Positions 1-64,000 of a stretch of 64,000 nucleotides of DNA are shown here, one piece after another (the stretch's first letter is position 1; each line of letters begins with the position of its first letter). Origin of the DNA: a virus (Duplodnaviria; Caudoviricetes); IMG/VR virus record IMGVR_UViG_3300022660_000043; one strand, given 5' to 3'. The notes beneath the pieces were generated by a model. It made no database searches and was not told the DNA's origin. It saw only the letters and a list, made by a program, of their open reading frames with translations. The position numbers and the translations under genes were made by a program.

Positions 1-83
1 TTTTCTTATAGCTTTTATACAAAGCTTTCTGTTCTTTTCTAAATACTTTCATATAATATTATACAATATTTCCAAATCTATTG

Positions 84-1115
84 TTATTTTAGAATTTCGG
101 CCAATTCAGCCTCTAGAATATCACTATTACCGAGTTTAGCTCTGCAGCATTCTGCAAACTTCGCACACTGGTCTACACAAAGAGAAGCAATATCGAAGTC
201 ATCAGTTTCGCTTTCTGTAGGATCTTTTATAGCAATAATTCTGGATTCTACAATATTAGTTAGCGTTGCAAGTTTATCTCTTACTTGTTGAATGCACTTA
301 TCCTTGCACTTGATAGACAAAACAGCATTCTGTTTCAAATTATCAAACTGTACTAAATCATCTACTGAGTTAACTTCAAGTTTATAAAAATTAAAAGCAT
401 AAGGATTCTCAATAAAATCACAACTCATTTTCTCAGTATCAATAATCAGTACCCTGTGCATATACTTATTTGCATCCTCACTGAAATCCTTGCCAGTTAA
501 ATTACCGAGATTCATTACAGCTGGAGCAATAGGCATACCATTATGTAAATGACCATTAACGCATAAGTGGCTAATCTTAGAAAACTCATCAATAGAAAAA
601 CCTGTTCTCGATATTACAGGCCCCATTTGAATACCTATAATATCATTATGAGAAAACAGAATTCTGAGCTTATCTTTAATAGGTGGAAAGTATTCAGTAA
701 TTGGCTTTCTGTTGCTTTCAACAACATAAGGTAAAAAAGCAAGTTCTACATTTTGTCCAACATAGCGGATAATAGGCTCATTAATAACATAACGAGAAAA
801 ACCACTTAAAGCCATAGTAGAACTATATTGCAGATCATTCTCTTCACTTTCATGATTGCCTACTAAAAAGTAATGAGGAATATCAGACCACTGAATATCA
901 TTCAAAGCTGTAAGCTCCTGATCAGTAAGCTGTGGATGGTCAAAAAAATCGCCTAAACAGACTATATGCTCGCAGCCTTGCTGTTTTGCTATATCCTCGA
1001 CCCAATTAAGCGATTGAAGCTGATTTTCAAGTCGTAGTGTGTATCTAGTTCCATATTTAGTAACTATTGAAGACTTTTCACTGAAGTGATTGTCTGTGTA
1101 ACATAAAATTTTCAT
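84..1115 (-). CDS. sbcD: SbcD/Mre11-like metallophosphoesterase nuclease (T4 gp47-like)
   Basis: Motifs TDNH, LGDFFD, VGNHE, FSH, NGHLH. Confidence 0.85.
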   Translation of the reverse strand: MKILCYTDNHFSEKSSIVTKYGTRYTLRLENQLQSLNWVEDIAKQQGCEHIVCLGDFFDHPQLTDQELTALNDIQWSDIPHYFLVGNHESEENDLQYSSTMALSGFSRYVINEPIIRYVGQNVELAFLPYVVESNRKPITEYFPPIKDKLRILFSHNDIIGIQMGPVISRTGFSIDEFSKISHLCVNGHLHNGMPIAPAVMNLGNLTGKDFSEDANKYMHRVLIIDTEKMSCDFIENPYAFNFYKLEVNSVDDLVQFDNLKQNAVLSIKCKDKCIQQVRDKLATLTNIVESRIIAIKDPTESETDDFDIASLCVDQCAKFAECCRAKLGNSDILEAELAEILK

Positions 1116-1127
1116 ATATCTCCTAAA

Positions 1128-1160
1128 AAAGGTAACGCAGACAAAAGACCACGTTACCTT
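1128..1160 (-). terminator. Probable intrinsic terminator
   Basis: Inverted repeat aaggtaacg/cgttacctt followed by a T-run on the minus strand. Confidence 0.5.
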
Positions 1161-1186
1161 GGTTTAATTTAACGGGTGGGATTAGA

Positions 1187-1756
1187 TTAATCGATATAGG
1201 TAGCTGCAAGATCAGCCATCTTAGTGAGAACTACAAGAGGATATTCTCTGTAAATAGTATGAATATCTCCGGCATAATCACTCTTAGCTGAAGACTGAAT
1301 GATAGCTTCTATTTGTTCGTCAGTAAAATCTACAAAGCGCTTTGCTATCATATAAGAACCAAAACTTACATCTCCAAAAGTAGGTCTTTGATCTTTATAC
1401 TTGTAGGCGGGCACAGATTCCCACATCCCGGTATTATCATTTTTAACACTCTTGAGATATTTCTCAAAGAGTTCAGTTTTGTACAAGTCCTTGAATAGTG
1501 CCACCTTAATTACATCTGCTTCTGTGTAACGCCCAGGAAAGTAAGCATTTACTAACTGAGCAAGTTCATAATATAGGTCTAGGGCATAATGACAAAGTCC
1601 TCCGTCATAAGCCTTAAAGGCATTGGTAGTAGCAGGCTTATTAAAATAATCCTTCTCTTCTAGGTACTTTACTAGTTCGGTAATATCAATGCCAAGCCTA
1701 GTCAAGAGCTGAGTAAATTGAAGTTTATTCTGATAAATCTGATTTTCGTCTAACAT
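1187..1756 (-). CDS. HD-domain-like protein, degenerate (KD instead of HD)
   Basis: PA..YDGGLCHYAL..VALFKDLYK..LTKMADL pattern matches phage HD hydrolases, but the metal-binding His is missing. Confidence 0.6.
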   Translation of the reverse strand: MLDENQIYQNKLQFTQLLTRLGIDITELVKYLEEKDYFNKPATTNAFKAYDGGLCHYALDLYYELAQLVNAYFPGRYTEADVIKVALFKDLYKTELFEKYLKSVKNDNTGMWESVPAYKYKDQRPTFGDVSFGSYMIAKRFVDFTDEQIEAIIQSSAKSDYAGDIHTIYREYPLVVLTKMADLAATYID

Positions 1757-1766
1757 AATTTCCTCC

Positions 1767-2573
1767 TCAATTAAACTTTGTTAGAAGTGTTGTTGCTAGC
1801 TTTTTAATATCTTTTTTAGCAGACTTATCTGACAGTGCGCCAATCGCATATACCCCAGGTACCAAGGTGCTCTCGCAATTTACAGTAACATCTGCTATGC
1901 CATTTGGTAACACAGAAAGATAGCGTTTTGTCCAAGACGGAATATCTGGGCTTCTGTCAAGTGCTACAACAAGAGCTTTAGTTGTAATATTTGTGTATGT
2001 GTCCAAAGAAACCTCAACAAGCTTGCCTTCCTTATCATTTTTACAACCAGTAATATTACAACCTTGTAAATGTACAATATTAGCAGTCTCATTAATTTTC
2101 TTGGCTAGTCTCTTATTATTACCTAATTCAAAATCAGGAGTACAAAGATACACGTAACAATATCTTTTTGCAAGATCAAGAGCATAAGAAACTGCAGTAT
2201 CATTATTTCCATAAATAACTACCGGCTCAGACTTGTGTTTGCCTATTAGATCAATAGCTTTGTACACGATATTTGAATTTTTTAATGAAGATTTAATAGG
2301 TTTAGTACCGGTTGCAAAAACTACATTACAACCAAAGACGGCACCTTTGGAAGTGGTTGTTTCAACATTTACACCAAAAAGGCCGTGAGAAAAAGATAAA
2401 AATACGGCAGTAGCTTCAAGTTGCTCCACACCTTCAAGTTTATGTTTTGATGTACGATACCTAAAGTGTGAACTTATAATAATTGTTTTACGGCCTTCGC
2501 CTGAAAGCTGCTCTGCCAAATCAAGGCCTTCAGGTGTAGCACCTATGATGATTGTTTCGTAAATATGAGCCAT
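1767..2573 (-). CDS. Thioredoxin reductase-like FAD-dependent oxidoreductase fold, lacking CxxC
   Basis: N-terminal IIIGATPEG, ATG motif, VVIYGNNDTA, C-terminal TLVPGVYAIG. Confidence 0.65.
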   Translation of the reverse strand: MAHIYETIIIGATPEGLDLAEQLSGEGRKTIIISSHFRYRTSKHKLEGVEQLEATAVFLSFSHGLFGVNVETTTSKGAVFGCNVVFATGTKPIKSSLKNSNIVYKAIDLIGKHKSEPVVIYGNNDTAVSYALDLAKRYCYVYLCTPDFELGNNKRLAKKINETANIVHLQGCNITGCKNDKEGKLVEVSLDTYTNITTKALVVALDRSPDIPSWTKRYLSVLPNGIADVTVNCESTLVPGVYAIGALSDKSAKKDIKKLATTLLTKFN

Positions 2574-2604
2574 AAAATTCTCCTTTTATATTATATAATA
2601 CAAC

Positions 2605-3519
2605 TTATTGAGAAGAATTCTGACATTTAATATATTCAAATAGCACTAGCTCATGGTTTTCTAAACCAGCCCAATGAGATGCTACTTGCTGTGTCTTGTT
2701 CTCTCTAGTCCATAAAGAATGATAAGGACAAAGATTTTTAGCTTCTGGCGACTGATTAGGATTTGTAGGACAAAACTCACACCAATGACAAAGAGGTGTA
2801 GGCTTAGGGGCAAAATCCTGCTCGTTAATAGCTGTCAAAAGATTTTGAAGCTTTTGTGTGCCCTCGTGCATAAAGCCTTCGGCTCCTGCGTCTTGCGTGA
2901 GATTACAAAAAGGCAGGTCATACTGACACTCTATATTATCTATTTCAACTCCATACAGCTCTTTCATTGCATGAGTATAGACTACGAACTGGAGTGGCAC
3001 AGCAAGATTTTTCTTTTCTACTGGAACTGCATAGGTTTTAATATCCTGTACGATATATTTATCAGTTCTAATATTATACAAAATACGGTCAATAAAACCA
3101 TGAAAAGTAACATCTGTTCCAGGTAGAATAAACTCGAACTCTTTCTCTGTATCAACTACCTTGAGATGCCCATTAGCCATTAAGAAATTATCCAGTCTAT
3201 AAATACCGGAAGTAAGGTACTCATAAATTTTTTCTTTACAAGTGCGACCGGATTTATCTTCTTGACCAAAAGATTCTTTATATTTGTACTCGAGTTCCAT
3301 AGCCTTCAAAATAAGATTATTCTTAAGAGCTATGTAGTTTATAGGCTCGCCAGCTTTAATAGCATTTGCGATCGTTTCTTCAGTCTCATGGATAGCTGTA
3401 CCAAGCTCTGTAGCAAGTCCACCAGTATCGACGAAGTGCTTATCTACATATCTTAGCTTATATCTAAAACCACATTGTGAATAAGTGTCAATTTTAGAAT
3501 AAGAAAATCTTTCTCCCAT
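2605..3519 (-). CDS. Cas4/RecB-like PD-(D/E)XK exonuclease with Fe-S cysteines
   Basis: FSYSKIDTYSQC, GFIDRI, DIKT, QFVVY, CHWCEFC. Confidence 0.85.
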   Translation of the reverse strand: MGERFSYSKIDTYSQCGFRYKLRYVDKHFVDTGGLATELGTAIHETEETIANAIKAGEPINYIALKNNLILKAMELEYKYKESFGQEDKSGRTCKEKIYEYLTSGIYRLDNFLMANGHLKVVDTEKEFEFILPGTDVTFHGFIDRILYNIRTDKYIVQDIKTYAVPVEKKNLAVPLQFVVYTHAMKELYGVEIDNIECQYDLPFCNLTQDAGAEGFMHEGTQKLQNLLTAINEQDFAPKPTPLCHWCEFCPTNPNQSPEAKNLCPYHSLWTRENKTQQVASHWAGLENHELVLFEYIKCQNSSQ

Positions 3520-4418
3520 TAACCCACCATCCTTAAAATAAGATACTCTAACTGTCTCTGATTAGACATGTCAAGTAATCCAGACTTTAGTTTAAGGTCA
3601 ATAGATGAAAGAATATCCAATTTATGTTGAAGTACTGGTAGAGGCAAGCCGAGAGGATAACGTTTACCATTGTTATATTGCTTAGGCGTAATACCAAGAT
3701 CCTCAGCTGACATATTACTAAACTCTACTAGTAAACTAATCTTAACCTTATTAAGCGCAAGACCCACAATACCAAGTAGCTCAGCCTTAGTAGCCGAAGA
3801 ATACTGTAAAAACTGTCTTAGAAGCTGAATATCTGATTTTACCAAAGCATCAGCAAGTGCAAAATTTGAAACTTCATATAAAGGTGACTCAGGAGTATGA
3901 GTTAAATAAAAGTGCACGGTGCTCTGCTCTTCTGGATCAAAAAGATTAATCTTATCTAACTCATTTACAATTCTATAGATATTACCTTTTGTTGCTGCAT
4001 AAAGTTCTTCAATCTCCTGCGCTGTGATATTAGGTCTAAGCTTTTTCATATAAGACTTTACCTGCCAAGCTTCAAGAACTGGAATATCAATAATATAATC
4101 AGCAACAACCTTAGAAAGCTTCTTATCTACTTTTTCGCAGACTACAACAGTATTTGTAAATCTAGAGTAATCAGTAGCTGCTTCATCAAAAGTCTCCGTA
4201 TAAATCACTCTGAGATTATTCTCAAAGCCCATGACTAAAGATAGTGCAGAGTCTTGCTCAAAAATACTATCAGCCAGAGTTTTTTCAAGCTGCTTAATTT
4301 CACAGATAGCGTCAATATAAGTATTAGCAATAAAGTTGTTCTCTTCACATACAAAAATAATGAAGTTATCAGGAACTTCTCTATTCTGAATGCATTGCTT
4401 AAGCTCTTGCAGGTTCAT
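3519..4418 (-). CDS. holA: DNA polymerase III delta-like clamp-loader subunit
   Basis: GNIYRIVNELDKI, FALADAL, SIDLKLKSG; adjacent to holB/dnaX-like genes. Confidence 0.7.
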   Translation of the reverse strand: MNLQELKQCIQNREVPDNFIIFVCEENNFIANTYIDAICEIKQLEKTLADSIFEQDSALSLVMGFENNLRVIYTETFDEAATDYSRFTNTVVVCEKVDKKLSKVVADYIIDIPVLEAWQVKSYMKKLRPNITAQEIEELYAATKGNIYRIVNELDKINLFDPEEQSTVHFYLTHTPESPLYEVSNFALADALVKSDIQLLRQFLQYSSATKAELLGIVGLALNKVKISLLVEFSNMSAEDLGITPKQYNNGKRYPLGLPLPVLQHKLDILSSIDLKLKSGLLDMSNQRQLEYLILRMVG

Positions 4419-5229
4419 GTGCTACCTCCCATAAATGATTAATAAAATTAAGCATGAAAGCTTCTTTGTTGATAAACTTGTTAATAATCTTTTGACGCTG
4501 TTCTATCGTATAACGATAAACTTCAAAGCTAAACTCATCTCCTGTTGCTTTAAACTTTTCAAAAGCTGAGTAGGCCAAGATCTCAAGGAATAGATTGAAA
4601 TCATACTTAGTGTTTTCTTCTTTCTTAGTGCTGATCTTATTTACTACACAAAGAGCATCTGAGTAGTCAAAAGTTCTCAATCTCGGAAACTGCTTAAGCA
4701 TATTCTCGCACAGCTGTAAGATATTTACAAAAGTATCAGAATTGCCAAGATCATTTAGCTTACCAGGTGTATTACAAAATCTATAGACAAGTGGGTCTGC
4801 ATTCTGAGGCGCCCAAGAAAAACACTTCAGCTCTTCCTCGGTATAAGCTTCAAAAGTAAGCTTCAAGCATCTATTAAGAATAGTAGGAAGAATTCCAACC
4901 TCTGACTCAGCACCAAGAACAACTTTCATAGTAGAAGAAGGCTCTTCAATAAACTTAAGAAATTTATTCTGGCCTTTTTCAGTTATCTGTGTCAGATCAA
5001 TCCAATATAGTCTAGTAATTGGATATTGTGCATAGTCAATAAGATCCTCTGCAGTAGTCTTATCATCAACAGCTACGATATCAATACCAAGACTATTAGC
5101 AAGTTTATTAGCTATGGTAGTTTTACCGCAACCTTTTTCACCGAGTAGAAGGATAGTACTAGGCATAGAAGAGAGTGTATAATTAGACAAAATAGATACA
5201 AGCTTTTTCTGCCCAATAATAGTATTCAT
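4399..5229 (-). CDS. holB: DNA polymerase III delta'-like clamp-loader subunit
   Basis: IIGQ, Walker A GEKGCGKT, NKFLKFIEEP, ILPTILNRC. Confidence 0.75.
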   Translation of the reverse strand: MNTIIGQKKLVSILSNYTLSSMPSTILLLGEKGCGKTTIANKLANSLGIDIVAVDDKTTAEDLIDYAQYPITRLYWIDLTQITEKGQNKFLKFIEEPSSTMKVVLGAESEVGILPTILNRCLKLTFEAYTEEELKCFSWAPQNADPLVYRFCNTPGKLNDLGNSDTFVNILQLCENMLKQFPRLRTFDYSDALCVVNKISTKKEENTKYDFNLFLEILAYSAFEKFKATGDEFSFEVYRYTIEQRQKIINKFINKEAFMLNFINHLWEVAHEPARA

Positions 5230-5241
5230 AGCCTTACCTCC

Positions 5242-6255
5242 TTACTTACAAAATTTCAACAAAAAGGCCTCAATAGTAGATTTATAAAAAGAATCATAAC
5301 GAATCTCCAGCTTGACCTGAAGCAGAGTATCAATAAGATTAATCAGCCAATTATAATCATGAATAAATCCAATTACGTTCTGAACGTTGGGCTCAAGATA
5401 AACAGGAATGTTGGTAGCATTGATATCCTTAAACATGTAGTATTTAGAAAAATCAAGAACGAATTCAATAAATACTTCGATAAAGCTCTTAAGATCCGCA
5501 CCAGAGTTGTAAAGCTGATCTGTAGTATAAAGCACTCCTGCGCTATTTTTTTCAGCAAGAGAGTAGATCAGATAGAGCATAGCATCATATGACGAAGTAT
5601 TAAGTACCTGCTGAGCATTTGCAAGAATAAGATCAGTATCAAAGTCTGCACACTGCTCAAGCTTCATAATAGCATCTCTCATGCAACCATGAGTTGTCTT
5701 GCTGATAAGATCGCAAGTCTTCTCAAAATTAGTAAAGCCTTCAGCTAAGCAAATATTCATAAGTCTTGTCTTAATTTCATCTGCACTAATTTTGGTAATA
5801 TTATATCTCTGCATACGATTAAGTACGGCCTCTGGAATCTTATTAGGCTCGGTGGTGCAGAAAATATAAATAGTAAAAGGCGGTGCCTCTTCAAGACCCT
5901 TAAGATAAGCCTGCCAGCCTTGAGTAGTAATAGCATGACACTCATCAATAATGAAAATCTTGTATTCACTATCAAGAGCCCTCTGCTTACCTGCTTCCAT
6001 AATGGCTCGTACATCATCTACACCGTTATGGCTGGCTGCATCAATCTCTTCAAGAGTGCCTTTTCCTTGATTAATGGCATATCCAAAAATTCTAGCAAGG
6101 GTCGTTTTTCCGCAGCCAGAATCCCCTGCAAAAAGGTAGCAGTTCTTAAAATTACGGTTTTCAACTACTTTCTTAAGAATCTTAGTGGTAATACTCTGTC
6201 CACAAACTTCTTCAAAAGTCTTAGGACGGTACTTTACGGCTAATGTCTGTTTCAT
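5242..6255 (-). CDS. dnaX: DNA polymerase III gamma/tau-like clamp-loader ATPase
   Basis: LAVKYRPKTFEEVCGQ, GDSGCGKTT, EIDAAS, IIDECH, LKGLEE, GCMRDA. Confidence 0.92.
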   Translation of the reverse strand: MKQTLAVKYRPKTFEEVCGQSITTKILKKVVENRNFKNCYLFAGDSGCGKTTLARIFGYAINQGKGTLEEIDAASHNGVDDVRAIMEAGKQRALDSEYKIFIIDECHAITTQGWQAYLKGLEEAPPFTIYIFCTTEPNKIPEAVLNRMQRYNITKISADEIKTRLMNICLAEGFTNFEKTCDLISKTTHGCMRDAIMKLEQCADFDTDLILANAQQVLNTSSYDAMLYLIYSLAEKNSAGVLYTTDQLYNSGADLKSFIEVFIEFVLDFSKYYMFKDINATNIPVYLEPNVQNVIGFIHDYNWLINLIDTLLQVKLEIRYDSFYKSTIEAFLLKFCK

Positions 6256-6264
6256 AATTCCTCC

Positions 6265-6633
6265 TTACATTACTACTGTACTTAACATAGTTAATTCTTC
6301 TGTCGGAAGCCAACCAGACCACAAAACGTTAATATCCTGTCTTGTATTAGGATCAAATCCAAGGCTATCCACATAAATCATTTTACCTAAAGACTTTGAT
6401 ACAAAAATCTTTAAATATGGAAAACTAGGAGCGGTACCGTTATTATAATTTGCTGCTATTACGGAAGAACAATTATTTACAAGCGCTCCAGAAAGCTGAA
6501 CAAGGTACATTTTACCCAGTTCATAATGAGGCTTGCTATATCGCGGGATACGAAAAGTGCAAGTCTCAGGATCATAATTTGTTAGATTGGCATAACTACA
6601 TTTTTCTAATTGCTGTTTTATTAAATCTCTCAT
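6265..6633 (-). CDS. Hypothetical protein
   Basis: 122-aa ORF with SD and upstream promoter-like motif. Confidence 0.6.
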   Translation of the reverse strand: MRDLIKQQLEKCSYANLTNYDPETCTFRIPRYSKPHYELGKMYLVQLSGALVNNCSSVIAANYNNGTAPSFPYLKIFVSKSLGKMIYVDSLGFDPNTRQDINVLWSGWLPTEELTMLSTVVM

Positions 6634-6661
6634 AAAAATACCTCTCTAAATATAATACAAT

Positions 6662-6687
6662 AAAAGGGCCAGCAATTTGGCCCCTTT
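6662..6687 (-). terminator. Intrinsic terminator
   Basis: Minus strand aaaggggcca-aattgc-tggccctttt. Confidence 0.6.
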
Positions 6688-6694
6688 ACTTATA

Positions 6695-6841
6695 TTAGAA
6701 CTCAAATAAATTTTCATCCAAAGACCAGATATAATCTGTAGGTTCAGTTAACCGCATACTAACCAAAGTATCAATATCCTGTTCAGTAGCATTATCTGGC
6801 ACCTCAAACTTTTGTACAACAGCATAATAAACAGTTTTCAT
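6695..6841 (-). CDS. Small acidic hypothetical protein, 48 aa (not in ORF track)
   Basis: Manual translation MKTVYYAVVQKFEVPDNATEQDIDTLVSMRLTEPTDYIWSLDENLFEF; ATGA overlap with the upstream gene. Confidence 0.65.
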   Translation of the reverse strand: MKTVYYAVVQKFEVPDNATEQDIDTLVSMRLTEPTDYIWSLDENLFEF

Positions 6842-7230
6842 ATAGTTTCCTCTAACTCCATTAGTTTTTCTTGTAAAAACTGAAATAAGTATTCGTCAAT
6901 AATATAATGATTTTCTTCGTCAGGCCCAAAGTTAAATACTATTGCTTGATGAGGTGTTCCAGTAAGAAGGCATTCCTGTTTATTCTTTTCAAACCAATCC
7001 TTTTTAATGGAGATTGAATCTGAATGAGAAGTCTTTGTTTTACATTCTAATAAAAAACCATTTGCCCCCTTAGTGAGCACATCCCCCTTTGCAAAGGGGG
7101 TTGCGCCACTATTAGGGGTTTGTCTTCCGCCAACAGCTTTAGCAACTGTCCTTTCTTGGCGAGAAGAAAAATGACGGGTAGGTTTAGTGTTTTCGCCTTC
7201 TTTATTTCTAGTTCTAAGTCCTGCTGCCAT
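6838..7230 (-). CDS. Holliday junction resolvase-like PD-(D/E)XK nuclease
   Basis: QE..VAK, SGATPFAKGDV, LLECKT; directly downstream of recA. Confidence 0.65.
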   Translation of the reverse strand: MAAGLRTRNKEGENTKPTRHFSSRQERTVAKAVGGRQTPNSGATPFAKGDVLTKGANGFLLECKTKTSHSDSISIKKDWFEKNKQECLLTGTPHQAIVFNFGPDEENHYIIDEYLFQFLQEKLMELEETI

Positions 7231-8399
7231 TACGCGTCTGCAATATCAGCTGCTTTTGCTTCCTCAGAAACAGCTCTTTCCTGAGCATCTATCTCTGCTG
7301 TAGCTCTAGCATCAAGAAGCGAACCATAAGAAGCATCTTCATTTGCAATAGCTCTGTTAAGCATTGCAAGATACTGGGCCTGGAAAGGAATATTAGTCTT
7401 GATATACTCAATCAAGTCATTCTTTTTACCCTTAAGCTCTCTGCCTTCTTCATCATAAAAAGGCTCACCGGTATCAAGATTTACAAGCTGATAGGTAACA
7501 TTATTCAAACGAGGAATAAAATTAAATCCAATAGCAATCTCAAGAAGGTCATGTAGCCAATCCATACCAGTCGCATAACGGAAGGTCATAAAACCACCGC
7601 CACGATTACAAGGAGCAGTCTTATTCTTCATAATCTTAAACTGAAGTCTGAAACCATCAGCGCCTTCACCGTTTTGAGCTCCACAGGCATCCATATCATC
7701 ACCCTTAGTAAACTTACGAGTACCGAATCTTACAGACACTGAAGAATAGAACTGAGGAGCACCACCACAAGGCTCTTTCCACTTTTGAATACCAGTAAAG
7801 GTCTTGCCATCATCGCGCACCTGATTAATACAGATAAGCATATTATTCTTTTCTGTTACCGCAGACTGCATAATAGAAAGGAAAGGATAAAGCTTCTTTG
7901 CCATAGTACCTCTCATGCCTGCATCCTTAGTAAGATCATTTTCCAGAACAGCCTGAGGAACCATCGCAGGAAGTGAGTCTACAACAATTAGGCCAATATT
8001 ATCGCCCTTCTGAATTTCTACAATCATGTCACAAATCTGCTCACCAGACAGACCAATAGGATCTACATACATCAGTCTATTAGGATCAATACCACACATT
8101 GCAATCTGGAACTTGAGGTCCAAAGAATGCTCAATATCTACATAAACACAAATCTGATCAGGAAATCTACGTTGATAAGCAGCAAGAACTGCACAAGCTG
8201 CAGTACTTTTGCCAGAGTGCTGTAGACCAGAGAACACACAGATTCGTCCAAGAGGAAGTCCTCCAAACAAAGGATAATCCAAACCAAGAGCACCAGTTGA
8301 CAATCTTTCATATGTAGGCTTGATATTTGCTAACATACCAAGTTTATCCATCTTATACTCTTTACCAAATTTCTTAATAATTTCTTCTACACTAGCCAT
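7230..8399 (-). CDS. recA: RecA/UvsX recombinase (likely start MASVEE at 8399)
   Basis: LSTGALGLD..GGLPLGRI, Walker A GLQHSGKS, IVVDSL, INQVR, KNKTAP. Confidence 0.93.
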   Translation of the reverse strand: MASVEEIIKKFGKEYKMDKLGMLANIKPTYERLSTGALGLDYPLFGGLPLGRICVFSGLQHSGKSTAACAVLAAYQRRFPDQICVYVDIEHSLDLKFQIAMCGIDPNRLMYVDPIGLSGEQICDMIVEIQKGDNIGLIVVDSLPAMVPQAVLENDLTKDAGMRGTMAKKLYPFLSIMQSAVTEKNNMLICINQVRDDGKTFTGIQKWKEPCGGAPQFYSSVSVRFGTRKFTKGDDMDACGAQNGEGADGFRLQFKIMKNKTAPCNRGGGFMTFRYATGMDWLHDLLEIAIGFNFIPRLNNVTYQLVNLDTGEPFYDEEGRELKGKKNDLIEYIKTNIPFQAQYLAMLNRAIANEDASYGSLLDARATAEIDAQERAVSEEAKAADIADA

Positions 8400-8413
8400 T
8401 AATAATTCCTTTC

Positions 8414-8554
8414 TTAAAATCCCCAAGTTTTTTTACGAAGTTTCTTTCGGGCAGCTTCTTGTTTTTTATGAGTTTTACGTACAGTATTTTGCATTGCTTT
8501 ACGAGCTTTCTTAGCCCCTTCATTGCATTTTACTTTATGTAATGTTTGCCTCAT
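8414..8554 (-). CDS. Small highly basic protein, 46 aa (not in ORF track)
   Basis: Manual translation MRQTLHKVKCNEGAKKARKAMQNTVRKTHKKQEAARKKLRKKTWGF with GGAG SD. Confidence 0.6.
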   Translation of the reverse strand: MRQTLHKVKCNEGAKKARKAMQNTVRKTHKKQEAARKKLRKKTWGF

Positions 8555-8565
8555 AAAAATTCTCC

Positions 8566-9096
8566 TTATTCGTTTAGAGTAATTCTACCGTTTGTAGTTG
8601 GAGCAATATCATTACTTGCTCCGATATTCATAAACTTAGCTTCTTGCATACGGCTCATAAGAATGCTCTTAAGAACATCTACCAAACGATGAATAGCATC
8701 AAGTTTAGTTTTCAAAAGGCTAGCTACCAAGGTATAAAGAGCCTCAGTGGCAGTCTCAGCAGAAGTAGCAACAGTAGCTAATTTATCTTTGACAGCCGCG
8801 CTGCCATCAGCACCATTAAAACTTACTGCAAAATGCTCTTTTTGAGTAATTTCTGCAAGCTCCGCTTTAAGAGCTGCACGTTCTTTCATTTCACTAATAC
8901 CATAAGCTTTAAGCTGAAGCATTAGCAAATACTCTCTAAGCTGATCTACTGATAAGGAGTTGACTCTTGTATCAATTTGATTAACTAGCTCATCAATAGG
9001 TGCAAAGGTAGGTGCAAGAAAATCATCTGCAATATTCACCAACTCCCTATATTGGGTTTCCACAGTCGTAAGAGCAGTCTCTAATTTCTGATTCAT
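8566..9096 (-). CDS. Helical/coiled-coil protein, possibly UvsY-like recombination mediator
   Basis: Helical composition and position upstream of recA; function is inference. Confidence 0.4.
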   Translation of the reverse strand: MNQKLETALTTVETQYRELVNIADDFLAPTFAPIDELVNQIDTRVNSLSVDQLREYLLMLQLKAYGISEMKERAALKAELAEITQKEHFAVSFNGADGSAAVKDKLATVATSAETATEALYTLVASLLKTKLDAIHRLVDVLKSILMSRMQEAKFMNIGASNDIAPTTNGRITLNE

Positions 9097-9154
9097 ATAT
9101 CCTCCTCAATAAAAATATCTCTATATATTATACGATTATTCCAGTATTATTTTT

Positions 9155-18441: not shown

Positions 18442-19464
18442 TTAGTGAGTATCGCGTGGCAATTTAGCCACAAGGTTCTTTATATTATACGATACCTCAA
18501 TTGAAGAATTTGCAGCTTGCTGAATGCTTCTATCGAATTCTTCTTTTGAGCATTCGTTCATATCTTTTCTTCCGCGAGGTAAGGTTACCTCAGAAATAAT
18601 AATATGTTTGTCTAGTTTAGATCTCAAAACTCTAGTAAATATCCGACCAGCTTCATCATTATCAAAAGCTGTATACAGAGTTGTGATACCAGATTTATTT
18701 AACTGTTCAATTTGATAGTCAGAAATTCTACCAAAAGTAGCACAAGTCGGATAACCATATTCCCAACCAGTTAAAGCATCAAAAGGGCCCTCAGTAATAA
18801 CTGCAGTTTTATAACCCTGTTTAACAATGTAATCAAGGCAATAAACGGGCTTTTCAGTTTCTTTATCAAGATAAAAGCTTTTTGTATCTATCGATCTTTT
18901 TGGGATCATTACTAAATTTCCTTGAAGATCATAAGTTGGGAACATAACTTGTCTATAAATAGGATCATATTTAACCTTAAAGAGCTCACAAATATTTCTA
19001 GATAGTTTACGTTGGCCTAAATAAGGGTGCCAAGGCAGATAATTATTTAAAATACTTTCATTAAGCTTTTTGACTACTCTCTTTGGCTTTTCAATCTGAA
19101 TATCATCACCCATGTGAAAAGCTGCTGCCACCATATAGCCTTCAAAATGTTTCAAAAGCCAATTCTTAGCAAACTCTTCAGAGGAGTCAAAGCAGTGAGC
19201 TACAAATTTTAAAAACGAGCCGCTTGAGCCACAGACGAAGCAATTAAAATAGCCGTATGGAATTTTAGAGTTGGGCCCTACATAAATGTTACAAGCAGGA
19301 TGAGACTCTCGTCCTCCGCCATGATCAGGACAGGTAACGACAATATTTTCAGTACCGTCCTTAATGTCTCTTAATTTACCGTTAGTTAAAGCAATTCTAA
19401 GATGTTGCAACACATCCATTACTGATGCCTTAATAACATAATTGTCAATTAAAAGTTCTCTCAA
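18442..19464 (-). CDS. dnaG: DNA primase (Zn finger + TOPRIM)
   Basis: CPDH..CFVC, ITEGPFDA, FDNDEAG, KDMNE. Confidence 0.9.
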   Translation of the reverse strand: MRELLIDNYVIKASVMDVLQHLRIALTNGKLRDIKDGTENIVVTCPDHGGGRESHPACNIYVGPNSKIPYGYFNCFVCGSSGSFLKFVAHCFDSSEEFAKNWLLKHFEGYMVAAAFHMGDDIQIEKPKRVVKKLNESILNNYLPWHPYLGQRKLSRNICELFKVKYDPIYRQVMFPTYDLQGNLVMIPKRSIDTKSFYLDKETEKPVYCLDYIVKQGYKTAVITEGPFDALTGWEYGYPTCATFGRISDYQIEQLNKSGITTLYTAFDNDEAGRIFTRVLRSKLDKHIIISEVTLPRGRKDMNECSKEEFDRSIQQAANSSIEVSYNIKNLVAKLPRDTH

Positions 19465-20771
19465 TTAGCTCCACCTTCCTCATATTCGCCCTCATAGTAA
19501 TTCTTAAGGTCTTCAGACTCTTCAGCACTAAGATTAGGATCGAGGAAAATAAAGTTACCAAAATTAAAATCAGCCTTGTAAATCAGCTTGCCAGCACCAC
19601 CGTCTCTGGACTTAACGATATTAATAATAAGTCTATCATCTGCAATCTGTCGTTTCTCTGGATCCTTAAAGGTAAGATCACGACTAAGCATTAAGATAGT
19701 TGTTGCGTCTTGACCAATACGGTCTGAAAGTCCAATCTGTGTAGTATCCTGTTCTCCATCCTCATTTTTAGATCTATTCATCTGAGAAACGGAAATGATC
19801 GGGATACGAGACATGACCTGAAGATTTTTAACATCCTTAGAAATATTAGCTACTCTTTCATGAGCTACTTTTGCATGATGCTGATCTTCAAGCAAAGAAT
19901 ACTGGTCGATCAGGAGGATATTAAGCTTTTCTTTCTCTACAAAAGTTCTAAGGGCTCCGACAGTTGCTGGACCATTAATATCATTAGGAGTAAGAATCTT
20001 GATAGTTCCAGGACAGGTAGTCTTAATAGAATCAAGATACATCTTATATCTTACAGGCACTGAACGATCGAAGTTATTACCTCTGGTAATTGCAGAGTTA
20101 TCAATATGACCAAGAAGAGTATCCACACGGTAACCAACTTTATCTGGTGACATCTCACCAGAGTAAATACCGACGATCAAACCTTGCTTAGCAGCTTCAA
20201 CTGCAATTTTAAGCAAAGTCCAAGTCTTACCTTGGCCTGTACGTGCGGCAATAACCATATTCTCTTCTTTCATATCAATACCGCCGATAATCTTATCAAG
20301 CTCTGGAAAACCAGTACTGATGTAGTGATTCTTATGATTTTCAAGTCGATCCATATAACGATCATATCTTGATGTATCAGAAAAAATATCAGTACAAGTC
20401 ATAGCTGAACCTGTATGAAGGTCCTGTGCTGCTTGCGTCAGAAAAGCAGCTGCGCCATCGACATCATCTCTCTCAATAAGCTGCTTAATTGTATTAAACT
20501 TAGAAGCAAGATAAGACTTATTATAATCAGCAAAAAGCTGTTCAATAAGATAGCTGTCAGGCTCAGTTACATCTACGATATCGAATTCAGTGAAAGTATC
20601 TACAAAAGTTAGTCTATCAGGAACTGTCTTATAGTGACTATAGTGCTCACAAATATACTTAAACTCGGATCTATAATTAAAGAAATGATCTTCAGTTAAG
20701 TTATTAAAAGAAATTAAAGAATAATCCTTAGTCTGAAGAATTTTATTAATAATCTGAAACTGTGAAGTCAT
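19461..20771 (-). CDS. dnaB: Replicative DnaB-family helicase
   Basis: ISTGFPELD, ARTGQGKT, SGEM, LIDQY, SQMNR, IGQDAT, KSRDG. Confidence 0.92.
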   Translation of the reverse strand: MTSQFQIINKILQTKDYSLISFNNLTEDHFFNYRSEFKYICEHYSHYKTVPDRLTFVDTFTEFDIVDVTEPDSYLIEQLFADYNKSYLASKFNTIKQLIERDDVDGAAAFLTQAAQDLHTGSAMTCTDIFSDTSRYDRYMDRLENHKNHYISTGFPELDKIIGGIDMKEENMVIAARTGQGKTWTLLKIAVEAAKQGLIVGIYSGEMSPDKVGYRVDTLLGHIDNSAITRGNNFDRSVPVRYKMYLDSIKTTCPGTIKILTPNDINGPATVGALRTFVEKEKLNILLIDQYSLLEDQHHAKVAHERVANISKDVKNLQVMSRIPIISVSQMNRSKNEDGEQDTTQIGLSDRIGQDATTILMLSRDLTFKDPEKRQIADDRLIINIVKSRDGGAGKLIYKADFNFGNFIFLDPNLSAEESEDLKNYYEGEYEEGGAN

Positions 20772-20782
20772 TAGGCACCTCC

Positions 20783-21457
20783 TTAATTAAACAATCCGAG
20801 AGCTCTTTTATCTGAGCCTCTAAGCTCGATATCAATAGACTTGTTACAAATACGGCTTGCAAGTCTTTCTCCTAAAGCATTACTAAGTTCTCTAGGTCCA
20901 AGATTTGAAGTAAAAATATTACTCTTGCCCGCATCAATCCGATAATTGATAAGACTGAGCAAGTGGTTAAGTTCAAACTCAGAACCAGATTTTGCAGCAA
21001 TATCATCCCAAACGACAATATCCGCCTCTCTTACATGCTGATTTATAAAGTCTGCATAGTCGCTATGGCCAGAAATATTTTCCTTCAAAGCGAGCAGATA
21101 TCGAGGAACATTAATAAACAACGCTTGACAACCAAGATTTGACTTATGCCATATCTTATAAATATAAGTAGTAATAAGTCTAATAGCCCAACTAGTCTTT
21201 CCATTACCACACCCATAAGAATGAAGGTACAAATTATAGCCGTCAGTCACAAAGCCCTCAATTTGTCTCTCAATTTCGGCAAGTCTACGGAATTCGTTTG
21301 AGTCCGTACCGTCTGCATCTGTTTTGAGAGCTACATGCTGTCTCTGTTTGCCTGTCAAAAGCGAGTTATTAAATAGAGTATCTAGACGGTACTGCTTGGG
21401 ACAAAAGTCTTTATCACAGTCACGTCCATTACAATTATTTCGATAAATACATTCCAT
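20783..21457 (-). CDS. DnaC/IstB-like helicase loader ATPase
   Basis: GCGNGKT, VWDDI, FTSNL, GERLASRI, GSDKR. Confidence 0.82.
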   Translation of the reverse strand: MECIYRNNCNGRDCDKDFCPKQYRLDTLFNNSLLTGKQRQHVALKTDADGTDSNEFRRLAEIERQIEGFVTDGYNLYLHSYGCGNGKTSWAIRLITTYIYKIWHKSNLGCQALFINVPRYLLALKENISGHSDYADFINQHVREADIVVWDDIAAKSGSEFELNHLLSLINYRIDAGKSNIFTSNLGPRELSNALGERLASRICNKSIDIELRGSDKRALGLFN

Positions 21458-21478
21458 AGTTACACCTCCGAGCTTTTC

Positions 21479-22033
21479 TTACTTTGTGCCGGTACTTCCT
21501 TGCCAGCCTTCACCTCTACTGGTCTTCTCCGTGAAAAACTCTTCCTCGGTTGCCTCTACCATTTCGATCTTGTCAGTAGAAATCATATGAGGAATAAACT
21601 GCATGATCTTCTGATCACACTCGATCTCCTGATACTTGTTAGAAGTATTGATCAAATGAAGATGCCACTCACCTTGATAGCTTGCATCAATAACAGAAGC
21701 TCCAAAAACTAGCTTCTTCTTAGTTGCAATACCAGACTTGTTGTTAGCAATCAAAGCAAGCTCGGGGCCAAACTTGCTCTTAATGCCAGAAGGAATAATA
21801 ATATCCTTATGCGGCGCAATATAAATCTTGCCTCCACAGGTAATAAAAGTCTTTCTACGAAGCTTTGCCAAAAATTTAGCAAAAGCTCTATAAGGGGTAG
21901 CAATACCGGGATTCTTAGTAATCAAATCGAATCTAAACTTGAGACTATAAGCAGGAATATAGAAATCAATACCTGCATTCTCATTAGGATTACGGATAGG
22001 ATCCTTTACATCTCTTATCTTAATAAACTGCAT
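21479..22033 (-). CDS. dut: Trimeric dUTPase
   Basis: AGIDF, KSG, VIDASYQGE, MQ, RGEGWQGSTG. Confidence 0.9.
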   Translation of the reverse strand: MQFIKIRDVKDPIRNPNENAGIDFYIPAYSLKFRFDLITKNPGIATPYRAFAKFLAKLRRKTFITCGGKIYIAPHKDIIIPSGIKSKFGPELALIANNKSGIATKKKLVFGASVIDASYQGEWHLHLINTSNKYQEIECDQKIMQFIPHMISTDKIEMVEATEEEFFTEKTSRGEGWQGSTGTK

Positions 22034-22103
22034 ATCAATCTTCCTTTCAAAATATATTCATTTTATTATACAATACCTATTTTGGAAAATTGAATACAAA
22101 TAG

Positions 22104-22132
22104 AAAAAGTCGCCTGAAAAATATCAGACGAC
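22104..22132 (-). terminator. Intrinsic terminator
   Basis: Minus strand gtcgtctga..tcaggcgac-ttttt. Confidence 0.6.
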
Positions 22133-22154
22133 AGTTAATCTACATATTAAATTT

Positions 22155-22230
22155 ATAAGGTATCTTATAAGGTATCTTAAAATTATGTATCGTAAATTAA
22201 CTATCTTTTCTGGTATCTTTTTCGTATCGT
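22155..22230. repeat. Six short GATA(C) direct repeats (minus strand), including a tandem 12-mer TAAGATACCTTA
   Basis: Seen directly; spacing 11-15 nt; non-coding. Confidence 0.7.
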
Positions 22231-22358
22231 CGGCTTGCTGCCTACATTAAATTTAGCAGATAATATAGGCAACAATTTTTAAAATTTATTATAGTATACA
22301 ATATAACTTATTGAATAATCAGTGCATTCCTAATTTTTTCATGACACTATAATACAAT

Positions 22359-22390
22359 AAAAGACGAGCTATTTTACTAACTCGTCTTTA
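22359..22390 (-). terminator. Intrinsic terminator
   Basis: aaagacgag/ctcgtcttt inverted repeat. Confidence 0.55.
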
Positions 22391-22445
22391 GGTTTATTTA
22401 ATTGTAGAGTTTCCACTTGCTATTGTCCCAGAAAGTTACATAGTA

Positions 22446-23170
22446 TTAAAAGTCTTGATTAAAAATGTTTTCGTCGTCGAGAGCTTCACCAAAGAAAGTT
22501 TTTCTAAGTTTGTTTAGTTTATCAGAAGCTTTTCTATAGTCTTTACCTTTTTTATTTTTAGCTGTTACGGTAAGATCGTCCACAGGTAAGCCTACTTCCT
22601 TAAAAGCTTTGATAATCTTAAGATTATTCTGCCTTGCTCTGTTTAACTTAGCATTTTAGGTTCAGCACTTTGTGTGTCAGTCTGTTGAGTAGCTTCTGGC
22701 TTTATATTAGCTTCTTCTGAGCTAAATCTTAAGGTAGATATGTCTATATCGCTATATTTTTCATAGCCTTTTAATGCATCTCTTAATTCTTCTACCGTCC
22801 AGGCAGAGGGCTGATCTATTAAGTATCTATCTAAAGCACTGTCTCCCTGCTCAACGCGAAAAACAATATCTTCTATTTTATTTAAAATGCTCATAGCTTC
22901 ATCAAATGGCGCGTTGATGATCAGATCCTGTGGATTTATTGATGCTATTTGCTTAGACACATTAAAACAAACTTTAAACCCCTCAATTAAACTTTTTAGT
23001 ATCTCTTGAATTTTTACATAATTTGGGTTATCTAACACATCTGCGGCTTTGTCTAATTTAGGCTTTAATACCTTAATTCTTGGTACTAAATTCTTTTCAA
23101 AATTACCGTGTACATCTTCATTTAAGGCGCCGAGTTCTTCATATAAATTCATAAATCCTGTTTTAATCAT
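22446..23170 (-). CDS. Hypothetical protein, possibly a head-internal protein; 175-aa ORF plus a 69-codon -1 frame continuation
   Basis: ORF 22643..23170; open -1 frame 22655..22446 without its own start; N-terminal LYEEL..LNE. Confidence 0.55.
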
Positions 23171-23204
23171 AATAATCCTCAGTATTATTAATCATTAGAT
23201 TATT

Positions 23205-23888
23205 TTACGTATTAGTCATATAAAGTCTTTTAATTAAAGGCTTTAAAGCAAAATAGGTATCAGATGTTTCAAACAGCTGAAAACCTGTCTTTACTCCACC
23301 ATCACCATTTTTGTAGGCAATATACTCTCTTGAATAAAAATTATAAAGAGCTACTTCAAAAGTACCACAATCAGCTACTAGCATATGTCTCTTACCGTCT
23401 CGAACAAAAGTCTTACACTCGCCTGTCTCAGGATCTATAACATCATACACTTGACCTTTTATAGTGTCATATGTAGCATCTTCCTCAGCCTCAAATTCTG
23501 CCTGCCATGCAAGATCCTCTTCGTCCCAGTCCTTGCCTTCAAAGTTATCGTTATCAAAATCGGCTAACTTAGGAAACCCACAGGTAGACCATTCAAAATC
23601 TTCTGTGCCATCGATTAAATAGTTATCTGCTGCAATGTCTACAATATTATCATGATTAAGGTCTGAGGCTCTTGCTGCAAGATATATACCATCAGCAATA
23701 CTTAAGCGCAAACCTTTAATGCCAGCGCTTGCTGCATTTTGTAAAAAAGCTCTAAATTCTGAAACCGAAGTAGAGTGCCAAAGCTTTTTAGGTCCCCAGC
23801 CACTGTCAAAAGTTTCCCATTTTTCAGTGAGAGCTTTATCAGGTTTCCATAAATTTTCCCACAATTTAAATTCTTCATATAATTTCAT
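23205..23888 (-). CDS. Acidic hypothetical protein, possibly head-internal
   Basis: N-terminal MKLYEEFKLWENLW..LTE resembles the neighbouring gene's N-terminus. Confidence 0.55.
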   Translation of the reverse strand: MKLYEEFKLWENLWKPDKALTEKWETFDSGWGPKKLWHSTSVSEFRAFLQNAASAGIKGLRLSIADGIYLAARASDLNHDNIVDIAADNYLIDGTEDFEWSTCGFPKLADFDNDNFEGKDWDEEDLAWQAEFEAEEDATYDTIKGQVYDVIDPETGECKTFVRDGKRHMLVADCGTFEVALYNFYSREYIAYKNGDGGVKTGFQLFETSDTYFALKPLIKRLYMTNT

Positions 23889-23919
23889 AAAAAGTCATCC
23901 TTTATTAAATAATGATTTT

Positions 23920-24636
23920 TTATTCATAGTCTTTATACTGACCTTGGACGTCATATTGAGTATGGTAAATCATTGGTCTGAAAAGCTTAATAATGCAAAA
24001 CTTTTCTGGTCTGACCTTGCAATGATTAATTGCTTTCCAGCCAAAGAAAGGAACCATATACCCAACGATATCACAGTGATCGTAGAAGTTATAAGCTTCA
24101 GCGCAGCAGCTCTTGACGAAGTTGTATGTATCTTTTCCGTAGAAAGGCTTGACACTTCCGTAGGTATAAAGATATGGCTTAATACCAAACTTAAAATAAA
24201 TATCCTCTGCAGCAAGCTGGGCCATACCAGATCCGAGAGACCAGCCAAAAACTTCAACAAAACAATCAGGATGTTCATCTAGTAAAGCTTTAATCTTTTG
24301 TCTCACAGTTGATTGACAAACAAGCCACATATTACCCCAGCCTCTATGTACTTTAAGCTGAATTAACTTTCCCTCAAAAGTGAACTTATCATAGATTTTG
24401 GATGGGAAGTTAAAATTAACTCGCCAATCAGACTTACTAGATGTTTGCTCAAAAATAACTTGAATACAACTTCTAGGCTCATCAAAACGTACTTGAAATT
24501 CTACACTGTACTTCTTACCCTTAAACTCATAAGGAATGCTCTCATATCTAGCTATTTCCAAATTAGTATCAAGCTTATTCAAGTTCTCGGAACAAATAGT
24601 AAAATAGTCTTCGAAATTTAGTCTTTTATACTCCAT
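23920..24636 (-). CDS. Lipase class 3 family alpha/beta hydrolase
   Basis: DW..N, VHRGW, nucleophile elbow GWSLGSG, YTYGS, DIV. Confidence 0.8.
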   Translation of the reverse strand: MEYKRLNFEDYFTICSENLNKLDTNLEIARYESIPYEFKGKKYSVEFQVRFDEPRSCIQVIFEQTSSKSDWRVNFNFPSKIYDKFTFEGKLIQLKVHRGWGNMWLVCQSTVRQKIKALLDEHPDCFVEVFGWSLGSGMAQLAAEDIYFKFGIKPYLYTYGSVKPFYGKDTYNFVKSCCAEAYNFYDHCDIVGYMVPFFGWKAINHCKVRPEKFCIIKLFRPMIYHTQYDVQGQYKDYE

Positions 24637-24709
24637 AACCTACCTCCATTGCAGAGATAAAAATAAACGCCTCTGCTTAATAATTTAGCAAATTAAACAG
24701 AGGCTATTT

Positions 24710-24895
24710 TTAATAACGCCAGGAGGTTCTTTTATTGGCTATATTTTTCTTTTGCTGCTGTAACCATTGATTGTACTCATATTGAGCTTGCCTACAGTAA
24801 TACGAACTTACTTGACCATTAGACTTAGCTGCTGTGCATTCGTGACCTAAAAAATATTGACAAAAATCACATTTACTCTTTGGTCTCTGATTCAT
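24710..24895 (-). CDS. Small Cys-containing hypothetical protein (likely start MNQRP)
   Basis: CDFC..C..C pattern; SD upstream of ATG at 24895. Confidence 0.5.
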   Translation of the reverse strand: MNQRPKSKCDFCQYFLGHECTAAKSNGQVSSYYCRQAQYEYNQWLQQQKKNIANKRTSWRY

Positions 24896-25214
24896 TCTTT
24901 GCCTCAACAGTAGAATCATAATCTGCCTGAAGAAATACGTATCTTTTCGTATAACCCCCAAGCTCTTCCATCTGCTTCTCATACACCTGATTAAAAGCCT
25001 CTACTGCTTCAGCCCCAATAGCTTCAACAACTGCTTTTACCTCAGCTAGAGCTTCGATCGAATTAGTCCTTAGAAACAGATTTACTGTTTCAACTAGCTT
25101 ATCTCTGATCAAGCCATTAAAAAGATAAGTACTTTTAACTTCTGCATAATTACAAGCATCTCCCTGCTTTTCGATATTAGCAGGAATGTTGTCTCTAATA
25201 AGTGTTCCGTTCAT
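24873..25214 (-). CDS. MazG-like / phosphoribosyl-ATP pyrophosphohydrolase-like protein
   Basis: LIRDNIP, KLVE, EALAEV, GGYTKRYVF. Confidence 0.6.
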   Translation of the reverse strand: MNGTLIRDNIPANIEKQGDACNYAEVKSTYLFNGLIRDKLVETVNLFLRTNSIEALAEVKAVVEAIGAEAVEAFNQVYEKQMEELGGYTKRYVFLQADYDSTVEAKNESETKE

Positions 25215-25404
25215 TATTTATTCTCCTTAAGGTTTTTTATTTTATTACTTTTTAATATACGATTTATTTATTTTTTGTTCTGGCTAAAAGCTATTGATTT
25301 TTGTTCTAGGAATACTAGAGAGTCTATCCATAGGCTCTTACCAAGATTTCAAGAAGAAAGTCTCTAATTAATTTATACAAGTTCTATATCCCCTAGTTAA
25401 TTTA

Positions 25405-26340
25405 TTATTTATTATTTCCAAATAACTCATAGTCAACAACTCCAGTTTCTAAGTCTATTTTATTAATATGTAAAAAACATTTACCTGCTGCTAACAAATT
25501 TTTTTTAAACGCGGCCAGTAAGTCTTTAAACGTTTGAGTTGTTTCAACACCAACTTCTCCACTAACTCGATGATAAGCAATATCAGCGGTTCGATATTCA
25601 GAAGAAATTAACAATACAGCATCATGTGGATTTTGTGCTGCAATTGTTGAATTTGATTCTAATAATTTAACATCTACTCGTATTTTACAATTATCAATAA
25701 TCAAATCATAATCCGCAAGACGCCCCGGATCTCCACGATAAAGATAACCATCAAACTTATCTAACTTTTTGAAAATAATTCCACACTCTTTAGCAGCCTT
25801 CTCAAAAATATCCTGTTGAATGCTACTATTTAACTTCTTTTGAACTTTTTGCTCTGTAGAGCCCGTCCAAGTTTTTGAGCCAATTGTTGAAAGCAACTTC
25901 GCGGTTTCTGGTGAAATACTGTTCGTTTTAAGTATTGAATCGTAGACATTTTGGCAAAGAGGACTTCTCGAATCAATATATTTTTCAGCATTCTTTGTAT
26001 TTTTGCCATACTCATCGAGCCATACATCAAAGGTATGTTTATTACCAGTTGCATCTAAAAATGTAAGCCATACTAGATAGCTTTTACCAAATTGGCCATA
26101 ATAAGTCTGACAAATTTCAGCTTTTTTATCTACTCTAACTCTGTCACCACAAGCTAAAAACAGTTTTAATTTTTCATCCCAATCTGCCTCAGGTAAGACA
26201 GATCTATTTTCTATATTATTTGGGCACTTCCATTTTTGTGCAAGGAAATTATATCTCCAAGGTTCAATACTTAGTTCTACCCAATGGTTTTGTAACGGCT
26301 CAATATAGTCTGTTACTAAAGAATCTGTAAAATGTTGCAT
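25405..26340 (-). CDS. Putative PD-(D/E)XK endonuclease
   Basis: ADYDL..VDVK motif in the C-terminal half. Confidence 0.4.
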   Translation of the reverse strand: MQHFTDSLVTDYIEPLQNHWVELSIEPWRYNFLAQKWKCPNNIENRSVLPEADWDEKLKLFLACGDRVRVDKKAEICQTYYGQFGKSYLVWLTFLDATGNKHTFDVWLDEYGKNTKNAEKYIDSRSPLCQNVYDSILKTNSISPETAKLLSTIGSKTWTGSTEQKVQKKLNSSIQQDIFEKAAKECGIIFKKLDKFDGYLYRGDPGRLADYDLIIDNCKIRVDVKLLESNSTIAAQNPHDAVLLISSEYRTADIAYHRVSGEVGVETTQTFKDLLAAFKKNLLAAGKCFLHINKIDLETGVVDYELFGNNK

Positions 26341-26855
26341 TATCCTTTAAGCTCCTCCAAATGAATCTTTTTGTTATAAACATGAAGTTTAGTCTTATAG
26401 CCTTCGTCCTCTACTTCAGGCAAAATTTTCCAAAGCTCTAGTTCAGAATATTCATCAAGATTAGGAAAGAAAACTTCTGCTTCGCCATCTGCGTCCACTT
26501 TGTTTACATATACCTTATCATAATAGGGAAGCATAGACTTATAAAGCATTCCACCCCCAATTATAAACACATTTTGAGTTTTAGATAACTCTGTAATTAG
26601 CTTGATTAAATCTTCAAAACTATGCACACAAAAGCAATCATCTCTATCATAGCCTTCTGGACAAATAACTATAGTAGATCTGCCTTTAAGTGGCTTACTG
26701 CTTGGAAAACTAAGTAATGTGTTCAAGCCGCAGACGACAATGCTATCAGCAGTAGTTTGTTTAAAGAATTGCATATCTTTTTTAAGATTAAAAAGTAAAC
26801 TATTAGCTTTTCCGAGTCCCCAATTTTTATCTACACAGCAAATACCAATAATCAT
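26340..26855 (-). CDS. folA: Dihydrofolate reductase
   Basis: DMQFFKQTT, KPLKGR, IIGGG, FFP. Confidence 0.92.
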   Translation of the reverse strand: MIIGICCVDKNWGLGKANSLLFNLKKDMQFFKQTTADSIVVCGLNTLLSFPSSKPLKGRSTIVICPEGYDRDDCFCVHSFEDLIKLITELSKTQNVFIIGGGMLYKSMLPYYDKVYVNKVDADGEAEVFFPNLDEYSELELWKILPEVEDEGYKTKLHVYNKKIHLEELKG

Positions 26856-26858
26856 GTT

Positions 26859-27011
26859 TTAGCTCTCCTTCATTACTTGTTTCATATATTCTTGAAGTGC
26901 AATCCTGATTGCGCCACTAACAGTCAAATCTAACTTCTGTGATAAAGATTTAAGCTGCTCATAAAGCTCAGGACTTAAATCTAAACTAAGTCTTATACGA
27001 TCTTTTTTCAT
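26859..27011 (-). CDS. Ribbon-helix-helix (CopG-like) protein, 50 aa (not in ORF track)
   Basis: MKKDRIRLSLDLSPELYEQLKSLSQKLDLTVSGAIRIALQEYMKQVMKES; SD inside the upstream endonuclease gene. Confidence 0.8.
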   Translation of the reverse strand: MKKDRIRLSLDLSPELYEQLKSLSQKLDLTVSGAIRIALQEYMKQVMKES

Positions 27012-27723
27012 TATTAATCCTTTCTAGCATCAAATTCAAATCTGACTCTCTACACCAATAATAACCCTTACCATTATGTAATCTTTCACAACAATATTTT
27101 ATGTATGCAGCAGTTGTACTTAAAGCTAAACCAGCCTCATGATAGCTTGAAAATATATTAATAATATTCCCAGCACTGTTTAACTGGTAAACAGTTTTAC
27201 CTGCAGTTTTGCCATTACAAAGTTTAAACTTGTACTGCTCATATTGACTAGCCAAACACCATCCAAAGCCTCGATACTGGCGTAATTTTCCATTGCAGCA
27301 GCGTCCAATATTACTCCTAGCACTATTAAAATCTTCAGGATAAAGCTGTCTAGCCGCTTCTCTAATGCTTGAATATGTTGCAAGTATTTGTTTATCTAAG
27401 CTAAGTTGATAAACAGCTTCACCTTGGGTTGTTTGACCTGAGCCACCAATTAATAAGTTATAACCATTCTCAATACTATCAAACTGATTTATATAAGCAA
27501 TTTCAAGCTCATCTGCTTCCTGTTTTGTAAGATTCTCTATTAAAACTTGATGCTCAAAATTCTCCCAGCCATACTTAAGAATAGCTCTGTAAAATTTTTG
27601 TTGAGACTTATAGCCACTCCCATCAGAGTGCCATCTATGGGTAGGGTTAGTATAACAAGTTTGCCCAATGTAACATTTACCATTAATTTTATTCGTATGT
27701 TTATAAATTAAATAAGATTTCAT
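26986..27723 (-). CDS. GIY-YIG homing endonuclease with NUMOD1/IENR1-like repeats
   Basis: YLIYKHTN..YIGQT, KYGWENF, GYN, YSSIREAAR. Confidence 0.88.
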   Translation of the reverse strand: MKSYLIYKHTNKINGKCYIGQTCYTNPTHRWHSDGSGYKSQQKFYRAILKYGWENFEHQVLIENLTKQEADELEIAYINQFDSIENGYNLLIGGSGQTTQGEAVYQLSLDKQILATYSSIREAARQLYPEDFNSARSNIGRCCNGKLRQYRGFGWCLASQYEQYKFKLCNGKTAGKTVYQLNSAGNIINIFSSYHEAGLALSTTAAYIKYCCERLHNGKGYYWCRESDLNLMLERINNEKRSYKT

Positions 27724-27775
27724 TCAATCACCTCATTTAATTTAGCAGATAAAATACGTAAAAATTAAGAAGTTT

Positions 27776-28021
27776 TTACGTATTTTCAAGAGTATCTCTG
27801 ACGTGCTTAATAGCCGCCTTACATTTATCACAAATAAATACTCCTTGAGCTCTATAATCATTAGAATTCATAGAAACATGTTCTTCACAAATAGCACATC
27901 TGACCATAATATCTGCAGCGACAGAATTAGCTATAATTTTATCCAAATGGTCAACACGTGAAACATGTGAAGGTGGATTAACCGTTGAAGAATTTACAGA
28001 AACATATACTTTATTGTCCAT
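27776..28021 (-). CDS. Small zinc-ribbon protein
   Basis: CAIC..ICDKCKAAI; paralogue-like to 28560..28829. Confidence 0.55.
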   Translation of the reverse strand: MDNKVYVSVNSSTVNPPSHVSRVDHLDKIIANSVAADIMVRCAICEEHVSMNSNDYRAQGVFICDKCKAAIKHVRDTLENT

Positions 28022-28024
28022 AAT

Positions 28025-28486
28025 CTAACACTCCTTTTCTATAAGTTGTCTTAAAATTCCATCATCTGACCTCATATAAATAACACCATTCTTATTTATT
28101 ATACGATTAATACCTGCATTTTTAATTAGGCGCAAACAAATCTCACAGGGCCAAGCTTCACACTCAAGGGCTATGCCAGATTTTACATCATAACCTGAAA
28201 GATAAAGATCTGCTCCAATCATATCTTTACGTGACGCACTGAGCAAAGCATTCATTTCTGCATGAACTGCGGGACAAGTTTCAAAAGTAGCCATATCTTT
28301 GCCACTATTACATTTAGTACATACTGCACAATGTGCTTCACCTCTAGGTGGATTATTATAGCCAGTACTGAGAATCTCTCCCTCCGAAACTACCACCGCT
28401 CCATAATGTTTTCTAAGACAAGTAGATCTTTCAGAAACTGCTTTAGCTATATTAAGATAATATTCATCTAATGACGGTCTTTTCAT
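28025..28486 (-). CDS. dCMP deaminase
   Basis: RSTC, TGYN, HAEMNA, PCEIC. Confidence 0.9.
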   Translation of the reverse strand: MKRPSLDEYYLNIAKAVSERSTCLRKHYGAVVVSEGEILSTGYNNPPRGEAHCAVCTKCNSGKDMATFETCPAVHAEMNALLSASRKDMIGADLYLSGYDVKSGIALECEAWPCEICLRLIKNAGINRIINKNGVIYMRSDDGILRQLIEKEC

Positions 28487-28529
28487 AATTCCTCCTATTG
28501 AAAATATTACTCATTTTATAATACAATAA

Positions 28530-28555
28530 AAGCAGGCTATTTTTCAAGCCTGCTT
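28530..28555 (-). terminator. Intrinsic terminator
   Basis: aagcaggct/agcctgctt inverted repeat. Confidence 0.55.
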
Positions 28556-28559
28556 AGCT

Positions 28560-28829
28560 TTAAAGCGGAATTATTTCAACTTTAGGTAATCTCTGACTAG
28601 GTGTTTCAGAACTCGGCTGCTTCACCACAGAAGCCTTAAAATCTTTAATAAAAGCAATAGCTTCCTTGCATTCATCACAAACCCAAGGATAATAATTACA
28701 ACCATAAGGAACCTCTCGTACATTATCACAAAGTAGACACCCTTGCATTGCTTTTATTGGCCCTATTTCAAGAGTTCTTACCTCTGTAGGGTCTATATCC
28801 AATTTTGTTGTACTCTTTTCTGAATCCAT
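28560..28829 (-). CDS. Small zinc-ribbon protein
   Basis: CLLC..VCDECKEAI. Confidence 0.55.
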   Translation of the reverse strand: MDSEKSTTKLDIDPTEVRTLEIGPIKAMQGCLLCDNVREVPYGCNYYPWVCDECKEAIAFIKDFKASVVKQPSSETPSQRLPKVEIIPL

Positions 28830-29377
28830 TACATCTCCTCATAAGCTTTCTTTAGAAATTCTGTATTATTTTTATACCACTCAAAAAATGCTTCTTCACC
28901 GCAGGTAACTAAATTCATAATCATCTTATCAAGAAATTCTTCAGAGGCAGGATGCTGAATTCTTTTACCTTTGCATTTATTTTCCCAATAATCTAAAAGT
29001 ATTTCAGGGACCCATCTATCAGGATTATATGCCTTTGAGGCACCGAGCATATCGCAAAAGCTTTCAATAATATATTTATAAGGCATCTTCATAGGAATGA
29101 TTTTACCTTCTTCATCCTCATCCCACCAGTACTGAAAGTGATGTTTATTAGTATGATAATGATGAATCCAAGAAGGTGAGTATCCAAGCTGTTCACGCGC
29201 TACTTGGTGAGGGCTCTTTCTACCGGTATAATATTTACAAATCTTCATTTCAGTAATAGAATACTTACTAAGATCATGTACTAAGCCTTGCCAGATAAGC
29301 CCCATCTTAAAGCAGGCTTTTCTAACAAACTTTCTATGGGTTCTGATAATTTTAAGATGCTTACAGAATTCCTTCAT
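28829..29377 (-). CDS. DUF5662-like HD-superfamily protein
   Basis: H..HDLSKY, WIHH..NKHH, ESFCD. Confidence 0.7.
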   Translation of the reverse strand: MKEFCKHLKIIRTHRKFVRKACFKMGLIWQGLVHDLSKYSITEMKICKYYTGRKSPHQVAREQLGYSPSWIHHYHTNKHHFQYWWDEDEEGKIIPMKMPYKYIIESFCDMLGASKAYNPDRWVPEILLDYWENKCKGKRIQHPASEEFLDKMIMNLVTCGEEAFFEWYKNNTEFLKKAYEEM

Positions 29378-29669
29378 TTATATACTCCTCAGGTACTGGA
29401 ATAGAAATAAAATCTTCATGCAGATAACAAAACAATTTATGATAATTTGGCAAAGCAACAAGCTCGCCCTCTAAACACTTTAAATTTACTCGCTTCAAAG
29501 ATTCAGCAAGCACCTTATCTAAGTATTCATTTGCTTTCTTCTTAGCTTCTTCTGCACGCTCAATTTCCATCTGCCAAAGTTTAACACTCTCAACAGCAGC
29601 TAAAATCTCGTTAGTCTCAGCAAGAGTAACAACGTTAGCTGTCAATTTGTTCATCGGGATTTTCGTCAT
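29361..29669 (-). CDS. Hypothetical protein
   Basis: Overlapping gene chain with SD. Confidence 0.55.
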   Translation of the reverse strand: MTKIPMNKLTANVVTLAETNEILAAVESVKLWQMEIERAEEAKKKANEYLDKVLAESLKRVNLKCLEGELVALPNYHKLFCYLHEDFISIPVPEEYINEGIL

Positions 29670-29913
29670 TAGGCTCCTCCAAAAATACTATTTTTTCTAT
29701 ATCGTCAACACTAAACTCTAAAGATAATGCTAAAGTCTTTTCCTTTTCGATTCTAAATGCACGAAATTTTTTAGTCCAAATACCTTTCTTATTTTGAGTC
29801 ACTGTTAAATTTGTAACTTGCCAAGGCTTCCATTTACCAGCTTCTCCATAGTACCAAGATCTTGCCCAAATTATATCGCCTACGGAACAAGGTAGCTCAA
29901 TTATGGTTTTCAC
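29635..29913 (-). CDS. Hypothetical phage protein (LPC.VGD motif)
   Basis: IELPCSVGDIIW..IVFL, a common phage motif. Confidence 0.55.
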   Translation of the reverse strand: MKTIIELPCSVGDIIWARSWYYGEAGKWKPWQVTNLTVTQNKKGIWTKKFRAFRIEKEKTLALSLEFSVDDIEKIVFLEEPNDENPDEQIDS

Positions 29914-30056
29914 TCAGCCACCTCCTTAAGATAGGCTTCGAGAGCTAAACGGATAAGTAAACTTAACGTAATGTCTTTTTCTTCTGCAGCAAGCTTAGCT
30001 TTGTCGATCAGCTCTTTTGAAGCATCAAAATTAACTCGCACTCGTTCTTTTTTCAT
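29910..30056 (-). CDS. Ribbon-helix-helix protein, 48 aa (not in ORF track)
   Basis: MKKERVRVNFDASKELIDKAKLAAEEKDITLSLLIRLALEAYLKEVAE; GAGG SD; paralogue of 26859..27011. Confidence 0.8.
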   Translation of the reverse strand: MKKERVRVNFDASKELIDKAKLAAEEKDITLSLLIRLALEAYLKEVAE

Positions 30057-30747
30057 TATCTAAGTACCTCCACATAAAGCCGCCTGTTTGATGCAGCTTG
30101 CCTGTACAACATTTACTAATATTTTGGTGCTTAATTCCAGTTGATCTTTCTGCCTCAGAGCATGAGCTAAATTCTGCTACAAACTTCCCATCTTTTGTAT
30201 ATTGTAATACACGTTTAGGTTGTCCTTTACTTGCTCCAATAGGCTTTATTTGATAGCTATCATAATCCTCTACGTGGCACCAATAAAATCCATTAGCTGA
30301 ATTTATTGTACCTAAGCAGCAATGACTAATATTAGCTTGACTAATCCCTGTAATTCTTTCCGCCTGTCTAGTGGATTCATATATAGCTAATATATTTTTA
30401 TTGGCATCTAGTTGGTAGATAGCTTTTTGGAAATGCTGAGGCATACTACCACCTAAGCTCGTATTATAGCCACGATTAATACTATCAAACTTAGCAATGT
30501 AATATTGTTCTCGTAAATTTGCATGCTCTGCAGAAATACAGTATTCTAAAATTTCATGATTAAATGAATCCCAACCGTACTTACGAATTGCACTGTGAAA
30601 CTTAGGCTGATTTACGTAACCATTGCCTTTTTGCCAACGTTTTTCAGGATCTTTAACTTGTACCGTTTGGCCTATATAGCACTTATTATTTTTAATATTA
30701 GTATGTCTATAAATTAAATGAGTAAACATCATCATCACCCCACTCAT
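30031..30747 (-). CDS. GIY-YIG homing endonuclease with two NUMOD1-like repeats
   Basis: LIYRHTN..YIGQT, KYGWDSF, GYN, STRQAERITG..NISHCC. Confidence 0.88.
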   Translation of the reverse strand: MSGVMMMFTHLIYRHTNIKNNKCYIGQTVQVKDPEKRWQKGNGYVNQPKFHSAIRKYGWDSFNHEILEYCISAEHANLREQYYIAKFDSINRGYNTSLGGSMPQHFQKAIYQLDANKNILAIYESTRQAERITGISQANISHCCLGTINSANGFYWCHVEDYDSYQIKPIGASKGQPKRVLQYTKDGKFVAEFSSCSEAERSTGIKHQNISKCCTGKLHQTGGFMWRYLDNEKRTSAS

Positions 30748-30785
30748 TTAATTTAGCATATTTTTACGTAAAATTTATACAAAAA

Positions 30786-31631
30786 TTACTCAGCTACTTG
30801 AAACTTAGTTGCAAGCTTTGTAGATTCATAACCGACAAGCTCAAAATCATCTTCAGTGAAATCATAAAAATCTTTTACCTCAGAATTAAGCTTAAGCTGT
30901 GGGCCAGGATATTCAGGATTCTGAATAACCTCTTTGACAAGCTCTACATGACGATCATAAATATGAAGGTTATTTACAATATGTACAAGCTCTCCGGGTT
31001 GATAACCACAAACCTGAGCAAGCATATGTACAAGCAGCGCATACTGAATTGTGTCCCAACCACCAGAAGAGGCTGCAGCAAGTAAATCACCGGATCTTTG
31101 AATTACTGTACAATTAAGCTTTCCGTCTGTCACATCCCAAAGAGTTTCATATACACAAGGCGGAAGGTTCATTTCATGAAGATCCTGAGGACACCACATA
31201 GTAGTAATCATTCTACGATCCATAGGCTTGTTCTTCAGAAGATAAATAAGGTTATCTACCTGATCAAACTTACCATAACCATAATCAGAAATCTTACCAA
31301 GCTGATAGCCATAGGTTTTACCAATGGTTCCGTCGTCGCCTTCCCAGGCTCTCCAAATAGCAGCAGACTTTCCAAGCTCGTCTACTACATTAGACTTCTT
31401 CTGCCACATCCAAAGTAGCTCCCTTACTACCCCCTTAAAAGCTTGAGTTCTAAGAGTAAGAATAGGAAATTCCTTGGAAAGATCATAGCGTCTTACAGCG
31501 CAAAAAGTTTTAATAGTATGAGCCGGAGTACCATCAGGCCACTTAGGTCTTACCGAATAATCCTTATCATTAAAACCATTAGTAAGAAGCTCATTAACTT
31601 CATTCTTAAAATAAATATCGGCAACTGACAT
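30786..31631 (-). CDS. thyA: Thymidylate synthase family enzyme (Asn->Asp at the nucleotide-specificity site; possible dCMP methylase)
   Basis: FPILT, ELLW, YGYQ, RRM, LPPC, QRSGD, HIYDRH; likely start MSVAD. Confidence 0.9.
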   Translation of the reverse strand: MSVADIYFKNEVNELLTNGFNDKDYSVRPKWPDGTPAHTIKTFCAVRRYDLSKEFPILTLRTQAFKGVVRELLWMWQKKSNVVDELGKSAAIWRAWEGDDGTIGKTYGYQLGKISDYGYGKFDQVDNLIYLLKNKPMDRRMITTMWCPQDLHEMNLPPCVYETLWDVTDGKLNCTVIQRSGDLLAAASSGGWDTIQYALLVHMLAQVCGYQPGELVHIVNNLHIYDRHVELVKEVIQNPEYPGPQLKLNSEVKDFYDFTEDDFELVGYESTKLATKFQVAE

Positions 31632-31709
31632 ATTAATTCTCCTTAATAAAATTCTACAATATATAATACAATAAAAGGCAACCATATTTTATGATCGCCT
31701 TTGTTTTTA

Positions 31710-32201
31710 TTAATTTTCTTCTTTAAGAGCTCTCTTAATTGCTGCAAGAAGCTCTTCATATCTCTGTTTAGTATTCTTATGAAAAATAATTGTTTTCTTA
31801 TGGTCCTCATACCACTTGAAAATCTCATCAAGTTTACCTTGTTTATGACTGAAAGACCAGTGATCACAGAGCATTTCGATAATGTACTCTTCTGGCATTT
31901 CAAGAGCATGAGTACCATCATCATCGTTAATCAGTACCCAATGCTGCCAATGATGAGGGTTTGCATGAATATGATGAAGCCAAGCAAAATTGAACTGCTC
32001 TTCTACTTCTTTAGTCTTAGACTTGCCATAAAAATATTTGTCATAAGCATCATACTCTTCATTGCCCCATTTACTTACGTCATGAATATCAATTACCTGA
32101 CGATACTGATCTTTGATAATCTTATGGTCTACAAGCCACTGATAAGCAGTTTCTACTGCTGTACGATGCTCAATAATATAATTGTCGTAATTTTTACTCA
32201 T
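31710..32201 (-). CDS. DUF5662-like HD-superfamily protein
   Basis: H..HDVSKW, WLHHIHANPHHWQHW, EMLCD. Confidence 0.7.
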   Translation of the reverse strand: MSKNYDNYIIEHRTAVETAYQWLVDHKIIKDQYRQVIDIHDVSKWGNEEYDAYDKYFYGKSKTKEVEEQFNFAWLHHIHANPHHWQHWVLINDDDGTHALEMPEEYIIEMLCDHWSFSHKQGKLDEIFKWYEDHKKTIIFHKNTKQRYEELLAAIKRALKEEN

Positions 32202-32716
32202 ACTAACTCCAATCTAGAAAGTTTATTTTTTAGATCCTCAAGACTACCTGTATTATAAATAATATGATCAAAATCAAAATTATCAAGAGCAGTTTCTGAA
32301 GGATGTTGTTTCTGAGTCTCACTAAGACCATTATCAAAATCTGGTCTAATAACTCTAATTAAAGTTGTGTCAAAGTTTGCTCTCATCTTCTCAACCTCAT
32401 TTACAAAACGACAATCAGGAATAATTACTACATCCCAAGAGTCCTCAAAAAGATTAAGAATACTGATAATAAAATCTACCCAAAAATCAGGCTGTTTAGC
32501 ACAAACTGTATTTGTTCCTACTTGCTGAAGAAGTGTTCTGCCATAATCGTCTTTCTCACCATTCCAGCCGAAAAAAGTCTTACAAATATACTTAAGTAGA
32601 TCTGCGTAGTGAGTAATCAAAACTCTTTTACCCTTCGCCTTATAAGTCTCTTCAAGAATTAAAGCTGAAGTATCTTTACCATGCTGAGCTTTTGCACTGA
32701 TTAAAATAACTTTCAT
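32198..32716 (-). CDS. Deoxynucleoside monophosphate kinase
   Basis: SAKAQHGKDT, YADLLK, RTLLQ, IPDCRFVNE, HPSE. Confidence 0.85.
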   Translation of the reverse strand: MKVILISAKAQHGKDTSALILEETYKAKGKRVLITHYADLLKYICKTFFGWNGEKDDYGRTLLQQVGTNTVCAKQPDFWVDFIISILNLFEDSWDVVIIPDCRFVNEVEKMRANFDTTLIRVIRPDFDNGLSETQKQHPSETALDNFDFDHIIYNTGSLEDLKNKLSRLELV

Positions 32717-32858
32717 AATTTTCTCCCAAAAAATATATTCAATATAAAATACAATATTAATAATTATATTTTTAAAAATCTTAAAATAATTTTTATAAAG
32801 CTTTATATATAATACTTTATAATAAATATATAATATAAAGCTTTATATAATATATTAT

Positions 32859-34454
32859 TTAATTTTTAAAAATTGTAACATTTTCGTGAATTTCTTTAAG
32901 CATCTTATTTTTAACTGCGCGATACTTCTTTATAAGCATTTCATAAATATCTGAATGATCATCTTCAAGCTCTTTGATAAGTTTTTGCAAATCTAGAATT
33001 TCTTGATCATGTGCTTTTGTTAAATAAGACATTGGCTTTTTAAGCACTTCTTTTGCTACTTCAGTAGTACCTGCTTTAAAACGCGTAGCTATATAGTTTA
33101 CAGCATCATCATAAGAAAGGTCAAAAATATCTTTCCAATTATTTGTCTTTTTAAGACTCTCAATGATTTGAAGTACAAGAAGTCTGTCTCTATTTTCTGC
33201 AATCTGCTGTACAAGCCTGTTATTATGAGTGTCAATTAGATATTTTAAATTTGCCTTTACAACACTATGAAAACTTGTAGGTACATAAATATATTGCTGA
33301 TCAAAGAAAGCCATATTATAAGCTTCTGAGGCTTGTAATTTAGTGTATAAACGCTTGTAAAGCTCTTGCATATTACATTGCTTTTTGTAGACCTTTTCTA
33401 TTACAATGCGGGTGTCATAAGTAGATTCGTCTCTAAGATCTGCCTTATCCAGCAAAATTTCTTTTTCTATGATTTTGCGTACGTGTTCTACAGTTTTAGA
33501 AGGTGGCAAGGCTGTGATAGTAATAGTACCATCTTTATCAATAGTCATTTTAGGGGCAAGTCTAATACTTCCTTTTCCCGTTTGAAGTACGTTTTCCCAC
33601 TCAGCCTTAGACGATAAAATATCTGTTCCTATATTAGGAATAGGTAATTTTTTAGGCTTATGATCAAGGTCTTTTGCTTTAAGCACTTCAATATAGTAAT
33701 CAAACATGCCAGCAATATCAAGACAAGGGATATTAAGCTTAGGAAGACCTGCCGGAATACCGCTCTGACCATTAATAAAGCAGAGAGGCAAAAGAGTAGG
33801 CAAAGCTTCAGGTTCAGGCTTATCCAGCTCACCGGTAATATAATTACAATATTCAATACTATCACAGAGCAAACTAATAGCAGTATCGGAAATCATACCT
33901 CCGATATAACGATCGGCAGACGGCTGAATATCTTTAGAGCTATCTCCCCAGTTTCCCTGAGTCTTCATAAACTTAAATTTATTGCCACCATCACCAAGAG
34001 CTACAATAACCCCTGAAATAGATGTAGGATGCGGGTGATATGGCAGGGCTGCGGCAGCAAGTTCTGCTACCTTTACAATACTTCTTGGAGAGTCTTTCCA
34101 CATGCCGTAAATAGCTCTCTTATAAGAAGATTTTGCGCCATCAATTATGCAAGGATAAGCTCTACCTTGTGAAATATATTTACCATATTCTCTATAATTT
34201 TCACGCGCAAGCTCAAGAGCATCTTTTTGCAAAAGCGCATGTACCACCGGTTTTGTTTTGGTAGTTTTAGGCTTTGAAACAACTGTTTTGTTTGCATTAA
34301 CTTTTTCAGTTGTCATGACTTTTACTTTTACAGTTTCAAGCTCAGAACTTGCCACATCGTCCATTTTTTGCTCCTGAGGCTCGTTTAGACTTTCGCTAAA
34401 CAAGTCAAAGACCCCCAGGTCAAAACTCGATGTAGGTACCTTATTTTTAGCCAC
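32859..34454 (-). CDS. gyrA: Type IIA topoisomerase subunit A (GyrA/ParC-like, no beta-pinwheel CTD)
   Basis: RAYPCIIDGAK, YHPH, QGNWG, catalytic ADRY, LPLCFING..GI. Confidence 0.85.
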   Translation of the reverse strand: MAKNKVPTSSFDLGVFDLFSESLNEPQEQKMDDVASSELETVKVKVMTTEKVNANKTVVSKPKTTKTKPVVHALLQKDALELARENYREYGKYISQGRAYPCIIDGAKSSYKRAIYGMWKDSPRSIVKVAELAAAALPYHPHPTSISGVIVALGDGGNKFKFMKTQGNWGDSSKDIQPSADRYIGGMISDTAISLLCDSIEYCNYITGELDKPEPEALPTLLPLCFINGQSGIPAGLPKLNIPCLDIAGMFDYYIEVLKAKDLDHKPKKLPIPNIGTDILSSKAEWENVLQTGKGSIRLAPKMTIDKDGTITITALPPSKTVEHVRKIIEKEILLDKADLRDESTYDTRIVIEKVYKKQCNMQELYKRLYTKLQASEAYNMAFFDQQYIYVPTSFHSVVKANLKYLIDTHNNRLVQQIAENRDRLLVLQIIESLKKTNNWKDIFDLSYDDAVNYIATRFKAGTTEVAKEVLKKPMSYLTKAHDQEILDLQKLIKELEDDHSDIYEMLIKKYRAVKNKMLKEIHENVTIFKN

Positions 34455-34467
34455 AGTTCATCCCTCC

Positions 34468-35205
34468 TTATTCTGTTAATGTTTTTCTAGTATGCCCACA
34501 AATTAAATTTCGGAAGCTTCCGAGGGACATGCCACAATTTTTATATTCTTCGTATAAATTTTTCATGGTTTCTCCATTATGATAACGCTGTCTTATATAT
34601 AATACAGTTTGATCTGATAGTTTACTTCTAGGATTCTTTTCATTTGGGAAGCTATACAAAAGTCTTGCATTATTTTTATGCCAAAGCTTTACTTCTTCAG
34701 TATTTAACTCTGTAAGGACTGTTGGCCACGTTTCCCATGAATATATTTTTTTAAAGCCTGACTTTTGAATCTTATCAGAATAATCTTCATAAATATCTTG
34801 TACAGACTCAACACAAGCTGCATATCTATATCGAATATCTTTGACGTCTGCTTCTGTTACTTTATGGTTATGATGTTGTTCCCCAAATATGCCAGAGACT
34901 CCTTCTCCACCTAAAGTAGCATTATATCCATTATTATAAGTATCATAAAAGCTAATCCAGTAAATTTCTCTGGCATCTAAGACTTTACGGTCTTTAGTAA
35001 AGAGCTCTTCAAGCACTTCAACTTCGAAGTTGTCTTTTCCATATTTTCGTATAGCTCTATATAAAGCTTTATTGTACTCAATATCCTGTTCACAGTCTAA
35101 AGAAGCACGTCTAAAGTGTGATTTTAAACGTGCCTCAATATTAACAGATTTTCCTATGTAGGCGTGATGTGTAATTTTATTAGTTATTTTATATATGCCA
35201 ATCAT
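34468..35205 (-). CDS. GIY-YIG homing endonuclease between the topoisomerase genes
   Basis: GIYKITN..YIGKS, KYGKDNF, GYNATLGG. Confidence 0.88.
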   Translation of the reverse strand: MIGIYKITNKITHHAYIGKSVNIEARLKSHFRRASLDCEQDIEYNKALYRAIRKYGKDNFEVEVLEELFTKDRKVLDAREIYWISFYDTYNNGYNATLGGEGVSGIFGEQHHNHKVTEADVKDIRYRYAACVESVQDIYEDYSDKIQKSGFKKIYSWETWPTVLTELNTEEVKLWHKNNARLLYSFPNEKNPRSKLSDQTVLYIRQRYHNGETMKNLYEEYKNCGMSLGSFRNLICGHTRKTLTE

Positions 35206-35259
35206 TTTAAACTCCTTTCACTTCTCCGAGTCCTCAATAAATTTAGCATATATTTGTAG

Positions 35260-37137
35260 TTAATTTTCACTGATAATTAAACCTAATCCACGCAATAATT
35301 CTCCCTTACCTTCTGAGGTACCAAGAATACGATTAAACTCATCAATATCACTGGGATAGTCAACCTGTAAGACTTTTCGTGTTGCTTTGTTTACTAAGAA
35401 GTGATATAACTGATCGGGATTCATAGCTCCTAAGCCCTTAAATCTTTCTACTTTAACACCGTTCGGTATATCTTCTACTTCATCGCACCAGCCATACTCT
35501 CCTTTTTTTGTTTCCCAACAATAAAGAGGTGGAAGTGACACATACACTCTTCCCTGCTTTACCATATCTGGAAACAAATTTACAAATACAGCAAGAACAA
35601 GGCAGTTAATCTGAAGACCATCGGGGTCTGCGTCCGCAGAAATAATAATTTTATCATATCTTGACTTAGAAGCATCACACTGAGGTCCGATACCGCAACC
35701 GATAGAATTGGCAATATCACAAATTTCCTTATTCTTGATAACTTCTTTAATATCTTTATAAGTAGTATTTAAGATCTTTCCACGGATAGGAAGTACTGCC
35801 TGAGTCTCTTTATCTCGTACATACAAATAAGGACCCATAGCTGAATCACCTTCAACAATAAACAACTCAGTATTATCACGCTTTTTCGAAGTACACTCTA
35901 CAAGCTTTGATACTACAGATCTTCTGCGGATGCTGTCAGAATTATCCTCATTAATTTTAATAAGGCTGCTGAGCTCTTTTTGATTAAGGAGCGCATTTTG
36001 GGACAAACGATATTCCTCAAAACGCTTCATAAGCTGCTGAGCAATTAGTACGTTATTTTCAAGGTACTTAGCAAGCTGCTTTGAGAACTTGTCCATAAGC
36101 TCGTCAAAATAAGCTTTATTTACAACCAACTTTTCCTTAGTCTGAGAAGAAAATTCAGGCTTAGAAATAAATACAGCACAAACACCCCTAAGACCAACAA
36201 GATAATCTGAAGGCTTAAGCTCTACAACAGGACGCAAGTTTTTGTGCTTATTAATAAAAGCTTCCCACGTAGAAATAACAGCCTTAGACATTGCTTGTAC
36301 ATGAGTACCCCCGAGATAGTTAGACAAAAGGTTAGTGTAACCAAAATAACGATCCTTCGTATCAGAAGTATATCTTAGAGCAACTTTCATCATTTCCTTT
36401 GCTTCATTTTCTACTTTTATTTCAGGAATATCAGCATAGGTTGCAATTTTAGAATCTTCCTCATGAATTAGGTCGAACATTGTGATATTATCTGCAATAT
36501 CTACAAGCTTATCATCTACCATCAGATGTGCCTTAAATCCAAGAGCAGACGCAATCTTACATCTATTTTCAATAAAGCTGATCGGAATGACAGCAGATTT
36601 AAACATTGTTGGGTCTGGCGTAAAAATTACCTCAGTTCCGTCTTGTTCTGTTGTTGATCCTTTCTTTAATTCTAGGTCACCTGTATTTTTTGTATGTACA
36701 GATACAAACTTATTTTTTCTGATAGATTTAATCTGTAACGAAGTAGAAAGTGCATTGGTAATAGTAAGTCCGAGACCATTTAAGCCAGAAGAATAATTAT
36801 AACTTGAATTGTCAAACTTACCACCAGAATTAGACTTAGTAATCAGAATCTCAAGAATTTCTTTCTTTTCTCCAGTTTCTAAAGTCTTTGTACCGTGAGG
36901 AATCCCACGACCGAAATCTCTTACTCTGTAGGTATTTTTTACAGTATCTACATATACTCTAAGTTCTGGGCTATAACCCGCCTGTACTTCGTCAATAGCA
37001 TTATCAAAAATTTCAGACAGCAGCTGTCTAGGGTCTTGGCCATCACCAATATACATTCCGCGTCTCAATCTAATATGACTTACATCATCCAGAACTTTGA
37101 TATTATCTGCTGAATATCCCATAAATTCTCCTTTCAA
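35260..37137 (-). CDS. gyrB: Type IIA topoisomerase subunit B (GyrB/ParE-like)
   Basis: EIFDNAIDE, DFGRGIP, GGKF, VEGDSA, PIRGKILN, DADPDG, RFKGLG. Confidence 0.92.
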   Translation of the reverse strand: MKGEFMGYSADNIKVLDDVSHIRLRRGMYIGDGQDPRQLLSEIFDNAIDEVQAGYSPELRVYVDTVKNTYRVRDFGRGIPHGTKTLETGEKKEILEILITKSNSGGKFDNSSYNYSSGLNGLGLTITNALSTSLQIKSIRKNKFVSVHTKNTGDLELKKGSTTEQDGTEVIFTPDPTMFKSAVIPISFIENRCKIASALGFKAHLMVDDKLVDIADNITMFDLIHEEDSKIATYADIPEIKVENEAKEMMKVALRYTSDTKDRYFGYTNLLSNYLGGTHVQAMSKAVISTWEAFINKHKNLRPVVELKPSDYLVGLRGVCAVFISKPEFSSQTKEKLVVNKAYFDELMDKFSKQLAKYLENNVLIAQQLMKRFEEYRLSQNALLNQKELSSLIKINEDNSDSIRRRSVVSKLVECTSKKRDNTELFIVEGDSAMGPYLYVRDKETQAVLPIRGKILNTTYKDIKEVIKNKEICDIANSIGCGIGPQCDASKSRYDKIIISADADPDGLQINCLVLAVFVNLFPDMVKQGRVYVSLPPLYCWETKKGEYGWCDEVEDIPNGVKVERFKGLGAMNPDQLYHFLVNKATRKVLQVDYPSDIDEFNRILGTSEGKGELLRGLGLIISEN

Positions 37138-37155
37138 ATTGATAGTTCTACTATA

Positions 37156-37166
37156 TATTATACAAT
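37156..37166 (-). promoter_or_regulatory. ATYGTATWATA promoter-like motif (representative; also at 57, 2594, 6651, 9126, 18483, 22064, 22348, 28517, 31662, 57210)
   Basis: Recurs upstream of gene starts; contains a TATAAT/TATTAT -10-like core. Confidence 0.6.
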
Positions 37167-37167
37167 A

Positions 37168-37217
37168 AAGTTAAAAATAAAAAGACACGTTAAAACGTGT
37201 CTTTTTATTTTTAACTT
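37168..37217. terminator. 24-bp perfect inverted repeat, likely bidirectional terminator at the module boundary
   Basis: aagttaaaaataaaaagacacgtt-aa-aacgtgtctttttatttttaactt. Confidence 0.7.
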
Positions 37218-37228
37218 AAATAACTTTA

Positions 37229-40081
37229 TTAGCTAGTATATATTTCGTGAGCTACACCACAGCTAGGACACTCCCAGGTATCTCCCATTTGATAGCCATC
37301 TGCACCAGTGCCATGACTTACATGGTCTTTATAAGGACAAACATACAAAGGTATCATGCCATCGTTATAGTGTGTGCAGTAAACATAGTATTCTCGAGAG
37401 CCGACACATTCACAGTGCTCATCGTGATAGCACTCTATACAGTAATAAGTACCATCAGCTGCTTCATAAGCCGTTCCAGCAGGACTGATACCATTACCAC
37501 AACCACAAAAATTACTAGTAGTAAGTATAGGCTTACCACAGTCTGCGCAGGATGTCCAGCTATCAGAGCAATTATCACATAGCTGTTTGCCATCTGAAGA
37601 TTCAAAAACTGTACCACAGCAGAAGCAAGGAATCTCTGGAGGACTATCTGATATACAGCCACAATTAGCAGCAGCTTCCTCAGCTGACATATACCAACTA
37701 TCGCAATTAGCATTTGAATCCCAGTATGCATGCGGATTAGCTCCACATATACATGTAGGTGCGTCATAATCATAGTGATTTTCAGGACCTTCTCTATCTA
37801 TCTCATTACCAGCACCATCGTAAGTAACTTTATAGTGGCCTTGGGCATTAGCATATTCGTACTTAACAGTTTCAGTATTACAGGTATTGCATATACCGCC
37901 ACCACCATGTACCCATTCTTCATACACAGTTAAGTGAGCACCACACCGAGAGCAATTACTCATAGGATCTGCAGTAAGAGTACTGTTAGCGCAAGTATAA
38001 CAATACCACTCCGTATTATCAGCATTTTCTCGTTCAAAACCTTCATCAATTACGTTGCCGCACACTACACAGTAAGTACAAGAAGGACACTTGTCATAAT
38101 ATTCTATACCATGTGTACCACACAAATTACTCTTATGGGCGTCACAACAATAATACTTTTGCTCTCCGCCATAATCAGTACTTTCAAAATTTCCTCTCTT
38201 TAAGCATCCTGGATAGCTACACGTATATGGTGCCTTAAGCATGTCGATAATTTCAGTAAGAGTATTTTCTAAAGCACTACTTGTAGCCGAACTTATGTTA
38301 TTTCCATTTGTATAGTATCTAGCAGCTACTGCAATGCCTTTCATATAGTCACCAGGAGTTAGATTTGTCGTTTTTGAACGTGTTAGTGCAAGGTGACTAA
38401 TAAGAGCATCATGTATTGACTTAATGCCTATTTTCTTATTACCTAGATCATCTTCAGGTAAAGAACCACATATATTTTCAGTTGCTGAAACTAATTCTCC
38501 CCATAGTTCTCTTAGGGTTGTATTACTAAAGTTTATTGAAGGTGCTTCATCGGTTTCATCAGTTTCTACATGATAAATTACTGTATTTGAAACAACAGGA
38601 TCTTTGACAATATCAACAGACTCATCTGTGCAATAAAACTTTACTGCTGCTTTATAAGAAGATCCGTCAACTATTTCTAATTCACTAGACTCCTCAGCAC
38701 CAGAAGGAAGATTTTTAAGGTCAATTCCGGTAGTCAATAGACTATTAAAATAATTAAAGTCGTTTACAGTATCGCCGTTTCCATAATGATACCAAACTCC
38801 ATTCTCATCTATATCCTCTGTATCTTTATATATATGTAAGTCTATCTCAAACAGGTCACTACCATTTGCATCTGCTGTACCGGTTAATATGAGATCATCA
38901 CTCAAAGAAAGAGTAACTATTGGTTCTGAGGTATCAGCTGATCCTAGGTTAGCTGTAAATGTAGTACTGCAACCCCATCCGCCGTCACCAATATCTGGTA
39001 CGACCAAATCAATATATACAGTGCATTCTCCACCACCAATTTCCTCTACTGCTGATGTAATATCTAGGCCAGCAGCTAAGGCAGAAACTAAGCTAGAGCC
39101 TGAAGAACCCCTAGGATAAATATCTGCAGTATCATCATTAGCATTCTCACAATAGCAGTCCCCAGTCGTTATATTTTCGATAGAATATGTGCCAGTGATT
39201 AAAGTGCCGTATACAACAATTTTATCATCATTTGTAGTTGTTACAGCCAAATCAGAACAAAATGGTTCAACACAATTTGCTTGATAAATAGTTACTATAC
39301 AGTCTTGAGTTTCAGATATTGCAACACCATTATAAGACCATGTACCTGTAAGTAAATCACCTTCAAGAGTACTGCCTTCGTCAAATTCAACTTTATAGCC
39401 ATAGCCATTAGTATATCTATCAGAGTCATTGTCATAGTAATAAGATTTTGGAGTAAGAATACCTTTTTCTCCATTAACATAATAAGTGGTTCCAAGTTGT
39501 AAAAATGAATGATTATTATGCCAGTTACCAAAACCGCTATTTTCTTTAGCTAGTAGCTCGTAAAAAGAATGTTCTATTATTTGTTTATAGCGAAAAGAGT
39601 CAGTATCATTTGTATATGCTAAAATATATTTAGCATCGTCTTTGAGCTCATCAGGGATATAAGTAGTGTCATCCCCATCATTTATAGACTCATAATACAT
39701 TTGAATAGTAATATCATGATCTCTTACTTCATCCTCAAGGTCTATCCGACAGCTACTGTTCATATACCAGTCAGAAAAATCAAGATCAACAGTTACTATA
39801 TAATTATTAGAGTTGTCGGACTCATATGGAGAGTCGGGAGTAAATTCAGTTTGATAGGAAGCACTACTCCAAGAGCCATCATCAAATGCAATTGAGTCTA
39901 TTTCGATAATTTTCTCCATTGGGTAGCCATTAGGAGAACTAAACTCTAGATATAGTTTATTACCTTGAATATTAGTATCTTGCATATCATCACTCAAGGT
40001 TTCTGCATCAAAACTTATAGAATTTATATCGCCCGCTTGATAGTTTGATGTATTATAATAAAATAGCTGTTTATGTGCCAT
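37229..40081 (-). CDS. Large acidic protein with Cys-rich (CxxC) C-terminal third, probable virion appendage
   Basis: 950 aa; many CxxC pairs; helical segment shared with 43971..47591. Confidence 0.55.
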   Translation of the reverse strand: MAHKQLFYYNTSNYQAGDINSISFDAETLSDDMQDTNIQGNKLYLEFSSPNGYPMEKIIEIDSIAFDDGSWSSASYQTEFTPDSPYESDNSNNYIVTVDLDFSDWYMNSSCRIDLEDEVRDHDITIQMYYESINDGDDTTYIPDELKDDAKYILAYTNDTDSFRYKQIIEHSFYELLAKENSGFGNWHNNHSFLQLGTTYYVNGEKGILTPKSYYYDNDSDRYTNGYGYKVEFDEGSTLEGDLLTGTWSYNGVAISETQDCIVTIYQANCVEPFCSDLAVTTTNDDKIVVYGTLITGTYSIENITTGDCYCENANDDTADIYPRGSSGSSLVSALAAGLDITSAVEEIGGGECTVYIDLVVPDIGDGGWGCSTTFTANLGSADTSEPIVTLSLSDDLILTGTADANGSDLFEIDLHIYKDTEDIDENGVWYHYGNGDTVNDFNYFNSLLTTGIDLKNLPSGAEESSELEIVDGSSYKAAVKFYCTDESVDIVKDPVVSNTVIYHVETDETDEAPSINFSNTTLRELWGELVSATENICGSLPEDDLGNKKIGIKSIHDALISHLALTRSKTTNLTPGDYMKGIAVAARYYTNGNNISSATSSALENTLTEIIDMLKAPYTCSYPGCLKRGNFESTDYGGEQKYYCCDAHKSNLCGTHGIEYYDKCPSCTYCVVCGNVIDEGFERENADNTEWYCYTCANSTLTADPMSNCSRCGAHLTVYEEWVHGGGGICNTCNTETVKYEYANAQGHYKVTYDGAGNEIDREGPENHYDYDAPTCICGANPHAYWDSNANCDSWYMSAEEAAANCGCISDSPPEIPCFCCGTVFESSDGKQLCDNCSDSWTSCADCGKPILTTSNFCGCGNGISPAGTAYEAADGTYYCIECYHDEHCECVGSREYYVYCTHYNDGMIPLYVCPYKDHVSHGTGADGYQMGDTWECPSCGVAHEIYTS

Positions 40082-40133
40082 ATTACTTATTCCTCCAATC
40101 TATATAAAATAATGTAGTCATAAGTAACTTCCT

Positions 40134-40565
40134 TTACCAAGTACCTGTTAATAATACTGATTCTAAGTATGCTTTAGTTACTACACTGTTACTCTCAGAG
40201 AAAGATTCAGAAGTTATAGTAATATTAGAGGCCCTTATATCTCCACCGACTGTAAGATCGTAACCGCTTTCGATAGTGACATCCTGGCTTATGGAACTTA
40301 AATCAATATCAGTGCCACCTCCAGAAGTAGTGGCGCCACCAGCCCATGGTAAGTTTGCAAGAGTAGTAGTTCCATCGCCAACCTTAAGTTTACGATAACC
40401 ATTCTCTGCGGGATATACATATACTTCACTCATTTTTGGAATACAAGTAGATTCATCTACAGACTCATTAGTAATTTTATCTGTAAGAGTATATACAGTT
40501 CCATCATAAGTACCGTCTAAAAGTCTATATGGAACATTTAATTTAGTAAACTACTGCATTGCCAT
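40134..40565 (-). CDS. Mtd-N-like (KVGDG) fibre protein with an in-frame TAG at codon 5
   Basis: AAAGGAG SD + ATG GCA ATG CAG TAG, then open frame continuous with 40134..40433. Confidence 0.6.
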
Positions 40566-40612
40566 TTAAGTAAGTTCTCCTTTATAAAGAATTATTTTTC
40601 ACATAATTTAGC

Positions 40613-40659
40613 AAATATTCAAGCTTGACTTTAGTTAGCTTTGGTCAAGCTTGAATATT
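40613..40659. terminator. Long hairpin / terminator
   Basis: aaatattcaagcttgac/gtcaagcttgaatattt. Confidence 0.6.
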
Positions 40660-40665
40660 TTAGTA

Positions 40666-41175
40666 TCACCATTGAGTGCTTAAGAGTTTGTTATTTACAT
40701 AAGATTCTACTAAAGAATCTAGTTTGCTAGTCAAATCTTCTTCAACCCTGCCTAACTCTTGCTCAAAATAGCTCTTATTTATTGCGTGTGTATCAGCCTC
40801 TGGTGCAGCCATAATTGATACATAATCTGCAGTTAAACTAGTGCCTGCTAGTTCTCCAAAGCTTAACGCTCCATTAATGTTTAAATCTCCTCCAACAGTC
40901 AGATCACACCCTTCGGCAATAGTGACATCTTGAGTAATATTGGAAAAGTCTATTGATACATTATTATCAGAAGAAAAGCCTACAAAAGGCAAAGCTTTTA
41001 TTGGAGTAGTACTTCCATCGCCAATTTTTAGTCTAACCTGGTCTATACCTTCATCATTGGTTGTATGATATACTGCAAATTCACCTAAACCAAGTGTTTG
41101 ATTTTCAAAGTCCTCAATGCTATTATAGTCTAGTGTTAATTTTCTTCCATAATAATTTATTAAGTAACAAGTCAT
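40666..41175 (-). CDS. Mtd-N-like (KIGDG) fibre protein
   Basis: LGEFAV..RLKIGDG..LPF; C-terminal LLSTQW. Confidence 0.6.
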   Translation of the reverse strand: MTCYLINYYGRKLTLDYNSIEDFENQTLGLGEFAVYHTTNDEGIDQVRLKIGDGSTTPIKALPFVGFSSDNNVSIDFSNITQDVTIAEGCDLTVGGDLNINGALSFGELAGTSLTADYVSIMAAPEADTHAINKSYFEQELGRVEEDLTSKLDSLVESYVNNKLLSTQW

Positions 41176-41189
41176 TGCAATCAATCTCC

Positions 41190-42731
41190 TTAGAGTAACG
41201 TAATTGTTGTAGCTGAACTTGGTACTCTGACATATCTACATCTAGTAGAACTGCCTACCATACCTGTAGTGGTAGCTACACTAGAAGTTACGCTAGTACT
41301 TCCATAATGACAGAATAGAATTAATGTAGATCCTACAGGACAGTAATACTGGGATAACGGATTACTCTCGGTAGCAGAGGTAGAAACTGTTAGTATATTA
41401 GTTGAAGGTATGACTCCATTAGCTATAGAAAAACTTGTGGATGCGCTAGTAGATAAGTATCCGAGTACTTGATATGAGTAGCTCGTTCTATTTACAAATT
41501 TTACATTTACTGTATTTGGGTAGTAAGCATTAATTGGGTAATAAGCTAGAAGGCCTCCTGTATTTAAAGAAATTTCATCTGTGAAATAAGAAGTGCCTTC
41601 AATATAACCAGAATCTATAGCTATCTCTGACTCTCCAACAGTGACTGTGCCTCCAGAGGTTGATACTTGCACATAAGCACCAGAGGTTGGTTTAGTAGTT
41701 GTTTTTGAACCTAAGGTTACATATTTACCAGTGGCCATAACCGTCCCTGCTGAAGTACTATTAGTTCCTTGAGTGATAGTAGGAGTGACAATAGGAATAT
41801 CGGTCTCTAAATTTCCAGATAGCTGATAGGTATCTATCCAACCATAATTTTGAAATTCAGCTGAAACTCCTAGTGTTAAAGTGCCATCAGTATCTTGTAT
41901 TCCATCATATACAAATGAATCAATAGAAGCATTAGGTAGCTCTTTAGTGGTGGTCTGTATTATAGTATCAGCAACCTCTGGTTCTACAATTTTAAACTGT
42001 ACGGAATCATTGTTGCTATCAACGCTGATATCTTTTCTAAATTTTACATAGATAAAATGTGATCCTACTGTTACACTTGAGTAAGTTACGTCAACTTCTG
42101 AGGCAGACTGTAAACCACTAAACGACTTATAAATGCTTGCGTCCCCACTAATATCAGTATCGAAGCTAGTTGATATTGCAGTATCTATGTTGCCAAATAC
42201 AGCGTAGTCATAACTAGATTCTGCATAATTTATTACTTTAAAGGTAATATCACAGGCAGTGGTTACTTCAAAGTTTACTCTACATACTGCTGCTGATTCA
42301 TGCTCACCATCATCGGGCGCGCCGTTTTGTGACTCCCAATATCCGGCATCATTAAGAGCAAAACCATAATCGGCGCCATCGGCTTGGGCAATAATAGTAT
42401 AAGTAAAGCTAGGATTACCACCCGCAATATAACCACAAGATTGTGTAGTAGTAGCTGTAACAACACCAGCATCAGAGACTGAAATTGCAGGTGAGGCTAA
42501 ATCTACTTTAATAGCGTCTAAGTCATATAGCCATTCAAGATTACTAAAAGTAGAAACGCCATCACCAATTTTTATTTTTATAGCGTCTTCTAGATTACCA
42601 GTTGTAGTATGCACGACACATACACCTTCTCCAAGTATCTCAGAGTCTGATGGAAGTGCTTCATCTGTTGCTAAGTCTTGGATAATTATATATTTTCTAT
42701 TATATTTTTTAAAGTGTGTTGAAGTACTCAT
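41190..42731 (-). CDS. Fibre/receptor-binding-like protein, Mtd-N-like N-terminus and beta-sandwich domain
   Basis: KIKIGDG..LEW; ESSYDY..GSHFIYVKFRKD..NND. Confidence 0.55.
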   Translation of the reverse strand: MSTSTHFKKYNRKYIIIQDLATDEALPSDSEILGEGVCVVHTTTGNLEDAIKIKIGDGVSTFSNLEWLYDLDAIKVDLASPAISVSDAGVVTATTTQSCGYIAGGNPSFTYTIIAQADGADYGFALNDAGYWESQNGAPDDGEHESAAVCRVNFEVTTACDITFKVINYAESSYDYAVFGNIDTAISTSFDTDISGDASIYKSFSGLQSASEVDVTYSSVTVGSHFIYVKFRKDISVDSNNDSVQFKIVEPEVADTIIQTTTKELPNASIDSFVYDGIQDTDGTLTLGVSAEFQNYGWIDTYQLSGNLETDIPIVTPTITQGTNSTSAGTVMATGKYVTLGSKTTTKPTSGAYVQVSTSGGTVTVGESEIAIDSGYIEGTSYFTDEISLNTGGLLAYYPINAYYPNTVNVKFVNRTSYSYQVLGYLSTSASTSFSIANGVIPSTNILTVSTSATESNPLSQYYCPVGSTLILFCHYGSTSVTSSVATTTGMVGSSTRCRYVRVPSSATTITLL

Positions 42732-42743
42732 TTATTTTCTCCT

Positions 42744-43184
42744 TTAATAAGATTCTTCGGTATCAAGTTTAAATAAAAATCCACGTGCAATATTTTTAGC
42801 ATAAGCTTTTCTTATTGCTGTAATATCTTTAAAAATATCTAGGCTATCTAAGTTTTCTATTAAAACTTGGCTATTAACAAATTTATAAGATTTTATTAAT
42901 TTGCCTTCATAGTAGCACATGCAAAAATTACAAAAAGTCATTAGATGCTCAATATTATCAAATTGTTCCTTAGTTACAACCTTGCAGTCTACTTTTAATC
43001 TATACTTGTGCGCATTCTTGAGCAGCGCCCAAGCAATATCAGTGCTATAAGTACAGCAGTCAATATCATTCCAATAAGGATACCACAAGTAGGATCCAGT
43101 AATTTTAACTTTCGTCTTGTCTATGCCCCGTAACAATAAATCAGCTTCTTCAAAAGATTCACGTAATTGAATAAAATCGGGCAT
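42744..43184 (-). CDS. Hypothetical protein
   Basis: 146-aa ORF; no recognisable motif. Confidence 0.5.
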   Translation of the reverse strand: MPDFIQLRESFEEADLLLRGIDKTKVKITGSYLWYPYWNDIDCCTYSTDIAWALLKNAHKYRLKVDCKVVTKEQFDNIEHLMTFCNFCMCYYEGKLIKSYKFVNSQVLIENLDSLDIFKDITAIRKAYAKNIARGFLFKLDTEESY

Positions 43185-43186
43185 TT

Positions 43187-43909
43187 TTATTTATTTTCCT
43201 CCATTATCCAGCATTTTTGCTTATTTAAAGAGTACTTTTTACTCGGCATATATAAGGTACTATCATCTATTGGATAATATCCAAACTTTTCAGCTACGTG
43301 CCTATCTCCCTTAATCAGTATTGAAAAGTCTTGCATAATACCATCATTAAATTTTTTCATAAGAGGTGCTTTAACTAATCTGCCAGTGTTATCTAAGCAA
43401 AACAAAGTTTCTTTAGGCATTCTAGCTAAGTTATCAGTTTTTATTGAATGAAAAGTAGTTACAATCCATTTCTGTAATGCATTATGCCACTTTAAGTGAA
43501 AGACATAAGAGTTGCCCCAAGCAAGACTTGGACAGTAACCATTGGCAAATAAAAATTTTTCTTCAATTAGTAGACATATAGGACGCTCATTATTTTTTTT
43601 CGGTAAGTCAATTTCAATTAAAGCTTCTGCCAGAGGATCTGTTATAAAAGGCTCGCTATGTAAATAGATACAAATTATAGAGTCCATGCAACTTTCTAGA
43701 TCATAAAATCCTCGAATAATATACCTACTATTCTCTGAAACTTTTAGATGCCAAATAGGCATAGTTTTATTAATCGACCCAAGCCAAGTATCCGGCGTTA
43801 TTAGCTTTGGAAGCTTATCTGCATCATTATAAATATTTAACGGATTAGGTCTTAAGTTTGAATTGTTTAATGGACTTGGATCAACAGACAATAAATTCAA
43901 TAATATCAC
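43187..43909 (-). CDS. Hypothetical protein
   Basis: 240-aa ORF with GAGG SD; no recognisable motif. Confidence 0.5.
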   Translation of the reverse strand: MILLNLLSVDPSPLNNSNLRPNPLNIYNDADKLPKLITPDTWLGSINKTMPIWHLKVSENSRYIIRGFYDLESCMDSIICIYLHSEPFITDPLAEALIEIDLPKKNNERPICLLIEEKFLFANGYCPSLAWGNSYVFHLKWHNALQKWIVTTFHSIKTDNLARMPKETLFCLDNTGRLVKAPLMKKFNDGIMQDFSILIKGDRHVAEKFGYYPIDDSTLYMPSKKYSLNKQKCWIMEENK

Positions 43910-43919
43910 CTCTCGGATA

Positions 43920-43956
43920 TTTGAGTATTGTCTGCTTTTATACAGACAATACTCAA
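43920..43956. terminator. Hairpin / terminator
   Basis: ttgagtattgtctg/cagacaatactcaa. Confidence 0.6.
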
Positions 43957-43970
43957 AATAGTAGTTTAAA

Positions 43971-46900
43971 TTAGCTTACAGCAAAACGGTTTGATTCATC
44001 AAAGTCATCCCATTCGCCACCACAGCCATCACAATACCAGTGTCCGGACTCGTTGTCATAAGTAGCATCCCAACCACCAGGTTGTCCACAACCATGAGTA
44101 TAGTTACCACACTGGTCACAGATAAATGGTAGCTTAATATTTGCTTCATTGTACTGACATTCTACAAACGGGCAGGTACGATAATCGTTACAGCTGGGGC
44201 AACGGTAGTAAGATGTAGCATCATAATAAGAGTCACAATTACTACAATAAGCATCACCTGTGCCTCCACCTCCGCCACCAGTTCCTGTAGAATGAAGAGT
44301 TATATCAGCTCCGCACCCTGGACAAGTAAAGTAATATTCACCAGCTGACGCATAGTAATAATAAGTATCACCACCATTGCAGCTATGTGTGGTTTTATTT
44401 GTAGATGCAGAATAACCATCTGCAAATCCAGAAGTTAAATCGCCTCCATCATAGCAATAGTAATACTGGTCTCCTGATGAGCCACTGCTTCCGCTGCCTC
44501 CACCTGAGTTACTAGGATGGCCTCCTGCCTCTTCATGCTTAGCGAAACAGCTCATACAAAGATACGTACAGCAACTATACGCATCATATTCATAATTATC
44601 AGTAAGTGTTGTTCCGCAATAAGAGCAGTAAAGTGTGCTATTATTTGATGTTACATAACTAGCCCCAGTCTCCACCATGTCTCCACCAAAGACAGTGGTA
44701 TCATCATAATAAAGTTGCGCTCCTTGATAATACACTACTTCATCGGAAGCATCTGGTGCCATTGTAGTCCACATCCAAGTAATATCAGGTGGTGGATTTC
44801 CGTAATCTTCAGTAATATCATAGTAGTAATCGGCATTAAAGTTAACGGTAACTTCTTCATTATTAATATCTACTGTACATGTTGTAGTATAAGTACCACC
44901 AGCTACAATCGTATCAGTACTGGGATCTACTTTATCATTACCCTTAAAGAGTGGTTTTCCATTATAGACAACAATTGATTCATCTACAACTTCAAAGCCA
45001 CTAGCGCTTATCAGGTCATTACTATCATACCAGGTTAGGCTAGGATAATATGTCAGCTCTACAGTGTCACCATTTACATAAATGTCGCCAGTGGTATGTT
45101 GTAGTATTGTGTTGTCAGTATTAATAATAATTTCTTCTCCACATAAAGGACAGCTTTCGTAAGCATAATCAGACCCTTCTGCGGAGCAATATAGGGTCTC
45201 TTTACAATGAGGACAGCTGGTAGTAGTATAACCAACTCCAGATATTGGTTCAGCAGTCCAAGCAGGATCGGAATCATAGTAATAATACCTTGTTTCCTCG
45301 ACGGCATCATAGCTTCTTCCTGAAACTATAGCGTCAGTAGCGCTAATCCTAGTACCTTGATAATACAGTGGCTTATTTTCATAAGTTATATAATCATTTT
45401 CATCCATCGCTACTCCAGGAGTACCTGTTGCATATTCCCATGTATATACTCCATTTACAAGTTCACTTACTTTTAATGTGATCCAATTTTCATTAATCAT
45501 AACCTCTCTTGCATAAACACAGGTATATACATCACCATTTGCTATAGAAGTGCTTTGTCCTACTATTTCATCACCTTTCCACAAGTTAACGCCTTTATAA
45601 AGGAAATGATCTTCATCTCCCAAAATCAAGTCTTCTGGATATCCAGATTCAACAAACTCCCAAACATCTTCTCCGCCACCGCCGTCAATATCTTCTGTGA
45701 GAGCTCTAACTGTAATATCTTCTTGATCACCACTCACAGTTTCGATAGTAATGTTATAATAGCGATACTCTTCAGTGTCAGTCGAGTCCGCTTCAGTGAC
45801 TTTAAATGTATAGCCAGAATCTGTATAATTGCTCTGAATTTCTATATAATAAGTACTATCAGAAGCAGCATCAAACGTAAATGATATCTCTTGATTATCA
45901 TCACTAGTGCCTGATTCAATAGCCGTGCTAAGATTTTCCGAGTTATATACCCTAACTTCTATATCTTCACATTCGCTACACTCAAATCTATAAGTACCTT
46001 CTGTCTCCGGAGTAAATGAAAACCAAGCGCTTTCAATGCCAGCTCTTATGGTGGCATCAGTAGCTAGGGTTAGACTGTAGGGATAATCTGAGTTAGAACC
46101 TTTATAAATTCTATCCTCCGGATCATCATAGCCGCCACGTATAAAGTTGATCGGTTTATTACAATACTTACAGATAGCTGCCTCATCATAATCACCATCT
46201 GCATAGTACTTAATTTCATCCGAACACCAAGGGCATTGTTCTATATTATAGTCTTCTTCACTGTAATCCTCAGAAACTGTGGTAGTCCAAGTACCATCTG
46301 TCCAGTACCAAGTAATATCTCCGATAGTGATACTAAGTATGCCTTCAGGCATAGTAGCAAGAGTAAATTTACTAGGGTTTCCAGATTTTGTTCTAATAAC
46401 TTCAGCCAACTTTGTCATACAAGAATCAAAATCTTCTTGATCATAGCTAGAATTATCTGTTGTGCCTGTATTTAGAGCATTTAGTGCCTCAATCATGCCT
46501 ACTATAGTAAGTTTATTTGTGCTATCTAAGGAAGCTTTTGTTCTTACAGCATCAGCCAAAGCTGTAAATAAAGAATTTAACGTCTGAGCTTCTACTAAAC
46601 TAAAACCATCAGCTGTTTTAATAAAGCTATTAGATTCAGATGTGTATTCATTCTCTGCGCTATCGTCCCACCAACGGCCAATAGCATAATAAGTATGTCC
46701 TTCAACCCATTCAAAACCGTCAGCACCAGCTACGTCTAAATTGAAAGTTAGACTTGTATCAGCTCCAGTTGAATAAACTGTTTCTCCAGCTGTTACATCA
46801 TAAATATGAAATCCTGTCTCACCAGAAGAATCTGATAGAGTTAATATCGGGTCTCCAGCAGAATTAATTGCTACAGAACAAGTATAACCAGGATTCCAAC

Positions 46901-47591
46901 CACCAGCTGAACCATCATCTTCAGTAATAGTATATCCATCTACAATAATAGCTGCTCCACAATCACCATACGGGCAACTTGTAACTGTTGTTAGAATACT
47001 TGCATTCATGTAAAGCATACGACCACAACTAGGACACGAATCGCTATCCAAACCACTTACATTATAATTATAAGCTTCATACCATGCAAGATCAACAGCA
47101 TCGAAGTAATAAACACTATAAGATGTACCATAAGTAACTGAATCAGTTATTGTATCAGTTCCATATACGAGGTCGCCATATGAAGTATATAAGGGAGATC
47201 CTTCCCAGCCCATATAAGTGCTTTCCTCACTTGTAATTGTGCATAAGTAATCTGGAGGCGCTGGACAATCATCCGCTATCATCAGATGATCCTCACACCA
47301 AGTTAGCCAGTTTTCACCTATCGGAGCTGAATATGAAGTACCTTCAATACTTATGGTACCATAAGTAGGGGATTCATCGAAAGCCGATCCAGTTTCATAA
47401 GTAGCAGCAAATATTTCATCTGTTATTGATACAGCAGTACCATCATATAATAATAAGCAATCTTCATAGAAAACATTACCCTCAAAAGAATAAAAACCTG
47501 CACTAGATCCGTCTCCATCTATAAAGCTTCCCCAAGTTGTACTTTCTTCTACTTGATAAGTTTCTTCATTATTTATTGAGAATTCAATCAT
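43971..47591 (-). CDS. Very large acidic repeat protein with zinc ribbons and a PPC-like beta domain, probable virion appendage
   Basis: 1206 aa; ~6 W..Y..L..V..D..Y repeats, ~4 CPxC..CPxC units, LADAVRTK helix, WFSFTP..YYIEI domain. Confidence 0.55.
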   Translation of the reverse strand: MIEFSINNEETYQVEESTTWGSFIDGDGSSAGFYSFEGNVFYEDCLLLYDGTAVSITDEIFAATYETGSAFDESPTYGTISIEGTSYSAPIGENWLTWCEDHLMIADDCPAPPDYLCTITSEESTYMGWEGSPLYTSYGDLVYGTDTITDSVTYGTSYSVYYFDAVDLAWYEAYNYNVSGLDSDSCPSCGRMLYMNASILTTVTSCPYGDCGAAIIVDGYTITEDDGSAGGWNPGYTCSVAINSAGDPILTLSDSSGETGFHIYDVTAGETVYSTGADTSLTFNLDVAGADGFEWVEGHTYYAIGRWWDDSAENEYTSESNSFIKTADGFSLVEAQTLNSLFTALADAVRTKASLDSTNKLTIVGMIEALNALNTGTTDNSSYDQEDFDSCMTKLAEVIRTKSGNPSKFTLATMPEGILSITIGDITWYWTDGTWTTTVSEDYSEEDYNIEQCPWCSDEIKYYADGDYDEAAICKYCNKPINFIRGGYDDPEDRIYKGSNSDYPYSLTLATDATIRAGIESAWFSFTPETEGTYRFECSECEDIEVRVYNSENLSTAIESGTSDDNQEISFTFDAASDSTYYIEIQSNYTDSGYTFKVTEADSTDTEEYRYYNITIETVSGDQEDITVRALTEDIDGGGGEDVWEFVESGYPEDLILGDEDHFLYKGVNLWKGDEIVGQSTSIANGDVYTCVYAREVMINENWITLKVSELVNGVYTWEYATGTPGVAMDENDYITYENKPLYYQGTRISATDAIVSGRSYDAVEETRYYYYDSDPAWTAEPISGVGYTTTSCPHCKETLYCSAEGSDYAYESCPLCGEEIIINTDNTILQHTTGDIYVNGDTVELTYYPSLTWYDSNDLISASGFEVVDESIVVYNGKPLFKGNDKVDPSTDTIVAGGTYTTTCTVDINNEEVTVNFNADYYYDITEDYGNPPPDITWMWTTMAPDASDEVVYYQGAQLYYDDTTVFGGDMVETGASYVTSNNSTLYCSYCGTTLTDNYEYDAYSCCTYLCMSCFAKHEEAGGHPSNSGGGSGSSGSSGDQYYYCYDGGDLTSGFADGYSASTNKTTHSCNGGDTYYYYASAGEYYFTCPGCGADITLHSTGTGGGGGGTGDAYCSNCDSYYDATSYYRCPSCNDYRTCPFVECQYNEANIKLPFICDQCGNYTHGCGQPGGWDATYDNESGHWYCDGCGGEWDDFDESNRFAVS

Positions 47592-47609
47592 TTCTTATCC
47601 TCCTCATTA

Positions 47610-48875
47610 TTACCACTCCTGAGTAAGTAAGGCATTCATATTAAGAGTAATTTTACCAGCTGCATTTGTAGTAAAGTAAGTAGAATCAAAGCTATCAATA
47701 CTTAAGCTACCCCCAGTTGCATCACCTTCAACAAGAACTCTCTTACCATTAACTTTGATGCTTTGTGCACTTAAGCTAGCAAATTCAATATCACCATCAA
47801 AGCTTAGGTCTCCAGTGATAGCAACATTACCATCAATATTAACATCACCAGTGTAGTTACTAAGATCTACATTTGAGCTATGTGAATCAAAGTAAGCCTT
47901 ATTAACAACATCAGTATCCTCTTCTGGTTCAGCTGCCACTTTGAGGTAATCTACTTCTATGGTAGTTCCCTTAAGATAACCGAACCCAAGAGCTCCATCA
48001 ATATTTAGATCTCCTGATATATTAAGGCTGTGATCACCTACGATATTAACATCTTGATTTACATTGCTAAGATCTAAATTGGTTGCACTGGCTGCACCAA
48101 CAAGTTTGCCGTTTTCTACTTTAATAGTATTATTATCTACGGGGATAAACTTAGCATCTAATTGAATAACTGTGCCATCATTTTTAGTATAATGGGTTCT
48201 ATTTTTAATATATGCAGCACTCGAAGTATTATTTTCATTCCAATCAGCTTGTACTTGCTCAATAGTGACATTACCAGTCTGACCATTTACAGAAGTAACA
48301 GCATCGGTATTGTCTACTTTTGCCCACTTACCTCCACTAGCAAGCAGCCAGTCACCAGTTGCAAAATTAATTTCTGCAAAAGTACAATCTGCGCTGACAA
48401 TAAAATAAAAACCTTCTACATTGATGTCTATATAGCCGTTAAGACTGTAATCTTCATACCAGCGCAGGTAAGCGTTACCATTTTCATATGCCAGTTCTGG
48501 ATCAGAGCCTGCAAATGAGCTAGTAGAAAACTCCAAATTTGGGTATTGAGCACGAAATTCTTGTGCTATAAAATCTTTTAGAATTGCACTAGTCTGAGTT
48601 ATAACACCACTACTAAAAATACCGCCAAACTTAACCTGACCTAATGCTGAATCACTTAAATAAGTCATATTAATTTTGCCGTCTTCATTTATAAGCTCAT
48701 TTGAACCATCCGGTTTTTTTTCTAGCTTTAGATCAAGGGCTTTAGCAATTCCATCACTAGTAACAACATTTTGAGAGTCATGGGTAGGAGTTGCGTCTTT
48801 TAGTTCAGATGCAACATCGATTGAATAATCGCCATTTAAATTTATGCGCGAAATTTTTCTATTAGTATCTGCCAT
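47610..48875 (-). CDS. Tail/head fibre-like protein
   Basis: GDWLL..WAKVDNTDAVTSVNGQTGNV, QADWNEN..YIKNRTHY, C-terminal LLTQEW. Confidence 0.65.
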   Translation of the reverse strand: MADTNRKISRINLNGDYSIDVASELKDATPTHDSQNVVTSDGIAKALDLKLEKKPDGSNELINEDGKINMTYLSDSALGQVKFGGIFSSGVITQTSAILKDFIAQEFRAQYPNLEFSTSSFAGSDPELAYENGNAYLRWYEDYSLNGYIDINVEGFYFIVSADCTFAEINFATGDWLLASGGKWAKVDNTDAVTSVNGQTGNVTIEQVQADWNENNTSSAAYIKNRTHYTKNDGTVIQLDAKFIPVDNNTIKVENGKLVGAASATNLDLSNVNQDVNIVGDHSLNISGDLNIDGALGFGYLKGTTIEVDYLKVAAEPEEDTDVVNKAYFDSHSSNVDLSNYTGDVNIDGNVAITGDLSFDGDIEFASLSAQSIKVNGKRVLVEGDATGGSLSIDSFDSTYFTTNAAGKITLNMNALLTQEW

Positions 48876-48911
48876 TTTATATTAATTTCTCCTTTAATAA
48901 TATGACTATTT

Positions 48912-49865
48912 TTATAAATACTTAGCTAAAGAAGCCAAGTCTATTTTTAAGGTGCCATCAGTAGAGCTAGATTCTATAGTTATAAGCTTTTCTGAAGCTT
49001 CTTTTAGACTATCTAAAATGTTTAAAATTGAAGAAACTTCAAAGCTGTTACCTGTCGTAGTATCAGTCAGAATCCAGCCTGAGCCGGTAGTACCCACAGA
49101 AATACTAGTAATAACAGTTCCTAAAGAAAGTTCCGTATTTAACTGTTTACCTTCAGCTGAAGTACTCAAATAATTTAGAGAATCAAATATTTGAAAAGTC
49201 CCGTATAGTTGTCCTACAGCTGCTAATTCTTGAATACTTATTGGAGTACCTTTTTCAAGTCTAAATTCAGCAAAAGAAGTGCGGTCTGTAAATTGCCTTG
49301 CAGCTACAAAATAATAAATAGTATCAGTTTTATTACTTATAGTTTCCGTAGTTATTTCAAACACTTCAGAGCTTTGTTGAGAGCTCATGTTAATTTCAGC
49401 TTTAGCGATATCATAGCTACCATTAAAAGATAGTAATTTATCCCCATCCTGCCAGTATACCTTGTGATCTGCACCTATAACTGGTAAAAAGCTTGAACCA
49501 CCTATAATAGAAGCAGCTTTATTATTTAACTCTTGATAAGTTTCCGCGAGATCAGTTTGAATTGAAGTAACATTTTCTACTACATAGGATCTGAATGCAA
49601 GCTGCTCTGTAACACCTGTTCCAGGCTGAGTCACAAAAGGTGTTGCAGTAGTTTCATTTAATACTGAAAATATGTGTCCAGGATAGGCAGTAGCCTTCTG
49701 GGCAGCTTCACTTGCGGCAGTTTCTATATTCTCATTATTTTCGATAAAAATTACGGAAGACTGATCTAGTGGCAGAGGATTTGTTCTATGAATTGTAGTT
49801 CCAACATCCCAAGGTGTAGCATTATTGATGGCTTTTTTTAGAATATCTTTTTCAAGTTTTGCCAT
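48912..49865 (-). CDS. Structural protein (R.NPLPLD..AYPG motif)
   Basis: N-terminal motif also in 57267..60308 and 61552..62127. Confidence 0.5.
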   Translation of the reverse strand: MAKLEKDILKKAINNATPWDVGTTIHRTNPLPLDQSSVIFIENNENIETAASEAAQKATAYPGHIFSVLNETTATPFVTQPGTGVTEQLAFRSYVVENVTSIQTDLAETYQELNNKAASIIGGSSFLPVIGADHKVYWQDGDKLLSFNGSYDIAKAEINMSSQQSSEVFEITTETISNKTDTIYYFVAARQFTDRTSFAEFRLEKGTPISIQELAAVGQLYGTFQIFDSLNYLSTSAEGKQLNTELSLGTVITSISVGTTGSGWILTDTTTGNSFEVSSILNILDSLKEASEKLITIESSSTDGTLKIDLASLAKYL

Positions 49866-51472
49866 TATTTAGTCACCTCCACCTTATATTTATTTGTTCC
49901 TGAATCTGCATCTGCATTATTTATATAAAACAGATCATACTCACGTAATTTTTTACCGGCATCCTCAACCATAATAGCTTCAGGTCCGCTCATGGTACCT
50001 GCACTTGCAGTAGTAGTTGCATTGATTAGGGCAATTTCTTTGACTTTACCTTTAGGAGCTAAGAAATAGATTTGCTGAAGCTTGGTTGTTGTTAGCTCAG
50101 GTACAAATTCGTTAAGTTTGTATTCTGTAAGTACCTCAGAAAGCTCTCTATCAAAGTTACCGTTATTATAAACAGTATTATACGTTAAAGTTTTATCTGG
50201 TTTGTTATATACTATAAAATACCTATATTGGCTAGTTATTGTGCTAGATCCTGATATCGGTATTGTTCCTTCGGTATTGCGTTGTACTACAACATCTTCT
50301 TTACCTAACATAGTGCCAGGAATATATCTAGGATTTTCATACTGAGGATCGGCTTTATAATCAATAGTACCCTTTACTGCAAAAGTATATTCTTTAGCTT
50401 CATCTAGCTTAATTTCTGACGTGCTATATTCTGGTTTTTCATCACCATTAAAAGTAGCGTTTGCTGAGGCTGCCCCTGTAAATAGGAATTTATACTCCGT
50501 TGCTTCTAAGTTAGACTTTAGATCTGTAACTGCATTAGAATTGTGTGTGTCTAGCATTGGATAATCATAGTTACCTTTATCAAAAGTTAAACTTGCGATA
50601 CAGCGAACAGAAGTTCCAATTTCTACTGTTTTTGGCTTATCTAATGAAACTTTAAGTGTTGCACTAGGAGCAAGAGGTTTTGAGTTATGAACATCAGTAC
50701 AGTACGCGTCTTGAAGCACTTCTTGAATATTTTTTCCTTTTGCCGGAACAATAACTGGCGTACCATTTATAACCTTGTACTTGCCAAAAGTTTCTGTTAC
50801 AATAAAGTCTTGACTGTAAATTGAATCAGCTTTTAACTTACCTTTGTCGTCTATTGTAATTGTTTCATAATCAATTGGAATATACTTAGGGTCAAGTAGC
50901 TGGGTAAGTTCATAAGTAGTACTATCATTGCACACACTTATCGAAACTCTAAAGAATGAAGTTCTTCTTTCAGTTGTATTTATTGCTTCGCCAGTAACTG
51001 AAAATGCTTTTTTGTCAATATGATATACAAATTTCCATGAAGGCTTATTTGGTTCATTTTCGCCTGGATAAATTGTAATTTCATTAAGATCAGGATCAGT
51101 TGGCGCAAGATTAAAGTTTTCTATTATAATACTTTCAGCATTTTTGGCATCTTGAATTTGAAAATTATACTTTTTACCAACTGCCAGCCAAGATACTGGA
51201 GGAATCCAGTAGTCTGTAAAATTACACTGATATTTATTACTACTACCTGCTAGTAGTAAATAACCATTTGCAAATTCATGAGCAGTGTTATAATCAGTTG
51301 CACCGTTTTTATATAAATCAGAACCTTTAGCTTCATAAACATAATGTGTTCGATTTTTAATAAAATTTATATCAGTCTCATCATTTTGAGCCCAATCTTT
51401 TTTGACATCAATGTCATATACTTTGCCACCAAGACGTATTTGCTCAATTTTTGGATTTTGTTCTAGATGCAT
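49865..51472 (-). CDS. Fibre-associated structural protein
   Basis: DWAQND..IKNRTHY; C-terminal half paralogous to 60326..61480. Confidence 0.55.
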   Translation of the reverse strand: MHLEQNPKIEQIRLGGKVYDIDVKKDWAQNDETDINFIKNRTHYVYEAKGSDLYKNGATDYNTAHEFANGYLLLAGSSNKYQCNFTDYWIPPVSWLAVGKKYNFQIQDAKNAESIIIENFNLAPTDPDLNEITIYPGENEPNKPSWKFVYHIDKKAFSVTGEAINTTERRTSFFRVSISVCNDSTTYELTQLLDPKYIPIDYETITIDDKGKLKADSIYSQDFIVTETFGKYKVINGTPVIVPAKGKNIQEVLQDAYCTDVHNSKPLAPSATLKVSLDKPKTVEIGTSVRCIASLTFDKGNYDYPMLDTHNSNAVTDLKSNLEATEYKFLFTGAASANATFNGDEKPEYSTSEIKLDEAKEYTFAVKGTIDYKADPQYENPRYIPGTMLGKEDVVVQRNTEGTIPISGSSTITSQYRYFIVYNKPDKTLTYNTVYNNGNFDRELSEVLTEYKLNEFVPELTTTKLQQIYFLAPKGKVKEIALINATTTASAGTMSGPEAIMVEDAGKKLREYDLFYINNADADSGTNKYKVEVTK

Positions 51473-51486
51473 GACAATCTCCTTTC

Positions 51487-51726
51487 TTAATCTATTATAA
51501 GAATGCCTTTATCAGATTCCTCTAAGTAATTCACAGAAATACTAGGTTCAAAAGGCAAGTTATTTACTGTTGTTACTCCATCACCGATTTTAATGCGAGG
51601 CGGCTCAATATACTTACCGTCTACTTTAACACCGTCATAAATAATAATCTGATTTTTACGAGGTATAAAATTCTTAGCCTTTTCCCAATCCTGAGCAGCT
51701 TCAATTTTAGGCTGTTCCTTTTTCAT
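51487..51726 (-). CDS. Stand-alone Mtd-N-like domain protein
   Basis: W.KA.NFIP..IIIYD..KIGDGVTTVNNLPF. Confidence 0.65.
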   Translation of the reverse strand: MKKEQPKIEAAQDWEKAKNFIPRKNQIIIYDGVKVDGKYIEPPRIKIGDGVTTVNNLPFEPSISVNYLEESDKGILIID

Positions 51727-51893
51727 AATTTCTCCTTAAAATAAAAATTAGGATTAGCTTTATCTAAAAACTAACCCATCTACCCCAAAGCATAACTATA
51801 GATTTAATTCTCTATTATCGCTTTCAAATAGACCGAATTAGTTTTATTAGATCATCTTTTCAGATCCTTACTACTTAATTTAGCAAATAAATA

Positions 51894-51923
51894 AAAGATG
51901 GGGATTGTAAAATCCCCATCTTT
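51894..51923. terminator. Intrinsic terminator
   Basis: aaagatggggat/atccccatcttt. Confidence 0.7.
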
Positions 51924-51934
51924 GTATATTTTTC

Positions 51935-54109
51935 TTACGCGGTAGTAAGAGTATGAGTATGTGCAGGGCAAGTATGCTCGTCTGTAGTACCAGCAAAAGT
52001 TTTTTCTGTGTTCTTTGTACGAGTAACATCAGCAACAACTGCAACATCACCAGTAGTAGCATTAGCAACAATAGTAGCGTCAGTCATTACATCTTCTGTT
52101 ACAACAGTACCAAGACCAGTCATAACCTCATCACCGTCACCACCAACACTTATACCACCAGTAGCAACTGTAGTTGCAGAAGCTGCCTTAGGTACAGTAA
52201 CGTTCGAGAAGGTATAAGGAGTAATAGTACCATTCGCAACTGCAGGAATAATAGTCTGATCACTAGGCGCTGCCTTTGCAGGAAGAATATTAACCTGATC
52301 TGCAGTAACACCATAAATACTTGTATTAGAAGCAACAGCTCCATATATTGTGGATGTAGCTGCAACAGCAGGAGTAAGAGTCTGTGTGCTAGGAGCTGCA
52401 ACAGCAGGAGCAATGCTCTTAGTTCTACCAGAATCAACAGCGGGAGTAATTGTCTGAGTAGAAGGAGCCGCAACAGCAGGAGTAATATCCACAGAACCGC
52501 TTACGCCATAGATCTTAGTTGAGCTATCAGAAACTGCCTTAGCAGGAGTAAGAGTCTTGGTAGAAACAACAGCTGGTGTAAGTGTCTGAGTGGAAGGAGC
52601 TGCCTTGGCTGAAGTAACAGTAGTAGTGCCACCTACACCATAAATCTTAGTTTCAGAAGCAACTGCTCCATAGATAGAAGTTGTAGACTCAGAAGCAGGG
52701 GTAATACTAGTATTACCTGTTGTAACAATACGAGGTGTAAGCACAAGAGTTTCTGCAGTTTCATCAACAGCTGCATGGAACAAGTCAGTCTCTACAGATG
52801 ATCCTGAAGTTCTTGCAGTATTTGAAAAACTATTAAGTACACTAACAGCGTCACCTACATTTGCGTTACCAACGGTAGTAGCAGAAGATGCAATGTTAGC
52901 ATTACCTACAGTAGTCTGAGTTGCAGCTCTAGTAGCTACTGTTTTTGAATCACCAACATCGGCTTTACCATAAACTACAGCAGTACCAACATCAGCAGTA
53001 CCATAAGTAACTTCATCACCAACATCCGCATTACCAACTTTAGTTTGTGCAGTAGCTTGTTTTGCAACGGAAACTGCTGTGCCTACGTTTGCTTTACCAT
53101 AAACAACAGCTGTGCCAACGTCTGCTTTACCATCTTGAACAGTAATAGCAGTACCTACGTTAGCTTTACCATATACAACCGGATCTGCTACATCAGCATT
53201 ACCAATAATAGTGGCATCGGAAGCAATGTTAGCATTACCTACAGTAGTTGCAGCTGCGGCTCTCTTTGCTAACCCAGTAACTTCAGTACCTACATCAGCT
53301 GTACCATATCTAACAGGAGAACCAGCTTTTGCAACATCTTTAGCAGTTTGAGCAGTAGCTTTTGAAGCTGTAGTCGAGCCGCTTACACCAGTAATTTGTG
53401 TAGTATCTAAATTACCAAAAGTACCAGGAATAGTTTTAAGAACTTTAGCTGTAGTAGGAGTAACCGAAAGTTTTGTATCTGTATGATTAACTTCTGTTAC
53501 ATAGGTATTTGCAGGAATAGTAGTGGAAGTACTATGATCATGAATAGATCCTCCACCAGACATAACAGTAATTTCTTTATTAGATCTTACATGACCACAC
53601 TCATCAATATCAATAGACTTAATAACATTAGTCTCTTGTGCTGTACCAAATCCACTATGGCTAATGGTGATATCTCCGGAAAGATCCCCACCGCCGCTCA
53701 AGTGGTGGCCAGCGTTTACTTTAATACTCTTCAGTGCATAGCTATCAGCATCACCTAAAAGCTCCCATGCAGTTCCAGTATAAATATATTCTTCATAATG
53801 GGTCTCACCCGTACGTTTATAAAGACAAACGTCTCCAGCATGATAACTGCCACTATGGCCTGCACAGGTAGCACCAGTAGCGCTTAAAGGATCTGTTGTA
53901 GATACGCCAACAAAATGTAATGCAGTATCAAGACCTAAATCAGCAGCAGTAAGTGGGCTCTTAGAAGTAATATGACCATGTTCATCGAAAGCAATCTTAT
54001 ACGCGCCTTCTTCAGTAATTTCCATCTGCGGATGTGGTACAACCGCATGCATGTCGACTAGTTTTTCTAAGCCGGCATAGTCTAAGTATTTCTTATTATT
54101 CTGTCCCAT
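51935..54109 (-). CDS. Needle-like fibre protein with mirrored repeats and HxH motifs
   Basis: G.A.VG repeats followed by TP/YG repeats; IHDH and HTH motifs. Confidence 0.65.
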   Translation of the reverse strand: MGQNNKKYLDYAGLEKLVDMHAVVPHPQMEITEEGAYKIAFDEHGHITSKSPLTAADLGLDTALHFVGVSTTDPLSATGATCAGHSGSYHAGDVCLYKRTGETHYEEYIYTGTAWELLGDADSYALKSIKVNAGHHLSGGGDLSGDITISHSGFGTAQETNVIKSIDIDECGHVRSNKEITVMSGGGSIHDHSTSTTIPANTYVTEVNHTDTKLSVTPTTAKVLKTIPGTFGNLDTTQITGVSGSTTASKATAQTAKDVAKAGSPVRYGTADVGTEVTGLAKRAAAATTVGNANIASDATIIGNADVADPVVYGKANVGTAITVQDGKADVGTAVVYGKANVGTAVSVAKQATAQTKVGNADVGDEVTYGTADVGTAVVYGKADVGDSKTVATRAATQTTVGNANIASSATTVGNANVGDAVSVLNSFSNTARTSGSSVETDLFHAAVDETAETLVLTPRIVTTGNTSITPASESTTSIYGAVASETKIYGVGGTTTVTSAKAAPSTQTLTPAVVSTKTLTPAKAVSDSSTKIYGVSGSVDITPAVAAPSTQTITPAVDSGRTKSIAPAVAAPSTQTLTPAVAATSTIYGAVASNTSIYGVTADQVNILPAKAAPSDQTIIPAVANGTITPYTFSNVTVPKAASATTVATGGISVGGDGDEVMTGLGTVVTEDVMTDATIVANATTGDVAVVADVTRTKNTEKTFAGTTDEHTCPAHTHTLTTA

Positions 54110-54306
54110 TAGCTATTAGTCTCCTCTAATTGTGAAGTATGCTCATCCTCATGTGGATCCGTGTTATCTGGATTTGGATCAGCTTTGTAATTTGTCTGAA
54201 TCAAAGCAATAATTTCAGCTTCGGTGATTCGAGTATCAGCTGCCTCAGCATCTTTAATCTGATAGGTCTTATTACCAAGCTTAATATTTTTAATTAAATC
54301 TGCCAT
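54109..54306 (-). CDS. Small structural hypothetical protein
   Basis: IKNIKLGNKTYQIKD, like fibre N-termini. Confidence 0.5.
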   Translation of the reverse strand: MADLIKNIKLGNKTYQIKDAEAADTRITEAEIIALIQTNYKADPNPDNTDPHEDEHTSQLEETNS

Positions 54307-54356
54307 ATAATTACCTTTCTTGTAAATTTTTATTACAATTAATTTAGCTTATTTTA

Positions 54357-54980
54357 TCAATTATAAGCTGCACACACAGCACAGTCATTACCAGAGCATA
54401 CCAAGACTACACGTAATACACTTGGATCTACTAGGTCAGCTGTAGTGCAAGGTACAGAAACTGGATCTTCTGGATTAATTGCTTCCACTTTCTTATATAC
54501 ATAGTCACCATTATGATATGGAGATACAAATTTTACAAAAGGTTTACCTGTAGCCTTGTCCCATTCAGTAACAGTTTTGGTAAAATAAGCAGGATAACTT
54601 TCAATTAACATGCCCCAGGTTGTCAATTCGGGTTTATATACAATTTCTACCACGCTTAGTATATCAGATTCTGATTCAATTAAGTGCATCTTAAAAGATC
54701 TTGTCATTATATAAGAAGTGGTAAATAGAGCACTAAGTTCATCATCACTTATAGTATCTGGCTGATTTGCAAACGGAAGATTCATAATAAGCATATCAGC
54801 TGTTTTCTCGCTTTTACCATCCCATATACCAGTTTTATATCTAGGATATGGATGAGTAGCATCAGGGTCATATACAATAGTTTCTCCGGCTAGCGGAGCA
54901 AAATTAGTCGCTTTATTCCAATTCTCTTCAGTATCATGCTTATTTTTAAAGCGACCATTAATAATTACGGTATTTTCCAT
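54357..54980 (-). CDS. Mtd-N-like domain protein
   Basis: KHDTEENWNKATNFAPLAGETIVYD..LPF. Confidence 0.6.
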   Translation of the reverse strand: MENTVIINGRFKNKHDTEENWNKATNFAPLAGETIVYDPDATHPYPRYKTGIWDGKSEKTADMLIMNLPFANQPDTISDDELSALFTTSYIMTRSFKMHLIESESDILSVVEIVYKPELTTWGMLIESYPAYFTKTVTEWDKATGKPFVKFVSPYHNGDYVYKKVEAINPEDPVSVPCTTADLVDPSVLRVVLVCSGNDCAVCAAYN

Positions 54981-55078
54981 ATATAAATACTTATCTCCTT
55001 TATTATCATTTTCAAATAAACTGAGTAAGTTAAATTTTTCCTTTTCAGACCTATATCAATTTCAAAAGGTCATAAAAT

Positions 55079-55115
55079 CGGGAGGCTAAGCTGTAAGTCT
55101 TAGCCATAGCCTCCC
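55079..55115. terminator. Hairpin / terminator
   Basis: gggaggcta/tagcctccc. Confidence 0.55.
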
Positions 55116-55132
55116 AAAAATCTTACTTATTC

Positions 55133-57163
55133 TTATTCTACAGTAGTCTTAGAGGTGCCACCATCAAAAATAAAGGTCATACCTTCAAGGATGGAAGCAA
55201 GACTCTTCATCGTACCACCAGTAACGTGACCATTAGTAGTAGCAATGGAGTCAAAGAAGTAAATATCACCAGTCTTATCAGAAGACTCAGGAACCTTAGT
55301 ATAGGTACCGGTTGCATAAGTCTTATGAGCAACAGTAGTCTCACCAGTAGAGGTATTAGGAGTTACGATAATATCGTCATTCTCAGTACCAGCCTTTACC
55401 TTAGCAGCTGCAGCCTTAAGTTGAGCATCAGTATAAGCCTGAGCAGAAGTTAAAGTTGCAGTATCAGCTGCAGCAAAAGCTTTTCTAACACCCTTAATGG
55501 TATCAGTCTCTGCAGCGTCATTAGCAGTACCAACTACAGCAGCAATAGCCTCAGCCTTAGCAGTATTTGCTTTAGAAGTTGCATCTGCAGCTGCAGTAGC
55601 CTCAGCTGCGGACTGAGCAGCATTAGCCTTTGCAGTAGCGTCGGCGGATGCAGTAGACTCAGCGGCAGATTGAGCAGCAGCTGCTACCTTATCTGCGTAA
55701 TCCTTAGCTCCACGAATTGTTTCGGCTGTAGTATCACCATCGGCTTTAGTTCCCTTAAGAGCGGTAGCAAGTGCAGTGTCCTGAGTATCTGCATAGCTCT
55801 TAGCATTAGTCTCAGCAGTAGCAGCAGCACCCTTAGCATCATATGCTCCATTTGCGCGTAATACTTCAGCATCAATAGCAGCTTTTACATCATCATCAAT
55901 TTCCTTAGAAATTTCAGTATGAAGAGCTGTGTCTAGCTCACCTGCCTTAGTAATAGCCTCAGACTTAGCTGTTGCAATAGCTGAAGTAATAGCAGTCTGC
56001 TTAGCTGCATTATCTGCCTCATGACCTTGTTTCCAAGTATCAAAATCATCAGCATCAAGCTTAGCAGTACCAAGAGCAAGAATATCAGCTTGAGCTTGAT
56101 CAATATCACCTTCAGCTGCATCCATACGCTCTTTAAGAGCAGCAACAGCCGAGTCAGTAGCAGAAGTAGAACCAAATTCTACCCATTTCTTACCAGTCTC
56201 ACGGGAATCATCATATACAAATTCTTTACCTGCGTTGTCGCCAGTAGTAATAACAATTACATCACCACTCTGGTTAGCACCTTCTGCAGGAAGTGCATCA
56301 GCAGCGCCGACAAAGTCCATAACATTGCTAACATTGTTAAGTTTAGCCTCAACGGTATCTAAGCGGCCGTCAAGAGCATTATCTGCCGCAATACGAAGCT
56401 CTGCCTCAGCAGCAACCTTATCCTCTGCATGCTTCTTAGCATCAGCAAGAGTAGTAGCATCACCAGAAGTAATCTTACCCTCTAGCTCAGTCTTAGCACT
56501 AGAAAGGGCCTCAGCAGCAGCGGTAGCTATAGCAACGTCCTTAGCCTCTGCCTCTGCAATAGCAGCAGACTGAGCATCAGATGACTTAGTCTCTGCATGA
56601 GACTTAGCAGCCGCTTCCGCAGCAGCAATCTTTTTAGCTACAGTATTGTCACTAGTATCAAAGCCATCACCAAGAGTATCAGTAATAGTCTTATCAGCAG
56701 CCTCACGAGCTTCTTTTTCTGTATTAACTGCTGCACCAATTTCTGCAGTAATTTCAGTTGCAGTCTTAGCATGGCCTACAAGGTGAGCTTCATAAGTAGT
56801 AGTAGCAAGTTTAGAATCAACAGCTGTCTGAAGAGCAGCATCAGCCTGTGTACGAGCAGTTACCTCAGCAGCTAGCTCACCATCTAACCCATTAATAGCT
56901 CCCTCAAGAGCAGTCTTAATATTATCTACTTCGGTCTTAGTATAATAATTTTTAAAATCTTCTGATGCAGTGGCATCAATCATTGCCTGGATCTGAGAAG
57001 CATTTGCAATAGGAAGAGTACCCCAAGGAGTAGTACCATCACCAACTTTAAATACTTTATCTACAGTATGATAGCCGGGCTCGCCTTCTTTGAGAACACA
57101 AGAGTCATCAAAATCAGCTCTGCGGAGAAGAAGTGTCATATTTAATTTGGTCTCATTCGCCAT
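55133..57163 (-). CDS. Coiled-coil fibre protein with Mtd-N-like N-terminus
   Basis: KVGDGTTPWGTLP, Ala-rich heptads (AKSYAD), C-terminal IFDGG. Confidence 0.7.
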   Translation of the reverse strand: MANETKLNMTLLLRRADFDDSCVLKEGEPGYHTVDKVFKVGDGTTPWGTLPIANASQIQAMIDATASEDFKNYYTKTEVDNIKTALEGAINGLDGELAAEVTARTQADAALQTAVDSKLATTTYEAHLVGHAKTATEITAEIGAAVNTEKEAREAADKTITDTLGDGFDTSDNTVAKKIAAAEAAAKSHAETKSSDAQSAAIAEAEAKDVAIATAAAEALSSAKTELEGKITSGDATTLADAKKHAEDKVAAEAELRIAADNALDGRLDTVEAKLNNVSNVMDFVGAADALPAEGANQSGDVIVITTGDNAGKEFVYDDSRETGKKWVEFGSTSATDSAVAALKERMDAAEGDIDQAQADILALGTAKLDADDFDTWKQGHEADNAAKQTAITSAIATAKSEAITKAGELDTALHTEISKEIDDDVKAAIDAEVLRANGAYDAKGAAATAETNAKSYADTQDTALATALKGTKADGDTTAETIRGAKDYADKVAAAAQSAAESTASADATAKANAAQSAAEATAAADATSKANTAKAEAIAAVVGTANDAAETDTIKGVRKAFAAADTATLTSAQAYTDAQLKAAAAKVKAGTENDDIIVTPNTSTGETTVAHKTYATGTYTKVPESSDKTGDIYFFDSIATTNGHVTGGTMKSLASILEGMTFIFDGGTSKTTVE

Positions 57164-57219
57164 AATAATATCTCCTATAAATTAAATTTTAATAATTATG
57201 CCTATATTTTATTATACAA

Positions 57220-57254
57220 TAGAGGCTGGTTTTATTTAATTTTACCAGCCTCTA
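57220..57254. terminator. Hairpin / terminator
   Basis: tagaggctggt/accagcctcta. Confidence 0.55.
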
Positions 57255-57266
57255 CCATTTTAATCA

Positions 57267-64000: not shown

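What the first reader, a model, noticed from the sequence alone, without database searches (positions are those of the whole stretch)
30786..31631. ThyA homologue with Asp at the dUMP-selecting Asn: possible dCMP methylase and modified-cytosine genome
Seen: QRSGDLLAAASSGG-W-D-TIQYALLVHMLAQ aligns with E. coli QRSCDVFLGLP-F-N177-IASYALLVHMMAQ. The invariant Asn is Asp (GAC, 31053-31055) and there is a 3-residue insertion before it. Established: Asn->Asp at this site (E. coli N177D, L. casei N229D) shifts specificity to dCMP, and T4 dCMP hydroxymethylase has Asp here. Context: DHFR (needed for methylation, not hydroxymethylation), dNMP kinase, dCMP deaminase, dUTPase, a MazG-like enzyme and two HD-like proteins are clustered nearby. 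Inference: the phage makes 5-methyl-dCMP, either for 5mC-substituted DNA (as in phage Xp12) or as an indirect dTMP route via the deaminase.
Basis: partly seen in the sequence, partly recalled or inferred. Interest (0 to 1): 0.8.

Follow-up and report, generated by a model that had tools for sequence, protein, structure and literature searches.

The report
Gut-phage thymidylate synthase retuned for cytosine
A family of large animal-gut phages has turned an ordinary bacterial thymine-making enzyme into one that probably methylates cytosine building blocks instead; whether this puts 5-methylcytosine into their DNA as armour against restriction enzymes, or is only a detour to thymine, is still open.

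Summary
Observation confirmed. Asp193 (GAC, 31053-31055) sits at the Asn177 site of an intact thymidylate synthase, the only thyA/thyX-type gene in this 221-kb phage. Asp is fixed in 120/120 nearest homologues and in all seven near-complete family genomes. Leu143 is kept, which points to methyl, not hydroxymethyl, transfer. The enzyme arose from a Firmicutes housekeeping ThyA (61% identical, Asn), independently of Xp12's (24%). The 3-residue insertion predates Asp. One family member reverted to Asn and has a T4-type dCMP hydroxymethylase plus kinase directly behind the gene; two other reversions show no such partner in the DNA seen. dCMP methylation: about 0.75. 5mC in virion DNA: about 0.4. 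For it: no cytosine methyltransferases, no avoidance of GGCC/CCGG/GCNGC sites, deaminase missing in 3/7 genomes. Against it: no recognisable dCTPase (the 'MazG' has lost acidic residues and is not conserved), dNMP kinase in only 3/7, and Asp-type ThyA also occurs in two bacteria and a palindrome-avoiding phage. The kind is published (Xp12, MetaGPA), and this scan noted it before on other DNA (75 findings). New here are the independent origin and the natural revertants.

The parts
30786..31631 (-). ThyA-family enzyme, 281 aa, B. subtilis/Clostridia ThyA type, predicted dCMP C5-methyltransferase; only PF00303 gene in the genome
31053..31055 (-). Asp193 (GAC) at the E. coli Asn177 position
31059..31073 (-). 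loop with the 3-residue insertion (residues 187-191); also in Asn-type sister enzymes
31152..31166 (-). Leu156 (E. coli L143, kept), catalytic Cys159, Val160 (E. coli H147; Val/Ala/Cys is usual in this ThyA subfamily)
30969..30971 (-). Asn221 in place of E. coli Asp205; shared with Asn-type sister enzymes
32198..32716 (-). dNMP kinase (PF21448), upstream in the same gene run; found in 3 of 7 near-complete family genomes
31710..32201 (-). DUF5662 protein, probable HD-type metallohydrolase, directly upstream
28829..29377 (-). second DUF5662 protein; core gene of the family; weak structural likeness to HD domains (best Z 6.8, inconclusive); substrate unknown
28025..28486 (-). dCMP-family deaminase (PF00383); found in 4 of 7 near-complete genomes; 25% identical to the Xp12 deaminase
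26340..26855 (-). dihydrofolate reductase; core gene, found near the synthase in nearly all loci
24873..25214 (-). degenerate MazG-like ORF, several acidic residues lost, not conserved; unlikely to be the dCTPase
21479..22033 (-). trimeric dUTPase next to the replication genes

Best explanation
The gene encodes a folate-dependent dCMP C5-methyltransferase that evolved inside this phage family from a Firmicutes housekeeping ThyA by an Asn-to-Asp change. It transfers a methyl group from methylene-THF to dCMP (Cys159 nucleophile, hydride from folate, DHF recycled by the phage DHFR) to give 5-methyl-dCMP. In this phage the upstream dNMP kinase would send part of the product towards 5-methyl-dCTP and into DNA, giving at least partial 5mC substitution that blocks cytosine-sensitive restriction enzymes. 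The deaminase would turn another part into thymine nucleotide, so no dUMP synthase is needed. Shown: residues, fold, copy number, gene content, phylogeny. Inferred: dCMP substrate (about 0.75). Inferred more weakly: 5mC in virion DNA (about 0.4; complete Xp12-like replacement about 0.15).
For: Asp at 177 with Leu at 143 is the published signature of dCMP methyl rather than hydroxymethyl transfer (PMC13326640; PMC8670742). Five of seven such enzymes made 5mdC in vivo (bioRxiv 2024.12.05.627091). All catalytic residues are intact. It is the only thyA, with no thyX, in all seven near-complete genomes. Synthase, DHFR and DUF5662 are core genes, while deaminase, kinase, thymidine kinase and NrdD are accessory. 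Natural revertant: L322/G112, a syntenic family member nested in the Asp clade, has Asn and is followed directly by a kinase and a T4 gp42-like dCMP hydroxymethylase (E 5e-37). Contig L520 has a close homologue of that hydroxymethylase plus an alpha-glucosyltransferase. No C5 or PF01555 methyltransferase in 7 near-complete genomes, against C5 hits in 7 of 14 other synthase-bearing viruses. GGCC, CCGG, GCGC, GCNGC, GGNCC and CCNGG are not strongly depleted (lowest 0.75 in five assembled genomes), as in T4, whereas seven cultured Firmicutes phages have at least one such site at 0.00-0.08 (rationale PMC6286503). Four relatives carry FolD and Fhs for one-carbon supply.
Against: No MazG or PRA-PH pyrophosphatase in the family genomes searched, whereas Xp12 has one. 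dNMP kinase was found in only 3 of 7 genomes. About half of 12 habitat-matched Asn-type large viruses also lack site avoidance, so that test is not diagnostic. Asp-type ThyA is the only thyA found in two Clostridiales MAGs and occurs in phage G002, which avoids palindromes and encodes a C5 methyltransferase. Two other Asn reversions show no hydroxymethylase in the DNA seen (20 kb and 1.2 kb). No enzyme assay or base analysis exists.
Confidence: 0.42

Rival explanations
1. The enzyme methylates dCMP, but only as an indirect route to dTMP: 5-methyl-dCMP is deaminated by the phage or host dCMP deaminase, and virion DNA keeps plain cytosine.
For: No dCTPase found. Kinase missing in 4 of 7 genomes. 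The same layout (deaminase, Asp ThyA, DHFR, MazG/dUTPase_2) is chromosomal in two bacteria between pta and ackA, and deaminase plus Asp ThyA sit in palindrome-avoiding phage G002. Asn reversions occur at least three times. Gaining a hydroxymethylase that competes for dCMP would also favour the reversion in L322.
Against: The deaminase is absent from 3 of 7 near-complete genomes, including the terminally repeated G004, so those phages would depend on a host enzyme. No C5 methyltransferases and no avoidance of C-rich sites.
Confidence: 0.33
2. It is an ordinary or dual-specificity dUMP methylase in which Asp is tolerated.
For: Asp arose repeatedly in Firmicutes-type ThyA (about 10 clusters at 50% identity) and reverted at least three times. 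A dUTPase that makes dUMP is well conserved nearby. Two of seven Asp enzymes tested gave no 5mdC. From memory, not checked here: engineered Asn-to-Asp mutants keep some dUMP activity.
Against: Asp is fixed across a clade down to 58% identity, while its bacterial housekeeping sister clade keeps Asn. The reversion in L322 coincides with gain of a dCMP hydroxymethylase.
Confidence: 0.22
3. The enzyme hydroxymethylates or hydroxylates dCMP as T4 gp42 or RB69 gp48 do.
For: Asp at position 177 is shared with those enzymes.
Against: Leu143 is kept where those enzymes have Asp/Glu. Fold and sequence are ThyA-like (44% to B. subtilis ThyA; only 23% to the L322 hydroxymethylase). DHFR is core.
Confidence: 0.03

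Closest known systems
Xanthomonas phage Xp12 deoxycytidylate C5-methyltransferase module (MT664984: TS homologue, dCMP deaminase, DHFR, PRA-PH)
   Same: Asp at the 177 site, single TS homologue, deaminase and DHFR close by, no C5 DNA methyltransferase.
   Different: Only 24% identical and on a distant branch, so an independent origin. No PRA-PH/MazG pyrophosphatase here. Deaminase and kinase are accessory in this family. 220-kb phage with a T4-like capsid from animal gut, not a 64-kb Xanthomonas phage.
MetaGPA Asp177 thymidylate synthases with 5mC-selective deaminases (Yang 2021 eLife PMC8670742; bioRxiv 2024.12.05.627091)
   Same: Asp-type synthase within about 3 kb of a PF00383 deaminase on a viral contig; His147 replaced.
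   Different: Whether this family was among their candidates could not be checked; 5mC selectivity of this deaminase is untested; Firmicutes are not mentioned in the preprint text.
B. subtilis ThyA and Clostridia-type housekeeping ThyA (PDB 1b02)
   Same: Same fold (Z 39.9, rmsd 1.2) and catalytic residues; 61% identical to chromosomal thyA-DHFR-upp enzymes that share the insertion.
   Different: Those all carry Asn at the specificity site.
T4 gp42 dCMP hydroxymethylase
   Same: Asp at the 177 site; one family member (L322) carries a true gp42 homologue.
   Different: This enzyme keeps Leu143, is ThyA-like throughout and is tied to DHFR.

Membership tests
Thymidylate synthase superfamily (PF00303) | HMM match and fold with Cys nucleophile, RSxD motif, paired Arg, Glu58, Tyr94, His207/Tyr209 | tested here: met
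Canonical ThyA (dUMP methylase) | Asn at position 177 | tested here: not met
   Asp193
Xp12-type dCMP methyltransferase | Asp at position 177 | tested here: met
Xp12-type dCMP methyltransferase | hydrophobic residue at 143 and a DHFR partner (methyl, not hydroxymethyl) | tested here: met
   Leu156; DHFR core
Xp12-type dCMP methyltransferase | common descent with the Xp12 enzyme | tested here: not met
   24% identity; sister to bacterial Asn ThyA; quick trees with SH-aLRT only, Xp12 on a long branch
Xp12-type dCMP methyltransferase | measured dCMP to 5mdCMP activity | not testable with these tools
   needs an assay
Full 5mC-substitution system | dCTP-removing pyrophosphatase (MazG, PRA-PH, gp56 type) | tested here: not met
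   none in the 4-5 genomes searched, found in Xp12; DUF5662 is an untested candidate
Full 5mC-substitution system | phage dNMP kinase for the modified nucleotide | tested here: inconclusive
   present here and in 3 of 7 genomes; substrate untested
Full 5mC-substitution system | no second dUMP synthase; deaminase supplies T | tested here: inconclusive
   no second thyA/thyX; deaminase in 4 of 7
Full 5mC-substitution system | no avoidance of cytosine-type restriction sites and no C5 methyltransferase | tested here: inconclusive
   met in this family, but about half of the Asn-type gut viruses also lack avoidance
Full 5mC-substitution system | 5mC in virion DNA | not testable with these tools
   listed runs are kept only as assembled contigs
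T4 gp42-type dCMP hydroxymethylase | acidic residue at 143 and gp42-like sequence | tested here: not met

The most novel reading that the evidence does not exclude
A widespread family of 200-240 kb animal-gut phages, probably of Firmicutes, replaces much or all of its cytosine with 5-methylcytosine. It does so with a dCMP methylase derived independently from a host-type ThyA, with an HD-like DUF5662 protein as a new kind of dCTP-removing enzyme, and one branch swapped this system for T4-style hydroxymethylcytosine.
Probability: 0.2. Interest if true: 0.75.

Novelty: new variant of a known kind. Interest (0 to 1): 0.5.

Why it matters
Pre-replicative 5mC substitution is characterised mainly in Xp12 and its relatives. 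An independent origin in an abundant gut phage family would show that the switch is one mutation away in Firmicutes-type ThyA, and would mean that many genes annotated 'thymidylate synthase' do not make dTMP directly. The family supplies natural near-matched pairs (Asp versus Asn at 61-76% identity) for testing dUMP/dCMP specificity, plus candidate 5mC-selective deaminases and kinases. If only the detour to thymine holds, it is still an alternative dTMP pathway, also seen here in two bacterial genomes.

Tried and rejected
Second thyA, thyX or hydroxymethylase in this genome: none. The insertion and the Asp205-to-Asn change as specificity markers: rejected, both occur in Asn-type enzymes, including chromosomal ones. 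The window's MazG-like ORF as dCTPase: rejected. The dUTPase as an altered dCTPase: motifs vary between two subtypes in the family, nothing diagnostic. DUF5662 as a marker of the Asp system: rejected as specific, it also occurs in five Asn-type large viruses; its fold search gave only weak HD-domain matches (Z up to 6.8), the Atlas returned only DUF5662, and no paper names it. Restriction-site avoidance looked decisive against cultured phages but not against habitat-matched controls. A search for more family members that pair the hydroxymethylase with an Asn synthase found only L322; most homologues lie in other phages. The primary N177D/N229D papers were not held. The careful tree did not finish; both trees are quick searches.

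Full report
Observation. The minus-strand ORF 30786-31631 encodes 281 residues with a full PF00303 match. Codon 31053-31055 reads GAC, Asp193. Against solved structures the nearest are B. subtilis ThyA (1b02, E 1e-71), and Asp193 aligns with the Asn of the F-N motif after a three-residue gap. A model with mean pLDDT 96.9 places it at the start of helix 192-207 and matches 1b02 at Z 39.9, rmsd 1.2 over 276 residues. By motif, the equivalents of E58, W80, Y94, R126, R127, L143, C146, Q165, R166, S167, D169, H207 and Y209 are intact; H147 is Val and D205 is Asn. The neighbouring dNMP kinase, two DUF5662 genes, deaminase, DHFR and dUTPase are real. The MazG-like ORF has no family hit and has lost several acidic residues that its two homologues keep.

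What the genome is. A 221,361-base virus record, 95% complete, with this as the only thyA and no thyX. The capsid is T4-like, with best named matches at 27-29% (Bacillus phages HSE3 and SP-15, Listeria phage LIS04). Runs that hold the stretch are animal feces metagenomes, seven of them possibly the source. The host is not shown; a Firmicutes host is inferred from the gene relationships, and relatives are binned with Lachnospiraceae and Bacteroidales MAGs. Six further near-complete relatives (G003, G004, G046, G049, G050, G051) each have only Asp-type synthase genes (G049's is frameshifted; G050's second hit lies at the contig start and looks like a terminal overlap) and no thyX.

Distribution of Asp. 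All 120 nearest clusters have Asp, as do viral loci down to 58% identity. The Clostridia ThyAs at 47-56% have Asn and no insertion, apart from one exception discussed below. A second search gave 59 Asp and 6 Asn. Three of the Asn enzymes form a bacterial clade; the two looked up are chromosomal thyA-DHFR-upp genes that share the insertion. That clade is sister to the phage clade (SH-aLRT 99 for each clade, 89 for the join; quick tree). The Xp12 enzyme is 24% identical and far away on a long branch. So Asp arose once at the base of this phage clade, from a host-type Asn enzyme that already had the insertion and a non-His residue at 147. Asp also arose separately in other Firmicutes-type ThyAs.

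What the residues predict. Published work ties Asp177 to dCMP preference and to contigs with modified cytosine, with position 147 as the second marker (PMC8670742). Leu143 separates methyl transfer from the hydroxymethylases and hydroxylases, which have Asp or Glu there (PMC13326640). Five of seven Asp177 enzymes tested with T4 gp1 put 5mdC into plasmid DNA (bioRxiv 2024.12.05.627091). Val at 147 is usual for this subfamily, so it adds little on its own.

The natural revertant. L322 (G112, 36 kb) is a family member by its syntenic DnaC, DnaB, primase, SSB and PolA at 42-64%, and its synthase is nested among Asp enzymes. It has Asn (codon AAT). Directly downstream are a thymidylate-kinase-like gene and a T4 gp42-like dCMP hydroxymethylase with the Asp179 equivalent, and no deaminase in the 21-kb locus. 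This is the T4 division of labour. It is what one expects if the Asp enzyme normally acts on dCMP and became free, or was forced, to return to dUMP once another enzyme took the dCMP. It is a single event. Two other reversions show no hydroxymethylase in 20 kb (P0462, a more distant, rearranged phage) and 1.2 kb (P0440) of context. Contig L520 has an 84% identical hydroxymethylase with a kinase, an alpha-glucosyltransferase and FolD.

Where the product goes. Across five assembled genomes the synthase, DHFR and DUF5662 are core. The deaminase is in 4 of 7 and the dNMP kinase in 3 of 7; thymidine kinase and NrdD are patchy. Four relatives add FolD and Fhs. No C5 methyltransferase was found in 23 family records, seven near-complete, against hits in 7 of 14 other near-complete synthase-bearing viruses, five of them strong. 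This genome has a Dam adenine methyltransferase. These counts are small and not independent. No MazG or PRA-PH enzyme was found, though Xp12 rings. That is the main gap for a fully substituted genome. DUF5662 has invariant His, HD and HH residues and weak likeness to HD domains, so it could fill the gap, but it also occurs in Asn-type viruses.

Restriction sites. Coliphages with a hydroxymethylase avoid 2.4% of host sites against 55.8% for those without (PMC6286503). In five family genomes GGCC, CCGG, CGCG, GCGC, GCNGC, GGNCC and CCNGG stand at 0.75-1.5 of Markov expectation, with moderate loss mainly of CATG, CTAG, GATC or TCGA, much as in T4. Seven cultured Firmicutes phages each have at least one such site at 0.00-0.08. 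Among 12 habitat-matched Asn-type large viruses, five fall to 0.3 or below and the rest do not. The result fits modified cytosine but does not prove it.

Asp without a likely 5mC genome. Two related Clostridiales MAGs have an Asp-type ThyA as their only thyA, in a chromosomal run with a deaminase, DHFR and a MazG/dUTPase_2 protein between pta and ackA; the one searched has no thyX. Phage G002 has an Asp enzyme and a deaminase beside an ORF with C5 methyltransferase motifs, and strongly avoids palindromes (6-mer ratio 0.61). These belong to another branch, but they show that the residue alone does not imply substitution.

Verdict. dCMP methylation about 0.75; substantial 5mC in virion DNA about 0.4; indirect dTMP route only about 0.33; ordinary or dual dUMP enzyme about 0.22. 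It works like the Xp12 enzyme but is not of its lineage. Earlier notes of this scan report the same residue in at least 68 genomes, including relatives of this phage; they are not independent support. New variant of a known kind, interest 0.5.

Noticed in passing
L322:10001-13712 (IMGVR_UViG_3300001598_001490): Family member with the synthase reverted to Asn, followed by a kinase, a T4 gp42-like dCMP hydroxymethylase, DUF5662 and DHFR.
   Followed up: yes
L520:2226-4876 (NFZD01006833.1): Kinase, DNA alpha-glucosyltransferase (PF11440) and dCMP hydroxymethylase in a gut contig sharing FolD and other genes with G112: a probable glucosyl-hmC phage. Hydroxymethylase homologues at 69-77% also lie on gut virus contigs of up to 386 kb (L507-L534).
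   Followed up: partly
L102:3870-7560 and L149 (G001, G006): Chromosomal run NTPase/deaminase, Asp-type ThyA, DHFR, MazG/dUTPase_2 between pta and ackA in two Clostridiales MAGs, their only thyA: candidate cellular route to dTMP through 5-methyl-dCMP.
   Followed up: partly
L027:6270-11314, L400, L402 (G002, G113): Separate Asp-type ThyA plus deaminase in 70-86 kb phages; G002 avoids palindromes and has a C5 methyltransferase-like gene, G113 avoids C-rich sites much less.
   Followed up: partly
window 13069-17341: Family A DNA polymerase in two ORFs split inside the polymerase domain by a GIY-YIG endonuclease gene (14434-15300); probably a group I intron.
   Followed up: partly
window 26986-27723, 30031-30747, 34468-35205: Three GIY-YIG-type endonuclease genes inserted in the nucleotide and topoisomerase cluster; a small RHH gene follows at least one of them.
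   Followed up: no
window 23920-24636: Lipase class 3 gene in the nucleotide-metabolism cluster, present in many relatives at 63-88% identity; role unexplained.
   Followed up: no
G004:36230-39505, G051:187758-192499, G046, G049: Relatives carry Fhs and FolD; some also have DUF1599 (Nmad1) and nucleoside 2-deoxyribosyltransferase-like genes next to the synthase.
   Followed up: partly
window 28829-29377, 31710-32201 and G000:118713-119141: DUF5662 occurs in two to three copies in every near-complete family genome; HD-like fold, no literature found.
   Followed up: partly
L224:1104-1983 (G049): Synthase gene is frameshifted just before the catalytic Cys; several other genes of this record are also split, so probably sequencing error.
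   Followed up: no
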